NCBI GenBank assembly: GCA_963767925.1
Contig: CAVYGB010000002.1
Coordinates: forward strand, 640,001 to 704,000
Reading direction: 5' to 3'
DNA from: an uncultured delta proteobacterium
Lineage (GTDB): Bacteria > Myxococcota_A > Polyangia > Fen-1088
DNA length: 64,000 nucleotides
Shown here: positions 1 through 64,000 of the stretch, one piece after another
Position numbering within the stretch: the stretch's first letter is position 1
Layout: each line of letters starts with the position of its first letter
Notes under the pieces: model-generated
Seen by the model: the letters and a program-made list of their open reading frames with translations, nothing else
Database searches by the model: none
Told to the model about the DNA's origin: nothing
Program-made: the position numbers and the translations under genes

Positions 1-2
1 AC

Positions 3-338
3 CGCATCGGCCAGGGCAACAACGCCTTCGTGTTCCCCGGCATCGGCCTGGGCGCGCTCGTCGTCGAGGCCCGCGCGATCACCGACGGGATGTTCGCGGC
101 GGCCGCCCGCCGCCTGGCCGAGGAGACCAGCGCGCAGGACCTGGAGGCCGGCAGCCTGTTCCCCGCGGTGGCGGACCTCCGCCGGGTCACCCGGGGCATC
201 GCCCAGGCGGTCGCGCTCCAGGCCGGCCGCGAAGGGGTGGGCCGCCCGATCGCGGAGGAGGCTGTCGCCGCCGCGGTGGCCGAGGAGACCTGGTTCCCGG
301 AGTACCCCCGCTATCTGCCTGCCAGCGGCGGGGCCTGA
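3..338 (+). CDS. maeA: NAD(P)-dependent malic enzyme, C-terminal part (5' partial)
   Basis: RIGQGNNAFVFPGIGLG...ITDGMFAAAA...GSLFP matches the conserved malic enzyme C-terminus; frame is open from the window start. Confidence 0.85.
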   Translation, partial: RIGQGNNAFVFPGIGLGALVVEARAITDGMFAAAARRLAEETSAQDLEAGSLFPAVADLRRVTRGIAQAVALQAGREGVGRPIAEEAVAAAVAEETWFPEYPRYLPASGGA

Positions 339-453
339 TCCGCCGGGTCACAGGGGATCGCAGGTGAAGGCGGCGGAGGCGGCGCTGGAATTTTTACTCG
401 ATCGCGTGCCCCCTTGGCGTGCTGCACGGTCGAATTCGGGTAGGATGCGGCAC

Positions 454-2094
454 ATGTACGGGCGCGCGGCTTTCACCTTGGTTTTCTTCATTTTCTTCGG
501 CCTCGGCATGGCCTGCGACGGGTCTTCGTCGGTCCCGGAGACCGCGCTGGCCGACGCGGGCGTGGATGCGCCCGGGGGCCGGACCGGCGCGGCGGATGGA
601 TCGCCGGCGGGGGAAACGCCGGCGCCCGACGACCGGATCGCGCGCCTCACGCGCGCCCTCGACACGGCGCTGTTCGACTGTCCCGACCGGGTGTGGCCGG
701 AGACCGCGGCCAGCTACCGCACCAGCCAGGTGCTCTTCGTCTCGCCGAAGACGAAGACGGCGCACCTGTGGAACGACCAGCGACAGGGCCCGACGGCCGA
801 GCGCCCCCGCGTGAGCGAGGTGCCCTTCGGCGACCTGGGGCCAGAGTGGCTGTCCACCTTCCACGTCGACCGGCTGTTCGGTCATCCGACCCTCGGCATC
901 TCGCTCGACGCCGCCGCCCGCGTCGACCAGATCCTCGCCGAGGTGGGCGCGCCCCGCTGGCACGAATACGCCGTGGAGCTGACGCTGCACGAGGCCTTCC
1001 ACTTCATCGGATCGCAACCCCGCTGGCCGTCGCCCGGCCCGGGCGGAACACGGTCCATCGCCTACCCCGAGCGGGTCGAGCCGCGCCAGGTGCGCGCCGC
1101 CCTGGCGGGATCGCTGCTGGCCCACCTGCGCGAGGGGCGGGGCCTGGGCGCGGCCGCGTTCTGGCAGGCGCGCTTCACCGGCGAGCACGCCGCCGAGGCC
1201 AGCGCCATCCGCCGCACGGACATCAACGAGGGGACGGCCGAATACGCCGCGCTGGCCGGCAGCGCGCTGGTCGAGCACGGCTGCGGGGCCAGCGAGGCGA
1301 CGCTGGTGCAGGCGATGCTGGCCCACCTCGACGCCTTCCTGGACAGCGGCAGCTTCAACGGCGGCAGCGAGCCCTACCAGCTCGGCCTGCTCGCCGGGCT
1401 CGCCGCCCGGGCGCAGGGCGCCGCCAGCGCCGGGTGGGAGGCGCGGGTGCAGGCGGGCGAGACGCCGGTCCAGGTGCTGGTCGGCGCCACGACGCCCACC
1501 CCGGAGGCCGACGATCCCGCCCTGATCGCCCGCGTACGCACCGCGGTCGGCGCTCGCAACCGCGAGATCGAGGTCGAGGTGGGGCCGCTGCTGGCGCGCA
1601 TGCGCAGCAAGGACCACGTCCGGTTGCCGATCCCCTCGGCCTGGACCGCCGGCTCGTTCCGGCTCGCGGGCTTCGTGACCCTGGTCGACGAACCCGGGCA
1701 GCCCGACGTGCTGCTGGAGTACAGCGCCAGCCACCGCGTTCCGGAGACCGGCTCCACCATCACCGTCACCGGCCAGACCCTGATGGAGGGCCGCCCCGAC
1801 GCCTGCGGCCCGGCGACCCGGGACATGCGCATCGCCACCTTCCCCACCACCGCCGCAGTCGCCGACCCCACCGGCGCCAGCTTCACCGTCGGCACCCCCG
1901 AGGTGAAGTTCAGCGGCCTGGCCGCGACGCTGGTCGAGGACGCCACCGGCCTCACCTGGATGTGCCCCGCCGCCAGCGCCCCACCCGCCGCCGCCGCCGT
2001 CGCGACGGCACCCCGAGCAACGGCGATCCCCTCCCCCGCCGCCACCCCCCCGCTCCCCTGCGACCGCCTCCGCTGGCTCGCCAAGCCGATGTAG
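454..2094 (+). CDS. Hypothetical lipoprotein, putative gluzincin-type Zn metallopeptidase
   Basis: Hydrophobic signal ending LGMAC; LHEAFH (HExxH) plus downstream INEGTAEY third-ligand-like motif; start chosen 7 nt after TAGGAT. Confidence 0.6.
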   Translation: MYGRAAFTLVFFIFFGLGMACDGSSSVPETALADAGVDAPGGRTGAADGSPAGETPAPDDRIARLTRALDTALFDCPDRVWPETAASYRTSQVLFVSPKTKTAHLWNDQRQGPTAERPRVSEVPFGDLGPEWLSTFHVDRLFGHPTLGISLDAAARVDQILAEVGAPRWHEYAVELTLHEAFHFIGSQPRWPSPGPGGTRSIAYPERVEPRQVRAALAGSLLAHLREGRGLGAAAFWQARFTGEHAAEASAIRRTDINEGTAEYAALAGSALVEHGCGASEATLVQAMLAHLDAFLDSGSFNGGSEPYQLGLLAGLAARAQGAASAGWEARVQAGETPVQVLVGATTPTPEADDPALIARVRTAVGARNREIEVEVGPLLARMRSKDHVRLPIPSAWTAGSFRLAGFVTLVDEPGQPDVLLEYSASHRVPETGSTITVTGQTLMEGRPDACGPATRDMRIATFPTTAAVADPTGASFTVGTPEVKFSGLAATLVEDATGLTWMCPAASAPPAAAAVATAPRATAIPSPAATPPLPCDRLRWLAKPM

Positions 2095-2174
2095 CCGACC
2101 AACTCGACGCACGCCCCAATTCCCGACCGACCTCGCCGAGCGGATGGCCGCCCGCCTGCCCCGACGCTGAAGAC

Positions 2175-2327
2175 GGCCCGCGCGAGGCCGGCGCGCACGC
2201 GGATCACGCGGGCGACGGATTCGCGGCCCGCGCGAGGCCGGCGCGAACGCGGATCACGCGGGCGACGGATTCGCGGCCTGCTCGAGGACGGCGCGCACGC
2301 GGGTCACGCGGGCGACGGATTCGCGGC
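2175..2327. repeat. 3 x 50-bp tandem direct repeat
   Basis: Unit GGCCCGCGCGAGGCCGGCGCGCACGCGGATCACGCGGGCGACGGATTCGC at 2175, 2225 and 2275, with few substitutions and no spacers. Confidence 0.95.
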
Positions 2328-2362
2328 GTGACTGGGAGGGGCGGCCATGGCAAGAGTCGGGC

Positions 2363-3499
2363 ATGCGAGCCCGCTCACCGGCCACCGACTGCGCGCAGGC
2401 GCTCCACACAATCGACCCCGCTACCGGCGGGATCGTGCCGCCGCTGCAGCCCTCGACCACCTACGCGCGCGGCGCCGACTACCAGCCGGTCGGCGGGCGC
2501 GTCTACGTCCGGGACGCGCTGCCCACGGTCGAGCCGGCAGAGCGGCTGATCGCCCGGCTGGAGGGCGGCGCCGAGGCGCTGCTGTTCGCCAGCGGGATGG
2601 CGGCGGCGACGGCGGTGTTCCGGGCGCTGTGCCGGCCCGGCGACCACCTGGTGGCCCAGGACGTGATGTACTTCGGGCTGCGGGTCTGGCTGCGCGACTT
2701 CGCCGCCCGCTGGGGGGTGGACCTTGACCTGGTGGACGCGGGCCAGCCCGGGGCGCTCGCCGGCGCCGTGCGGCCGGGCAAGACCCGGCTGGTCTGGGTG
2801 GAGACGCCCGCCAACCCGAGCTGGGACGTCGTCGATCTGGCGGCGGCCGCGCAGGTGGCCCACCAGGCGGGGGCGCTCCTGGCGGTCGACTCGACGGTGG
2901 CCACCCCCGTGCACACCCGCCCGATCGAACACGGCGCGGACGTGGTCATGCACGCCGCGACCAAGTACCTCAACGGACACAGCGACGTCCTGGCCGGCGC
3001 GCTGGTGACCCCCCAGCGCGACGCCGTCTGGGAGGCCCTGCGCGAGCACCGCCAGCAGGACGGAGGCTGCCTGGGCGCCTTCGAGGCCTGGCTGCTGCTG
3101 CGGGGCATGCGCACGCTCTACCCGCGGGTCGAGCGCCAGAGCGCCAGCGCCCTCGAGCTGGCCACCCGCCTGCAACGGGTGCCCGGCGTGCAGGTGCTCT
3201 ACCCGGGGCTCCCCGGCCATCCCGGCCACGCCACCGCCCTCCGCCAGATGCGGGGCGGCTTCGGGGGGATGCTCTCCCTCCGCCTGGCCGCCGGGCGGGA
3301 GGCCGCCCTCGCCGTCGCCGCCCGCCTCGAGCTGTTCGTCCGGGCGACCTCGCTGGGCGGCGTCGAGAGCCTCGTCGAGCACCGCCACACCGTCGAGGGC
3401 CGCGACACCGTCGCCCCCCCCGACCTGCTCCGCCTCTCGGTCGGCATCGAGGACGTCGAGGACCTCTGGGCCGACCTCGAACAGGCCCTGCGCCCCTGA
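2363..3499 (+). CDS. metB: PLP-dependent transsulfuration enzyme (cystathionine gamma-synthase/lyase family)
   Basis: FASGMAA, WVETPANP, HAATKYLNGHSDVLAG (PLP lysine), ATSLGGVESLVEH, LLRLSVGIED. Confidence 0.85.
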   Translation: MRARSPATDCAQALHTIDPATGGIVPPLQPSTTYARGADYQPVGGRVYVRDALPTVEPAERLIARLEGGAEALLFASGMAAATAVFRALCRPGDHLVAQDVMYFGLRVWLRDFAARWGVDLDLVDAGQPGALAGAVRPGKTRLVWVETPANPSWDVVDLAAAAQVAHQAGALLAVDSTVATPVHTRPIEHGADVVMHAATKYLNGHSDVLAGALVTPQRDAVWEALREHRQQDGGCLGAFEAWLLLRGMRTLYPRVERQSASALELATRLQRVPGVQVLYPGLPGHPGHATALRQMRGGFGGMLSLRLAAGREAALAVAARLELFVRATSLGGVESLVEHRHTVEGRDTVAPPDLLRLSVGIEDVEDLWADLEQALRP

Positions 3500-3500
3500 C

Positions 3501-3686
3501 CTAGGCCCGGGGCGTCGAGGGGTGGCGGGGGGCGCGGGCGGCGGTGTCGAAGGCGAGGTCGAGGAAGGTGGTCCGCCGGCCGCGGATCAGCGCCCCGAGG
3601 CAGCGTATGGCGCATCGCGGACCGAACTCGCGCCAGATCAGCCCGAGGTGCCTCGCGACCTGCTTGTTGCCGATGATGCCGACCAT
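3501..3686 (-). CDS. Small hypothetical protein
   Basis: 61-aa ORF with GAAGGAG RBS upstream and high GC3. Confidence 0.65.
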   Translation of the reverse strand: MVGIIGNKQVARHLGLIWREFGPRCAIRCLGALIRGRRTTFLDLAFDTAARAPRHPSTPRA

Positions 3687-3730
3687 GACGATCTCCTTCC
3701 AGCAATACGACGAAGCAGACCCCTCGGTTT

Positions 3731-3990
3731 CTACAAACCGGGCTCAACTTTTCGGCGGCGCCTCCGGGCGATGACGATCCCGCCGAGCCCCCCGAGCGCC
3801 AGGGCCAGCGGCAAGGCGCCGATCGGTGAGGCACCCGACGCCCCGGCCGCGACGGCGCAGCCCTGAGCGCGGGCGGGCGCCGGGTCGGGCGACAGCGGCG
3901 CGGCGGCGGCGGGGCCGAAGGTCTCGGGCGGCTGGGCGTTGCACGGCAGGTCGGCGGTGATCGCCTCTCCCGTGTGGGCGACAGCGAGGA
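3731..3990 (-). pseudogene. Orphan MYXO-CTERM sorting-signal remnant
   Basis: AQGCAVAAG...LPLALALGGLGGIVIARRRRRK is GC + TM helix + Arg cluster; no convincing in-frame start or protein body. Confidence 0.55.
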
Positions 3991-4144
3991 CCCGATGTGG
4001 TCCCCGGCACCCGGCGGCCCCGCGGACGCCGACGCGCGGTCGACGTGCCCACCAACGCGCGCATTTTTTACCTGACCCCGGGGCGAACCGGCGGTCCCTG
4101 GGGTTGTTTTCCGCGTTCAATGGGCTGTCCTCGCCACCTCGAAC

Positions 4145-4160
4145 AGCACCCTTCATGCCA
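4145..4160 (-). promoter_or_regulatory. Putative sigma54 -24/-12 promoter
   Basis: TGGCATG-AAGG-GTGCT on minus strand with correct GG-N10-GC spacing, facing the MYXO-CTERM remnant. Confidence 0.45.
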
Positions 4161-4212
4161 GACCAGGCACCCCGGGGAGCGGCCCCGATCGCGGGGCCGG
4201 GGCGCTCCGGTC

Positions 4213-5397
4213 TCAGGGCACGGGGAGGTTCGCCGGGACGAGGTCGAGCGTGCGCTTCGGCGTGTAGCGGGGGGCGCCAGGGTGGCCGGGGAAGCCGCGG
4301 GCTCCCACCGGGATGCGGTAGACGCCGTTCGAGGCGACGGTGGTGAAGACCTCGTCCAGGTTGGGCCCGCCGAAGGTGAGGTTGGTGGTGCTGGGCCCGC
4401 CGGCGCCGATGGTGGCGAGGACCTGGCGCCGGGTCACGTCGACGATGGCGAGGCGGCCCGGTCCGTAGAGCGCGACCCACAGGTTGCCCCAGGCGTCGAA
4501 CGCGCAGCCGTCGCCGCCGCTCTCGAGGGTGATCACGGCCTCGACCGGGCCGAACGCGCCGCCCGCCCCGGGCAAGGCCGCGCGCAGCACGCGCGCCCCG
4601 CTGATGAAGTAGAGGTTCTCGCTCGCGGGATCGACCTCGACGCCGTTGGGGCTGGCGAGGTTGGCCAGGACGCGCGACACCTGCCCCTCGGGCGTGATGC
4701 GGAAGATCGCAGTACGGTAGTCGGAGAAGTAGATGTTTCCCTCGGCGTCGACCGTGACGTCGTTGCTGTTGGTGGCGAGATCGTCGGAGAGGACGGCGAC
4801 CTTTCCATCGGGGAGCACCTGCATCAGCTTGTGCTCCCGCCCGCAGACGAGCAGGCTGCCGTCGGCCAGCCGGTACGAGCCGACCGAAAACGCCAGCTCG
4901 GGGAGATAGCGGTAGAGCTTCCGATCGGCGGCGATGCGCATGAGCCCGTCGCGGTGGCCGAAGAACACCTCGCCGTCGCGCCAGCTCGGACCCTCGCAGG
5001 GGGTCGCCACCTGCACCAGCCGCTCGGGCCGCGCCGCCCGCACCGCCGCCAGCGGAAACACCCCCAGCCCCGGCGCGGCGTCGGCGGCACCCGCATCGGC
5101 GATCGCCCCATCCTCCCCGCCCCCCGCATCTGGCGCCGCCGGCGGAGCGGTCTCGGCGGCGGCCGCGTCGATCGCCGGTGACGGCGGGGGCACCGACGGC
5201 GCCGGCGCGGGTCCCGGCTCCATCCGCGGCGCCGCGTCCCTGAAGTCCGGGCCCCCAGGCTTGCCCGCCGGCTGCCCCCCCGGCAGCGCCGGAGGCGGGA
5301 CCGGCGATTCCGGATCGTTCCCCGAGGAGCAGGCCAGGGTGATCAGGGTGATCGCGAACGGCAGCAACAAGGAGAGGCGGCGATGGGGGGGCATCAC
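4213..5397 (-). CDS. SMP-30/gluconolactonase/LRE family lipoprotein
   Basis: Lipobox ITLAC, Pro/Ala linker, CEGPSW, SNDVTVDAEGNIYFSD, SPNGV, GDGCAFDAWGNLWVA, TTNLTFGG. Confidence 0.85.
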   Translation of the reverse strand: MMPPHRRLSLLLPFAITLITLACSSGNDPESPVPPPALPGGQPAGKPGGPDFRDAAPRMEPGPAPAPSVPPPSPAIDAAAAETAPPAAPDAGGGEDGAIADAGAADAAPGLGVFPLAAVRAARPERLVQVATPCEGPSWRDGEVFFGHRDGLMRIAADRKLYRYLPELAFSVGSYRLADGSLLVCGREHKLMQVLPDGKVAVLSDDLATNSNDVTVDAEGNIYFSDYRTAIFRITPEGQVSRVLANLASPNGVEVDPASENLYFISGARVLRAALPGAGGAFGPVEAVITLESGGDGCAFDAWGNLWVALYGPGRLAIVDVTRRQVLATIGAGGPSTTNLTFGGPNLDEVFTTVASNGVYRIPVGARGFPGHPGAPRYTPKRTLDLVPANLPVP

Positions 5398-5515
5398 CCG
5401 GCGCATCCTAGTCGATCGGCACCGCCGCGAAGGGCTCGCGGGTCGGGCGCCCCTCATCCGTGCGCCGCCCCCCAACGTCAGACCCGTCAGGCCACGGGCA
5501 GGGGGGATGCGACCG

Positions 5516-5986
5516 TCAGGACGGCTTCACGCCGCCGCTGCGAGACGGTGTCGGCCGGCCGAGAGGGGGCGGAGCCCCGCCTGCGTCGGGCAAGGGCACC
5601 GGCGGCGTCTGGCCCCCGGGCGTGGCCAGCGCGTGGACGAGGGCCACGAGGGCGGCGGGGTCGAAGGGCTTGCGGATCATGCGGGCCTCGGGCACCGGGG
5701 CGCCGAGCTGCGAGCTCAGCCCGGTCATGCCGAGGACGGGGATGTTGGCGAGCTTCTCGCGCCGGCCCATCTCCGCGATCAGCTCCCAGGCGTTGAGGCC
5801 GGGCATGAGCACGTCCAGCAGCACCACCGCCGGCCGCTCGTTCTGGCACAGGTAGCTGAGGGCGGCCTTTCCATTGGCCACGGCGATGACCTTGTATCCC
5901 GCGTCCTCGAGGAGGGTGGATATGCTTTGACGAACGTCCGGGTCGTCGTCTGCGACGAGCACCGATTGCATCAGATCCTGCGACAT
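5516..5986 (-). CDS. Single-domain response regulator (receiver)
   Basis: VLVADDDPD, VLLDVLMPGLN, IRKPFD. Confidence 0.85.
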   Translation of the reverse strand: MSQDLMQSVLVADDDPDVRQSISTLLEDAGYKVIAVANGKAALSYLCQNERPAVVLLDVLMPGLNAWELIAEMGRREKLANIPVLGMTGLSSQLGAPVPEARMIRKPFDPAALVALVHALATPGGQTPPVPLPDAGGAPPPLGRPTPSRSGGVKPS

Positions 5987-6168
5987 CACTCGCCAGCAAA
6001 GGTAAACGTTGACGCGCCCCCGGACAAGCCGCCGGAGGCAGGGCTTACTACCGAATCGTGGAAAGGCGCCCTGCGGACCCACCGGGCGTGCAGGCGACGC
6101 GCAGGAACTGGTGCGGGGCCCGGGCCATTCCCGCCGCTGCCGGCTGCGCCCGCGTTATCCTGCGGGAC

Positions 6169-7062
6169 ATGGGTTCGCTGCTGGCCGTCTTCTGGGTGCT
6201 CTCCGCAACCGCGACCGCCGCCCCCGCGAAAGGGGGACCCCCGTCGGTCGCGCTGACCTTCGACGACGCCACCGACAAGCCGGACACGAACGCCGGGATC
6301 CTGAAGGCGCTGGCCGACGCGAAGCTCGGCAGCGTGCTGTTCGTCGCCGGCAGGCACGTGGACTCGCCGCAGGGGCTGGCGCAGGTGCGCCGCTGGGGAG
6401 CCGCCGGCCACCTGATCGGAAACCACTCCTACGCCCACGAGAGCCTCAGCAGCCCGGAGATCTCCCTGGACGCCTTCCAGGCGGACGTCCTGCGAAACGA
6501 GACGCTGCTGCGCGACCTGCCGAAGTTCACCCGCATCTTCCGCTTTCCCTTCCTGCACGAGGGGGATACCGCCGCCAAGCGGGATGGCTTCCGGGCGTTC
6601 CTGCGCGAGAAGAAGTACCGGCTCGGGACGGTGACCATCGACGCCAGCGACTGGTACTACGACGCCCGCTTCCGCCGCTGGAAGAAGCAGCACCCGGGCG
6701 CCGACCCCGCCCCCTTCCGGGCCGCGTACCTGGCCCACCTGTGGGATCGCACCCAGTTCTACGATGGCCTGGCCAGGAAGGTCCTGGGGCGGAACGTGAA
6801 ACACACGCTCCTGCTGCACACCAACCCGCTCAACGCCGCGTTCCTCCCCGACGTCATCCGGATGTTCCGCGAGAAGAAGTGGTTGCTGATCGATGCCACG
6901 GAGGCCTTCCAGGACCCGGTCAACGCCCAGCAACCCGACATCTTGCCCGCCGGCCACAGCGTGATCTGGGGCCTGGCCAGCGCCCGCGGAGAAAGGGCGC
7001 TGCGGCTTCCGGCCGAGGACGAGCAATACGAAAAGCCGATCCTGGACGCCGCCGGCCTGTAG
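6169..7062 (+). CDS. Secreted polysaccharide deacetylase family protein
   Basis: VALTFDD, GNHSYAH, FRFPFLHEG, LLLH motifs; signal peptide. Confidence 0.85.
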   Translation: MGSLLAVFWVLSATATAAPAKGGPPSVALTFDDATDKPDTNAGILKALADAKLGSVLFVAGRHVDSPQGLAQVRRWGAAGHLIGNHSYAHESLSSPEISLDAFQADVLRNETLLRDLPKFTRIFRFPFLHEGDTAAKRDGFRAFLREKKYRLGTVTIDASDWYYDARFRRWKKQHPGADPAPFRAAYLAHLWDRTQFYDGLARKVLGRNVKHTLLLHTNPLNAAFLPDVIRMFREKKWLLIDATEAFQDPVNAQQPDILPAGHSVIWGLASARGERALRLPAEDEQYEKPILDAAGL

Positions 7063-7134
7063 CCCGGGACGACGGCGCCAAGCAAGGACGCCGCCGGCGG
7101 TAGGCGCGCGGGTGACCGCGGCGATCGAGGCGGG

Positions 7135-7637
7135 TCAGAGACTGAAGGGGGCCTTGCCGGCGCAGGGGGGCTCGACGGTGGAGGGGACAGTGAGAGCGAA
7201 GGTGCTGTCGCCGTGGCGGACCTGGTAGGTCCCCGGCGGCAGGGGGCCGGTCGAGCAGGTCGCGGACAGGGAGCGGCAATCGGCGCTGCAGATCGAGCCC
7301 GCCTCCCGGTAAGAGGCGCGGCTGCGCACGCGGATGACGTCGTCGCCTTCCATGGTCGCGGTGCAGGTGGCCTGCTCGTCGTGGCTGCAGGAGCTGCTCA
7401 GGCAGTCGGGCGCGGTGACGACGATGTCGATCCCGCGATTGGCCGGGTAGCTGAACGGTTCGCTCTGGAGTCGCGATTGGCCAGGGGTGCCGGCCGGGTA
7501 AAGGCATATCTGTCCCTCGTCCTCGAAGCTGTGGCTGGTGCCGAGCGGATCACAGGACAGCGCGAGCAGCGACAGGATCGCGACATGCAGGTCGCGCGAC
7601 GCGGGCGCGCAGGGCGTACGGTGGGTTGCAGGCTCAT
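7135..7637 (-). CDS. Cys-rich hypothetical lipoprotein; N-terminus apparently frameshifted
   Basis: LHVAILSLLALSC lipobox, then CLSSSC, CTA, CSADC, TCSTGPLPPGTY; best ATG (7637, MSLQPTVRPARPRR) is one base out of frame. Confidence 0.55.
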
Positions 7638-7650
7638 GGGATCGACAGGC

Positions 7651-7666
7651 AGCAATGGGCGGGCCA
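7651..7666 (-). promoter_or_regulatory. Putative sigma54 -24/-12 promoter
   Basis: TGGCCCG-CCCA-TTGCT on minus strand, near consensus, just upstream of ATG 7637. Confidence 0.6.
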
Positions 7667-7808
7667 GCGCGCAACGGCCCCGCACGGGGCGGCGGTGACG
7701 CAGGCGCGCGACAGCGCGGCTTCCTTTTCGTCCACCCTGCGCTAACCTGAGGCCGGTGGAGCGGGCGGCGCGCGCGGGCGGTTCAATCGAGCAACGCCGA
7801 GGTTTCGA

Positions 7809-8606
7809 ATGATGGATCCAAGGAAACGCAGCCTGTGGTTGGCCGTGCTTGCGCTCGCGACGCCGGCTTGCATCGAGGTGGTCGACAGGGGTCGCGGCGA
7901 CGGCGGCGCCCGGACCGATGCGCCCGCCTCGGCCGACGGGGCGTCGATGCCGTCCGCCTCCGCGCCGGGCGGCGGGCTGAGCGCCGGCCTCATCAGCCGC
8001 TGGAAGCTCGACGAGCCCTCGGGAGACACGACCGCGGACGGCAGCGGCCCCAACCCCGGGATGCTGAGCGGCCCCGCCCGCACCACCACCGGGTTTCCCG
8101 GGGCCAAGTACCCCAACCCGGGGGCGCTGCGCTTCGACGGCGACGACGACTTCGTCGAGCTGGGCACCATGAACCTGCCGGCCAACAACCGCCCGCAGAG
8201 CGTGAGCTTCTGGTTCGAGATCGCCGCCATGCCGGCCGCCGAGCAGATCTGCGTCTCGCTGACCGATGGCATGGACGGCGGCTCCCGCCTGAAGCTCGGC
8301 TTCCGGGGCAACCGGGTGGCCGCCTGGAAGCGGGGGGGCGACGACCTCGCGAGCGGCCCGCCCGTGACGGCCGGCTGGCACCACTTCGCCTACACCTTCG
8401 ACGGAACCACGCACACCCTCTACATCGACGGCATGCAGGCCGGCACCTCCATGATGCCCGGCGATACCGGCCCTGCCGCCAGCGCCCGCCTGGGCGCCGG
8501 CCACAACAACGCCGAGAACTTCGCCGGCCAGATCGACGAGGTCCGCGTCTACGGCCGCGCCCTCACCGCCGCCGAGGTGACCGCCCTGCGCGAGGGCCGC
8601 GAGTAG
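7809..8606 (+). CDS. LamG/concanavalin A-like domain lipoprotein
   Basis: Lipobox TPAC; LISRWKLDE, ALRFDGDDDFV, GWHHFAYTFDG, LYIDG, FAGQIDEVRVYGRALTAAEV. Confidence 0.85.
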   Translation: MMDPRKRSLWLAVLALATPACIEVVDRGRGDGGARTDAPASADGASMPSASAPGGGLSAGLISRWKLDEPSGDTTADGSGPNPGMLSGPARTTTGFPGAKYPNPGALRFDGDDDFVELGTMNLPANNRPQSVSFWFEIAAMPAAEQICVSLTDGMDGGSRLKLGFRGNRVAAWKRGGDDLASGPPVTAGWHHFAYTFDGTTHTLYIDGMQAGTSMMPGDTGPAASARLGAGHNNAENFAGQIDEVRVYGRALTAAEVTALREGRE

Positions 8607-8746
8607 CCGCAGGAAGGGGCGTCACCTCATCCACAGGCGGTGACCTCGGTCTCACGCCGCCGCGGTTCTCGGCGCCGGAGACGACCCCGGCAAGATTGGC
8701 GGTTTTGTTCAAGAGCGCACGGGGCGCTCTGTGGGACTTTAGGCCC

Positions 8747-9715
8747 ATGAAACACGACATCGCCGCCCGCCCGCTCCCCTTCGCCGCCTTGCCCATCCTG
8801 CTGGCCCTCGCCGGCGCCTGCGCGAACGCCAGCGCCAGCGCGCGCGTCGGTCCCACCCCGCCGGCCGGCTTTCGCAGCGAGATGACCCGGGTCAACGGCA
8901 TCGACCTGCACTACGTGATCGGCGGCAAGGGCGAGCCCCTGGTGCTGCTGCACGGCTGGCCCCAGACCTGGTACGAGTTCCACCGGGTCATGCCCGGCCT
9001 GGCCGAGCAGTACACCGTGATCGTCCCCGACCTGCGCGGCGCCGGCGACAGCGAGGCTCCCGCCGCCGGCTACGACAAGGAGACCATGGCCGAGGACGTG
9101 CGCGGCCTGCTCGATCACCTCAAGCTCGACGCCGTCCACCTGGTGGGCCACGACATCGGGGCCATGGTGGCCTACCCCCTGGCCGCCAAGTACCCCGCAC
9201 GGATCAAGACCGTGACCCTGGCCGAAGCCCCCATCCCCGGCGTCGAGCCGAGCTGGACCGCCGCCACCAGCCTGCCCTTCCTCTGGCACTTCGGCTTTCA
9301 CAACGAAGCGGAGATCCCCGAGCTGCTCACCGCCGGCCGCGAGCGCCCCTACCTGCAGTCGTTCTACAAGAAGTTCTCGGTGGTCCCCGGAGCCTTCCCC
9401 GACGACGAGGTCGACGTCTACGCCCGGGCCTACGCCCGCCCGGGACGCATGACCGCCGGCTTCGCCTGGTACCGGGCCTTCGCCACCGACGTCACCCGCA
9501 ACACCGACCTGCAGAAGACCAAGCTCTCGATGCCCCTCCTGATGATGAGCGGCGGCGCCTTCGGAACCACCGAGGAAGCCCTCGTCAGCCAGGGCCAGGT
9601 CATCGCAACCAACGTGCGGGGCGCCGTGATCGCCGGCAGCGGCCACTGGGTCCTGGAGGAGCAGCCGGAGCTCTTCCTCACCGCCTTGCGCGCCTTCCTC
9701 GACGGCTCCCGCTGA
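8747..9715 (+). CDS. Alpha/beta hydrolase (epoxide hydrolase-like), exported
   Basis: LLHGWPQ, PDLRGAGDS, VGHDIGAMVAY, SGHWVLEEQP. Confidence 0.88.
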   Translation: MKHDIAARPLPFAALPILLALAGACANASASARVGPTPPAGFRSEMTRVNGIDLHYVIGGKGEPLVLLHGWPQTWYEFHRVMPGLAEQYTVIVPDLRGAGDSEAPAAGYDKETMAEDVRGLLDHLKLDAVHLVGHDIGAMVAYPLAAKYPARIKTVTLAEAPIPGVEPSWTAATSLPFLWHFGFHNEAEIPELLTAGRERPYLQSFYKKFSVVPGAFPDDEVDVYARAYARPGRMTAGFAWYRAFATDVTRNTDLQKTKLSMPLLMMSGGAFGTTEEALVSQGQVIATNVRGAVIAGSGHWVLEEQPELFLTALRAFLDGSR

Positions 9716-9774
9716 GTCGCCCGGCCCGGCGGGCGGACAGGACACACCTTTGCGGCGGGAGGCATCGAACAGAC

Positions 9775-10587
9775 ATGGCGAACTTGCAAGCGGTGGAGAG
9801 TGGGGACCGGCGCGTGACGGCGGCAGCGGCGTTCATGCTCCGGTCGCCGGGCTGGCTGTCGGAGCTGTTCCAGTACCTGCCGGCGGCGGTGATGCTGTCG
9901 GTGGGCGCGCTGGGCGGGGCGGCCCTGGCGGGTCGGGGGCCGCAGATCTTGCGCGAGCGCAAGGCGCTGGGCGGGCTGCTGGTGGCGGGGGCGGCGCTGG
10001 GGCTGGCCAAGTGGCAGCTCGACCGGTTCTTCACCGAGCAGCCGGACTTCACGCTGGAGGGCAAGGTCGGCGGCCTCGAGCTGCGGCGCTACCACGCGCG
10101 GGTGGTGGCGGAGACGACGGTCGAGCAGCCGGACTGGGACGAGGCGCTGAACGAGGGGTTTCGCCGGCTGGCCGGGTACATCTTCGGGGCCAACGACGGC
10201 AAGCAGAAGATCGCCATGACCACGCCGGTCAACGCCACCCGGAGCCGGCCCGAGAAGATCGCGATGACCACGCCGGTCACCGCCAGCGCGCAGGCCGGCG
10301 CCGTGACCGTCACCTTCAGCATGCCGAAGGGGCGCGACCTCGCCTCGCTGCCCAGCCCCGTCGACCCGCGCGTACGCCTGCGCGTGCAACCGGCCGGGCG
10401 GGTGGCGGCCCTGCGCTCCCACGGCCGCTACGACGACCGGCGCATCGAGACCCTGAAGGCCGACCTGCTCGCCCGCCTGAACACGGCTGACCTGCAGCCG
10501 ACCGGCCCCGCCCTGTTCGCCGGCTACGATCCCCCGTCCACCCTCCCCTTCCTGCGCCGCCTCGAGGTCTGGGCGCCGATCGCCTGA
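9775..10587 (+). CDS. SOUL heme-binding protein with N-terminal membrane segments
   Basis: ELRRY, GFRRLAGYIFGAN, KIAMTTPV, AGYDPPSTLPFLRRLEV. Confidence 0.85.
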   Translation: MANLQAVESGDRRVTAAAAFMLRSPGWLSELFQYLPAAVMLSVGALGGAALAGRGPQILRERKALGGLLVAGAALGLAKWQLDRFFTEQPDFTLEGKVGGLELRRYHARVVAETTVEQPDWDEALNEGFRRLAGYIFGANDGKQKIAMTTPVNATRSRPEKIAMTTPVTASAQAGAVTVTFSMPKGRDLASLPSPVDPRVRLRVQPAGRVAALRSHGRYDDRRIETLKADLLARLNTADLQPTGPALFAGYDPPSTLPFLRRLEVWAPIA

Positions 10588-10639
10588 CCCGGCTAAAGCT
10601 GACGGCCGGTTCGACACCCCGAACAACGAGGACCCGAAC

Positions 10640-10876
10640 ATGGCAGACAGACCGACCCGAGACGTCGAGAAGGACTACCCGAAGACCGAGCTCATCGCCA
10701 AGCTGCGCCGGCTGGCCGACGCCCTCGAGCAGGGCGAACGCTTCGAGATCCAGATCGCCGGCGAACGCATCCAGGTCCCCGTGCGGGCCAGCTTCAACAT
10801 CGAGCACGAACGCTCGGACGACGAGGAAGAGATCGAGTTCCAGATCAAATGGCGCCGCTCCCCCACCGAACCGTAG
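10640..10876 (+). CDS. Amphi-Trp domain-containing protein
   Basis: KLRRLADALEQGERFEIQIAGERIQVP...EEEIEFQIKW; GAGGA RBS. Confidence 0.75.
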   Translation: MADRPTRDVEKDYPKTELIAKLRRLADALEQGERFEIQIAGERIQVPVRASFNIEHERSDDEEEIEFQIKWRRSPTEP

Positions 10877-10939
10877 CCCCAGGCGCAAACGCCATCACCT
10901 CTACCAGGCGCCGGTCCATCACCGCCCGCAGGCGCCTCT

Positions 10940-11073
10940 CCCTCACCTCTCCCCGCGGTCTGCCGTGGGGAGAGGTCGACGCATCTGCGCGGCGGGTGAG
11001 GGGCCTCCGGCGCGGCAACCGCCCCTCACCCTTGTCCCTCGCCCCACGGCCGCAGACGGCCGCGGGGCGAGGG
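10940..11073. repeat. REP-like palindromic element pair between convergent genes
   Basis: CCCTCACC-CTCTCCCCGCGG/CCGTGGGGAGAGG...GGTGAGGG and CCCTCACCC...CCCTCGCCCCACGGCCG/CGGCCGCGGGGCGAGGG. Confidence 0.7.
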
Positions 11074-11088
11074 CAAACGGAAGGGTCG

Positions 11089-11466
11089 CTAGCCGTTCAT
11101 GAGGGAGATGATGTTGCCGTCGGGGTCCTTGAACCAGGCGGTCTTGAAATCCCCGCTGCTGTGGATGTGGCCCTTGAGCGTGAGCCCGGGGAGGTCGTAG
11201 TGCTCGAAGGTGACGCCCCGATCCGCGAGCCCCTGGACGATCTTCTCGATGTCCTTGCCGACCAGCCAGCTGGCGCCGGTGGCCTTGTTGGTCCCGGCGT
11301 ATTGCGACCGGTACACGATCACCTTCGAGCTGCCGCTCTTGTAGCTGACCGCCTCGTCGCCCTGGCTGTCCACCGGCTTGAGCCCCAGCGTGCCCTCGTA
11401 GAACTTCCGGGCAGCGGCCAGGTCCTTCACCGCGAGCGTGGCGATCGCTTCCTTGTCTCCGAGCAT
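11089..11466 (-). CDS. VOC/glyoxalase family protein
   Basis: LAVKDLAAARKFYEGTLGL...RGVTFEHYD...AWFKDPDGNIISL; GGGAGG RBS. Confidence 0.88.
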   Translation of the reverse strand: MLGDKEAIATLAVKDLAAARKFYEGTLGLKPVDSQGDEAVSYKSGSSKVIVYRSQYAGTNKATGASWLVGKDIEKIVQGLADRGVTFEHYDLPGLTLKGHIHSSGDFKTAWFKDPDGNIISLMNG

Positions 11467-11778
11467 GTCGTTCCTCCCTTCGGGTTTGTCGTCGCCCCGA
11501 TCTTCCCAGGGCGGCGCCGGGCTGACCAACGTTCCCGGCACAATCAGGGTCCCCCGCTACAGAGCACCCAGGTCATGCCGCTGGTTGGCGACCGGCTCGC
11601 CGGTACGACGATCGACCCGCCGCCGGACCGACGCGCCGATCGGTAAATCCCCACCTCCCCGTAGCCCGGGCCCGCCGTGCGAACCGGCGGGGACGCAAGG
11701 ATCGCCGGCGACGCCAACGACTTGACCGGTCCCGGGCGCTCACCGAAACTCCGTCGTCCATTTCCCGGGGAGGGCCAG

Positions 11779-12747
11779 ATGAAGCCATTGTTCGGTGTGT
11801 CGCTGATGTTCTCGATGATCGCCCCTGCCGCGCTGACCGCGGCCCACGCCGGCGCGCCGGCCAGAGCCGCCGAGGGGCAGCAGGCCTGCGACAAGGGTGA
11901 CGGCGCCGCCTGCGCGCGCCTGGCGGAGCAGTACCGGAAGGGCACCGGCGTCGCGAAGGACGACCTGAAGGTGGGCGAGCTGCTGGGCAAGGCCTGCGAG
12001 GCGAAGGAGATGAAGGCCTGCTTCGACCTCGCGAGGCTGGCCTGGAGCGGCGACGTCACCGGGTGGATCGACTGGAAGACCGCCTGGGGCTCCTTCCAGA
12101 AGGGGGTGGAGATCGACAAGGCCAGGGCCCTCGCCCTCCACGAGAAGGCCTGCGCCGGCGGGTCGGCCGCGGGCTGTTACGACCTCGGGCTCATGCACGC
12201 CAACGGCTGGGGCGTCCCCAAGGACGAGACCAAGGCCGCGCAGGCCTACCAGAAGTCGTGCGACGGCGGCGACGCCGCCGGCTGCTACGGCCTGGGCCAG
12301 GCCATCCGCCAGGGCAAGGGCGTGGCCAAGGACGAGGCCCGCGCCCTGCAGGTCTACAAGAAGTCCTGCGACGCCGCCTACGCCCCCGGCTGCTACAAAC
12401 ACGCGTACATGTACGAAGAGGGCCTCAGCGTGGCCAAGAACGACGCCCGCGCCCTGCCCATCTACGAGAAATCCTGCGACCGCGGCGACTCCGGCGCCTG
12501 CGGCAAGGTCGGCGTGATGTACGAAACCGGCCAGGGCGTGGCGAAGAACGAGGCCAAGGCCGCCCGCTACTACCAAAAAGGCTGCGACGGCCGCAACCTG
12601 CGCGGCTGCCACAAGCTCGCCGGCCTCTACGAAAGAGGCCTCGGCGTCTCGAAGGACCCCGCCCGCGCCACCGCCCTCTACCAGGACGCCTGCAACCGCG
12701 GCTTCGCCGACGCCTGCACCACCATCAAACCCCGCTCCCTCAACTGA
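11779..12747 (+). CDS. Sel1-like repeat protein (Hcp-type, paired Cys), exported
   Basis: Repeated GxGVxKDxxxAxxxYxKxCDxGxxxGC units; signal peptide. Confidence 0.88.
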   Translation: MKPLFGVSLMFSMIAPAALTAAHAGAPARAAEGQQACDKGDGAACARLAEQYRKGTGVAKDDLKVGELLGKACEAKEMKACFDLARLAWSGDVTGWIDWKTAWGSFQKGVEIDKARALALHEKACAGGSAAGCYDLGLMHANGWGVPKDETKAAQAYQKSCDGGDAAGCYGLGQAIRQGKGVAKDEARALQVYKKSCDAAYAPGCYKHAYMYEEGLSVAKNDARALPIYEKSCDRGDSGACGKVGVMYETGQGVAKNEAKAARYYQKGCDGRNLRGCHKLAGLYERGLGVSKDPARATALYQDACNRGFADACTTIKPRSLN

Positions 12748-12936
12748 CCCCCCCCCCGGAGAGGGGCGCTCGATCGCAAGAAGGGCCCGGTGAACCGGGC
12801 CCTTCGCCGTTCTCCTCCCGGAGTGGCCTCGAGGTTAGTCGACCAGAACCTACCCGGGACCGAGGCGCTGAGCCGGCAGCGCCGGGATCAACAGAGCGCT
12901 GGTCTCGGGGCGGGGCGCTGGCAAGATAGGTGGATC

Positions 12937-14991
12937 GTGAAGGTCCAACGTCTCGCTGTCGCCGTTGCTGCGCTCTGCTGGTCTCTCGTCGCGCCGGGGG
13001 GGCTGGCGCGGGCGGCGCCGCGGGCGCTGGCGGTGGCGGACCTGATCACCGCCGTCCGGGTGGGCAGCCCGACGCTGTCGCCCGATGGGAAGCTTGTGGT
13101 CTACTCCGTCACCACCACCGACGGCGACTCGCTGGCGCGGGTGGCCCACCTCTGGGTGGTGCCGGCCGACGGCAGCGCGCCGCCGCGGCAGCTCACCGCC
13201 GGGGACAAGGGGGAGAGCGACCCGGCGTTTTCACCCGACGGGCGCGAGCTGGCCTTCATCGCCGATCGGAGCGGCACCCCGCAGGTGCACCTGATGCGGG
13301 TGGACGGCGGCGAGGCGCGCCGGCTGACCTCGGTCGCCACCGGCGTGCAGGGGCCCCTGCGCTGGTCGCCCGACGGCGCCCGCCTGGCGTTCGTCAGCGA
13401 CGTGTTTCCGCCCTGCACCACCGACGGTTGCAACAAGCAGCGCCAGGAGGCCAGGGAGAAGGGGCCGGTGGTGCACCACGCCCGCCGCCTGCTGTTTCGC
13501 CACTGGCGGGACTGGCGCACGGACGTCCGGCACCACGTCCTGGTGACCGAGGTGGCCGGCGGCGCCACCCGCGACGTCACCCCGGGTGACTTCGATTCGC
13601 CCCCGTTCTTCAACGAGGGGGGCAACCTGACCTTCTCGCCGGACGGCAAGGAGCTCTGCTTCGTCTCCAACCGCGACGGCCCCGACGAGGAGGCCTGGTC
13701 GACCAACCACGACCTGTGGACAGTCCCCGTCACCGGCGGCGCGGCCGTCCGGCGGACCAGCGGCAAGGGCGCCGACCTGGAGCCGCACTACACCCCCGAC
13801 GGGCGGCACATCGTGTTTCGCTCGCAGGCCCGCGCCGGGTTCGAGGCCGATCGCTGGCGGATCGTGACCCTCGACCGCAAGAGCGGCGCCACAAAGGTGC
13901 TGTTCGAGACGCCCGATCTGTCGGCCCACGACCTGCGCCTCACCCGGGACGGCCGCACCGTCCTGTTCACCGCCGACCAGGGCGGCCGGCTGAACCTGTT
14001 CGCCGTCGAGGTGGCCGGCGGAACGCCGCGGCTGGTCCGGCAGGGGGGATCGTTCCACGACGTGGTCCCCACCCCCGACGGACGCCAGGCGGTTGTGGCG
14101 CTGTCGACCTTCACCGCGCCGGCCGACCTGTTCCGGATCTCGCTGGTCGGGCAGGAGGCCCCCGTGCGGCTGACCGACCACAACCGCCGCTGGCTGGCCG
14201 ACGTGGCCATCCCGGCCCCCGAGGTGATGACCGTGAAAGGCGCGGGCGGCGCCGACGTGATGTCCTGGCTGTTCACCCCGCCCGGCTTCGAGCGCGGCCG
14301 CCGCTACCCGGTCGTGTTCCTGATCCACGGCGGGCCGCAGGGCGCCTGGTCGGACGCCTGGTCCTACCGCTGGAACCCCGCCCTCTGGGCCGCGCAGGGC
14401 TGGGTGGTGGTGGCCCCCAACCCGCGCGGGTCGACCGGCTTCGGCCAGCGCTTCGTCGACGAGATCTCGCGCGACTGGTCGGGCAAGGTGATGGAGGACC
14501 TCGCCGCCGTATTCGACGCCGCCGTCAAGAAGCCCTTCATCGATCCGCGCCGCCAGGCCATCGCCGGGGCCAGCTACGGCGGCTACGCCGTCAACTGGCT
14601 GATCGGCCAGAGCGACCGCTTCCGCGCCGCCGTCAGCCACGCCGGCCTGTGGAACCTGGAGTCGATGGCCGCCACGACCGAGGAGCTGTGGTTCACCGAG
14701 TGGGAGTTCGGCGGGCCCGCCCACGCCCCCGCCGTGCAGGAGCACCTCCGCCGCGCCTCACCCCACCGCTTCGCCGAGCGGATCAAGACCCCCACCCTGG
14801 TGATCAGCAACGACCTCGACTTCCGCGTCCCGGTCGACCAGGGCCTCCAGCTCTTCACCACCTTGCGCCGCCGGGGCATCGCCGCCGAGCTGATGACCTT
14901 CCCCACCGAAGGCCACTGGGTCCTCTCTCCCCGCAACTCCCGCTACTGGCACGAGCAGACCTTCGCCTGGCTCCACCGCTGGCTGAAGTGA
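12937..14991 (+). CDS. S9 family peptidase (acylaminoacyl/dipeptidyl peptidase) with PD40 propeller
   Basis: SPDG repeats, IHGGPQGAW, NPRGSTGFG, GASYGG nucleophile, DFRVP, EGHWV. Confidence 0.92.
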   Translation: MKVQRLAVAVAALCWSLVAPGGLARAAPRALAVADLITAVRVGSPTLSPDGKLVVYSVTTTDGDSLARVAHLWVVPADGSAPPRQLTAGDKGESDPAFSPDGRELAFIADRSGTPQVHLMRVDGGEARRLTSVATGVQGPLRWSPDGARLAFVSDVFPPCTTDGCNKQRQEAREKGPVVHHARRLLFRHWRDWRTDVRHHVLVTEVAGGATRDVTPGDFDSPPFFNEGGNLTFSPDGKELCFVSNRDGPDEEAWSTNHDLWTVPVTGGAAVRRTSGKGADLEPHYTPDGRHIVFRSQARAGFEADRWRIVTLDRKSGATKVLFETPDLSAHDLRLTRDGRTVLFTADQGGRLNLFAVEVAGGTPRLVRQGGSFHDVVPTPDGRQAVVALSTFTAPADLFRISLVGQEAPVRLTDHNRRWLADVAIPAPEVMTVKGAGGADVMSWLFTPPGFERGRRYPVVFLIHGGPQGAWSDAWSYRWNPALWAAQGWVVVAPNPRGSTGFGQRFVDEISRDWSGKVMEDLAAVFDAAVKKPFIDPRRQAIAGASYGGYAVNWLIGQSDRFRAAVSHAGLWNLESMAATTEELWFTEWEFGGPAHAPAVQEHLRRASPHRFAERIKTPTLVISNDLDFRVPVDQGLQLFTTLRRRGIAAELMTFPTEGHWVLSPRNSRYWHEQTFAWLHRWLK

Positions 14992-15225
14992 TCGCCGCCG
15001 CGTCGGTCGCCCCTCTCGCTACCAGCGTCCATCGGGCGGCGCGTAGGCGTCGCTGGCGTCGGGCCCGGGCTGGCAGCGAGGCGGTCGACAAGGGCACGGA
15101 CGGCGGCGGGGCGAGGGGGACGGGGCGGTTCCTCGGCGGCAGAGATGACTGGCCGCATTGTGCGACTTGGTGTGACGGAGGGTGGGTGGGGGTCACTTGT
15201 CTCCGGTCTTCCCTGAGGGTTTCGT

Positions 15226-15890
15226 ATGTCCGCGCGTCACGCAATCGTTCTCGCTAACCTGGTGCTCCTGGCGGCGGTCGCCGCGGCAAGTGCTTGCAGC
15301 ACCGGCGAAAAGCCGGGGTCCGGCCCGCCGGGCGAGCCGGCCGGTCAGGCGGGCAGCGGCGGCCGGGGCGGAGGCGCCGGCGATGGCGGCGGCGGCGCGG
15401 GGACGGCGGGGGTGCGACGTCGGCCCCGGCACCGCCGAGGAGCTGAACCTGGTGACCGCCCCCGGCCAGAACTTCGGCTGGAACGGCACCCGCGTCGGCC
15501 CCTGCGCCACCTGCGCCGGCCTCACCAACCCCATCTCCACCTACCGCATCTCCAGCGACCCCTACGAGGGCGACGGCAACCCGGTCTGGGAGGCGCGCCC
15601 CCGCCGCTCGGTCTGGGTTGGCGTGCAATACGAGGACTGCGGCAACGACCGCTACGGCGGCGCCATGACCGGCGTCTACCTCTTCGGCGACCTGTTCGCC
15701 GGCTGGGTGCGCGGCGCGGTCATCGACGACGCCGGCAAGAAGATCGCCGACCCCCCTGGCCGACATGCCCGCCCTGTCCGCCTGGGCCCAGGGCCCCGAC
15801 GGCTACCTCTACGCCCTGCGCTTCGGCAACTACGGCGACCACCTCACCGGCCATCAGATCGGCATCTACCGCGTCGAGCGCGCGCCGTAG
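15226..15890 (+). pseudogene. PQQ-dependent glucose/sorbosone dehydrogenase-like lipoprotein, internally deleted and frameshifted
   Basis: Lipoprotein signal and Gly linker (frame 1) joined to DVG..EELNLV..GQNFGW and YLFGD (frame 2), then QGPDGYLY...IYRVE* (frame 3). Confidence 0.65.
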
Positions 15891-15946
15891 CGCACGTTCG
15901 CGCGCGAAGCACGGGCCCCCATCCCGTCCGGTCATCGCGAGCCAAA

Positions 15947-16025
15947 CGGGAACAACACCCCTCTCGCACAGGGGACACAACTCTCCCGCACGGGGGACAT
16001 CACCTCTCCCGCACGGGAAAACCAC
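15947..16025. repeat. Degenerate 20-23 bp tandem repeat
   Basis: CTCTC(C)CGCAC(G/A)GGG...AC units at about 15961, 15981 and 16004. Confidence 0.5.
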
Positions 16026-16412
16026 GCCCACGAATCCGAGCAGCGATTCGAGCGACCGGTCACCCCTTGATCAGGGGCCACGCCGACGGCGATCGAGCGC
16101 GCGCCCGTCGGCCTTCGACCTCGGCGCGCAGACGATGCGTCGAGGCATCTGCGAGCTGTTTTGATGAAAGGCGCGCTCTCCGTACTCCGACTAACCGGCG
16201 GGCAACGGCAGGGACCGAACCGGACCTCCGCAGAACTGGCCTGGATCACAGATGTGCGCGCATACTTCAAACAGCGACGGATGCAGGGCGATCGGCGATG
16301 CTGTGCGGATCGAACGCGCGGGCCACGTGGGACATGTAGGCAAATTGGCGGCCTCGTTTCGGAGGACGCGCGTTGGTGCACGAGACCACTTAGATAGAAG
16401 CGAGGTTCGCCA

Positions 16413-16784
16413 ATGAAGAGACCAGCGTTCGTCCTGATGCTCGTGCTGCTGTCGGCCGCCTGTGCCCACCGGAGGGTGGCCGCCCCCTCGGCGGACCCGG
16501 CGGCGGCGGTCACGGCGACCGAGCAGCAGCTGGCGAAACACGCGGCGGCGCTGATGGCTCCCGAGGCGACCGAGAAGCCCGATTGCGCCAGCGCCCGCAC
16601 CTTGCGCGACAACGTCTGCACGCTGGGCCAGCGGGTCTGCCTCCTCGTCGACGGGGATCAGGCCATCCCCGACGGGGCCATCCGCTGCAAGAAGGCCAGC
16701 CTCCAGTGTCAGAAGGCGAGCACCCACGCCACCGGGACCTGCCGCAAGCCCAAGGCCAGCAAGCCGAGATACTCCCGCCGATAG
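16413..16784 (+). CDS. Cys-rich hypothetical lipoprotein
   Basis: Lipobox LSAAC; several spaced Cys; GAGG RBS. Confidence 0.7.
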   Translation: MKRPAFVLMLVLLSAACAHRRVAAPSADPAAAVTATEQQLAKHAAALMAPEATEKPDCASARTLRDNVCTLGQRVCLLVDGDQAIPDGAIRCKKASLQCQKASTHATGTCRKPKASKPRYSRR

Positions 16785-16918
16785 GGCCGCGCGCCCCGAG
16801 GCAGCTCCCTCCTGAGGGAGATCCTTCCCGGGCCCTGCCCGCGCGCTCCGGCCAGCGGTCCCGGACGAGCCGCCCGTCCCGGAGCGGCCCGACCGGAACG
16901 CGCCCGCGCGCGCCGGAG

Positions 16919-17155
16919 TCAGCGGCGGCCCAGGCGGGCGAGCAGGTAGCCGAGCGTCAGCGCGCCGGCCAGGGCCTTGCCCGGATGCTTGCGCGCCAGG
17001 GACAGGCCCTTCTCGCCGTACGGCCGCAGATCGTTCGAGAGCCGACCCATCTGCCTGGCGTACGGCTTCATCCACTTCGACAGCCGGTGTAGCTGGTCGC
17101 CGAACTGGTCCTGAAGATCATGCGTCACGTCGCCGAACCTCTGCAAAGTCGTCAT
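16919..17155 (-). CDS. Small tail-anchored protein (ElaB/DUF883-like)
   Basis: C-terminal RKHPGKALAGALTLGYLLARLGRR; GGAGG RBS. Confidence 0.65.
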   Translation of the reverse strand: MTTLQRFGDVTHDLQDQFGDQLHRLSKWMKPYARQMGRLSNDLRPYGEKGLSLARKHPGKALAGALTLGYLLARLGRR

Positions 17156-17269
17156 AGGTGTTCCTCCGTTGCGCTGGTGTCCCGCCAATGTGGGTCTCCA
17201 GGTCAGCCGATCCAGGGAGAAAAAGCGTGGGTCGGCAATAACCCGTAAAACGTCCAACGCGTCCCGCGA

Positions 17270-18898
17270 TCAGGTCGCCGTCTGACCGGCGGTCGTCTCC
17301 CCCTTGCCCCCCTTGGCGAACAGCACCGGGCCGCCGGGCGGTGGCTCGGTCCAGCGGCCGCGGCCCCAGGAGAGGGCGGCGGGCCAGTCGCCGGGCGTGG
17401 GCGGAGGCTGGGCGAGCTGGGCGCTGATGGCGGCGGACGTGGCGGGGAGGAAGGGGGCGAGGGCCAGGCCGGTGATCCGGACCGCCTCGATGGCGTGGTA
17501 CAGGACCGCGGCGAGGCGGGCGCCCGCGGCCTCGGCAGCGGGGGAGTCGGCGGCGGCGGCGCGGGCCAGGGTCCAGGGGGCCGTCTGCTCGAGGTAGCGG
17601 TTGGCGCCGGCGACGCACTCGAAGACCGCGGCCAGCGCCTCGTCGGCGGCGTGGCCGGCGAGCGCGCCCTCGAGGCGGCCGGGCAGCGCTTGCAGATGGG
17701 CGCGCAGGGCGTGGTCGGGGGCCTCGTCCGTCCCGGCGCGCGGGGGGTGCCGGGACCAGCTCCGCTGCACGAGGGTGATCGTCCGGCGCACCAGGTTGCC
17801 GAGCTGATCGGCCAGCTCGGCGTCGCGCGCGCCGACCAGCCGGGCCTCGCTGAAGTCGGTGTCCTCGAAGGGGCGGATGTGGCGCAGCAGGTAGTGGCGC
17901 ACGGCCTCGGTGCCGTGGCGGGCGACCAGCGCCTCGGGATCGACGGCGTTGCCCAGCGACTTTCCGATCTTCCGTCCGTCGACGGTGAGGTAGCCGTGCA
18001 CCAGCAGATCGCTGGGCAGCGGCAGGCCCGCCGACAGCAGGATGGCCGGCCAGTGGACGGCGTGAAAGCGGAGGATGCCCTTGCCCAGGACGTGCAGGCG
18101 GCCCCCAGCGCCGGCCCAGAACCGCCGGTAGGCCGGGGCGTCGCCGGTCCAGCCGAGCGTGTTCACGTAGCTCGAGAGCGCATCGAACCAGACGTAGACC
18201 ACCTGCCCGGGATCGCCGGGGACCGGGATGCCCCAGCCGCGCGCCCGCCCGCGCGCCCGCGACACGCTGATGTCCTCGAGCCCGCCCGCGAGGAACCCCA
18301 GCACCTCGTTGCGCCGCGAGCGGGGGGCGATCTGCAGGTGGCCCGCCTCGATCAGGCGCAGGAGGGGATCCCGGTAGCGCGACAGGCGGAAGAACCAGTT
18401 CTCCTCCTCGACCACCTCGGGGGCGGTGCCGTGTTCGGGGCAGCGGCCGTCGGTGAGGTCGGCGGCGTCGAAGAACCCTTCGCAGCCGACACAATACAGC
18501 CCGCGGTAGGGACGCCGGTACAGGTCGCCCGCGCGCAAGCAGGCGCGCCACAGCGCCTCGACCCCCGCGCGGTGGCGGGGGTCGGCGCCGGTGTGAATGA
18601 AGTCGTCGTACGACAGGTCGAGGGCCCGGCCGAGCGCCAGGAACCGCCCCGCGTTCTCCGCCACCAGCGCCTGGGGCGACACCTGCGCCCGCTCGGCCGC
18701 CTGCACGTTCTTCAGGCTGTTGTCGTCGGTGCCGCTCTGCAGGTGCACGGGCCGCCCACGCAGGCGCTGGTAGCGCGCGAGCGCATCGGCCAGCACCGCC
18801 TCGTAGGCGAAGCCGACGTGGGGGGCGGCGTTCACGTAGGGGATGGCGGTGCTGATGTAGAAGGGCTGGCAGAGAGACGGGGCAGCGTTCGCGTTCAT
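17270..18898 (-). CDS. metG: Methionine--tRNA ligase (short form, no C-terminal dimerisation domain)
   Basis: FYISTAIPYVNAAPHVGF, SGTDDN, YCVGCEGF..CPEH knuckle, EENWFFRLS, WGIPVP, YVWFDAL, FHAVHWPA, HGYL, KIGKSLGN. Confidence 0.93.
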   Translation of the reverse strand: MNANAAPSLCQPFYISTAIPYVNAAPHVGFAYEAVLADALARYQRLRGRPVHLQSGTDDNSLKNVQAAERAQVSPQALVAENAGRFLALGRALDLSYDDFIHTGADPRHRAGVEALWRACLRAGDLYRRPYRGLYCVGCEGFFDAADLTDGRCPEHGTAPEVVEEENWFFRLSRYRDPLLRLIEAGHLQIAPRSRRNEVLGFLAGGLEDISVSRARGRARGWGIPVPGDPGQVVYVWFDALSSYVNTLGWTGDAPAYRRFWAGAGGRLHVLGKGILRFHAVHWPAILLSAGLPLPSDLLVHGYLTVDGRKIGKSLGNAVDPEALVARHGTEAVRHYLLRHIRPFEDTDFSEARLVGARDAELADQLGNLVRRTITLVQRSWSRHPPRAGTDEAPDHALRAHLQALPGRLEGALAGHAADEALAAVFECVAGANRYLEQTAPWTLARAAAADSPAAEAAGARLAAVLYHAIEAVRITGLALAPFLPATSAAISAQLAQPPPTPGDWPAALSWGRGRWTEPPPGGPVLFAKGGKGETTAGQTAT

Positions 18899-18899
18899 G

Positions 18900-18993
18900 G
18901 TGGTCCTCCTCGGGGAAGGCCCGGGCACAGCCGAGGACCACGGCGGCACGACCAGACGCGCCCCGGGTCCCCGACGGCGACCCGGGCGTCTGG
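18900..18993 (-). promoter_or_regulatory. Putative translational attenuator: hairpin 1 plus SD-sequestering hairpin
   Basis: Inverted repeats 18952-18969/18979-18993, and GTGGTCCTC (18900-18908)/GAGGACCAC (18933-18941) overlapping the metG SD GGAGG (18905-18909). Confidence 0.7.
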
Positions 18994-19007
18994 CTGGCTC
19001 GTTGCGC

Positions 19008-19085
19008 TCAGCTCATCGGCCGCACGGGTGCACCGCGCATGGTCATGCGCATGGACATCCGGCGGCGAGAGCAGTGAACGGTCAC
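19008..19085 (-). CDS. Putative Met-rich leader peptide of metG
   Basis: (V/M)TVHCSRRR-MSMRMTMRGAPVRPMS*; alternative ATG start at 19058; five ATG codons; TGCTATCTT -10-like box at 19096-19104. Confidence 0.7.
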   Translation of the reverse strand: MTVHCSRRRMSMRMTMRGAPVRPMS

Positions 19086-19287
19086 GATCGGCTCGAAGAT
19101 AGCAGAAGCAGCGGCGGAGAAGCGAGGGCGCCAGATCCGGCGCGGGCCGTAGGGCGACGGAAGCGGTGGGTGGCCGTCCGCCCGACGGCCTTGTATTGTC
19201 GCCTCCCATCACATGCCCATACGATTGTTTCCCCGCGAGATCTCCCCGTCGACCCGTTCGGGGCGCCCCTGATGACCGAGGCCGCTC

Positions 19288-20301
19288 TTGGATAGCCACT
19301 TCCTGCTCGTGTGCGCGGTGGTGCTGGCCGCGCTGGTGTTCGACTTCATCAACGGCTTTCACGACGCCGCCAACTCCATCGCCACCGTCGTGTCGACCCG
19401 GGTGCTCAGCCCGCGGCAGGCGGTGGCCTGGGCGGCGTTCTTCAACTTCGTGGCCTTCGCCGTCTTCGACCTGCACGTCGCCAGCACCATCGGCAAGGGC
19501 ATCGTCGCCCCCGACGTGGTCGACATGGCGGTCATCATCGGCGCCCTCGGCGGGGCCATCGCCTGGAACCTGCTCACCTGGTGGGGGGGCCTGCCCTCCA
19601 GCTCCTCGCACGCCCTGGTGGGGGGGCTGATCGGGGCGGGGATCTGCAAGGCCGGGCTGGGCGCCCTCGGCTGGTCGAAGATCGGCATCACCGCCCTGTT
19701 CATCGTCGTCTCGCCGGTGCTGGGCCTCCTCGGGTCGAGCCTGCTGATGATCGGCCTGAGCTGGCTGCTGCGCCGGCAGTCCCACGGCCGGGTGGACCTG
19801 TGGTTCCGCCGCTTGCAGCTCGTCTCCGCCGCCGCCTTCAGCCTCAACCACGGCGGCAACGACGCCCAGAAGACCATGGGCATCATCGTGGTGCTGCTCT
19901 TCTCCCAGGGCTACATGGGCCAGACCTTCCCCACCAGCGAGCAGATCCCCTTCTGGATCGTGCTCTCCTGCCACGCCGCCATGGGCCTCGGCACCCTCAG
20001 CGGCGGCTGGCGCATCGTCAAGACCATGGGCATGCGCCTGACCAAGCTGCGCCCCTTCGGCGGCTTCTGCGCCGAGACCGGCGGCTCCGCCGCCATCTTC
20101 ATCGCGACCTTGCTGGGCGTCCCCGTCTCCACCACCCACACCATCACCGGCGCCATCGTCGGCGTCGGCGCCGTGACCCGCCCCAGCTCCGTCCGCTGGG
20201 CCATCGCCCGCCGCATCCTCTGGGCCTGGATCTTCACCATCCCCGCCTCCGCCGCCATCGCCGCCATCACCTACCTCCTGGCCCGCGCCGCCGGCATCTG
20301 A
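19288..20301 (+). CDS. pit: Inorganic phosphate transporter, PiT family
   Basis: NGFHDAANSIAT, GLPSSSSHALVGG, HGGNDAQKTMG, GVPVSTTH. Confidence 0.92.
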   Translation: MDSHFLLVCAVVLAALVFDFINGFHDAANSIATVVSTRVLSPRQAVAWAAFFNFVAFAVFDLHVASTIGKGIVAPDVVDMAVIIGALGGAIAWNLLTWWGGLPSSSSHALVGGLIGAGICKAGLGALGWSKIGITALFIVVSPVLGLLGSSLLMIGLSWLLRRQSHGRVDLWFRRLQLVSAAAFSLNHGGNDAQKTMGIIVVLLFSQGYMGQTFPTSEQIPFWIVLSCHAAMGLGTLSGGWRIVKTMGMRLTKLRPFGGFCAETGGSAAIFIATLLGVPVSTTHTITGAIVGVGAVTRPSSVRWAIARRILWAWIFTIPASAAIAAITYLLARAAGI

Positions 20302-20512
20302 CCCGGGTCAGGCGTGGCCTGCACGCCTCTGCAGATGGAAGAGGTTTTCCACCTACTCCCGCGTCCATGAAGATCGGGAACATCGCGCGATCATCGACCC
20401 CCAAGACGATTCAGCCAGTTCCGCTGATTGACGACATCGTCGCCTCGCTTCTCCTAGGCTCTCTCGAGCTCTTCGAGCTTGTCCGCGTGCAGGGAGTGCG
20501 GACCAAATAGCT

Positions 20513-21085
20513 TCAGCCGGCGCTGCCGATGCCAGAAGCTCGGGAGGCGGCGTCCCACTGGTCGTGTAGACCCAGATCGGCAATCCACCGACGAAGGTAG
20601 TCGAAGTCCAGCTGTCCCGCTCGAATCCGAAGAATTCCAGCGGCATCGTCAATCTGCCTGTCAGAGGCTCCGAGCTTGGCCCACTCGAGCTTGGCAAGGA
20701 GAACGTCTTCAGCCGTGGCGACAGCGAGTCTGACTCCCTGGATGTCGACAAATTCACGGCGATCGAACTCCGTCCGACTGAACGGCCGTGCCTTACGAAC
20801 GATGAGGTCGACCTTCCAACCAGTGGCAAAATCAATCACGTTGAATTGCCCCTGCCGCTTCTGAGCGTCCAGTGCCGACTCCTCATCGACGTAGTATTCG
20901 GTTTCGGGCAGCGCCTTCACGAGAGCCTTGATCTGCTCCGCCGTGGGAGCGATGACGACGTCGATGTCTTGAGTCGCCCGCGGAGATCCATGGTACGAGC
21001 TCGCGAACGAGCCGGTCAGCATGTATGGAATGCCAGCACGCTCGAGGATGCCGACCATTCGTCGGAACACATCCTCCGCGGTCAT
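20513..21085 (-). CDS. Nucleotidyltransferase-fold protein (putative toxin)
   Basis: YMLTGSFASSYHGSPRATQDIDVV (G-S...DxD), KVDL, EDVLLAKL; lower GC3. Confidence 0.75.
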   Translation of the reverse strand: MTAEDVFRRMVGILERAGIPYMLTGSFASSYHGSPRATQDIDVVIAPTAEQIKALVKALPETEYYVDEESALDAQKRQGQFNVIDFATGWKVDLIVRKARPFSRTEFDRREFVDIQGVRLAVATAEDVLLAKLEWAKLGASDRQIDDAAGILRIRAGQLDFDYLRRWIADLGLHDQWDAASRASGIGSAG

Positions 21086-21306
21086 CTCAGGGGCGGTGGA
21101 AGGGGCGTTGTTCCGAATGCGTAGCGCAGCAGCTCGCGCTTGAGATCTGAATCTGACCAGTCGGGATGCTCGCGCCGGAGCCGAGCGATGGATAGCTGGC
21201 GCGTCATGATGCTCATCTCGAGCGCGAGCTGCAGGCGTTCGGCCCCCGAGAGCCTTCTGTGGATTCCGACCTGGATGGCAATCGCCTGTGAGGTTGTGTC
21301 GCGCAT
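21082..21306 (-). CDS. Small helical partner protein (putative antitoxin)
   Basis: MRDT...RRLSGAERLQLALEM...LRREHPDWS; ATGA overlap with the NTase gene. Confidence 0.7.
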   Translation of the reverse strand: MRDTTSQAIAIQVGIHRRLSGAERLQLALEMSIMTRQLSIARLRREHPDWSDSDLKRELLRYAFGTTPLPPPLR

Positions 21307-21518
21307 TTCGTTCTCGACGGTGGAGCCGGCCAACCTCGTCGAGAAGGGTGATCCTAACATAAGAAACAGCGCATCCTTTCGTGCCGCCACGGCCACCTGC
21401 TGACCTCGAGTCCTGCCAAATCTCCGGGAATCGAAGTCCCGGGCGCAAGGTCGCGGACCGGAACCGGAGCAGCAAGAAACGTCAGGAAGGGCCCAGGGGG
21501 ATGGGATACCGGAGGGGG

Positions 21519-21968
21519 ATGGGTACCTTTTCTGGAGCGGACGCGGCGCCTGAGGCGGAGCGGATCCGCTGGCCTTGGGCGCTGCTCGGGTTCGTCCTCC
21601 TGGAGGTCGCGCTGATCGGCGCGGCGTTTGGGTGGGTGGCGATCTACTCGTATCTGATCGAACCGGGGCGGGATCGAGCGGCGTACGAGGCGTATGCCCA
21701 GGTGGCCAGCCCGATCGTCTCGATCGTGGCGGGTGTGCCGGTGTTCTGGGGGGCGGGGCGGATCCTGCGTGGGCGCCTGCAGCGGGACGCGTCCCGCACG
21801 GCGTTGCTGCTGGGCGGGGTCTACCTGGCGGTGGACGGGCTGATGGTCCTCACCATGGCGGGCGGCCAGCGGTACATTCTGGCGGTGGCTGCGGTCGGCT
21901 ATCTGACGAAGATCGGCGCGCTCTACCTGGGGGTGCGGGGTCTCCCGCCGGCGGCGCGCGGGGGGTGA
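21519..21968 (+). CDS. Hypothetical membrane protein (about 4 TM)
   Basis: Hydrophobic helices; GGAGG RBS. Confidence 0.7.
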   Translation: MGTFSGADAAPEAERIRWPWALLGFVLLEVALIGAAFGWVAIYSYLIEPGRDRAAYEAYAQVASPIVSIVAGVPVFWGAGRILRGRLQRDASRTALLLGGVYLAVDGLMVLTMAGGQRYILAVAAVGYLTKIGALYLGVRGLPPAARGG

Positions 21969-21975
21969 GGGGGAC

Positions 21976-22983
21976 GTGCGGGCGGAGGTGTTGAACCGCG
22001 TCCTGGTGCACGTGCAGGCCAACCTCGAGGAGGACCTGGCGCTGGGGAGCCTGGCGCGGCTGGCCGGGCTGTCTCCGTTTCACTTCGAGCGCCAGTTCTC
22101 GCGGCTGGTCGGCGAGACCGTCAAGCAGTACACCCAGCGGCTCCGCCTCGAGCGCGCCGCCATCCGCCTCCTCCTGCACCGGAGCCGCGTCCTCGACATC
22201 GCCCTCGACTGCGGCTTCCAGGGCCCCGAGACCTTCACCCGCGCCTTTCGCCGCCGCTACGGCCTGTCCCCCCGTGGCTACCGCCAGCGCGGGTTCCCCC
22301 GCCCGCCGCGCCCCGCCCCGCCGCCCCGGACAGCGCGTCCGCTGGACGGCGCCGTCACCGAGCTGTCGTCGACCACGCTGCAGTCTCTGGAAGACCTGCA
22401 CCTCGCCTTCATCCGCCACACCGGCCCCTACGAGCAGGTCAGCGAGACCCTCTGGGCCGATCTGACCACCTGGGCCCGCCGCCACCGGATCCCCGAGCCC
22501 TTCATCCTGCTCGGCATCGGCCACGACGCCCCCGGCATCACCGCGCCCGACAAGCTGCGCTTCGACGCCGCCCTCCGCGTCCCCGGCCCCCTCCGGACCA
22601 CGGGCCGCATCGGCTATCAGCTCCTCACCGGCCGAACCTTCGCCGTCACCACCCACGTCGGCCCCTACGACCTCCTCCCCGCCGCCTACCACGAGCTCGT
22701 GTACGGCGCGAGCCGCCTTCCAGTCGGCAAGCGACGAACCGCCCTGGAGGAATACCTCCACGGCGTCGTGCGACGGTCGTTTCCCGTGCTTCCGTACGAC
22801 GACACCGCGGCGGAATGGCATGGAAAGGAAAGAGCCCGGCTCGAGGAGAGCGGACCAACACCGCCGTTTGTCGATGGCCAGATCGCGGCCATCGCATGCA
22901 CCATGGGCCTCACTCTGGTCACCTCGAACACGAGGGACTTTGCATGGTTCTCGGATCTGAAGATCGCGGATTGGAGCCGCTGA
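21976..22983 (+). CDS. AraC-family regulator with truncated GyrI-like domain fused in frame to a VapC/PIN C-terminal fragment
   Basis: LARLAGLSPFHFERQF, DIALDCGF..FTRAFRRRYG, IRHTGPY, LRFDA, HVGPY; then ELVYG...VLPYDD.AAEW...FVDGQIAAIA...LVTSNTRDF. Confidence 0.8.
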   Translation: MRAEVLNRVLVHVQANLEEDLALGSLARLAGLSPFHFERQFSRLVGETVKQYTQRLRLERAAIRLLLHRSRVLDIALDCGFQGPETFTRAFRRRYGLSPRGYRQRGFPRPPRPAPPPRTARPLDGAVTELSSTTLQSLEDLHLAFIRHTGPYEQVSETLWADLTTWARRHRIPEPFILLGIGHDAPGITAPDKLRFDAALRVPGPLRTTGRIGYQLLTGRTFAVTTHVGPYDLLPAAYHELVYGASRLPVGKRRTALEEYLHGVVRRSFPVLPYDDTAAEWHGKERARLEESGPTPPFVDGQIAAIACTMGLTLVTSNTRDFAWFSDLKIADWSR

Positions 22984-23026
22984 ACGCGATCTAACCCCCC
23001 CATCGCCCGCGCAATCTCGACGCGGT

Positions 23027-23082
23027 GCCCACCCCCCCTTGTAATGACGCTGCTTCACAAGGGGGGGTGGGCCCAATATAAT
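23027..23082 (+). promoter_or_regulatory. 16-bp perfect inverted repeat followed by a consensus -10 box
   Basis: GCCCACCCCCCCTTGT-N14-ACAAGGGGGGGTGGGC, then TATAAT at 23077-23082. Confidence 0.6.
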
Positions 23083-23223
23083 GGTGTGCACTCGCGAGCG
23101 GTTGCGCCCACACGAGCCCCAGACCTTCATCGGGGGGCGGTTCGGCTTGCTGGTCCGGTAGCGGAAGTCCGGGATCCTTTGGGGGTTCCGGGCGGCGATG
23201 GACGACCATTGGAGGTCCCGGTC

Positions 23224-25314
23224 ATGAAGAACCGTGTGGTGCTCGTGTTGGGCTGGCCTGCGCTCGTGCTGGCGCTGGGCGGCTGCATCGGCAACCTGGG
23301 GGGGACGGTCGAGGGGGTGCCGGGAATGGCGCCGGGGCCGGGGCAGCCGACTGACCCGCTGCCGCCGCCGCCCTTCGAGGCGGTGTCGCCGGCTGCGGCG
23401 GCGGCGAAGGTGAAAGACGTCCTCACGGGGTTGCCGCTGGCGGCGGAGGAGCTGGCGGCGGTGACGGGGGATCGGGGGGCGCTGCGCGGGTTGATCGACG
23501 TCTGGATGGGGTTGCCCCAGTTCGACGAGAAGATGCTCGAGTTCTGGAAGAGCGCTTTTCAGCAGACCCAGCTCGACGTGACCGACCTCGACGAGCAGCT
23601 CCGGCTCGACAGCGCGGACGTCAACCGCGAGGACCAGCGGCGCATGCTCACCAGCGTCGAGGAGAGCTTCACCCGCACGGTGATGGCGCTCGTCGACGAG
23701 GGGCGGCCCTTCACCGAGACGGTGACCACCACCCGGTTCATGTTGAACCTGCCGATGATGGTGGCGCTGTCGTACATGGACGCCGCTCCCCGCAACGACA
23801 CCGGGCGGGCGGTGGCGGGCGGCTACTGGCTGATGAACAAATACGGGGGCCCCTCCTTCCGCATGACCATGGTGACGGGGGTCGACCCGCTCACCGGGCT
23901 GGCGGCGGCGCCCATCCCGATCGAGCAGACGCTGGATCCGACAAGCCCGAACTTCATGCGCTTCAACTTCCAGCAGCCCGATCCGGCCCGCTACATGCCG
24001 TGCGCCGAGCCGGTGACGGTGATGGGGGCACGGGCGTTCGAGCGGGTGTTCGGGGCCCTGTTCGGCAGCCGCGACGCCTGCCAGGGGGCGCCCAATGGGC
24101 CTTCGCAGTTCAGCGAGGCGGACTGGAACACCTGGCGCATGGTGGAGATCCGGCCGCCCCGCGCGGGCGAGGAGCGGACGGCCTTCTGGGACCTCGGCCG
24201 CCTGCGCGATCCCGCCACCCGCGAGCTGGTGCTGGCCATGCCCCGGGTCGGGTTCATGACCACCCTGGGCTTCTTCGCCAACTGGCCCACCAACCCGAGC
24301 AACACCTTCCGCGTCACCACCAACCAGGCGCTGATCGTGGCGCTGGGGCGCAGCTTCGACGATCGCACCACCACCGTGCAGGTGGCGGAGACCAGCGTCG
24401 AGGCGATGCACGTGGAGCCCAACTCGCCCTGCTACGGCTGCCACGTGACGCTGGATCCGATGCGGGACTTCTTCCGCCAGAGCTACTCCATCACCTATTA
24501 CCAGCAGCTCGAGGTGAGCCGACGCAACCCGGTGCCGGTCGAGGCGGTCTTCACGGTCGACGGCAGCACGCCGGTGCGAGGCAAGGGGGTGCAGGCCTTC
24601 GCCCAGGCGATGGTGGCCCACCCCCGCTTCGCGGTGGCCTGGGCCCAGAAGCTGTGCCACTTCGCCAACGCCACCTCTTGCCACGAGGACGATCCGGAGT
24701 TCGAGCGGGTCGTCGCCGCCTTCCGGGCCAGCAACCACGACTGGAAGACGCTGGTGCGCGAGCTGTACGCCTCGCCGCTGGTGACCTACGGCGCGCAGAC
24801 CAAGACCACCGAGGCCGACGGCGCCGTCATCTCCATCGCCCGCCGGGAGACGCTGTGCACCCGCCTGAGCAACCGGCTGGGGATGCCCGACGCTTGCAAC
24901 ATCAAGGGGCAGTCCGGGCTGGCCCGGGCCGCCGCCACCTCGGCCCGCAACCTGTCGTTCGGCATCGCCGGGTCGTCTTACGCCCGGGCCGACGAGAAGC
25001 CGGTCATGCCCCACGACCCCAACCTGTTCTTCTCCTCGGCCACCGAGAAGCTGTGCATGTTGCTGGCCGCCCAGCTCGTCGACGGCAACCTGAGCCCCCG
25101 CTGGCGGGCCGCCGCCTTCAACCCCGCCCTCGACGACTTCGTGCACGTCGTGATGGGGGTGCCGGCCAACGACGAGCGCGCGGCCGCCCTGCGGCTGGTG
25201 CTGGCTCGCCACTTCGACGCCGCCCTCGCGGCGAAAGAGCGGCCGGCCGACGCGCTCCGATCCACCTTCGTGCTGGCGTGCTCCTCACCGCTGGCGGTTT
25301 CTTCAGGCCTGTAG
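23224..25314 (+). CDS. Hypothetical c-type cytochrome lipoprotein (DUF1592/1585-like architecture)
   Basis: Lipobox LGGC; CYGCH at 24430-24444 followed by LDPM; C-terminal FAVAWAQKLCHF...FRAS.HDWKTLVREL; GGAGG RBS. Confidence 0.7.
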   Translation: MKNRVVLVLGWPALVLALGGCIGNLGGTVEGVPGMAPGPGQPTDPLPPPPFEAVSPAAAAAKVKDVLTGLPLAAEELAAVTGDRGALRGLIDVWMGLPQFDEKMLEFWKSAFQQTQLDVTDLDEQLRLDSADVNREDQRRMLTSVEESFTRTVMALVDEGRPFTETVTTTRFMLNLPMMVALSYMDAAPRNDTGRAVAGGYWLMNKYGGPSFRMTMVTGVDPLTGLAAAPIPIEQTLDPTSPNFMRFNFQQPDPARYMPCAEPVTVMGARAFERVFGALFGSRDACQGAPNGPSQFSEADWNTWRMVEIRPPRAGEERTAFWDLGRLRDPATRELVLAMPRVGFMTTLGFFANWPTNPSNTFRVTTNQALIVALGRSFDDRTTTVQVAETSVEAMHVEPNSPCYGCHVTLDPMRDFFRQSYSITYYQQLEVSRRNPVPVEAVFTVDGSTPVRGKGVQAFAQAMVAHPRFAVAWAQKLCHFANATSCHEDDPEFERVVAAFRASNHDWKTLVRELYASPLVTYGAQTKTTEADGAVISIARRETLCTRLSNRLGMPDACNIKGQSGLARAAATSARNLSFGIAGSSYARADEKPVMPHDPNLFFSSATEKLCMLLAAQLVDGNLSPRWRAAAFNPALDDFVHVVMGVPANDERAAALRLVLARHFDAALAAKERPADALRSTFVLACSSPLAVSSGL

Positions 25315-25327
25315 AAAGGGAGACGCC

Positions 25328-26653
25328 ATGGACAACGACAACCGTGGAACCCACAGCCGCCGCAGCCTCCTCAAGACCACGCTGTTCGGGGGCAGCGGCC
25401 TCGGCCTCAAGGCGCTCGCCGCCGGCGTGCCGGTCTCCTTCCTCGTCCGCCCGCTCGAGGCCCGGGCCGAGGTGTACCAGTGCGCCGACAAGCCCAAGGC
25501 GCAGTACCTGATCCTCAGCACCAGCTCGGCCGGCGATCCCCTCAACGCCAACGTGCCCGGGACCTACGACTTCCCGGACATCGTGCACGCCGCCGATCCG
25601 CGCATGGCCCCTACCCCGATCAGCCTCGGCGGCAAGCCCTACACGGCGGCCCAGCTCTGGTCGACCTTGCCCCCCTGGGTGCTCGATCGGACGGCGTTTT
25701 TCCACCACGCCACCCTCACCAACAACCACGCCAACCTGCCCAAGGTGCTGCGCCTGATGGGCCAGACCGCCAAGCAGGAGATGTTGCCCTCCATCTTCGC
25801 CAAGTACCTGGCCCCCTGCTTCGGCACCGTGCAGGTGGATCCCATCTCGGCCGGGGCGGGCGACCTGCTCAGCATCGATGGGCGCAGCTTGCCCAACGTG
25901 GCCCCCACCGGCCTGCGCGATCTCCTCACCCGCCCCAACAGCCCCCTCACCCGGCTGCAGGCCATGCGCGACAGCGGGCTCGACGAGATCAACACCATCC
26001 TCAAGGAGCGGGGCACCCAGGCCCAGCGGCGTTACCTCGACAGCCTGGCCCTGTCCCGGCAGCAGGCCCGCTCGCTGGGCAGCGACCTGCTCGACATGCT
26101 CTCGGCCATCCGCAGCGACCGGCCCGACGGGCAGGTGGCGGCGGCGGTGGCCCTCATCAAGATGAACGTGGCCCCGGTTGTCACCATCCGCATCCCCTTC
26201 GGGGGGGACAACCACACCGACGACCAGCTCATGCGCTCGGAGGTCCCGCAGCACGCCACCGCCATCGCCCAGATCGGCGTCCTCATGGAGTCGCTGCGCG
26301 CGGCCGGGCTGCAGGACCAGGTGACCTTCGCGGCCTACAACGTCTTCGGGCGCACCCTGAAGAAGAACGGGCTCGAGGGGCGCGACCACTGGGGCAGCCA
26401 CCACGCCACCGTCATGATGGGCAAGCAGATCCGGGCCGGCGTCATCGGCGGGCTCGAGCCCAAGGCGATGGACTACTACGCCACCCCCATCGACAGCGCG
26501 AGCGGCCTGCCCCGCCCGGGCGGCGGCGACATCCCCTTCGGCGAGACCCTGGCCGCCATGGGCAAGACCCTCGGCGCGGCGCTGGGCATCGCCCCCGACG
26601 CCCTCGACCGGAACATCTCCGGCGGCAAGGTGGTCAGCGCCGCGGTGACCTAG
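25328..26653 (+). CDS. DUF1501-like Tat-exported protein
   Basis: SRRSLLK twin-arginine signal; GGDNH, FGRT, GRDHW, GVIGG. Confidence 0.75.
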   Translation: MDNDNRGTHSRRSLLKTTLFGGSGLGLKALAAGVPVSFLVRPLEARAEVYQCADKPKAQYLILSTSSAGDPLNANVPGTYDFPDIVHAADPRMAPTPISLGGKPYTAAQLWSTLPPWVLDRTAFFHHATLTNNHANLPKVLRLMGQTAKQEMLPSIFAKYLAPCFGTVQVDPISAGAGDLLSIDGRSLPNVAPTGLRDLLTRPNSPLTRLQAMRDSGLDEINTILKERGTQAQRRYLDSLALSRQQARSLGSDLLDMLSAIRSDRPDGQVAAAVALIKMNVAPVVTIRIPFGGDNHTDDQLMRSEVPQHATAIAQIGVLMESLRAAGLQDQVTFAAYNVFGRTLKKNGLEGRDHWGSHHATVMMGKQIRAGVIGGLEPKAMDYYATPIDSASGLPRPGGGDIPFGETLAAMGKTLGAALGIAPDALDRNISGGKVVSAAVT

Positions 26654-28703
26654 CGAGGGTCGAGCCGGGGGCCCCGCCGGAGACGGCGGGGCGCGCCGAG
26701 GGCAGGGTCTCGCGACGCAGGTCGCGGGAAAAGTCGATCAGCAGGCGGTGCCCGGCGTGGACCAGGTCGTAGCGCGAGCGGCCGTAGGCGACGCGGGTGT
26801 AGGGGTTGTCGAAGCGGGGGTGATCCCCCTGGGGGATCACGGTGCCGTCGACCCGCAGGGGGCCGTCCCAGTCGAAGGTGACGAGGCCGACCCCGGGGGC
26901 GCCGTAGCGGACGGAGCGGTTGGTGGCGCGGATGGGGGCGGCGAGGATGCGGTGGACGAAGACGGCGAACGAGCCGTCGACCTTCTCCCGCCCCATCTGG
27001 CAGACCCAGACGTGGTGCCGGCCCTGGGCGACGAGCCCGTCGCCGCCGAGGCCGTCGCCGGGTGACCAGGTGGTCGGCAGGCGCGACCAGAGCGCCAGGT
27101 AGCCCTGCCCCTTGCGCCCGAAGGTCCAGCCCCCCGCCTGCACCACCTCGTCGAACGACTCGCGCCGGAACATGGCCCGGGTGCGCAGGACGAGCGGCTC
27201 CTCCGAGGGGGCCAGTGAGGGGACGGCGTCGTCGACCGCGTCGGGGGGCAAGACGGTGCGCGGTCCCGGCGGGCGGTCGGCGGGCAGGTCGTAGATCGCC
27301 ACCAGCACGTTGCGGTGCTGGGCGGCCCGGGGCAGCCGCCCCTGCCAGTACTTGCGCGAGGCCCCCGGGTTCATGGTGAAGACCGAGGTGCTGGGCCCCA
27401 GCGTCGCCTGCCAGATGTGCTGCTGCGAGCCGGGCGCCCCCTTGCGGTAGTCGAGCGCGGCCGAGAGCTGGTAGTCGGGGGTGCGGAAGGTGACCTTGTC
27501 GACCCGGCGCAGACTGCTGCTGTCGAGGTCGTCCACCGGCGCCCCCCGCCGCTGCAGCTCCCGGTAGGTCTCGAGCAGGGCCACGATGTAGGGGCGCATC
27601 ACCAGCCCGTAGCGATAAAACTGCAGCCCGTCGGTGACGCGCAGGCTGCGCTCGATGTACCCGATCGAGGAGAGCTTGCCCCCCTCGTGCAGCAGGAAGA
27701 AGTCGTCGGGGTCGTCGAAGCTCAGCCCCAGGCGGGGGCCGTCCTCGACCCGCAGGCTCTGGCGCTCGCGGTTGATGAGCTCCTCCGGCCGGTCCTGGGC
27801 GATGCGCTCGATGGTGCGCGGCACCCGGTAGCGCCGGCCGGTGGCCAGATAGATGCTGGCGTAGTTGTCCGGCTTGCCGAGGCTGCCCACCCCCCAGGCC
27901 AGCCGCTGCAGGCCGCCGCTGTCCTCGCCGGGGCCGCCGGCCAGGATGCCCCGGAGCTGGGCCCGGCCGTGGGAGGTGCCGTAATTGCCCTGGAAGGTGT
28001 CGACTGCCATGTCGAAGAACATGACGTCGAGGAGCATGGACGCCCGCCGGCGCAGCCGTTCGTCCTGGCCCAGCTCGGTCACGTTGAGCAGAGCCGAGAT
28101 GGAGGCGACGTAACAGTTGTTCGAGTCCCACTCGTTGAACCCGGTGCGCGCCTTGATGTCGATCCAGCGCAACAGCCGTTCCTTGCCCCGTTGCTCGTGC
28201 CAGCGCCCCGGTTTGCCGTTGTTGCTGAAGATCTCGTCGGGGAAGGCCTGGCCGGCCAGGTACTGGGCGGCGTGATAGGCCACCTGATGGTTCTCCGCCC
28301 ACATCGACAGCAGGTCCCGGCCGCCCGGCTCGTCGGCCCAATATTTGAACCCCAGCAGCGCCGCCTCGATCTCCGCGCGAAGCGCGGGCGAGACCAGCGG
28401 GCTGTCCCGGTAGCTAAGGATGCGCAGCAGGCCGTTGGCGACGAAGTTGCCGCCATCGCGGCGGGCGCGCAGGCCCGCCACCGCGTTGCGCACGGCCTGC
28501 TCGTCGAGCGGTCCCCGCGCCAGCTCGAGCCGGGCGATCTGCGAATACAGGCCGCCCGAGGCGGCGGAGGCCGCGTGCTCGAGGAACATCGCGCGCCGGC
28601 TCTCGTAGGTGCCGCGCGGCTCGGCCCAGTAGGCCGCGGGCCCCGGCGAACCCGGGCCGTTCGCCGCGACCAGCAAGACCAAGATTGGCAAGAACACCGA
28701 CAT
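26634..28703 (-). CDS. Secreted hypothetical protein, possibly glycan-active (heparinase II/III-like layout)
   Basis: Signal peptide; helical N-half with WAENH and GFNEWDSNNCY; beta-rich C-half with SHGR and QQHIWQATL; high GC3. Confidence 0.6.
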   Translation of the reverse strand: MSVFLPILVLLVAANGPGSPGPAAYWAEPRGTYESRRAMFLEHAASAASGGLYSQIARLELARGPLDEQAVRNAVAGLRARRDGGNFVANGLLRILSYRDSPLVSPALRAEIEAALLGFKYWADEPGGRDLLSMWAENHQVAYHAAQYLAGQAFPDEIFSNNGKPGRWHEQRGKERLLRWIDIKARTGFNEWDSNNCYVASISALLNVTELGQDERLRRRASMLLDVMFFDMAVDTFQGNYGTSHGRAQLRGILAGGPGEDSGGLQRLAWGVGSLGKPDNYASIYLATGRRYRVPRTIERIAQDRPEELINRERQSLRVEDGPRLGLSFDDPDDFFLLHEGGKLSSIGYIERSLRVTDGLQFYRYGLVMRPYIVALLETYRELQRRGAPVDDLDSSSLRRVDKVTFRTPDYQLSAALDYRKGAPGSQQHIWQATLGPSTSVFTMNPGASRKYWQGRLPRAAQHRNVLVAIYDLPADRPPGPRTVLPPDAVDDAVPSLAPSEEPLVLRTRAMFRRESFDEVVQAGGWTFGRKGQGYLALWSRLPTTWSPGDGLGGDGLVAQGRHHVWVCQMGREKVDGSFAVFVHRILAAPIRATNRSVRYGAPGVGLVTFDWDGPLRVDGTVIPQGDHPRFDNPYTRVAYGRSRYDLVHAGHRLLIDFSRDLRRETLPSARPAVSGGAPGSTLARSPRR

Positions 28704-28952
28704 ACGTATTCGCCTCCGCTCCGGTGCTCACGCGACGCGCATGCACCGGTCCGCTCGCTGGTCCGGCAAACTACCGCGCCCTTGACTCTCTTGGGGCAAA
28801 TCAACCAGGTGTCTCCGAAAAAACCGACCGCCGCACCGTCAGAGCCAACGGCTGACCCGCAGCGACGCGCGGACCGCCTGGGGACATCGTGGAATTTCAA
28901 TCAGGGAAAAGTCCCGGGTGGTGGGGGGCCGGGCCGTGCGAAGCTCACGAAG

Positions 28953-29414
28953 ATGCGGGGTGGCTACGTTTTCGTGGCGGTTGCGGCCCTCGCGCCGGGG
29001 GTCGCCTGCCGGTCGTTCTCCGGGCCGGCGGACGCCGCCGCGCCGAAGGCCGAGCCGGCGATCCGCGCGCTGCTCGAGCAGCAGGCGCAGGCCTGGAACG
29101 CGGGCGACCTGGCCGGGTACATGGCCGCCTACCAGCGGTCCGACCGGCTGCGGTTTCACTCCGGAGGGGACGTCACGCTGGGCTGGCAGACCGTCTTCGA
29201 CCGCTACCGCAAGCGGTACCAGGACCGGGCGGCCATGGGGCGGCTGACCTTCTCCGAGCTGCACGTCGAGCCGCTGGGGCCGGACGTGGCGCTGGCCCGC
29301 GGGCGCTGGCGGCTGCAGCGGGCGGCCGACGAGCCGTCGGGGCTGTTCACCCTGCTATTGCGCCGGGAGCCCGCCGGCTGGCGCATCGAATACGACCACA
29401 CCTCATCGAAATGA
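28953..29414 (+). CDS. NTF2-like/SnoaL (DUF4440-type) lipoprotein
   Basis: IRALLEQQAQAWNAGDLAGYM...GRLTF...GRWRL...GLFTL...GWRIEYDHTS. Confidence 0.85.
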   Translation: MRGGYVFVAVAALAPGVACRSFSGPADAAAPKAEPAIRALLEQQAQAWNAGDLAGYMAAYQRSDRLRFHSGGDVTLGWQTVFDRYRKRYQDRAAMGRLTFSELHVEPLGPDVALARGRWRLQRAADEPSGLFTLLLRREPAGWRIEYDHTSSK

Positions 29415-30658
29415 GGGGACGCCGGCCCGGGCCGCCGGCCCCGCCGACGCGCTGTCGGCGCGCGCGACCGGCAGGGTGAAGGCGAAGGTGCTGCCCTGGC
29501 CCAGCGCGCTGGTCACGGTGATGTCGCCGCCGTGGGCCTCGACGATGCCCTTGCTGATGTACAGGCCCAGGCCCAGCCCGGGCCGCGCCCGGTCGACCTG
29601 CCAGTAGCGCTCGAACAGGCGGGGCAGGTGCTCGGGCGCGATCCCCTGGCCGGTGTCGGCCACCGAAAACGAGACGCGCTCGCCGGCCACGCTCAGGCGC
29701 AGCGTGACCAGGCCGCTCTCGGCGGTGTATTTGATGGCGTTGCCGAGCAGGTTCGAGAGCACCTGGAAGACCCGGGTGCGATCGGCCTGCACGGGGGGCA
29801 GGGCCTCACCCAGCTCCAGCCCCAGTCGGACGGCCTTGCTGGTCGCCACCGCGGTGAGCAGCTCCACCGCCTCGCGGGCCAGGTCGGCGGCGTCGCACGG
29901 CCGCGGCTCGACCGAGAGGCGCCCCTTCTCGATGGCGGTGGCGTCCATCAGCAGGCGCAGGAGCTCGCTCATCTGCTTGCCCGCGCGCACGATGCCCTCC
30001 AGGCTGCGGGCCACCGCCCCCTCCTGCTCCCCGGGGGGATCTGGCGCTGGGCCAGCGAGGCCTTCATCAGCAGGGCCATCAGCGGGTTCTGCAGATCGTG
30101 GGAGACCACCGCCAGCAGCTCCTCGCGCGCGCTGGCGGCGCGCTCGGCCACCCGGAACAGGCGGGCGTTCTCGGCGGAGTAGGCCTCGGCGGACCGGCGG
30201 GCCGAGTCGGCCACCGCGATCTCGAGAGCCTTGCGCTTGAGCTCCTCGCCGCGCTGGTACAGCAGCACGAACGAGGCGGCCTTCAGGCGCAGCAGGGCCG
30301 GGTCGACCGGCTTGGTGACGTAGTCGATGGCGCCGGCGGCGTAGCCCCGCTGCACGTAGCTGGCCGAGTCGGCGTAGCCGGTCACGAACACGACCGGGGT
30401 GGCCCGGGTCCCCTCGATCTGGCGCATGCGGGCGACGGTCTCGAAGCCGTCCATGCCCTTCATGGTCACGTCGACGAGGGCCAGGGCGTAGGCCCGCTCA
30501 CCGGCCCGGGCGACCGCCTCCTGCCCGGAGCGCGCGGTGACGATGGTGTGCCCCAGGGGGGCCAGCACCGCCTCGAGCGCGACCAGGTTGCCCGGATCGT
30601 CGTCGACGATCAGGAGGGCGGCGGCCGGATAAAATTCCCCGGTGGCGAGCAGCTCCAC
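29403..30658 (-). pseudogene. Hybrid receiver-histidine kinase with one frameshift near 30030 (possibly a sequencing error)
   Basis: LIVDDDPGNL, LVDVTM, VSHDLQNPL in one frame; NLLGNAIKYT, DTGQGI, GLGLGLYI, GQGSTF in another; junction in a C6G4 run; start approximate. Confidence 0.8.
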
Positions 30659-30823
30659 GGAATGGCACCTCGAGGGAGTGTCCAGAGACCAACGACGGTT
30701 CAAATGTACCCGGTTTCCCGGGTGACGCATCTCCTGTACAACACCCCCTGATCGGGACCGCGTGCATGGCCCGACCCCCGGCGCGGTGCCGCGCGGGGGC
30801 CGGGCAGGGGCGCTCGCTGGATC

Positions 30824-31042
30824 TCAGGCCCGCCCCGACTTCCCGGTCTTGCTCTTGCGGCACTGCTCGAGGTGGGCCTTGCACTCATCCAGGAGCTTTC
30901 CGTCTTCGGGCGGCACGAGGTACAGCATCGTCCGCCCGTAGCGGGTCAGCTTCACCCTCTGTCCCCGCCGCCGGATCTCGTCCGCCAGGTCGCTGAGCGA
31001 CGCCCGCGCCTCGGCCATGGCAATACGTCTGAGCTTGGCCAT
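30824..31042 (-). CDS. Phd/YefM-type antitoxin-like protein (orphan)
   Basis: IAMAEARASLSDL...GQRVKLTRYGR...LVP; GGAGG RBS. Confidence 0.75.
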   Translation of the reverse strand: MAKLRRIAMAEARASLSDLADEIRRRGQRVKLTRYGRTMLYLVPPEDGKLLDECKAHLEQCRKSKTGKSGRA

Positions 31043-31346
31043 TTATCGAACTGCCTCCGTTGAGTAACTAGCTGGCCCGACCGAAGTCCACGATCCGTGC
31101 CACCGGAAACCCTGAGGCCGCCACGCCTTCGTAACCTCCGATCTGTTACCCACCTCGGACCGACACATCGTTCCCAGGTAACCAGGTAGGGTTCGGGGAC
31201 GACAGCGTCCAGCGGCGGTGACCTGGAGGGACTCGGAAGCGCGGGACGGCCCGGAGGGCCCTCCCCGCCTGCCGGAGCGAGCCAGCCCGGCGCAGCGCGG
31301 ATTGTGGAGGTGCGCGTCGCGGCCGTTGTGGTCTATAAGAGCGCTC

Positions 31347-32087
31347 GTGGTCGTCCAGGTGCTCGGCGACAAGGTCGCCCTCGGCCGCGCCGCCGCCCAG
31401 CGGGGCGCGGCGATCCTGAACGACGCGATCGCCGCCCGCGGGCAGGCCCGCATCGTCGCCGCCACCGGCGCCTCGCAGTTCGAGTTCCTGGAGGCCCTCA
31501 CCGGGGAGGTCGGGCAGGCGGCCGGGATCGACTGGAAGCGGGTCGAGCTGTTCCACCTCGACGAATACATCGGGCTGCCGATCACCCACCCGGCCAGCTT
31601 CCGCCGCTACCTGCGCGAGCGCCTGATCGACCGGACCGGCATCGAGCGGTACCACCTGCTCGACGGCGAGGGGGACGTGGCCGCCGTGCTGCGCGCGACC
31701 GGCCAGGCCATCGCCGAGCGCCCGATCGACGTCGCCTTCGTCGGCATCGGGGAAAACGGCCACCTGGCCTTCAACGACCCGCCCGCCGACTTTCTCACCG
31801 AGGAGCCTTACCTGGTGGTGGACCTCGACGAGGCTTGCCGGCGGCAGCAGGTGGGTGAGGGCTGGTTCGCCAGCCTGGCCGAGGTGCCCACCCGGGCCAT
31901 CTCCATGTCGGTGCGCCAGATCCTGCGCGCCGAGGAGATCCTGTGCATCGTCCCGGACAACCGCAAGGCCGAGGCGGTGCGGGCCACCTTGCGCGGCGAG
32001 GTGAGCCCGGCGGTGCCGGCCTCGGCGCTGCGCAACCACCCCCGCACGAACCTCTACCTCGATCCCGCCGCGGCGGCCTTGTTATGA
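31347..32087 (+). CDS. nagB: Glucosamine-6-phosphate deaminase family
   Basis: [42 protein letters not shown]. Confidence 0.88.
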
Positions 32088-33052
32088 AGGTCGACTTCCC
32101 GGGGCTGTTCGACCTGCAGGTCAACGGCTTTTCCGGGGTGGACTTCAACGACCCCGAGACGACCGCCGGCGATCTGCAGCTGGCCATCGCCGGTATGCGG
32201 GCCACCGGGGTGACCCGCTTTCTGCCGACGCTGATCACCGGGCCGCTCGACCGCTTCCTCCGCTGCGCCCGCCGGCTGGCCGCCTGCCCGGATCCCGCGG
32301 TGGCCGGCCTGCACATGGAGGGGCCCTACCTGGCGCCCGACGCCGCCGGGGCCCACCCGGACGCGCACCTGACCCTGCCCGACTTCGACGACTTCGCCCG
32401 GCGCCAGGAGGCGGCGGGCGGGCGGATCGTGCTGGTGACCCTGGCCCCCGAGCTGCCCGGCGCCCTGCCCCTCATCGAGCGGCTCGTCGCGGCCGGGGTG
32501 CGGGTGGCCATCGGGCACAGCGCCGCCGGGGGCAGCGCCATCGGCGACGCGGTCCGGGCGGGCGCCACCTTGTCGACCCACCTGGGCAACGCCTGCCCCC
32601 TGCTGTTGCCCCGGCACCCGAACTTGCTGTGGGAGCAGCTCGCCGCCGACGGGCTGGTGGCCGGCCTGATCGTCGACGGGCACCACCTGCCTCCGGCGGT
32701 GGTCAAGGTGATGGTGCGGGCCAAGTCGCTGGCCCGCACCGTGCTGGTCACCGACGCCACCGCCGCCGCCGGCCAGCGGCCCGGGCGCTTCCGCCTCGGC
32801 GAGATCCCGGTCGAGCTGTCGGCGCAGGGGCGGGTCACCATCGTGGGCACCGATCGCCTGGCCGGATCGGCGCTGACCCTCGACGTGGCGCTGGCCAACA
32901 CCGTGCGCTTCACCGGCTGTTCGCTGGCGGAGGTGCTGCCGCTGGCCTCGACCCAGGCGGCGGCGGCGGTGGGGCTGACCACCGCGGGGCGGGTGTTCGC
33001 CCGCCACGATCCCGACACCGGCGCGCTCGCCATAGAACGGGTGGAACCGTGA
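32084..33052 (+). CDS. nagA: N-acetylglucosamine-6-phosphate deacetylase
   Basis: [44 protein letters not shown]. Confidence 0.88.
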
Positions 33053-34317
33053 ATCAAGCCCGACCCATCAAGAACCTCCGCTGGTACATCGCCATCCTGC
33101 TCTGTCTGTCGACCGAGCTGAACTACCTCGACCGGCAGACGCTGTCGGTCCTGGCGAGCACGATCCAGAAGGACCTGGGGCTCGACCGCGAGCAGTACTC
33201 CTACGTGACGTCGTCGTTCCTGGCGACCTACATGGTGATGTACGCGGTGGGCGGGCGCATCGTCGACTGGCTGGGGACCCGGCGGGGGTTGATGCTGTTC
33301 GCCACCGGCTGGTCGATCGCCAACATGTTGCACGCCCTGGCCCGCTCGCTGCCGCAGCTCGCGTTCTTCCGGGCCCTGCTGGGGGTGACCGAGGCGGCCA
33401 ACATCCCGGCAGGGGTCAAGGCGGTCAGCGAGTGGTTCCCCTTGAAGGAGCGGGCCCTGGCGGTCGGCATCTTCAACGCCGGCACGGCCATCGGCGGGGC
33501 GGCCGCCGTCCCCATCGTCACGACCATCACGCTGTACCTCGGCTGGCGGGCGGCCTTCGTCGTGACCGGCGCGCTGGGGCTGGTGTGGGTGGCCCTGTGG
33601 GCGGCGTTTTACCAGTCGCCCCTGCGCCACACCCGGCTGGGGCAGGCCGAGCGGGCCTTGATCCTGGCGGGCCAGACCGGGGAGGACGCGGGTGGGCCGC
33701 CCGTGTCGGTGCGGCGGCTGCTGGGGATGCGCGAGACCTGGGGCTGCATCCTGGCGCGCGTGCTCACCGATCCCATCTCTTACTTCCTCAACTTCTGGAT
33801 CCCGCAGTACCTGCAGGACGAGCGCGGGTTCACCCTCACCGATCTGCTCAAGTTCGGCTGGATCCCCTTCGCCGCCCTCGCCCTCGGCAACATCGCCGCC
33901 GGCGCCATCCCGCGGGCGCTGATCGGGCGGGGCTGGGAGCTGGACCGGGCCCGCAAGATGACCATGCTCGTCGTCTCCTGCGCCATGCCGGTGCTGTGCC
34001 TGTCGGTGACCCAGGTGCGCGACCCGGCGATGGCCCTGGCCCTGGTGGCGCTGGTGATGTTCGGTCACGCCGCCTGGGGCAACATCATCCTGCCGGCCGA
34101 GCTGTTCCCCGCCCGGGTGGTGGCCACCGTCTCGGGGCTGGGGGGCGCGCTCGGCGCCGCCGCCGGGGCCATCACCCAGCTCGGCGTGGGCAAGGTGGTG
34201 CAGGCCTTCTCCTTCAAGCCGGTGTTCGCCGTCTGCTCCGGCATGTACCTGCTGGGCCTCCTGTTCGTGGCCCTCCTCTGTCGCGACCTCGGCCGCATCC
34301 GCACCCTGCCGCGGTAG
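33049..34317 (+). CDS. MFS transporter (ExuT/hexuronate-like, ACS family)
   Basis: LRWYI, NYLDRQTLS, GRIVDWLGTR, EWFPLKERA, LTDP..YF. Confidence 0.88.
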   Translation: MNQARPIKNLRWYIAILLCLSTELNYLDRQTLSVLASTIQKDLGLDREQYSYVTSSFLATYMVMYAVGGRIVDWLGTRRGLMLFATGWSIANMLHALARSLPQLAFFRALLGVTEAANIPAGVKAVSEWFPLKERALAVGIFNAGTAIGGAAAVPIVTTITLYLGWRAAFVVTGALGLVWVALWAAFYQSPLRHTRLGQAERALILAGQTGEDAGGPPVSVRRLLGMRETWGCILARVLTDPISYFLNFWIPQYLQDERGFTLTDLLKFGWIPFAALALGNIAAGAIPRALIGRGWELDRARKMTMLVVSCAMPVLCLSVTQVRDPAMALALVALVMFGHAAWGNIILPAELFPARVVATVSGLGGALGAAAGAITQLGVGKVVQAFSFKPVFAVCSGMYLLGLLFVALLCRDLGRIRTLPR

Positions 34318-34318
34318 C

Positions 34319-34489
34319 GCGCAGACCCCTCACCCCCCCGCTGCCGCGGGGCGAGGGAGAACGGGCGGCGGGGTGCGGAAGTTACGCGTGAAGCCGCCGA
34401 GCATCCGCTCGGAAGATGATCCAGGCACCTCGCCAATCGTTCGCCCTCGCCCCGCGGCGCGGGGAGAGGGAGGGGTGAGGGGTCTGCGC
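34319..34489. repeat. REP-doublet/MITE-like element with 18-bp terminal inverted repeats
   Basis: GCGCAGACCCCTCACCCC (34319-34336) and its reverse complement (34472-34489); internal CCCTCGCCCCGCG/CGCGGGGAGAGGG hairpin; same family as 10940-11073. Confidence 0.7.
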
Positions 34490-34524
34490 ACCAACCCGTC
34501 GGTGTTCTGGCTGCGAATCCGGGT

Positions 34525-35352
34525 TCACTCGGCGGTCTCTTCCCAGAACTGGCCCAGCAGGCCGACCGCCACCAGGCGGCGGTAGTGGGCGGTCGAGCGG
34601 AGGTCGTCGATGGGGGCGATCTCGGAGAGCAAGATCGCGGCGGCGTCGTCGAGGGGGGCCCCCGCGGCCAGCGCCGCCTCGGTGCGGGGGACCCGCAGGA
34701 CGGTGGGGCCGACGCTGCCGAGGGCGATGCGCGGTACCTTGTCGCGCACGCCCGCCAGGACGACCTTCGAGATGGCGTTGGCCGCCCGGGTGCCGACCTT
34801 GCGGAACCAGACCGGGCCGGGCAGGCGGGGCAGCTCGATGGCGTAGAGCAGCTCGTCGGGGGCCAGGCGGGTGCGGCGGTAGCCGGTGTAAAAGTCGGTG
34901 ATGGGGACGCGGCGGGAGCCGCTGGCGCTGGCCAGGACCAGGGTGGCCTCCGCCGCCATGAGGATGGGGACGGCATCGGCGGCGGGCGAGGCGTTGGCCA
35001 CGTTGCCGCCGAGGGTGGCCCGGTTCTGGATCTGGGCGCCGCCGATCAGGCGGGCCGCCTCGGACAGCACCTCGATGTGCCGGCGCACGAGGGGCGAGGT
35101 GGCGATCTCGGTGAAGGTCGACCCGGCCCCGATGATGAGCCCGCCGCCGGGGGCCCGGCGGATGCCGCGCAGCTCGCGCAGGCGCCACAGATCAATCAGC
35201 TCCGTGGCGGCGAGGGTGCCGGCGTTGAGCGCGACGTACAGATCAGTGCCTCCCGCCAGGGGGAGCAGCGGTCCCCCCTCGCGCAGCAGGGCCAGGGCGG
35301 CGGCCAGCGAGTCGGGCGCGTGCAGGCGCAGCCGCGAGAGCGCGGTCCTCAC
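34525..35352 (-). CDS. Xanthine dehydrogenase family FAD-binding subunit
   Basis: PLAGGTDL, QIQNRATLGGNVANASPAAD, FRKVG.R, PIDDLRSTAHYR. Confidence 0.9.
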   Translation of the reverse strand: MRTALSRLRLHAPDSLAAALALLREGGPLLPLAGGTDLYVALNAGTLAATELIDLWRLRELRGIRRAPGGGLIIGAGSTFTEIATSPLVRRHIEVLSEAARLIGGAQIQNRATLGGNVANASPAADAVPILMAAEATLVLASASGSRRVPITDFYTGYRRTRLAPDELLYAIELPRLPGPVWFRKVGTRAANAISKVVLAGVRDKVPRIALGSVGPTVLRVPRTEAALAAGAPLDDAAAILLSEIAPIDDLRSTAHYRRLVAVGLLGQFWEETAE

Positions 35353-35782
35353 GCCGGGTGCCGCTTCTTGCTGCCGATGGCCTTCTGCACGGCCCGGTAG
35401 ATGGCGGTGTAGCCGGTGCAGCGGCACAGGTTCCCGGCCAGCGCCTCCTGGATCACCGGGAGCGAGGCGCCCCTGGGGATGGCCAGCGCGGCCAGGATCA
35501 TGCCCGGCGTGCAGATCCCACACTGGGCCGCCCCCTCCTCGGCGAAGCAGCGCTTGAGCGGGTGGTCGGAGGCCACCCCCTCGATTGTCGTCACCTTGCG
35601 CCCCTCGGCGTGGGCGAAGGGGACCAGGCAGCTCGCCACCGGCGCGCCGTCGATCAGCACGGTGCAGGCGCCGCACTCCCCCTCGCCGCAGCCCTCTTTC
35701 GTGCCGGTCAGGCGGCAGTCCTCGCGGAGCACGTCGAGCAGCCGCTTGAGCGGCGGCGCCTCCACGTCGACCCGGCGGCCGT

Positions 35783-35798
<16 letters not shown>
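35349..35798 (-). CDS. Xanthine dehydrogenase family 2Fe-2S subunit
   Basis: GTKEGCGEGECGACTV, QCGICTPG, GNLCRCTGY. Confidence 0.92.
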
Positions 35799-37894
<2,096 letters not shown>

Positions 37895-37944
37895 GCGGCT
37901 ATCCGGATTGTACTCCGCCCCTGCGCCTTTGTTGGAGGTCGGCT

Positions 37945-38865
37945 TCAGGCCGACACGTCGGTGATGAGGCGGCGCAACCAGGCGTGCGCCGGGTCGTGGT
38001 CGCGGCGGGCGTGCCAGAGCAGGTCGAGGTCGAAACGGGGCAGCGGCAGGGGAGGCGCCAGCAGCCGCACCGGGTAGTGGGCCGCGAGCTTGCGCAGCAG
38101 GCGCTCGGGCCCGGTGGTCACCAGGTCGGACTCGCTGACAACCAGGGGGACGACGAGGAAGCTGGAGACCCGCGCCGCGATCCGCCGGCGCAGCCCCCGC
38201 CGCTCGAGCTCGGTATCGACCATGCTGCCGGGCGAGCCCGTCGGCGCCACCATGAGGTGGTCGAGGGCGAGGAAGGTGGCCAGGGGGATCTGGCGGCGGC
38301 GGGCCGGCACCCGGGGGTGGTCGCGGCGGACCATGCTGAGAAAACCGTCCTGGACCAGCGGGCTTGTCGAGAAGCCGGCCGGCGGGGGCCGGCGGGGCAC
38401 CACCGCCAGGTCGGCCGCCCCGGAGTCGAGGACCTCGAGGCTGCTGGGGAAGGCCACCACCGACAGGTCGATGCCCGGCGCCTCGACGCGCAGGCGGGTC
38501 AGCAGGGGCCCCAGGCTCACCGCCTGGCTGTAGTCGGCCATGCTGACCGTGAACGACCGCTGGGTGGTGCGGGGATCGAAGGCCGGCTCGCCCGACAGGG
38601 TGCGGGCGAGATCTTCGAGGCCCCGGTCCAGCACGGGCAGCAGCGAGACCGCCCGGGGGGTGAGCTCGAGCCGGCGCCCGGCTCGCACCAGCAGGGGGTC
38701 GCCGTACAGCCCGCGCAGCCGGGCCAGCGCGTGGCTGGTCGCCGACTGGCTGAGCGAGAGGCGGGCGGCAGCCCGGGTGACGTTGCGCTCGGCCAGCAGG
38801 GCCTGCAGCGCCACCAGCAGGTTGAGGTCGACGGCGGGGAGGGCGTTGATATGCACGCCGTGCAC
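37945..38865 (-). CDS. LysR family transcriptional regulator
   Basis: DLNLLVALQALLAERNVTRAAARLSLSQSATSHALARLR; WLR C-terminus; start could also be 38856. Confidence 0.92.
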   Translation of the reverse strand: MHGVHINALPAVDLNLLVALQALLAERNVTRAAARLSLSQSATSHALARLRGLYGDPLLVRAGRRLELTPRAVSLLPVLDRGLEDLARTLSGEPAFDPRTTQRSFTVSMADYSQAVSLGPLLTRLRVEAPGIDLSVVAFPSSLEVLDSGAADLAVVPRRPPPAGFSTSPLVQDGFLSMVRRDHPRVPARRRQIPLATFLALDHLMVAPTGSPGSMVDTELERRGLRRRIAARVSSFLVVPLVVSESDLVTTGPERLLRKLAAHYPVRLLAPPLPLPRFDLDLLWHARRDHDPAHAWLRRLITDVSA

Positions 38866-38887
38866 TTTTAGTATGGAGACAATGCAT
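38851..38887. promoter_or_regulatory. Tandem LTTR (T-N11-A) boxes
   Basis: ATGCAC-GCC-GTGCAC (38851-38865) and ATG-N9-CAT (38873-38887), 22 bp apart at the divergent LysR/NmrA junction. Confidence 0.55.
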
Positions 38888-38955
38888 TTGCCACATGCCC
38901 GGGCCGGGGGCATCATCGCAGGCGTCACCAACACGTTCTTCGAAGGAGGCCGATC

Positions 38956-39819
38956 ATGTTCGTCATCACGGGAGCCACGGGAAACACCGGTTCGATCGTC
39001 GCGCGCAAGCTGCTGGATGCAGGGCAGAAGGTCCGCCTGCTGGTGCGCGACCCGAAGAAGGTCGAGGCGTTGTCCGCGCGGGGCGCCGAGGTCCAGACCG
39101 GCGACCTGTGGGACCCGGCCGCATTGGGGCGCGCCCTGGCCGGGGCGAAGGGGCTGTACCTGCTGTCACCCCCCGACAACACCGCCACCGACTTCGTCCC
39201 CCAGCGCCGGGCCCAGCTCGAGGGCGTGACCCGGGTGGCCAAGGAGGCGCGGGTGGGACACGTCGTCCTGCTGTCCTCGATCGGCGCCCAGCACGCCCAG
39301 GGCACCGGCCCGGTGCAGACCCTGCACGCCGCCGAGGCCACCCTGCGGGCCAGCGGCTTGCCGGCCACCTTCGTGCGCGCCGCCTACTTCGTCGACAACT
39401 GGGCCGCCGTGGTCCCCGCCGCCCGCAAGGACGGCGTGTTACCCAGCTTCCTGGCCGCCACCCGGCCGATCCCGATGGTCTCCACCCGCGACATCGGCGC
39501 GGTCGCCGCCGAGGCCCTGCTCGAAGGCCCACGCGGCACCCGGGTGATCGAGCTCGCCGGCCCGACCGACCCCAGCCCCGCCGACGTGGCGAATGCGCTG
39601 GGCCGCCTGCTGGGCCGCCCGGTGACGGTGGCCGAGGCCCCGCTGGACGCGGTGGTGCCCGCCTTCAAGTCCTTCGGCTTCTCCGAGGGCGCGGCGGTCC
39701 TGTACCGCGGCCTCTACGAGGGCATCGGCAACGGCCAGATAGCCTGGGAAGCCCGCGCCACCGAGTCCCGCCGAGGCACCACCGACCTGGAGTCCGCCCT
39801 CCGCCCGTTCGTGGGGTGA
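38956..39819 (+). CDS. NmrA-like NAD(P)-binding protein
   Basis: VITGATGNTG, VVLLSS, STRDIG; AGGAGG RBS; divergent from LysR. Confidence 0.9.
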   Translation: MFVITGATGNTGSIVARKLLDAGQKVRLLVRDPKKVEALSARGAEVQTGDLWDPAALGRALAGAKGLYLLSPPDNTATDFVPQRRAQLEGVTRVAKEARVGHVVLLSSIGAQHAQGTGPVQTLHAAEATLRASGLPATFVRAAYFVDNWAAVVPAARKDGVLPSFLAATRPIPMVSTRDIGAVAAEALLEGPRGTRVIELAGPTDPSPADVANALGRLLGRPVTVAEAPLDAVVPAFKSFGFSEGAAVLYRGLYEGIGNGQIAWEARATESRRGTTDLESALRPFVG

Positions 39820-39896
39820 GGGAGGGGGCCGGTGGGGGCCCTGGTTGGCCGGCGCCCTCGATCCTGCGACCGTGGCGTACGTGGTAACCCCTGACC

Positions 39897-40121
39897 ATGT
39901 CATTGAAGGCGCGGGTTCGAGGGGGGCGTCTCGTGGTGGACGAGCCGACCGACCTGCCGGAAGGGACCGAGGTCCCTCTCTTGCCGCTGGACCCGGGCGA
40001 TTGGCTCGATGACGAGGATCGCGCCGCACTACATCGTGCTCTGGAGGCGTCGGAAGAGGACGTGCGACGCGGCGACCTCTACGACGCGAACGAGGTACTC
40101 GCTGAGCTCCGTGCCCGGTGA
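39897..40121 (+). CDS. Putative antitoxin
   Basis: LKARVRGGRLVVDEPTDLPEG...LHRAL..SEEDVRRG...EVLAEL; GTGA overlap with a toxin-like remnant. Confidence 0.7.
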   Translation: MSLKARVRGGRLVVDEPTDLPEGTEVPLLPLDPGDWLDDEDRAALHRALEASEEDVRRGDLYDANEVLAELRAR

Positions 40122-40260
40122 CCGTCCGCCGCGTTCGTTTTACCGGGACCGAGCGGCGCCAGTTTCATGAAGCAAGAGTGGTGGCGCGAGAACCGCACTC
40201 TTCCGGAAGGGCTCACAGAGGACCTGGCGTCCTGGAAAACTTGGATGTCCAGCGCTTCCT
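40118..40260 (+). pseudogene. Degraded RelE/ParE-like toxin
   Basis: RRVRFT..ERRQF, then out-of-frame EWWRENR..PE.L.EDL; the rest is not recognisable. Confidence 0.5.
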
Positions 40261-40469
40261 GAAGACGGCAAGCCCGTCCCGGACGTCCCTCGTGGATGGC
40301 TTACGGATAGAGCGCCCGTCCTTCGGTGCGGACAGGTAACGAGCAGACTCTCCGCCACCCTCCGTCCTCCGCGGTAGATCTTTTTGACTACTCAAGACAT
40401 CCCTGATCTCAGAATAGTCGCTCCCATCTCGCCGGACCTCTTGAAGAGGACCAGGCAGCGTCCAGGGCC

Positions 40470-40572
40470 CCCGCGCCGGGGGTGAGGTTTTCGCGGATCA
40501 TGACGCCGGCTTTGGCGAGGGCGTTCGTGTCGAGGAGGGAGGCGACTCTCGTGGTGATGGTCACGTCGCCGA
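40470..40572 (-). pseudogene. Internal fragment of a ConA-like (DUF1349-type) domain
   Basis: GDVTITTRVASLLDTNALAKAGVMIRENLTPGA with no start or rest of domain. Confidence 0.45.
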
Positions 40573-40692
40573 TGACTCGGCCTGGACCGCCCCTGAGAGC
40601 AGAGCGCCGGAATCGGGCGCGAGCCGCGGCGCGCTCGCGGCGCGGGGCGGCAGCCACCTTGATCCGCGGCCGTAAGACGCTATCTTACCTCC

Positions 40693-40923
40693 ATGAGGAC
40701 CAGGGTCTCGAGCAAGGGGCAGATCGTCCTTCCAGCCGAGCTTCGACAGGAAGACCACATCGAACCCGGGGACGAGTTCGAGGTCGAACGGATCGAGCGC
40801 GGCGAATATCGGCTGGTTCGACGCTCGAGCGGTACAAACATCGGGCTCGTGGACTGGCTCCTTGCGTGTCCCGAGAAGGGATTTTTCGTCCCGATCGAGT
40901 CGGAGTCGACGGACACGCTGTGA
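40693..40923 (+). CDS. vapB: AbrB/MazE/SpoVT-family antitoxin (VapB)
   Basis: TRVSSKGQIVLPAELR...IEPGDEFEV. Confidence 0.85.
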   Translation: MRTRVSSKGQIVLPAELRQEDHIEPGDEFEVERIERGEYRLVRRSSGTNIGLVDWLLACPEKGFFVPIESESTDTL

Positions 40924-41333
40924 CCTACCTCGCCGACGCCAACGTGCTCTCCGAGCCAACCAAGCCGGATCCCAACCCCGGGGTGATCAAGTGGCTCAGG
41001 GAGAACGAACGCGAGCTCGTCGTCGACCCGTTCATCCTCGGCGAGATCAAGTTCGGTATCCTGCTCATTCCCGCAGGGAAGCGACGAAGCCGCTTGAACC
41101 GATGGTTCGACGAAGGTGTCGGGCGGATCCGATGCCTCGCCTGGGAGGCACCTGCCGGCCTGCGCTGGGCAGAGCTGCTCGCTGAGCTGCGTGCCCGAGG
41201 CCGGGCGATGCCCATCAAGGATAGCCTGATTGCGGCGACCGCCTTGACCCACGATCTGACGCTAGCCACCCGGAACGGACGCGATTTCGTCCGGGCCGGA
41301 GTGAACGTCATCAATCCGTTCTCTCTGGCCTGA
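40920..41333 (+). CDS. vapC: VapC PIN-domain toxin
   Basis: YLADANVLSE, GEIKFG, IKDSLIAATA, LATRNGRDF, NPF; GTGA overlap. Confidence 0.9.
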   Translation: MTYLADANVLSEPTKPDPNPGVIKWLRENERELVVDPFILGEIKFGILLIPAGKRRSRLNRWFDEGVGRIRCLAWEAPAGLRWAELLAELRARGRAMPIKDSLIAATALTHDLTLATRNGRDFVRAGVNVINPFSLA

Positions 41334-41516
41334 TCGGGCCCGAGCGAAGCGAAGGAACCCGACTACTTCGAGAAACAGTCCCGAGCCGGCAAGCCCGCGA
41401 ACCACCGTCGACTTCGAAAATCATCGCCGGCCGGATCGGCCGCGGAAGGCGGACCGTTCTTCACTGTGCCGCCGTTCCGTCGGGCCGACGCGTCCGGTGG
41501 GAGAGAGGGCCGCTGC

Positions 41517-42821
41517 TTACGCCACCAGCTCGGGCAGCGTTCCGGCGTAGGCCGCGGCGCCGACGCCGCTGACCTGCATGCCCATGGCGTTGCACAACGT
41601 CGCCAGCAGCTTGTTGTGGGCGACCTTGGAGTATTTGACGACCTGGTTGGTCTTCAGATAGCCACCGCAGCTCCCGGTGAGCGTGACCGGGATGCGGCCG
41701 TTGTAGTGGTTGGCGCCGTCGTCCATGTCGCTGAAGGTGGCGATCACGCTGTTGTCGAGCGCGGTCACGCCCCCCTCGGGCGTCTCGTCGAGCTGCTTGG
41801 CCAGGTTGGCGACGTTGGAATAGATCCAGCTGTCGATCTTGATCTTGGCCGCCGCCTGCCCGGAGCCGCCGTGGGCCACCGCGTGGTAGTCCCTGTTGAC
41901 GCCGAGGAAGGGGAAGGAGTTGCCGTCCCCGCCGCCATCGTCGTACATCGTGATGGTCACCACCCGGGTGACGTCACACTTCAGGGCGACCGCCGCGATG
42001 TCGAACATCGCCTTGGCCTTGGCGTCGGTGCCGCCGCCGCCGGCGATGGTCGGGCCCATGCAGTTGGCCGCGCTGGCCCCGATGCTGCCGGCGTTGTTGA
42101 GCCGCAGCTCCAGCTCGCGCACCGACTGCTGGTGCGCCTCGAGCTTGAACCGGTCGTCGGCCCCCAGGCGCCGGCCGAAGGCGGCCAGCTCCTTGTTGAC
42201 GAAGTCGAGGATGCTCTTTTGCCGCTGGCGGGTCTGGTCGATCTGGGCGGGCGGCATGGCCGCGCCGCTGAACACCCGGCCGAACAGACGCATGGGGTCG
42301 AGCTCCATCTTGTTCTCGACCCGGGCCGACTTCCAGGACGTCGAGCAGCCGTCGCCGACCGACTGGATCCCCAGGGTCAGCAGCGGCGCCTTGAGGGGCG
42401 TCGTCTTGGCGATGTGGTCCGCCATCATCTGGTCGATGGAGGGCCCCAGCGCTACCCGGGACTCCGACCTCTTCTCCCGCGTGCCGGTGAGGGTCGCGCA
42501 GTAGGTGAAGTGGCCGTCGTAGTCGTAGCCGTCGTCGAGGATGTGTTTGTAGTCGAGCCCGGTCGGCATGATCATCTTGGCCTTGAACGGCGCCAAGCTG
42601 GCCAGGGTGGGCCCCAGCTCGAGCGTCGTGCCCGCCGGGTAGAAGGAGCTGGCGATGACCCCGTTGCCGTGGGTGACCGCCACGAAGCGCTTGGGGAAGC
42701 CGCCGGGCATCGTCTGGCCGAGCGCCCGCTCCGTGTGCAGCAGGGGCACCATGGCCGCGCTCACCCCCAGCGTCTTGAGGATCGCGCGCCGCGAATAACG
42801 GTCTTTGTTGATCGGGTTCAT
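41517..42821 (-). CDS. DUF1552 domain Tat-exported protein
   Basis: SRRAILK, PKRFV, SIDQ, SILDFV, ALKCDVTRV, LDNSV, GSCGG. Confidence 0.85.
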   Translation of the reverse strand: MNPINKDRYSRRAILKTLGVSAAMVPLLHTERALGQTMPGGFPKRFVAVTHGNGVIASSFYPAGTTLELGPTLASLAPFKAKMIMPTGLDYKHILDDGYDYDGHFTYCATLTGTREKRSESRVALGPSIDQMMADHIAKTTPLKAPLLTLGIQSVGDGCSTSWKSARVENKMELDPMRLFGRVFSGAAMPPAQIDQTRQRQKSILDFVNKELAAFGRRLGADDRFKLEAHQQSVRELELRLNNAGSIGASAANCMGPTIAGGGGTDAKAKAMFDIAAVALKCDVTRVVTITMYDDGGGDGNSFPFLGVNRDYHAVAHGGSGQAAAKIKIDSWIYSNVANLAKQLDETPEGGVTALDNSVIATFSDMDDGANHYNGRIPVTLTGSCGGYLKTNQVVKYSKVAHNKLLATLCNAMGMQVSGVGAAAYAGTLPELVA

Positions 42822-44569
42822 TGCAGCTTCTCCCCGTTTCCTGGTGTGCGATACCGGAACGAACGCGACCCCGCGACCGCGACGAGCAGGTCGGACACGG
42901 AGTCGCCCTTGGCGAAGGCCGCGCCGACCGCGTCGAGCGAGGCGGCGTCAGCCTCGGTGTCGGTGCGCTTGAAGGCGAAGCGCAGCCACTGCCGGGCGAA
43001 GCAGCTCGCCACGGTGGGGCTCCTGGCCAGCCCCTGGCTCAGCTCGCGCGCGTCGGCGAAGGCCAGCTTGCCCCCGTCCAGCTCGAGGACGCCGCTGGCG
43101 TCGACCGCCCCGCCGTTGTCGGTGGTGCGGTACTTGCCGATGCCGTCGTAGTGCTCGAAGGCGAAGCCGATCTTGTCCATGACCGCGTGGCAGGCGCCCG
43201 CGCAGGGGTTGGTGTCGTGCTCCTCGAACCGCTGGCGGGTGGTCCCGCCCGTCGAGGCCGGCTTGGCCGGCGGCACCACCGGGGGCGGCGGCGGCAGCTC
43301 GCCGCAGAGCAGCCGCTCGTACACGCGGCGGCCGCGCTTGACCGGGTGCGACCCGTCGGTGGCCCCGGTGACCGCGAGGAACCCGGCCCGCGTGAGCAGA
43401 CCGGCCCGCTGGCTGCCGTCGAGCATGGCCGGCTCGAGCGCCGTCCCCTGCACGTTGCGCAGCCCGTACAGCGTGGCCAGCGGCTTGTTGACGAACGAGC
43501 TGGTGGCGGTGAGGAGCGAGCCCAGGCTCTGGTCCCCCTCGAACACGACGCTGGCGATGAAGGTCCGCAGCTCCTCGGTCATGGCCGCCTTGAGGTCGTC
43601 CTTGAACTCCGGGTACAGCATCGGGTCCTTGGGCCGCTCGGAGATCTGGTCGAGGTTCAGCCACTCCTCGGCGAAGGCGGACACGGTGTCCCGCCCGCGC
43701 CGGTCGGCCAGCAGCCGCCGGGCCTGGGCCTCGATCTCGGCCTGGGTGCCGAGCTTGCTGGCCGCCGCCGCCTCGAACAGCGGCTGGTCGGGCATCGAGC
43801 CCCACATGAAGTAGGAGAGCCGCGAGGCCACCTCGTAGGGCCCCAGCTTGACCACCTTGCCCTCGACCTGGGGCGCGCCCGAGCCGAGCTCCCAGTGGTA
43901 GAGGAAGGGGGGCGCCTGCAGGATCGCCTCGACCAGCAGGCGGATGGCGCCGGCGTAGTTGAGGCCCAGGGTCGTACGCCCGGCCTGGTACAGCGCCATC
44001 AGGCGCTCGTTCTCGTCAGCCGCCAGCGGCCGGCGGTAGGCCCGCTGTCCGAAGGTCGCCACGAACCGGCTGGCGCAGGCGTCCTCCGCCAGGCCACCCG
44101 CGCAGGGGGCCAGCGTCGGCACCTTGGCCTCGACGCCGCCGGCGATGGTGGCCGCCGCGTCTTTCAGATCGTCGAGGTCCTGCACCGCCACCAGACCACC
44201 CCGACGAAACAGGAACTCCGACTCCCGGTCGGAGCCGAACGCGTTCGCCTGGTTGCTGGCGTCGCCGAGCAGGTCGCGAACCGTGTTGTTGTATTCGCGC
44301 CGGGACAGCCGCTGCAGCGGCATCGGCCCGGCGGCGTTCGGATCGGCCGGCGTGCCCGTCGAGGGCGCGCCCCCCGGCGGGACGATGACACCAGGGCCAG
44401 CGCCAGGTGCGCTGCCTCCGGGTCCCGGGGCGCCGGCGCCGGGTGGTTGACCACCAGGGCCGGAAGACCCGCCGGGCGTGGCCGCCCCGGGAGCGTCTCC
44501 GATCGATCCCTGACAGCCAGCTCCTGCAATCAGAACGAGAGCGGCAAAGGGTGAAAACTTCCTGACCAT
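42818..44569 (-). CDS. DUF1587/1595/1592/1588/1585 domain lipoprotein (c-type cytochrome)
   Basis: LQRLSRREYNNTVRDLLG, RAYRRPL, ASRLSYFMWGSMPD, RAGLLT, PVKRG, TTRQRFEEH, CAGACH, GFAFEHYDGIG. Confidence 0.88.
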   Translation of the reverse strand: MVRKFSPFAALVLIAGAGCQGSIGDAPGAATPGGSSGPGGQPPGAGAPGPGGSAPGAGPGVIVPPGGAPSTGTPADPNAAGPMPLQRLSRREYNNTVRDLLGDASNQANAFGSDRESEFLFRRGGLVAVQDLDDLKDAAATIAGGVEAKVPTLAPCAGGLAEDACASRFVATFGQRAYRRPLAADENERLMALYQAGRTTLGLNYAGAIRLLVEAILQAPPFLYHWELGSGAPQVEGKVVKLGPYEVASRLSYFMWGSMPDQPLFEAAAASKLGTQAEIEAQARRLLADRRGRDTVSAFAEEWLNLDQISERPKDPMLYPEFKDDLKAAMTEELRTFIASVVFEGDQSLGSLLTATSSFVNKPLATLYGLRNVQGTALEPAMLDGSQRAGLLTRAGFLAVTGATDGSHPVKRGRRVYERLLCGELPPPPPVVPPAKPASTGGTTRQRFEEHDTNPCAGACHAVMDKIGFAFEHYDGIGKYRTTDNGGAVDASGVLELDGGKLAFADARELSQGLARSPTVASCFARQWLRFAFKRTDTEADAASLDAVGAAFAKGDSVSDLLVAVAGSRSFRYRTPGNGEKLQ

Positions 44570-45210
44570 GACGTGGTCCCCTTCTGTTTTTCACGGTGGG
44601 ACGGCAGCCTCGCGCCGCCGCTCCCACCGGACTTAAAAACGGTTCGACTCCGCTTGGCCCTACCTTGACTCCTGCTCCGACCTCACCCCTGTCCAGATCC
44701 GGTCATTCCGGCGTCCACAACATCGAGAATATTTTCAAAGACCCGTTCATTCTCTCCCCGGCCACATTGGGATCCGAGATCAATTCGCGCCCTCGTTCAC
44801 AAATGAGCCGCCGGTATTTTCGGTGGGCGAAAACAGCGCAGATCCATGCCGAATCCGCGTGTATCGACCAGCAATTCGCATTTTCCGCATGCCAAAACCG
44901 CGTTGCAAAACGAGCATGCCGAACCCGCGCACCCTCTGCCGATTCGGCGCGCCCCCGATCTCACCCCTTCCCCCTCGGCCCGCTCGGCACCACTGGCCCT
45001 TCTCCCGGAGGCCCACCCACCCGATCCATCAGCAGGAGCGTGCTCATCGCCTATTCGACGACTATGCGATCGACCGAAAGTATCCGGAAATGGGCACCGT
45101 TCGATGGACACGCCGCGGCGTCGATGCTTTCTTGAGCGTCGTGGACGGCTGGCGCGAGGTCGTCCACGAGGGCTATCAGCTCTCATACGAAGGACCCGTT
45201 GAGTTCCTGA

Positions 45211-45716
45211 TCAGGCGCGGCGATGATCGGCGAGCACTTCGTCGATGATCCTACGAGCACGTGGCGCTTCGAGCGAGTCATCGATCCGGGCGGCCCATGT
45301 AATCAGCGCCTTCCAAAGCGCCCAGCCGCGACCGCGCGCCCACGTCGCGCGATCGAGTGGCAGCGCGGCTCGCAGGGCTTCACGGCTTTCGCCACCGAAG
45401 AGGGTCCAGGCGATCGCCAAGTCGCACGCCGGGTCGCCTATTCCGCAGCTGCCGAAGTCGATGACGGCACAGAGGCTACCCTTTTCGACCAACAGGTTGC
45501 CGACTGCGACATCGCCGTGGATCCAAACCGGAGCTCGACTCCAGGTGCTGGCTAGCGCTGTCTCCCACACGGCCGTTACCGCGTCGGTATCCAGCTCGTC
45601 GTCGAGCGCCTCAATTGCTTTCCGAGTTTGGCCATCGTAGGCGCCCAATTGGCAAATTGGGTACTGATCAAACGGCGTACCAAGGTGACGTCGATATCGA
45701 TTCGATCGGCAGACAT
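45211..45716 (-). pseudogene. Aminoglycoside phosphotransferase (APH) family, internally deleted
   Basis: AGGAG RBS + MSADRIDIDVTLVRRLISTQFANWA joined out of frame near 45641 to the C-terminal half with HGDVAVGNLL, VIDFG, GDPACDL, RGRGWALWK. Confidence 0.8.
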
Positions 45717-45862
45717 ATCGCTCCTGGTCAGCGCAAGGTGTCTCGGGCGCGCATTGTCGAAGTATCACCCGCTCCTCCGTGAACGCGAGCGTGTCCGCTG
45801 AGCACCCCGAACACCGTCATCCGTCCCCATTGTTGTAAGCGACTGAGCTGCCGCTTTAGCAG

Positions 45863-47322
45863 CAATGCCGGTCGGTTAAGGGTTGGCATGATCGGGGCGT
45901 TTTCGCGGGAATTTGCTCATCTTGATCTTCACGGCTCGAGGGTATCGACGTGATCGGCGCCGCTCTGAAAGTATCAAGCGCGTGAAGATGTCCCGCATGT
46001 TCTTCAGTCTGGCGGGCAAAGCGCCGGGCGAAGCTACCGCACACCAGGACCAGGTATCGCAGATGATCCGAAGGGCGGTGACGAAGCTGATGCGCGTGGG
46101 CTCGACGCCGAGCTCGGCCGCGGTACGCGCCATCTCGAGACGAACCAGGTTGTACGCGAGAAGGATGCCCCAGGTTTCCTGTTCCACGCCAGCTACAGTT
46201 CGGCTTCAGATGCTCTCCAGGCGGTCGAGCATCTCGGTCTTGATCTCGTCAAACCCGAGTTCCAGCTCCCAACGCTCATGATAGAGGCCAACGACCTCTT
46301 GGGTCGGGTACCTGTCGGAGTCGAGCATGGACGTCAGCAACGTCTGCGGCTGAAAGCCCTTCATTTGATAGCGGATCGCACGGGCCAGGTACGTCTTTGG
46401 CAAAGACGGATCGTAGCCCTTGGCCTGGGGAGACACGGTGAGCTCCACCAAATCCTCCTTCTTGGACAGGGAGCGCACGACCTTCCATTTCGTCGTGGAC
46501 TTCGCGCGGGTCAGCCAGTGTCGGTTCTGGCCATCACGCGCCAGCGGAATCAGGATACCGGCTGCAAGGAACCCGCGGTCGACGACCACCAAAGAGTCGT
46601 TCGGGACGGATCGCCACAATCCGGCGCTCAGCACGATCTCGCTGTCTCTGTACGGGCCAAATGCAGCCGCGGCGAGGATGTGCGAGCGGAGGGTCATTAG
46701 AGCTGCGACCCGAAGGAGCGGGTAGCCGCTGTCGCCTCTATCGCCGCTGGTTCCGCCGAAGTGCGCGCGATTCTCGGGCGAATCCGCCACGCGAAGGGTA
46801 GAGCCATCCACTCCGTAGACAGCAAGGCCGCGCCACGCCTGCTCGCGCGCGCTGGCATGCGCCCATTTCTCGGCGCTCATCTCGAAGATGCGCTCGAGGG
46901 GAGCTGCTCCGAGCTCCTGTCGTGCCTCGACCACGGAGCTGGGCGCGACCGAAGCCGTCGGCCCCGGCAAAACGAGGTCCAGCTTCCCTACCAGGTCGTG
47001 GATCGGGAACTTTCGGAACAGCGCCATTCCAATCACCAACCACACGACCTGCTCCGCCGGCAGCCGCCTCTTCCTCACAGTGGCCGTTCCCGTGGCCTCC
47101 AACGCAAGTGCGACCCAAGCGGGGTCGATGTGTTTGCGAACGTCCGCGAATTGCTCGGGAGACGTAAACGCGCTAACCGCTTTGAGAGAGTTTTCGAGGT
47201 GCATGGGCTGGTTCCAAGTGCACCGCCATAATGGAAAAACTCTGGAGTAACTTCTATTACTATTTTCTCCACAGGAAAACCGGATCAATTTCGATCACTT
47301 GGCCGCTAACCGACCGGCATTG
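45863..47322 (-). mobile_element. IS4-family insertion sequence (1460 bp)
   Basis: Perfect 16-bp terminal IR CAATGCCGGTCGGTTA (45863-45878 and 47307-47322), similar to the E. coli IS4 IR; lower GC. Confidence 0.9.
45876..47204 (-). pseudogene. IS4 transposase with in-frame TGA at 46206-46208
   Basis: RKRRLPAEQVVWLVIGM, GVDGST, VVDRGF, YHERWELELGFDEIKT, ESI*SRTVAGVEQE, LAYNLVR, YPRAVK. Confidence 0.88.
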
Positions 47323-47527
47323 CTCTTAGCAGAGCATGTGCTTCACGTCGCCGCCCGGCCCGTCGCAGGCCTGGGCATGGCAATGGGCCGTGGAACTCTA
47401 CGAGTGCGCCGGGATCAGCCGATCCTCCGTCGAGCTGGTAGGCTCTTCCGGGCAGAAGGGCGAAGACAGACGAGGGCAGAAGGGGGGGAGACCCGTGCCA
47501 ATCGAATCCGGAGCGGGACAAGGCCTG

Positions 47528-48007
47528 ATGAACGTCGTGCGACTCCAGGTCGGCGCCGGGCCGCGGCTCCGCGCCATCCGCCTCCGTGCGCTCGCCGAGG
47601 CTCCCCAGGCCTTCGAGAGCACCCTGGCAGAGGCCACTGCCCGCCCCCTCGAGAGCTGGGATCGCCAGCTCGATGCGATCGCCACCTTCGTCGCAACCGC
47701 CGGCGGCAACGACCTGAGGCTCGCGCGAGGTTGCCCCCACGAGCACCTCGGCGGCGCCGCCTCCTTGATCTCCATGTGGGTCGCACCCGAAGCCCGCCGC
47801 CAGGGCACCGGCGCCGCCCTCGTCGACGCCGTCATCGCCTGGGCCCGAGCCCAGGGGTACCGTCGCCTGCTCCTCGACGTGCGCGAGAAGAGCACACCGG
47901 CGATCGCGCTCTACACGCACAAGGGCTTCCTCCAGGAAGCTACGATCGCCCCGCCACCTCCGGCGGACGCTCGCATCTGCGAGATCCAGATGGCCCTGAC
48001 CCTCTGA
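47528..48007 (+). CDS. GNAT family N-acetyltransferase
   Basis: RLRALAEAPQAF, LISMWVAPEARRQGTG, AIALYTHKGF. Confidence 0.85.
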   Translation: MNVVRLQVGAGPRLRAIRLRALAEAPQAFESTLAEATARPLESWDRQLDAIATFVATAGGNDLRLARGCPHEHLGGAASLISMWVAPEARRQGTGAALVDAVIAWARAQGYRRLLLDVREKSTPAIALYTHKGFLQEATIAPPPPADARICEIQMALTL

Positions 48008-48085
48008 AGGCCAGAAGGCCATCACGCTGCTTCGCCAACGCTGCGAAGGGATACCCAGGGGACGGGGAACAAGGGAGAATCGGGA

Positions 48086-48922
48086 ATGGCCGGGTCGAGC
48101 AAACCGCCACCGGCGGGTAACGAAGGGGCGAACGCGCTCGACAGGCCGCTCCTTTCCACGGATCTGGGCCCTCTGGTACGCACCAGGAACGACGTGACCC
48201 CGCACATGGTCGAGGACCACCCGGGGGGTGGCGCCGCGAGCTATTCGACCGTGCTCGTCGGAACGTTGTCGATCTACGCCACTGTCTTTGCGCTCGCCGG
48301 GGTCATTCCGGCGGTCTGGATCGCCATCAGCGCACCGGTTTGCGTGCTGTCGCTGTCCGCGCGCACGCTGCTCCGAAGGCTTCAGCTCCGGCGGCTCAGG
48401 CGGATAGCTCCCTGGCATCCAGGACAGCCCTCGTCCGCTTACCGCGCCCGGGTCGTGGGCCGGATCGAACCGGCGGCTTCAATCCTCGCCGCCACGGGAA
48501 GCCGAACGCCGTCCGTCTATTGCCGCGTCATCTATTACGAGGCCCGCTCGAACGGAAAACCAAGCCACGTCATGCGCGAGGACGTCCGCGGGGTCCCCTT
48601 TCACGTGCGACTCGAGACCGGTGAGGCGCTACGGATCGATCCCGCTGCCATCCACCTACTCGAGAGCCCGACCCGCCTCGAGCGAGAGGTCGACCCCCTC
48701 GTCCTCCGCGCCCTGGGCGCCGCCACCCGCGGCCGCGGCGCCCGCATGTACGAGACGACCCTCGCCCCCGGCGATCGCATCGAGGCCATCGGCCGGATAG
48801 TGCGCGAGGTCAGCCCCTCCGGCACCTCCGGCCCAGGCTGCGGCACCGCGATGGTGAGCACCCTGGAACCAGCCGACGGCGGCCGGATCCTGATCTGGCG
48901 CGCGCCCCCTCCAGCCAGATGA
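48086..48922 (+). CDS. Hypothetical membrane protein (GIDE-like soluble domain)
   Basis: Two TM segments, then VVGRI...VPFHVR..TGE...ETTLAPGDRIEAIG. Confidence 0.55.
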   Translation: MAGSSKPPPAGNEGANALDRPLLSTDLGPLVRTRNDVTPHMVEDHPGGGAASYSTVLVGTLSIYATVFALAGVIPAVWIAISAPVCVLSLSARTLLRRLQLRRLRRIAPWHPGQPSSAYRARVVGRIEPAASILAATGSRTPSVYCRVIYYEARSNGKPSHVMREDVRGVPFHVRLETGEALRIDPAAIHLLESPTRLEREVDPLVLRALGAATRGRGARMYETTLAPGDRIEAIGRIVREVSPSGTSGPGCGTAMVSTLEPADGGRILIWRAPPPAR

Positions 48923-49208
48923 CCCCGGCGCGCGCGCCATCGCGATCGGCCACCAGGCCGGCTGCCTGATCAGGAGCGACGGTGCTCCTCGTCCATGAAA
49001 ATCCCCGGCGCTGGACCATCCAGGAACGGGTGGGCGTCGAGCGCGTGGTGATGGCCTTCGACTCGCACCCGGTGCTCCTGGGCGAGGGGGAGCAGAAGAG
49101 CGGGCTCCGCCTCGTGGTGGGCGGGGGCGCCCACCTGACCGGCACGATCGTGCAACACGGCGGTGGCCCCCTGCCCGTGCTGCAAGCTCGTGCGGTAGGA
49201 CTCACCCT

Positions 49209-50369
49209 TCACTTCGACGTCGCCCCACCGACCACGACCCGCATCCCCCTGGCCTCCAGCTCGCGGCGGAAGGGGGGCCAGGGGATCACCTCCTCCGGGG
49301 CGTGGACGCCGGGGTGGATGGGGAGCTCTTCGCCGAGGAGCTGGGCGGCGATGGAGGGGGGGGCGCCCGTGTCGATGTCGGGGCCGAGGCCGTGGCCGGC
49401 GGCGGCGTCGGCGTGGCAGTCGAAGACGATGGACTCGGGGGTGCGGGCGCCTTCGCGGGTGCCGACGACGCGGACGCGGAGGATCTCGTAGCGGTCGATG
49501 GGGCCGGCGGGGCGCGCTTCGGGCAGGCGGGCGAGGAGGGCCTTCAGGAGATCCCTTGGGGGGCGGTCGAAGCCGGGGGGGGCGGTCGTGTCGACGAGGC
49601 CCATCTGGACCAGGAGGCGCAAGCGGTCGGCGAAGGCGGCTTCGAAGCCCTGGCGGAAGGTGACCTCGCGGATGCCGCGGGGGCGGAAGAACTCGGGGAG
49701 GGTCGCCACCTCCGAGTGCAGGGTCGTGTCGAGCTCGATCTCGCCGACCGGGTCGGGGAAGCGCTCGCGGTGGCGCTCGGCGGGGTCGAGGGGCGGGACC
49801 ATCTGCAGCTGGCCCTCGCGGAAGACGGCCGAGGGCAAGGCGAACTCGTCGAGCAGGGTGTCGGGGGAGTAGCCGAAGGGCAGCAGGGGCGGGGTCTGCC
49901 AGCGGGTGCCGTCGTGGGCGCCCACCATGCAGTGGACCTCTTCCACGCGGGTCAGCTCGCGGGCGGCTTCGGCGGCCATCACGTTGAGGATGCCGGGGGC
50001 CGAGCCCATGCCGAGGATGGCCATGCGGCCGGCGTCGCGGAAGGCGGCGTGGCGCTCGCGCTGGCGGAGGGTGACGTGAAACAGGCCCCCCAGGTCGATG
50101 TAGTGCACGCGCGCGGCGAGGGCGGCGTCCATGGCCAGCAGGTTCATGCGGTAGGGCAACGAGGTGACGACGCAGTCGGCGCCCTTCAGCACGCGGGCAA
50201 GGCTGTCGGGGTCGGTGACGTCGACCGGCACCGTCTCGACGTCCAGGCCGGCCGCCGGCTCCAGCACGCGGTCGGCGATCACCGGGTGGGCCACTCCCGC
50301 CTGTTTCATGTCGCGGGCGATGATTCGCCCCATGGCGCCCGCTCCTCCGAGGATGATGATGCGCCTCAC
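49209..50369 (-). CDS. Saccharopine dehydrogenase-family NAD(P) oxidoreductase
   Basis: IILGGAGAMG, HYIDLGG, GMGSAPGILNV, YSPDTLLDE, HSEVATLP, GVHAPE. Confidence 0.85.
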   Translation of the reverse strand: MRRIIILGGAGAMGRIIARDMKQAGVAHPVIADRVLEPAAGLDVETVPVDVTDPDSLARVLKGADCVVTSLPYRMNLLAMDAALAARVHYIDLGGLFHVTLRQRERHAAFRDAGRMAILGMGSAPGILNVMAAEAARELTRVEEVHCMVGAHDGTRWQTPPLLPFGYSPDTLLDEFALPSAVFREGQLQMVPPLDPAERHRERFPDPVGEIELDTTLHSEVATLPEFFRPRGIREVTFRQGFEAAFADRLRLLVQMGLVDTTAPPGFDRPPRDLLKALLARLPEARPAGPIDRYEILRVRVVGTREGARTPESIVFDCHADAAAGHGLGPDIDTGAPPSIAAQLLGEELPIHPGVHAPEEVIPWPPFRRELEARGMRVVVGGATSK

Positions 50370-51655
50370 GTGGTGGCCAGCGCCGCCTCCAGCACGTCGA
50401 GCGCTTCGGCCAGCTCGGCGTCGGTCATCACCAGCGGCATCAGGGTGCGGATCACGTTGCCGTGCAGGCCGGCGGTCAGCACCAGCAGGCCGATGCGCGC
50501 CGCCTGATCGACGATGCGGCTGGCCCGCCCCGGCCCCTCCTCGTCGATCTCGAGGGCCATCATGGCCCCCAGGCCGCGCGTCTCCTTGATGAAGGCGAAC
50601 CGCTGGCGGAAGGCGGCGAAGCGCAGCGAGGTGGTGGCGCCCAGCACGCGCGCCCGCTCGACGAGGCCGTCCTCCTCGATGGTGGCGATGGCGGCCAGGG
50701 CGGCGGCGCAGGCGACCGGGTTGCCGCCGAAGGTGCCCCCCAGGCCGCCCATCGGCACGGCGTCCATGATCTTGGCCCGCCCCACCACGGCCCCCAGCGG
50801 GAAGCCGTTGGACATCGACTTGGCCAGCACGATCAGGTCCGGGTCCAGGTTCAGGTGCTCGCAGGCGAACATCTTGCCGGTGCGGCCGAACCCGGTCTGC
50901 ACCTCGTCGGCCACGAACAGCGTCCCCGCCTCCCGGCACAGCCGCCGCAGCTCGAGCACGAAGGCAGGCGGCGGCACGATGAAGCCGCCCTCGCCCAGCA
51001 CCGGCTCGACGACCGCGCAGGCCACCTGGGCCAGCGACACGTTGGCTTTCAAGAAGCGGTGGAGCTCGGCCAGGCTGCTCTCGCCCTGGCGGGGCACCGG
51101 GATGCGGTAGACCTCCGGGGCGAAGGGGCCAAAGCCGTCCTTGTAGGGCGCCGCCTTGCTGGTCATGGTGAGGGCCAGCAGGGTGCGGCCGTGAAAGCCC
51201 GGCTCGAGGGCCAGCACCGCCTGCCGCCCGGTGGCCCGGCGGGCGACCTTGACCGCGTTCTCGACCGCCTCGGCCCCCGAGTTGAACAGGGCCGCCTTGT
51301 GGGGGCCGGCGATGGGGACGATCGAGCACAGCTTGCGGGCCAGGGCGACGTAGGGCTCGTACGAGGCGGTCATGAAGCAGGTGTGCTGCAGCCGCTCGAG
51401 CTGGGCGCGCGCCGCCTCGACCACCCGGGGGGCGGAGTGGCCGGCGTTGAGACAGCCGATGCCCCCCGCCATGTCGAGGAACACGTTGCCGTCGACGTCG
51501 GTGAGGCGGGCCCCCTCGCCCCGGGCGAAGAAGATCCCGTGGCGCGGCTCGGTCACCCCCTTGCTGACCCAGTGCCGCCGCTCCTCGGTCAGCGAGCGCG
51601 ACAGGGGCCCGGGGATCTCGGTTTGCAGCTGGATCGCCGTGTTCTTGAGGCTCAC
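50366..51655 (-). CDS. gabT: 4-aminobutyrate/5-aminovalerate aminotransferase (class III)
   Basis: DVDGN, GGIG, NSGAEAVENAVK, FHGRT, EPVLGEGG, DEVQTGFGRTG, LAKS, GGTFGGNP. Confidence 0.85.
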   Translation of the reverse strand: MSLKNTAIQLQTEIPGPLSRSLTEERRHWVSKGVTEPRHGIFFARGEGARLTDVDGNVFLDMAGGIGCLNAGHSAPRVVEAARAQLERLQHTCFMTASYEPYVALARKLCSIVPIAGPHKAALFNSGAEAVENAVKVARRATGRQAVLALEPGFHGRTLLALTMTSKAAPYKDGFGPFAPEVYRIPVPRQGESSLAELHRFLKANVSLAQVACAVVEPVLGEGGFIVPPPAFVLELRRLCREAGTLFVADEVQTGFGRTGKMFACEHLNLDPDLIVLAKSMSNGFPLGAVVGRAKIMDAVPMGGLGGTFGGNPVACAAALAAIATIEEDGLVERARVLGATTSLRFAAFRQRFAFIKETRGLGAMMALEIDEEGPGRASRIVDQAARIGLLVLTAGLHGNVIRTLMPLVMTDAELAEALDVLEAALATT

Positions 51656-51656
51656 G

Positions 51657-53157
51657 TCAGTACCACCCGATCGGCTTTTCGCTGAGGTTGATGTGCACCT
51701 GCTTGGCCTCGAGGTAGCCCTCGACGCCGTAGCGGCCCAGCTCGCGCCCCTGGCCGCTCATCTTGTAGCCGCCCCAGGGCGCCTCGACGTAGGTCGGCTG
51801 CATGTGGTTGACCCAGATGATCCCGGCGCGCAGCTTCTTGACCACCCGGAAGGCGCGGAAGATGTCGCGCGTCCACACCGCCCCCGCCAGGCCGTAGGGC
51901 GTGTCGTTGGCGATGGCCAGGGCCTCGGCCTCGTCGGCGAAGGGGAGCACCGACACGACCGGGCCGAAGATCTCCTCGCGGGCGATCTTCATGCTGGGGG
52001 TGACGCCGTCGAAGATGGTCGGCTGCAGGTAGGCCCCGCCCGCCAGGTCGCCGGTCATCGCGGGGACGGCGCCGCCCAGCACCAGGCGGGCCCCCTCCTG
52101 GCGGCCGGCCTCGACGAAGCCGGCCACCCGCTCGCGGTGTTGCAGGGTGACCAGGGGGCCCATCTTGGTGGCCCGGTCGAGGGGATCGCCCAGCGTGATG
52201 GTGCGGGCCTTCGCCACCAGGGCCTCGACGAAGCGGGCGTGCAGCTTCTTCTCCACCAGGATGCGCGAGCCGGCCGAGCAGACCTCGCCCTGGTTGATGA
52301 ACACCCCGAACAGCGCCCCGTCGATGGCCGCCTCGAAGTCGGCGTCGGCGAAGAAGATGTTCGGGCGACTTGCCGCCCAGCTCGAGCGTCACGCGCTTGA
52401 GGTTGGAGTCGGCGGCGGCGTGCAGGATGCGCCGGCCGGTGGCGGTCGACCCGGTGAAGGCGATCTTGTCGACCGCGGGATCGCCGGCGAGGTGGGCGCC
52501 GGCGATCGGGCCGTCGCCGGTGATGACGTTGACCACGCCCCTGGGTAGGTCCTCGATGCCGTCGAGGATGCGGCACAGCTCGAGGGCGGTGACCGGGGTG
52601 GCCTCGGCCGGCTTGAGCACCACCGTGCAGCCCGCCGCCAGGGCGGGGGCGATCTTCCAGGCCGCCATCATGAGCGGGTAGTTCCAGGGGATGATCTGCC
52701 CGCACACCCCCACCGGCTCCTTGAGGGTGAGGCTGAGGGCCTCGTCGGGGACGGGGTTGACGTCGCCCTGGATCTTGGTGGCGAGCCCGCCGTAATACTC
52801 GAAGCAGGTGGCGGCGTCGGCGACGTCGAACTCCGACTCGACCAGGGGCTTGCCCACGTTGTCGGTCTCGAGGCGGGCCAGCTCCGCCGTGCGCTCGCGC
52901 AGCTTGCGCGCCACCTCCAGCAGCACCCGCCCGCGCGCCTGCGCGGTGGCCTGCGACCAGGGGCCGCTGTCGAAGGCGGCCCGCGCCGCCGCCACCGCCC
53001 GCCCGGTCTCCTCGGCGGTGGCCCGAGCGGCCTGGGCGATCACCTTGCCGTTGGCCGGGTTGACCACCGGCTGGCGGTCCGGGTCGGCGCCGGCCACGAA
53101 CTTGCCGTCGATGTAAAGGGGCAGCTTCTCCGCGGGGGTCTGGGGATTGCCGGGCAT
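51657..53157 (-). pseudogene. Aldehyde dehydrogenase (aminoaldehyde/betaine type) with +1 frameshift at 52363-52365 (possibly a sequencing error)
   Basis: IPWNYP, FTGST, LELGGKSP, then the frame changes to NIFF..., QGEVCSAGSR, EEIFGPV, WGGYKMSG. Confidence 0.85.
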
Positions 53158-53162
53158 CGCCG

Positions 53163-54665
53163 TCACCATTTCCTTCGGGCGTAGGGGAACCAGTACGACT
53201 TGGCTTCCATGACGTAGTCGATGTGCACGTGTTTCGGCTCGCGGAAGGCGTCGAGGCCCTCCTCGCCGAGCTCGCGTCCAATCCCGCTCTGGCGCATGCC
53301 CCCGAAGGGACCGGCCTCGTTGTCGGTGAGCGGGTCGTTGACCCAGAAGGTGCCGGCCTTGATCTCCTCCATGGCCGTCATCACGTAGCGCAGGTTGTTG
53401 GTATAGATGTTGGCGCCGAGGCCGTAGTCGCTGTCGTTGGCCAGGCGGATGGCCTCGTCGACGCTGGACACCCGCACGATCGCCGCCACCGGGCCGAACA
53501 CCTCCTCGCAGGTGGCGGCGCTGCCGTGGCGCACCCGATCGAGCACGGTGGGGGCCATGAAGTGCCCCCGGTCGAGCCCGGGCGGGCGCCCGCCGCCCGC
53601 GACGAGGGCCGCCCCCTCGGCCACGGCGCGATCGATGGCCCCCTTGACCCGCCCGAGGGCGTCTCTGGAGATCACCGGCCCCATGTCGGTGTCGGGCTGG
53701 CGGGGATCGCCGACCACGATGCGCCTGGCCTCGGCCACGAACTTCTCCACGAAGCGGTCGGCGACGGCGTCGACGACGTAAAAGCGCTTGGCCGAGGTGC
53801 AGACCTGGCCGCTGTTGAGGTAACGGGCCCAGGCCGCGCCCCTGGCGGCGATGTCGAGGTCGGCGTCCTCGCACACGATGAAGGGGTCGATGCCGCTGGT
53901 CTCGAGGTTGATCTTCTTCAGCGTGTCGGCGGCCAGCCGCATGATGTTCTTGCCGACGGTTGTCGACCCGGTAAAGGCGATCATGTCGGTGCCCTTGCTC
54001 CGGACCAGGGCCTCGCCCGCCTCCGGCCCGGTGCCGGTGACGATGTTGACCACCCCCTTCGGCAGCACCGAGAAGGCCTCGGCCAGGGCCAGGGTGGCCA
54101 GCGGCGTCTGGTCGGCCGGCTTGATCACAACCGTGTTGCCGGCGGCCAGCGCGGGGGCCACCTTCCAGGACATCAGCAGCAGCGGATAGTTGAAGGGGAC
54201 GATGACCCCGACGACGCCGTAGGGCTCCTTGACCGTGAAGTTGACCTGGTGCTCGAACCCCGGGGGGATGGTGGTGCCGCGCGAGGAGCGCCCCACCTCG
54301 GCGTAATAGTCGAAGCAGGCGGTGGTCCACTCGATCTCGTCGAGGTTCTCGATCATCGGCTTGCCACCCTCGAGCGTCATCTGCTCGGCGATGGCATGGC
54401 CCCGCTCGCGGATGAGGCGGGCGACCTCGTGCAGCAGGCGGGCCTTCTCGGTGCCGGGCAGGCGGCGCCAGGCGGGCTGGACCCGGCGGGCGGCGGCCAC
54501 CGCGCGCTCGACGTCGTCGGCGGTGGCGCGCGGGACGGTGGCGATGATCTCCTCGGTGGCGGGGTTCTCGACCGCCAATGTGGCGCCGCTGGCGGCGGTT
54601 CGCTCTTCCCCGTCGATCCACATCTCATGCGTCTGCGGCGTTTGCGAGGTACCCGGGTCCTTCAC
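53163..54665 (-). CDS. Aldehyde dehydrogenase family protein
   Basis: VPFNYP, FTGST, LETSGIDP, GQVCTS, EEVFGPV, PFGGMRQSG. Confidence 0.9.
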   Translation of the reverse strand: MKDPGTSQTPQTHEMWIDGEERTAASGATLAVENPATEEIIATVPRATADDVERAVAAARRVQPAWRRLPGTEKARLLHEVARLIRERGHAIAEQMTLEGGKPMIENLDEIEWTTACFDYYAEVGRSSRGTTIPPGFEHQVNFTVKEPYGVVGVIVPFNYPLLLMSWKVAPALAAGNTVVIKPADQTPLATLALAEAFSVLPKGVVNIVTGTGPEAGEALVRSKGTDMIAFTGSTTVGKNIMRLAADTLKKINLETSGIDPFIVCEDADLDIAARGAAWARYLNSGQVCTSAKRFYVVDAVADRFVEKFVAEARRIVVGDPRQPDTDMGPVISRDALGRVKGAIDRAVAEGAALVAGGGRPPGLDRGHFMAPTVLDRVRHGSAATCEEVFGPVAAIVRVSSVDEAIRLANDSDYGLGANIYTNNLRYVMTAMEEIKAGTFWVNDPLTDNEAGPFGGMRQSGIGRELGEEGLDAFREPKHVHIDYVMEAKSYWFPYARRKW

Positions 54666-56923
54666 GTGTTCTCTCCTTTCGTGGGGCGGGCCCCGACCCC
54701 CGCGCGGGTTGCGGCGCCGGCGCCAGCGCGCGGCGAGATCCGCGCCCGCACGTAGACGAACTGGACCCCACTGCGGAGGTAGTTGTCGATCTCCTTGAGC
54801 ACGGTGCCGCCCGCCAGCCAGGACGGCCCCGCCGCCCGGGTGCTGTCCTCGATCAGCGTCGACAGGTGCTCGAACCCCTGGGCGGCCGCCCGCTCGCGCA
54901 TGAGGCCCAGCAGGTGGTTCTCGACCTCGCGCTGGTTCTTGACCGAGGGCAAGGTGGCCATGGCCTGCAGGTAGAACGTCGACCCTTCGCCGTGGCAGGG
55001 GTCGAGCAGCACCCCCTCCTCGTCGTAGTTCTCGAGGGGGCTGCCGACGGCGTAGGCGATGACCTTGCCCGAGACGGAGTCGTGCAGCGCCACCCCGATG
55101 GCGCGCGGGTTCTTCATGGAGGCCTCGATGGCCTCCACCGGGTACTGCAGCAGCGGGCGCTCACCCGCCTTCAGCACGTCCGCCGGGTACTGAGCCATGC
55201 TGCCGTAGCGCTCGATCTCGACCGGCATGATGGCCGCCCGCAGCTCGGCCAGGCGCTCGCCCGCCAGGTCGAACGCCTCCACCGTCGCCAGCGGCACGTC
55301 GCAGGGCGCGCCCACCCGCACCCGCGGCCCCAGCGCCGCCACCGTCCCGCCCGCCAGCACGTCCTCGACAGCGGCGCGCAAGATGGCCAGCGCCTCGTCG
55401 ATGGCGTACGGCTCCATGTCGTAGCGGGCGTACACCCGCAAGGTGCGCTCCCCGGCCGGCATCATGAGGAGCCCGCGGCGGAAGGCCCGATCCCGCAAGA
55501 CGTCGCGCCAGTCGGCGCGGGCCACGTCGAAGCCGAGCATGACCCCCATCCCGCGCACGTTGCCCACCAGCTCGGGAAAGTCGGCGGCCAGCCGCTCGAG
55601 CCCCGCCCGCACCAGGGCCCCGGTGCGCTCGACGTCCTCCAGCCGCACCCGATCGATGGTGGCCAGCAGGCGCACCATCCCGACCGCGTCGCCCTCCCAG
55701 GTGGTGTTGAACTTCTTCTCCTCCTGGAAGAAGGTCGCCAGCTCCTCGGAGACGAAGAGGACGCCGTTCTGGGCCTTCTTGGCCCAGGTGACGACGTCGG
55801 GCGGCGCCGGCAGCTCGAAGCGCTGGTGGGCCCACATCCGCCCGGTGGCGCCGAACCCGGTCTGGATCTCGTCGAACAGCAGCGGCACCTCGAACAGCCG
55901 GGTGAGCACCCGCAGCCGCCGGAAGAACCGCCCGCTGGCCACCCGGATCCCGCCCTCGCCCTGGATGGGCTCGGCCAGCACCCCGGCGCACCGGAGCGCG
56001 CGCCGGAGCACCTCGGCGGAAAACCGCCCCCGCTCCTCGGCGACGAACGCGTCGAGCGATCCTCCTCGTTCCAGTAGCCCGTCGATGCGGGTGAGCAGCT
56101 CGGAGAAGCGCCCGTCCTCGACGGCGTGGCTGCCCGTGGCGTGGCTGCCCGTGGCGTGGCGCCCCTCGGCGAGCAGGCCGTAGATCCGGCGCAGGCTGCG
56201 CGCCTCGCGCGTGCGGGTCACCGTCTCGTCGGCGTCGACCGAGGGCCAGGGCGCCTGCGGCCAGTCGAAGGTGGGGAAGCCGAGGCTGGCCCGCTTGCGG
56301 TGGGTGACCGCCAGGCTGCCCAGCGTGCGGCCGTGGTAGGCCCCCTCGAAGGAGACGATGTAGCCGCCGTCCTTCTCGCCGGTGCCGCGCACGCGGCTGA
56401 GCAAGACCGCCTTGATGGCGTTCTCCACCGCCTCGGCCCCGGTGTTGACGACGAAGTGCCGGGGCACCCCGGCGGGCGCGATGCGATCGAGCGCCCCCTT
56501 CATGCGCAGCGAGACGATGGTCTGGTACTCCGAGTGGGCGTAGCGGTTGACCGCCACCGGCAGCTCCGCCAGCACCGCCTGCACGATCGCCGGATCGTTC
56601 TCCCCGAGGGCCTGGGTGGCGATCAGCGCCCCCATGTCGAGGAAGCGGTAGGGCTCCCCCGCCTCGTCGCGATCGGCGGTGGCGAGGTAGGGCCCGATCG
56701 CCTCGGCCGGGTCGAAGGCCACCGGCAAGGAGTAAAAGAGCGCGTTCTGCGAGCGCTCGAGGGCGGCGTGGGAGGTCGGCAGGTAGATCGCGATCAGGTC
56801 ATCGATCGGCCGATTCGCCTCCTTGAGCCCGTCGGGCGTCCGCACGTGCACCTGCCCCGCCCGATACCGCGCATGAAGCACCGCCGTCCGCTCGAGGTAC
56901 TGCCTGACGGCCTCCGGAATCAT
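54662..56923 (-). CDS. Class III aminotransferase (L-lysine 6-transaminase-like) fused to a C-terminal GNAT-like domain
   Basis: TGAEAVENAIK, YHGRT, EPIQGEGG, DEIQTG, PDVVTWAKKAQ, NTTWEG; about 190 extra residues with VIAYAVGSPLE and FYLQAMATLP. Confidence 0.8.
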   Translation of the reverse strand: MIPEAVRQYLERTAVLHARYRAGQVHVRTPDGLKEANRPIDDLIAIYLPTSHAALERSQNALFYSLPVAFDPAEAIGPYLATADRDEAGEPYRFLDMGALIATQALGENDPAIVQAVLAELPVAVNRYAHSEYQTIVSLRMKGALDRIAPAGVPRHFVVNTGAEAVENAIKAVLLSRVRGTGEKDGGYIVSFEGAYHGRTLGSLAVTHRKRASLGFPTFDWPQAPWPSVDADETVTRTREARSLRRIYGLLAEGRHATGSHATGSHAVEDGRFSELLTRIDGLLERGGSLDAFVAEERGRFSAEVLRRALRCAGVLAEPIQGEGGIRVASGRFFRRLRVLTRLFEVPLLFDEIQTGFGATGRMWAHQRFELPAPPDVVTWAKKAQNGVLFVSEELATFFQEEKKFNTTWEGDAVGMVRLLATIDRVRLEDVERTGALVRAGLERLAADFPELVGNVRGMGVMLGFDVARADWRDVLRDRAFRRGLLMMPAGERTLRVYARYDMEPYAIDEALAILRAAVEDVLAGGTVAALGPRVRVGAPCDVPLATVEAFDLAGERLAELRAAIMPVEIERYGSMAQYPADVLKAGERPLLQYPVEAIEASMKNPRAIGVALHDSVSGKVIAYAVGSPLENYDEEGVLLDPCHGEGSTFYLQAMATLPSVKNQREVENHLLGLMRERAAAQGFEHLSTLIEDSTRAAGPSWLAGGTVLKEIDNYLRSGVQFVYVRARISPRAGAGAATRAGVGARPTKGENT

Positions 56924-57141
56924 CCAGCGCCATTTTACCGGATCCCCACTCCCGCCCCTACCCCGCCTCCATCCGTACCACCACCGTCCCTCCCACCCCC
57001 ATCCCCCGCGAGCCTTCGGTGACAGGATGGCTAAATCTCACGCCCGCCGCCGCCGGGGAAGTGAGGTGGCATCCCACCCCAAGGCCCGCCCCCGCCGTCC
57101 GGGGGGCTGCAATCCCGACGCCCGTGGCAATATCGCGGGAC

Positions 57142-57417
57142 ATGTTCTGGATCTTCGCGGGCCTCTTCTTTCTCGTCGCCGTCGGACTGCTGGTCTCGGC
57201 CCTCTTCCAGAAGAAGCGCTACGACCTGATGACGAGCACCGAGACCGCCACCGCCGCCGAGCTGAGGGCCCTGGCAACGTCGGTGGGCAACGAGATCGGC
57301 GCGGGATCGTTCAACGACCGCTTCGAGCCGGGAGCGGCCCGCGCCGGAACGATCTCCCTCGGCGTCTGGACCTTCGACCTGGGCCTTGGGGGTCCGCGAC
57401 GGCGACTGTCGCGCTGA
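57142..57417 (+). pseudogene. Truncated or chimeric membrane protein (GIDE/E3-ligase-like N-terminus)
   Basis: TM helix + TET...EL..L...V..EIGAGSF, then an abrupt change to unrelated sequence. Confidence 0.45.
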
Positions 57418-57681
57418 TCGGGTCGGGATCGCAGGCTGGCCTCGGCCTTGCCGCTGGAGGGGCCATGATCCAGAGAGCCCCGAAGACCTGGACCTGCCTG
57501 CGCATCGGCGCGGGGGTCGGACTTTGCTGTCGTGGCTCGGTGTTCGACAAGGCGTTGCAGGGGAGGATGGTGCATTAGACGCTCTGCTCGATTGCTCGCG
57601 CGTTGACGGGAGAGGGTGGATTGCGCGGCGGGTAGCAGCGATCGGGTGACTCTGGGGGGCAGGCTCGGTAAATTGGCGGGC

Positions 57682-58071
57682 ATGGGGATTGTCTTGCCGA
57701 TGGTGATCGTGTTCTTGCTGCACGCGGGGTTTTTGAAGGTGGCGGCGCGGGTGATGCGGGGGGTGCGGGTGAGCTGGCAGGCGTGTCTGGGGTTCTCGGC
57801 GATCCTGGCTGGGCTGGCGGTCCTGAACCGCATCCTCTCCGTGAACGCGGGGACGTTCGTGCCCGACGGCACGTCGATCGTCGTGGGGCTCGCGGCTCAG
57901 CTCGGGCTGGGCGCCTGGTTCTTCGGGACGCGCGCGCGGGACCTGGAGCGGCGGCGGCTGGGGTGGCGGCGGGGGCTCGGGATGACGGCGCTGGCCACGG
58001 GGCTGCTGCTCACCTTCCTGGCGATGGCGTCCCTGGTCATCCTCTCGCTGTTGCCGTCCGGTCAGATCTGA
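57682..58071 (+). CDS. Hypothetical membrane protein
   Basis: Four hydrophobic segments; TAAATT-N7-ATG. Confidence 0.65.
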   Translation: MGIVLPMVIVFLLHAGFLKVAARVMRGVRVSWQACLGFSAILAGLAVLNRILSVNAGTFVPDGTSIVVGLAAQLGLGAWFFGTRARDLERRRLGWRRGLGMTALATGLLLTFLAMASLVILSLLPSGQI

Positions 58072-58141
58072 GGCTTCCGCGCAGCGGATAGGGGCGATCC
58101 GCGACTTGCTTGCTGCGTGACGGTAAGCAATTGTGCGGGGG

Positions 58142-59476
58142 ATGTCTGGTCTGGAGTCGGCGGGTCCGGGTGATCTGGAGCTGTTGCGGCTGCAGGCGGT
58201 CGACCTCATCGGCCGCGGCGGCGGAGATGGCGATGGGGTGGTCGGGTTGCGGGGGTTCCTGATCGCCCGCACGCGGGCGGAGGAGGCGCTCTGGGTGGGC
58301 GACGGCGTGCCGGCTGACCTGACCCGGGCCTTGCGAGCGGCGCACGTCGAGAGACCGAGCGCCGCCCTGGCCGAGCCCGCCGATCCGCCCGCCGCGCTGG
58401 CGGCCTGCGAAGGCCTGCTCGTCGCGCAGGGATGGCGGGTCGAGCGTGGGTCGGGGCCCAGCTACCTCATCGAGCCCGGCTCGCGCTTCCTGTCGTCGGC
58501 GCCCATCGAACGCTCCGACACCTCGACCACCTACGGGCTGCGCGGGGGCAACCCGGGGAACTGGCACCCGGTCGAGTGGGACGAGCTGCTCGACGGGCGG
58601 CTGGGGCCCTGGGCCATGGCCACCGTCGGTGACCGGGTGGTCTCGATCTGCCACACCCCGATCGCCATGACCGCCACCGCCGCCGAGTGTGGCGTCTGGA
58701 CCGATCCCGCCTTCCGCGGCTGGGGCTACGCCGCCGCCGTGACCTCCGCCTGGGCGGACATCTTGCGCTCGTCCGGCCGCCACCTGTTCTACAGCACGCG
58801 GACCGACAACCTCTCCTCGCGCCGGGTCGCCGACCGCCTGAAGCTGCGCCTGCTCGGCTGGGTCTGGCGGGTCACGGAGGAGAGCACCACGCCCTCAAGC
58901 TCGCTGCATCCTCTGAGCGCCGCCCTCCCTCCGCAACCCGACCCGGCCGCCGCCGCCCACCCCCGGCGGGTCGTCGTGGCCTTCCCGCGCATCGAGGACC
59001 CCGTCCCCTGGAACGCGATCCTCGCCACCCGCGATCGCCTCGACCCGCTCGCTGGCCAGGTCGCCCCGCACCTGACCCTGCTCTCCCCCTTCGAGGACGC
59101 GATCTCGGATCGGGACCTCGAGGCGCACCTGCGGGCCGTCGCGAGCGCCCTGCCCCCCTTCCCCATCACCCTCCGCGACGTCACCGCCCACGAAGAGGAA
59201 TACCTCTTCCTCAACGTCAAGCGCGGCAACGACGCCCTCGTCCAGCTCCACGACACGCTCTACACCGGCCCGCTCGCCGCCCACCGCCCCCGCAGCCACA
59301 CCTTCGTCCCCCACCTCACGGTCGGCCGCGTGCTGCCCGCCGACCTCCCCGGCGCCCTGGAGGAGACCGCCCCGCACACCACCCCCATCCAGGCCCAGGT
59401 CGACACCCTGTCCGTTTACCGCATCGACCCCGACGGCAGCCGCCCGATCCTCTTCGAAGTGCCCTTGCGCAAGTAG
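58142..59476 (+). CDS. GNAT acetyltransferase fused to a 2H phosphoesterase (2'-5' RNA ligase-like)
   Basis: ECGVWTDPAFRGWGYA...NLSSRRVADRL; Pro/Ala linker; two HxT motifs APHLTL and VPHLTV. Confidence 0.8.
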   Translation: MSGLESAGPGDLELLRLQAVDLIGRGGGDGDGVVGLRGFLIARTRAEEALWVGDGVPADLTRALRAAHVERPSAALAEPADPPAALAACEGLLVAQGWRVERGSGPSYLIEPGSRFLSSAPIERSDTSTTYGLRGGNPGNWHPVEWDELLDGRLGPWAMATVGDRVVSICHTPIAMTATAAECGVWTDPAFRGWGYAAAVTSAWADILRSSGRHLFYSTRTDNLSSRRVADRLKLRLLGWVWRVTEESTTPSSSLHPLSAALPPQPDPAAAAHPRRVVVAFPRIEDPVPWNAILATRDRLDPLAGQVAPHLTLLSPFEDAISDRDLEAHLRAVASALPPFPITLRDVTAHEEEYLFLNVKRGNDALVQLHDTLYTGPLAAHRPRSHTFVPHLTVGRVLPADLPGALEETAPHTTPIQAQVDTLSVYRIDPDGSRPILFEVPLRK

Positions 59477-59522
59477 CGTTCCCGGTCGACCGGGGCCACT
59501 CCACCTCGAAGTGGCGCGGTCG

Positions 59523-61238
59523 TCACGGGGAGAGAGGCGTGACCTCCGGGAAGTCGGTCGGCGGGCGTTCGGCGCCCAGCCGGCGGCCCCTCGTGAAGCT
59601 TCCGGGCGCCAGCTCGCAAGCACCGTCGTAGGTTCGTCGGTAGTAGCTAGCCGGCTCGGAGCCGGAGCTCTGGGGACCGTCGAAATCGAAGGCACGCGCG
59701 ACGATGCGTTCGGGGCACGCGGTCGTGAGCGGCTCGCGATCGATCACGATCGCCACGTCACCCCCGCTGGAACCGACCAGCTCCGTGCAGACCGGGTCCC
59801 AGAAGTAGCCAGTCGAGATTGCTCCGGGCACGCACCGGGAAGAACCGTCCGACATGGCAACGACCTGGCAGCGCTTGCCTTCCGCGTTGTAGAGCGGATT
59901 CCAGAGATCCGAACGCTGGCCCACGGGATCCTCGCTGAGCTGCCAGGGCAGAACGACGCCCCCGGTGGCAAGGCCCTGGAAGCGAACACTCCCGGTTCCG
60001 CTGGTGACCAGCTGGACCTCGGGAAAACATTCATCGGGAACCGGCGCACCCATGCGGTGGTACCCCGTGACGGTCTCCGGAGCGTACCGGCAGGGCCCCC
60101 CATCCGCCACCGTCTCACCGGTCGAACATCCCAGCGTCGTGACGGGTGGGCCCTGGGCCCGAACCTGATCCCCGAGGAGGGCCAGGGTCGTTCCGGCACG
60201 CATCAGGGGCTCGCCCTCGCACCTCGGCGGGCGGAGCCGGTAGCAGGGGCCGACATCGTCCAGAGAGATCCGGCAGCAATCGCCGTGGTAAGTGGCACCG
60301 CTATTGGGAATCAAACGCAAGACGCCCACCTGATATCTCGATCGGGTCGGAAGGTCGTGCTCGGCGTCGTAAACATTCCCGAACCACACGCGCGATCCGT
60401 CGTCGCCGACCTGGACGACGGCGTCGAGGGTCTCCGTCATCCGGACGCGCTCCTCGCGAAAGACCACCTGCGGAAGCACGACGGCCTCCCCGGCGGCGAA
60501 GAAGTCCAGATCGCCGTTGCCGTCGCTCAGCGGCCCGGTGAGGGGGAAACACACTCCGGCCGCGTTGCGCACGTGGACGCTCCTCGAGACCGGCGGCCCG
60601 ACCCTCACCAGTTGCCCGTCGACCGTCCCGATGCGCGGAGGCGGACAGCTCGGGCGCGCCCCGAGCACCGGCACCAGGCAGGTGTCGTCCCGGAAGAGCG
60701 GGCCGTCGCGCTCGACGTTGCCCTCCGAGTGGCTCAGCCTCCAGGCCACCTGCGCCGGAACGCAGACGCTCTTGCCAACTTCGTCCCGCTGCTCGAGCCG
60801 GCAGATGGTCTCGAGGGCGCTGTCGTAGAGGCCCTCCAGCACCTGCGTGCCGTCGTCGAGGACCAAGTAGCGCGGGCGGATACGCGAGCCGGCGACCATG
60901 GTCGGCGGCGGCGTGACAGCGGACCCGCCCCCGTCCGCCTCCGCGTTCTTGCAACCGATCACGGGCGGCGACCAGGGCTCCGCATCGCCAGCGCCCGAGT
61001 CCGACGGTTCGGCGGGCGCATCGACGTCATCGGGGTGCTCGGCCGGCGCGTCGACCGCCCCGCCGGTCTCCAGTCCGGCTGCGTCCGCCTCCCCTGCATC
61101 CGGCCCGTTCGCATCCCGCACGCCCATCGCGTCCACGTTCGACTCGGCCAGGCCACATCCGACCGTCGCGATCGACCCGGCGGTCAGGACGACGACCGGG
61201 AGCCAGAGGCGGGTGTATCGGAGGTTCTTCCAGAGCAT
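59523..61238 (-). CDS. Cys-rich hypothetical lipoprotein
   Basis: Lipobox TVGC, Asp/Ala linker, repeated GSR(I/V)...YD...C...DG..RCVP...F.D..CT units; GGAGGGAG RBS. Confidence 0.7.
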   Translation of the reverse strand: MLWKNLRYTRLWLPVVVLTAGSIATVGCGLAESNVDAMGVRDANGPDAGEADAAGLETGGAVDAPAEHPDDVDAPAEPSDSGAGDAEPWSPPVIGCKNAEADGGGSAVTPPPTMVAGSRIRPRYLVLDDGTQVLEGLYDSALETICRLEQRDEVGKSVCVPAQVAWRLSHSEGNVERDGPLFRDDTCLVPVLGARPSCPPPRIGTVDGQLVRVGPPVSRSVHVRNAAGVCFPLTGPLSDGNGDLDFFAAGEAVVLPQVVFREERVRMTETLDAVVQVGDDGSRVWFGNVYDAEHDLPTRSRYQVGVLRLIPNSGATYHGDCCRISLDDVGPCYRLRPPRCEGEPLMRAGTTLALLGDQVRAQGPPVTTLGCSTGETVADGGPCRYAPETVTGYHRMGAPVPDECFPEVQLVTSGTGSVRFQGLATGGVVLPWQLSEDPVGQRSDLWNPLYNAEGKRCQVVAMSDGSSRCVPGAISTGYFWDPVCTELVGSSGGDVAIVIDREPLTTACPERIVARAFDFDGPQSSGSEPASYYRRTYDGACELAPGSFTRGRRLGAERPPTDFPEVTPLSP

Positions 61239-61462
61239 GGCTCCCTCCGCGGCAAGGCGCGAGCGGGTCATGAAGTATGGCGTGCCCGTTTCCTCCGCGC
61301 CTCCTTCGTCGCTGGCGGCAACGCGTAACGAACCCGGCGGGTAGACAAAGCTGCGCCAGGCGCGACCCTGCCGCGCCGGGAGATCTCCGCAGCGATAGAT
61401 CGTTGCGCCGCCTCCCCTACCCGCTCGTCGCGCGAAGCCCGGGGAAAGGCAAAACGCCAGCC

Positions 61463-62509
61463 CTACACGCGCTGGTCGGTGCTGGGTTTCACCCAGAGGT
61501 TGACGGCGCCTTCCTGGGCGTGGCGGTCGATCTGGGTGAGCTCGTCGGGGGTGAAGGTGAGGTTGCTGAGGGACTGGGCGGTGTCCTTCAGTTGCTGGGG
61601 GGAGCTGGCGCCGACCAGGGCGGAGGTCACGCGGGGGTGGCGGAGGACCCAGGCGACGGCCATCTGGGCGAGGGACTGGCCGCGGGCGCGGGCGATCTCG
61701 TCGAGGGCGCGGACGCGGGTCAGGTTCTGTTCGTTGAGGTGGTCGGGGCGCAGGCTGCTGCCGCCGGGGCGGTTGATGCGGGCGTCAGCGGGGACGCCGG
61801 CCAGGTACTTGTCGGTCAGCAGGCCCTGGGCCAGCGGAGAGAAGGGGATGCAGCCGACGCCCTCCTGATCGAGGCGGTCGAGCAGGCCCTTTTCGATCCA
61901 GCGGTTGAACAGGTTGTACGAGGGCTGGTGGATCAGCAGGGGGGTCTTGAGATCGCGCAGGATGGCGGCGGCCTCGCGGGTCTTCTCCGCGGAGTACGAG
62001 GAGAGGCCGACGTAGAGGGCCTTGCCCTGCTGGACGGCGGTGGCGAGGGCGCCCATCGTCTCCTCGAGGGGCGTGTCGGCGTCGAAGCGGTGCGAGTAGA
62101 AGATGTCGACGTAGTCGAGGCCCATGCGCCGCAGGCTCTGGTCCAGGCTGGCGAGCACGTATTTGCGCGAGCCGCCGCCCTGGCCGTAGGGGCCGGGCCA
62201 CATCTGCCAGCCGGCCTTGGTGGAGATGAGGATCTCGTCGCGGTAGGCGGCGAAGTCCTCGCGCAGGAGGCGGCCGAAGTTGATCTCGGCGCTGCCGAAG
62301 GGGGGGCCATAGTTGTTGGCCAGGTCGAAGTGGGTGACGCCGAGGTCGAAGGCGGTGCGCAGCAGCTCGCGCTGGGTGGCGATCGGCGTGCTGTCGCCGA
62401 AGTTGTGCCACAGGCCCAGCGACAGGAGGGGCAGCTTCAGCCCGCTCCGGCCACAGGGCCGGTACTTCATGGTCTCGTATCGGCTGGCGGCGGCGACGTA
62501 GTCCAACAT
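61463..62509 (-). CDS. gpr: Aldo/keto reductase, L-glyceraldehyde 3-phosphate reductase (YghZ/Gpr type)
   Basis: SLGLWHNFG, HFDLANNYGPP.GSAE, ISTKAG, SLDQSL, DIFYSHR, IHQPSYN, SPLAQGLLT. Confidence 0.9.
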   Translation of the reverse strand: MLDYVAAASRYETMKYRPCGRSGLKLPLLSLGLWHNFGDSTPIATQRELLRTAFDLGVTHFDLANNYGPPFGSAEINFGRLLREDFAAYRDEILISTKAGWQMWPGPYGQGGGSRKYVLASLDQSLRRMGLDYVDIFYSHRFDADTPLEETMGALATAVQQGKALYVGLSSYSAEKTREAAAILRDLKTPLLIHQPSYNLFNRWIEKGLLDRLDQEGVGCIPFSPLAQGLLTDKYLAGVPADARINRPGGSSLRPDHLNEQNLTRVRALDEIARARGQSLAQMAVAWVLRHPRVTSALVGASSPQQLKDTAQSLSNLTFTPDELTQIDRHAQEGAVNLWVKPSTDQRV

Positions 62510-62876
62510 GGCCCACAACTACTGCACCGACTTGGCGAGCCGGTCAATCCTCGCCGGCGCGCGGGGATACCGGCGGCTGTCTCCGCCCGCCGGGCCGCCC
62601 ACCGCGGGCGCTCCACCCCTGGTCTCCCTCCCGGCTCACCGCCCCGGCCCGTTCCACCCGAAACCTGCCGTTTACTGGAGCCCCTTTTCCCCGCGGCGAC
62701 CGCCACTTGCCCCCGGAGACCTGCCTCCGACCCAGACGCGCCGCCGCCGCGACCTAACGCCGCTCGCCGGTCGCGTGTCCTCGGCGGAGGCGGCGGGGCC
62801 CGGCCCGTCGGTACCGCGAACGGACCCGTGACTTGACTGGCGGGTTCCGGCGTGACAGCCACCGGGGGAAGCTCCC

Positions 62877-64000
62877 GTGTGGATAGTTGTTCTTGCGCTG
62901 CGGCGCCCTTACACGTTCGTCGTCGCGTCCTTGCTGCTGGTCGCGGTCGGCTGGCAGGTGCTGCGCGAGTCGCCCACCGACATCCTCCCCAGCGTCGACA
63001 TCCCGGTCATCAGCGTCGTCTGGTCGTATGAAGGGCTGCCCGCCGAGCAGATCGAACGGCAGATCACCCAGTTCAGCGAATATTCGCTGACCAACAACGT
63101 CGAGGACGTGCAGCGGATCGAGAGCCAGTCCTTCGATGGCGTCGCGGTCATCCGGGTCTACCTGCAGCCGGGGGCCAGCATCCCCAGCGTCATGGCGCTG
63201 GTGACCGCCGTGTCCCAGACCATCACCCGGCGCATGCCCCCGGGGACCACGCCGCCGACCATCGTGCGCTACACCGCCAGCAGCGTCCCCATCCTGCAGG
63301 TGGCGTTCAGCAGCAGCACGTTGCCCGAAGAGCAGATCTTCGATCACGTCAACCAGCGGGTGCGCAGCATGCTGGCCACCGTGCAGGGGGTCCGCATGCC
63401 CCTGCCCGCCGGGGGCAAGGTCCGGCAGATCGTCGTCGACCTCGACCCCGAGGCGCTCAAGGCCCAGGGGCTGTCGCCCCACGAGGTGACCACCGCCGTC
63501 TCCACCCAGAACCTGGTGCTGCCGACCGGCTCGGCCAAGGTGGGCGGGCGCGAGTACCGGGTCAGCCTGAACAGCAGCCCGGAGGCCATCGCCGCCCTCA
63601 GCGACATCCCCATCCCGCGCCGGGGCCAGCCCCCCGCCTACCTGCGCGACGTGGCCCACGTGCACGACGGCTTCGCCGTGCAGACCAACCTGGCTCGCGA
63701 AAACGGCCGCCGCTCGGTGGTGCTGTCGGTGATGAAGACCGGCGACGCCTCGACGATCGAGGTGGCCCGGCGGGTGCGCGAGCTGATGCCCACCATCCGC
63801 GCCTCGGCGCCCGAGGGGCTGGAGGTGAAGATCCTCTCGGATCAGTCGAGCTTCGTCGAGGCGGCCATCGAGGGGCTGCTGATCGAGGGGCTCATCGCCG
63901 CCTGCCTGACCGCCGCCATGATCCTGCTGTTCCTGGGGAGCTGGCGCAGCACCCTCATCGTGGCGGTGTCGATCCCCCTGTCGGTGGTGGCGGCGCTGCT
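62877..64000 (+). CDS. RND efflux transporter permease (3' partial)
   Basis: VWIVVLALRRPYTFVV, TDILPSVDIPVISVVW, MPPGTTPP, LRDVA.V.DG, DQSSFV, LFLGSWRSTLIV. Confidence 0.92.
   Translation, partial: MWIVVLALRRPYTFVVASLLLVAVGWQVLRESPTDILPSVDIPVISVVWSYEGLPAEQIERQITQFSEYSLTNNVEDVQRIESQSFDGVAVIRVYLQPGASIPSVMALVTAVSQTITRRMPPGTTPPTIVRYTASSVPILQVAFSSSTLPEEQIFDHVNQRVRSMLATVQGVRMPLPAGGKVRQIVVDLDPEALKAQGLSPHEVTTAVSTQNLVLPTGSAKVGGREYRVSLNSSPEAIAALSDIPIPRRGQPPAYLRDVAHVHDGFAVQTNLARENGRRSVVLSVMKTGDASTIEVARRVRELMPTIRASAPEGLEVKILSDQSSFVEAAIEGLLIEGLIAACLTAAMILLFLGSWRSTLIVAVSIPLSVVAAL

Follow-up and report, generated by a model that had tools for sequence, protein, structure and literature searches.

The gene metG in the DNA described here, which encodes an accessory methionyl-tRNA synthetase (MetRS), is probably controlled by a leader peptide. 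Judging from the sequence, a small open reading frame (sORF) upstream of metG carries a run of Met codons that would make expression of this gene responsive to the level of charged elongator tRNA-Met. The stretch analyzed (the window) is 64,000 nucleotides long and belongs to a 9.3-Mb Myxococcota genome with 71% G+C. Leader-peptide attenuation is a textbook mechanism for Trp, His, Leu, Thr, Ile/Val, and Phe, and the trp, his, leu, thr, and ilv leaders, as well as E. coli pheM-pheST, are attenuators of this type. To our knowledge, Met is the odd one out among these amino acids, partly because it also starts the leader peptide. The features of the window to which the text refers are as follows.

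17270..18898, minus strand: metG, accessory methionyl-tRNA synthetase paralog, with its ATG at 18898 and a product of 542 aa
18899..18912, minus strand: S5, the metG Shine-Dalgarno (SD) sequence GAGGAGG plus spacer
18930..18941, minus strand: S4, the anti-SD, whose partners are S3 (18976-18958) or the SD and spacer (S5)
18952..18993, minus strand: hairpin 1, the putative decision hairpin, -31.7 kcal/mol when folded alone; its arms are S2 (5' arm, about 18993-18974) and S3 (3' arm, about 18972-18952)
19008..19085, minus strand: leader sORF, 25 codons plus stop, with the translation VTVHCSRRRMSMRMTMRGAPVRPMS
19020..19037, minus strand: S1, candidate anti-hairpin formed by the 3' part of the sORF (codons R17-P23)
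19038..19058, minus strand: putative regulatory Met run M-S-M-R-M-T-M, codons 10-16
19096..19104, minus strand: -10-like box TGCTATCTT, 10 nt upstream of the sORF GTG, a candidate promoter element

An earlier note on this DNA described, 5' of metG, an sORF with five ATG codons, four of which alternate with other codons, and all of its coordinates were confirmed on the minus strand. The ATG codons occupy positions 10, 12, 14, 16, and 24, and 110 nt separate the stop codon (19010-19008) from the metG ATG. The Met run includes a 17-nt block, ATGTCCATGCGCATGAC. It is uncertain whether the sORF starts at GTG 19085 or at the first ATG (19058), and no clear SD was seen in the sequence before either codon. 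The -10-like box proposed in the same note was borne out in sequence and position, and as a candidate element it would leave the sORF leaderless or nearly leaderless; however, a consensus scan found no sigma-70-like promoter. None of the public runs contained the stretch (the best share was 0.13), and the contigs placed on it from such runs revealed no transcript start, end, or level. A 151-nt public-run contig matches 18969-19119 with 4 differences and has no bearing on expression either way. The same is true of a 270-nt contig whose two matching parts, 18782-18865 and 18963-19050, are separated by 99 letters that do not match.

Four in-frame ATG codons within 7 codons occur 110 times in 18,673,986 positions genome-wide, and this frequency corresponds to about 0.002 expected Met runs of such kind per 389-nt intergenic region. 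A chance origin of the Met run is very unlikely. A genome-wide hunt for Met-run sORFs, performed as a regulon search, returned 181 candidates, most of which are coding sequence read out of frame or in antisense. The noise was too high, and even the sORF of the window went undetected because its stop-to-stop frame exceeds 60 codons.

The product of metG scores 277 bits with the Pfam model tRNA-synt_1g and has HVGF and KIGKS as its versions of the signature motifs. The window genome carries three MetRS-like genes, metG and two others, and in a tree the metG of the window stands apart from the housekeeping MetRS copies of the family. This gene is an accessory paralog, not the housekeeping copy. 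The earlier note overlooked the paralog status, which changes the physiological reading. Five further carrier genomes were checked, and in 4 of them the carrier gene was an extra MetRS as well, which fits an inducible back-up enzyme. The replacement of HxGH by HxGF was considered as a sign of a dead enzyme and ruled out, as HxGF occurs in 61 of 158 relatives; in some HxGF lineages, the enzyme is probably the only MetRS.

The architecture of the window leader is known from two sequences, both from members of one genus. The metG protein of the only same-genus relative is 68% identical, and a homologous frame ending in CRSGRMSMRMTLRRASAPTSSMRSFI and a stop codon lies upstream of the ortholog. The conserved blocks of the pair are the Met block, the arms of hairpin 1, the anti-SD, and the SD, while the rest of the intergenic region is unalignable. 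The core arms of hairpin 1 are identical, and the anti-SD core GGTCCTCG is kept. A MAFFT alignment of the two genus members was off by one base in the hairpin loop, and the helices were compared per genome instead. The divergent neighbour gene is PHO4 in the window and, as judged by eye, a different frame in the relative; thus, the conserved blocks travel with metG. A metagenome scan for closer relatives covered 80 loci and found none above 64% identity, so none of these loci shares the exact architecture of the window.

The 17-nt block is identical in the same-genus relative, including its non-Met codons, and contains a perfect 10-bp palindrome, CATGCGCATG. Neither of these properties is explained by Met sensing alone. 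They would suit a DNA operator to which a transcription factor binds in the divergent promoter region, in which case the open frame would have arisen incidentally from the high G+C content. The block indeed sits in a divergent intergenic region, and long spurious frames are common, such as a 414-aa frame (18895-20139) without a Pfam match. However, the block has one exact genomic copy, with 3 copies at 2 mismatches versus 1 for a reversed control, and the near-match examined falls within a gene for H+-pyrophosphatase; on these grounds, the 17-mer was rejected as a repeated operator. Moreover, the relative has kept metG but not the neighbour gene, and other lineages have kept the Met codons but not the palindrome. 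An operator function of the block appears highly improbable to us.

Conserved Met-rich sORFs upstream of homologous genes, which the earlier note had named as a check of its reading, are not restricted to this genus. When Met runs were defined as at least three ATG codons in 8 stop-free in-frame codons, no more than 300 nt upstream of metG, they were present at 30 of 154 loci from many phyla, compared with 12 of 154 on the reverse strand. In 100 dinucleotide shuffles of these loci, the mean was 2.06 (sd 1.38, max 6), about 15-fold below the observed number. The matches at L074, L116, and L117 fall inside an upstream gene. In one set of 79 loci, which includes the L074 match, the run was found in 18 on the forward strand versus 6 on the reverse strand. 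The non-actinobacterial sister clade in the tree comprises 18 rows; at least three Met codons in 8 were found in 12 of them, and the sORFs of the other 6 have two Met codons 1-3 codons apart.

In Rhizobiaceae, Pelagibius, Gammaproteobacteria, and Caldilineaceae, whose G+C content is lower, metG is directly preceded by a G+C hairpin and a U-tract, and upstream of these lies a Met-run sORF of about 25 codons. The loci L036 and L105 illustrate such a Met-run leader with a terminator in Caldilineaceae. Read from sequence, the hairpin and U-tract of these carriers form a classical attenuator layout. The Met codons are placed in nucleotide contexts that vary by lineage (ATGATGATG, ATG-NNN-ATG); what the carriers have in common is the Met codon and not a DNA word. 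By contrast, the housekeeping-type metG of 28 same-family or same-class relatives has no clear Met-run leader: two loci were flagged by a looser criterion, and in the last 40 residues, L007 has no Met run and L026 has only an M-P-T-M pair. The comparison, with terminators in many carriers, strongly supports the core of the earlier reading, namely control of metG by a Met-codon leader peptide through which Met-tRNA is sensed.

It might still be argued that a GC-rich intergenic region has simply acquired incidental ATG codons and hairpins, as GC-rich sequence self-pairs easily in shuffle controls. Such an explanation is hardly credible in view of the low expected number of Met runs, their conservation in the relative, and the enrichment over the 154 loci.

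The peptide itself may be considered as the signal, too. A nascent chain of the form M-x-M-R ... R-G-A-P-V-R-P could arrest the ribosome, possibly under the influence of methionine or a drug, and hungry Met codons would then not be what is sensed. The tail RGAPVRP, two codons before the stop, is common to the window and the Myxococcota locus L081, whose MetRS is 55% identical, and 5 of the 7 RGAPVRP codons in L081 deviate from those of the window at the third base alone. L133 and L145 contain a similar sequence, MRGPHVR, and the peptide pattern M-[S/A]-M-R-M recurs in distant phyla. However, the RGAPVRP tail is missing in the same-genus relative, and most carriers have only Met codons in common. 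Additionally, no residues are commoner than R, G, A, P, and V in a frame at 71% G+C, and the RGAPVRP match may therefore be due to chance. We regard peptide-mediated arrest as quite unlikely, and sensing through the Met codons remains the preferred reading.

The RNA between the Met run and metG offers several pairings. Hairpin 1 and a stem covering the SD, both described in the earlier note, were confirmed: the stem (18941-18933 with 18908-18900) is a perfect 9-bp helix with a duplex energy of -22.2 kcal/mol, which would sequester the SD located 6 nt before the metG ATG. The absence of a U-tract 3' of hairpin 1, stated there as well, was confirmed in the sequence, and a terminator scan found no terminator-like site on the minus strand; because it lacks a U-tract, hairpin 1 is not a canonical terminator. 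It occupies the position at which relatives carry intrinsic terminators. The 231-nt leader folds better than 200 of 200 shuffles (z -2.99). The alternative pairings claimed earlier do exist, with -24.4 kcal/mol for S1:S2 (19037-19020 with 18989-18974) and -27.3 kcal/mol for S3:S4 (18976-18958 with 18946-18929), but they beat shuffled GC-rich controls only weakly. Shuffled first segments matched the observed duplex energy in 12 of 300 cases for S1:S2, 33 of 300 for S3:S4, and 10 of 300 for S4:S5 in the window; the corresponding numbers in the same-genus relative were 45, 113, and 28 of 300.

Folding of the full-length leader to its energy minimum gives, in both genus members, a third structure composed of a long hairpin and a 5-bp local SD hairpin. 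The computed accessibility of the SD barely changed among three forced states: it was 0.34 throughout in the window (G000) and varied modestly in the relative (0.17, 0.35, and 0.43). Folding with ribosome footprints, suggested in the earlier note, gave a divided answer. Wherever the ribosome is placed, hairpin 1 is present in all constrained folds of full-length or post-hairpin RNA; since it always wins once transcribed, the switch has to be kinetic. In constrained folds of the nascent RNA, with S3 still unmade, S1:S2 does depend on position: in both genus members, it appears only with the ribosome at the early Met codons (Met10, Met12, or Met14 in the window) and is absent with the ribosome at the stop codon or without a ribosome. 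Beyond the genus, ribosome-constrained folds were read for L064 and L081, where nascent-RNA folds gave a like result on S1 pairing. The claim that control is translational, exerted through pairings that free the SD, is a more tentative part of the earlier reading, given the weakness of these pairings relative to shuffles, the different minimum-energy fold, and the terminator-like position of hairpin 1.

These folding results could also be accommodated by a structured 5' UTR read by a protein or a small molecule, for example by MetRS itself (autoregulation) or another RNA-binding protein on hairpin 1 and the anti-SD stem, with incidental Met codons. Conservation is highest in hairpin 1, the anti-SD, and the SD, the stem over the SD does exist, the folding z-score favors structure, and the pairings that depend on the ribosome are statistically weak. 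What such a UTR leaves unexplained is the recurrence of Met-run sORFs before this metG clade, in unrelated contexts and together with ordinary terminators. Furthermore, no Rfam family matches the leader: a search of window positions 18600-19500 with Rfam 15 yielded nothing beyond a miRNA model (19.1 bits, threshold 78), and in nine related leaders nothing reached the Rfam gathering score. Phe_leader (RF01859) scored 29.8 at one relative, against a threshold of 55, and gave nothing in the window. No tRNA-like element was seen by eye in the leader folds. A UTR of this kind is unlikely in our judgment, and a leader peptide that reports on tRNA-Met charging accounts better for the recurring Met runs.

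For such a leader peptide, the following sequence of events can be proposed; within it, we infer translation of the sORF, stalling of the ribosome, and the output step. With ample Met-tRNA, the ribosome would reach the stop codon and cover S1, so hairpin 1 would form during transcription. The formed hairpin would halt or pause transcription, or leave S4 clamping the SD, or both, and metG expression would be low. When Met-tRNA is short, for example when the activity of the other MetRS enzymes becomes limiting or is inhibited, the ribosome would stall at Met codons 10-14. The stall would expose S1, which could take the 5' arm (S2) of hairpin 1 while the 3' arm (S3) has yet to be transcribed. The released S3 could then bind S4, the SD would open, and metG expression would rise until charging is restored. 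Regarding the output step, we assign slightly more than a third of the weight to SD masking, somewhat less than a third to premature termination (U-tract-less or Rho-dependent), and the remainder to both. Limitation of Met also starves the initiator tRNA, and under severe shortage the leader might go untranslated.

Several known systems resemble this scheme in part. As in pheM-pheST, an sORF with cognate codons lies upstream of an aminoacyl-tRNA synthetase gene and is followed by a hairpin that depends on ribosome position, a dependence which is predicted here; the metG relatives share with pheM-pheST the full hairpin and U-tract. Unlike in pheM-pheST, the codons are those of Met, an amino acid needed for initiation as well. 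The window lacks a U-tract and has a second stem over the SD, its regulated gene is an accessory paralog, and it has no Phe_leader match. The ermC and cat leaders act by translational attenuation, and mgtL is a Pro-codon leader with a Rho-dependent output. In these systems, as proposed here, a stalled leader ribosome re-pairs the RNA, with the result that an SD is freed or a termination signal concealed; none of this requires a canonical terminator. They respond to a drug or to Pro or Mg2+ status, whereas the only recognisable signal in the window is the run of Met codons, and the relay is weak relative to shuffles. In Firmicutes, T-box leaders of metS and metG, including those of second MetRS copies, sense tRNA-Met charging, and the T-box binds uncharged tRNA directly. 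In contrast, the window leader contains neither a T-box nor another Rfam family.

Attenuation of aminoacyl-tRNA operons was reportedly the subject of work by Lopatovskaya et al. in 2010. Another counterpart is the cysS uORF motif (uORFC-8-2) of Rhodobacterales, a Cys-codon uORF with a terminator upstream of cysS predicted by comparative genomics in PMC8632094. By that account, the logic is the same, while the amino acid, the gene, and the clade are different, and the regulated gene is the organism's cysS and not an extra copy; metG is absent from the main text and one supplement of that paper. Full-text literature searches found no printed Met-codon leader of metG, although the supplement of PMC11109978 might list one, and term look-ups in PMC1262725, PMC4833913, PMC13285730, PMC11109978, and PMC8632094 returned no mention of such a leader. 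This agrees with the statement in the earlier note that no characterised Met-codon attenuator was known.

A broader proposal, which we offer tentatively and hold to be rather less probable than its opposite, is that of an ancient cross-phylum module. A horizontally spread accessory MetRS paralog would travel with its own Met-codon leader, often of the form M-[S/A]-M-R-M, as a self-contained spare synthetase inducible by a charging deficit, which could for example step in when the main MetRS is inhibited, damaged, or starved. In high-G+C Myxococcota, a five-segment relay ending in SD masking would have evolved out of the classical terminator, possibly aided by a conserved peptide tail, RGAPVRP.

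If true, the recurrence of a Met-codon leader across Chloroflexota, Proteobacteria, and Myxococcota would demonstrate that elongator tRNA-Met charging can be sensed by a leader peptide. Cultured carriers of the canonical form, such as Neorhizobium petrolearium DSM 26482 (locus L039), Pelagibius, and Umezawaea endophytica, would be clean test cases. The version in the window, a hairpin without a U-tract combined with an SD clamp, would represent a natural experiment in the adaptation of attenuators to very high G+C content. The tie to an extra MetRS suggests a general design in which a spare synthetase stays silent until charging fails, and this design would bear on tolerance to MetRS inhibitors and to methionine stress.

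The metG gene of the window is preceded by a divergent intergenic region of 389 nt. The earlier note had described a Met-rich small leader frame (sORF) in this region, together with a -10-like box, a hairpin (hairpin 1) and a 9-bp stem, and each of these was found exactly where it had been placed:

17270-18898, minus strand: metG (ATG at 18898), 542 aa, Pfam tRNA-synt_1g, 277 bits
18895-20139, minus strand: 414-aa frame across the entire leader, antisense to PHO4, 0 Pfam hits
18941-18933 with 18908-18900, minus strand: perfect 9-bp stem masking the 3' part of the metG Shine-Dalgarno sequence (SD) and the spacer
18993-18952, minus strand: hairpin 1, -31.7 kcal/mol when folded alone
19085 (GTG) to 19010-19008 (stop), minus strand: leader sORF, translated as VTVHCSRRRMSMRMTMRGAPVRPMS and a stop
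19104-19096, minus strand: candidate -10-like box before the sORF, from sequence reading
19288-20301, plus strand: PHO4-family phosphate transporter on the other flank of the intergenic region, from Pfam search

The 414-aa frame, with no Pfam hit and an antisense course through PHO4, was rejected as a gene and regarded as a high-G+C artefact; it is a typical trap of such genomes and could mask the sORF from gene callers. A consensus scan called no promoter upstream of the metG leader, and no SD was seen on inspection before either candidate sORF start. On the plus strand, a terminator-like hairpin with a T-run is located at 19172-19190, about 100 nt before the transporter start. This hairpin may belong to a leader of the phosphate transporter, or it may terminate a short plus-strand transcript running antisense to the metG leader.

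In the window's genome (G+C 71.2%), ATG represents 0.8% of trinucleotides. Runs of four in-frame ATG codons within seven stop-free codons occur in 110 cases among 18,673,986 genome positions on both strands, so that about 0.002 such runs are expected in the metG intergenic region. In folding, the 231-nt leader outperforms 200 of 200 dinucleotide shuffles (z -2.99).

We consider it probable that the sORF is a Met-codon leader reporting to metG, and this sensor core of the earlier proposal has comparative support. Met-rich sORFs, which had been expected upstream of homologues, were sought in the 300 nt before metG at 154 homologous loci drawn from genomes and metagenomes, all of which had 200 nt or more of sequence on the upstream side. 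At least three ATG within eight stop-free in-frame codons were found on the coding strand at 30 of these loci, a count in which a few matches fall in upstream coding genes (L074, L116, L117) and related loci are not independent; the reverse strand gave 12/154, and 100 dinucleotide shuffles gave a mean of 2.06 (sd 1.38, maximum 6). The carriers span Rhizobiaceae, Pelagibius, Gammaproteobacteria, Caldilineaceae, Latescibacterota, Bdellovibrionota, Actinomycetota and Myxococcota. A 5' UTR read by a protein or a ligand would leave these cross-phylum Met runs unexplained. In lower-G+C carriers, the sORF has about 25 codons and contains MMM or M-x-M-x-M; next come a G+C hairpin with its U-tract and the metG SD, a layout that, judged from sequence, is the textbook attenuator picture.

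Of the 18 non-actinobacterial rows in the window's clade, 12 pass the same strict criterion; in the remaining six (L042, L037, L046, L081, L041, L045), the sORF contains two Met codons at a spacing of one to three codons. For housekeeping-type metG of same-family and same-class relatives, a more permissive criterion (two ATG no more than three codons apart) flagged 2/28 loci; in the last 40 residues, one of these (L007) has no Met and the other (L026) just an M-P-T-M pair. Several details of the leaders were also recorded. M-[S/A]-M-R-M recurs in L047 (a gammaproteobacterial MAG), L133 and L145 (metagenome contigs) and L036 (a Caldilineaceae MAG), and the motif DNA of the first three, CCATGCGCATG, is nearly identical to that of the window. 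MMM runs in alphaproteobacterial leaders often have a Pro codon after them.

The same-genus ortholog has a frame ending in CRSGRMSMRMTLRRASAPTSSMRSFI and a stop at the equivalent position upstream of metG. The two intergenic regions show 72-80% column identity overall, with long unalignable stretches, while the block ATGTCCATGCGCATGAC is identical, and both arms of hairpin 1, the anti-SD core and the metG SD are kept. Since the divergent neighbour in the relative, judged by eye, differs from PHO4, the conserved blocks belong to metG. That non-Met codons are identical too, and that the palindrome CATGCGCATG is present, would suit a DNA operator site; this is unlikely, as the genome contains the 17-mer just once, the palindrome is absent from other lineages, and the two-mismatch copy examined (contig 8, 2662770-2662786, minus strand, locus L033) is located within an H+-pyrophosphatase gene, in antisense orientation. 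What the lineages have in common is the Met codon and no DNA word. The L033 copy of the 17-nt Met block, whose surroundings contain many out-of-frame ATG runs, was taken as chance and not as a second leader.

The possibility that the leader peptide itself is the stalling signal, as an arrest peptide, is kept alive. Its tail RGAPVRP (19014-19037, minus strand), two codons before the stop, is common to L081, a Myxococcota MAG with a MetRS 55% identical to that of the window, and five of the seven codons differ at the third base alone; this sharing may reflect peptide-level constraint, and the recurrence of M-[S/A]-M-R-M points the same way. Against this reading, the tail is absent from the same-genus relative and consists of the residues that are commonest at such G+C.

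With regard to the Met-codon leader, the earlier note had proposed that stalling at internal Met codons switches the fold and frees the SD. We denote the 3' part of the sORF S1, the 5' and 3' arms of hairpin 1 S2 and S3, the anti-SD S4, and the metG SD with its spacer S5. In constrained folds of nascent RNA (footprint from -18 to +12 nt of the A-site codon) with the transcript cut in the hairpin 1 loop, S1 (19037-19020) pairs with S2 when the ribosome is at Met10, Met12 or Met14, and S2 stays free when it is at the stop or absent. The same effect of ribosome position was observed in the same-genus leader and, in a rougher analysis, in L064 and L081. Downstream, S3:S4 and S4:S5 pairings are predicted. 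A stalled ribosome would thus allow S1:S2 and S3:S4 to form, leaving the SD free; with no stall, hairpin 1 and S4:S5 would form and clamp it.

Several results weaken this proposed relay. Both alternative pairings named in the earlier note exist in duplex folding, but the modelled energies are just marginally better than those of shuffled first segments: among 300 shuffles, those as good as observed numbered 12 in the window and 45 in the same-genus relative for S1:S2, 33 and 113 for S3:S4, and 10 and 28 for S4:S5. One apparent compensatory change, a single event, is present in S3:S4 (U-G in the window vs A-U in the relative). Fully transcribed hairpin 1 forms at every ribosome position, and a switch could therefore only be kinetic. 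For the full-length leader of both genomes, the minimum-energy fold is a third conformation: a long hairpin in which the outer part of S2 pairs with 18925-18919 and S3 pairs with S4, and the SD lies inside a 5-bp hairpin. Computed SD accessibility is equal in the three modelled states of the window and differs modestly in the relative. Hairpin 1 occupies exactly the terminator position of relatives, and the U-tract dwindles as G+C rises among Myxococcota carriers, which makes premature termination at hairpin 1, U-tract-less or Rho-dependent, an equally fair output. A 270-nt soil-metagenome contig (depth 3.8) closely resembles the window over metG codons (18782-18865) and over the sORF with the hairpin 5' arm (18963-19050), with 99 unlike letters replacing the anti-SD, SD and start region (18866-18962); the output platform may therefore differ in this relative.

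Three MetRS-like genes were identified when the entire assembly was searched with Pfam: a long form on contig 8 whose KMSKS motif is intact, a housekeeping-type gene on contig 8 split over two frames after about 140 residues (loci L195, L197 and L198 cover both), and the window's copy. The split may be a true frameshift or an assembly indel error; the gene directly ahead of it we take, by eye, to be PSP1-like. Among 40 relatives, the window's MetRS has one close ortholog (68% identity, same genus), and the remaining best matches are 37-46% identical. A FastTree phylogeny of 89 rows comprised the window, 77 of 80 genome-collection loci that yielded 380 or more residues, and 11 housekeeping copies from relatives; L003 was excluded for an internal stop. 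The window's MetRS pairs with the same-genus copy (support 100) in a starred eight-row clade with other Myxococcota, a proteobacterial MAG, a Terriglobales row and a Pseudomonadales row, and the family's housekeeping copies sit across the root, alongside CPR sequences. The leader-bearing gene is the second or third MetRS in four of five other carrier genomes checked; in the fifth, of completeness not given, a single MetRS was found. The window's metG is a spare, accessory paralog. It carries HVGF in place of the usual class I HxGH and KIGKS in place of KMSKS; HxGF was rejected as a mark of decay and read as a subfamily trait because it is present in 61/158 related loci.

An Rfam scan of the window's and related leaders gave no family for the metG leader, and a full-text literature search, covering supplementary lists in part, returned no Met-codon leader of metG. 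In the excerpts consulted, close printed analogues are the Cys-codon uORF before cysS in Rhodobacterales (PMC8632094) and the classical attenuators upstream of aminoacyl-tRNA synthetase genes in Actinobacteria (PMC1262725). New here are the Myxococcota and Proteobacteria carriers of a Met-codon leader, its tie to an accessory MetRS paralog, and a version of the leader without a U-tract and with a candidate SD clamp.
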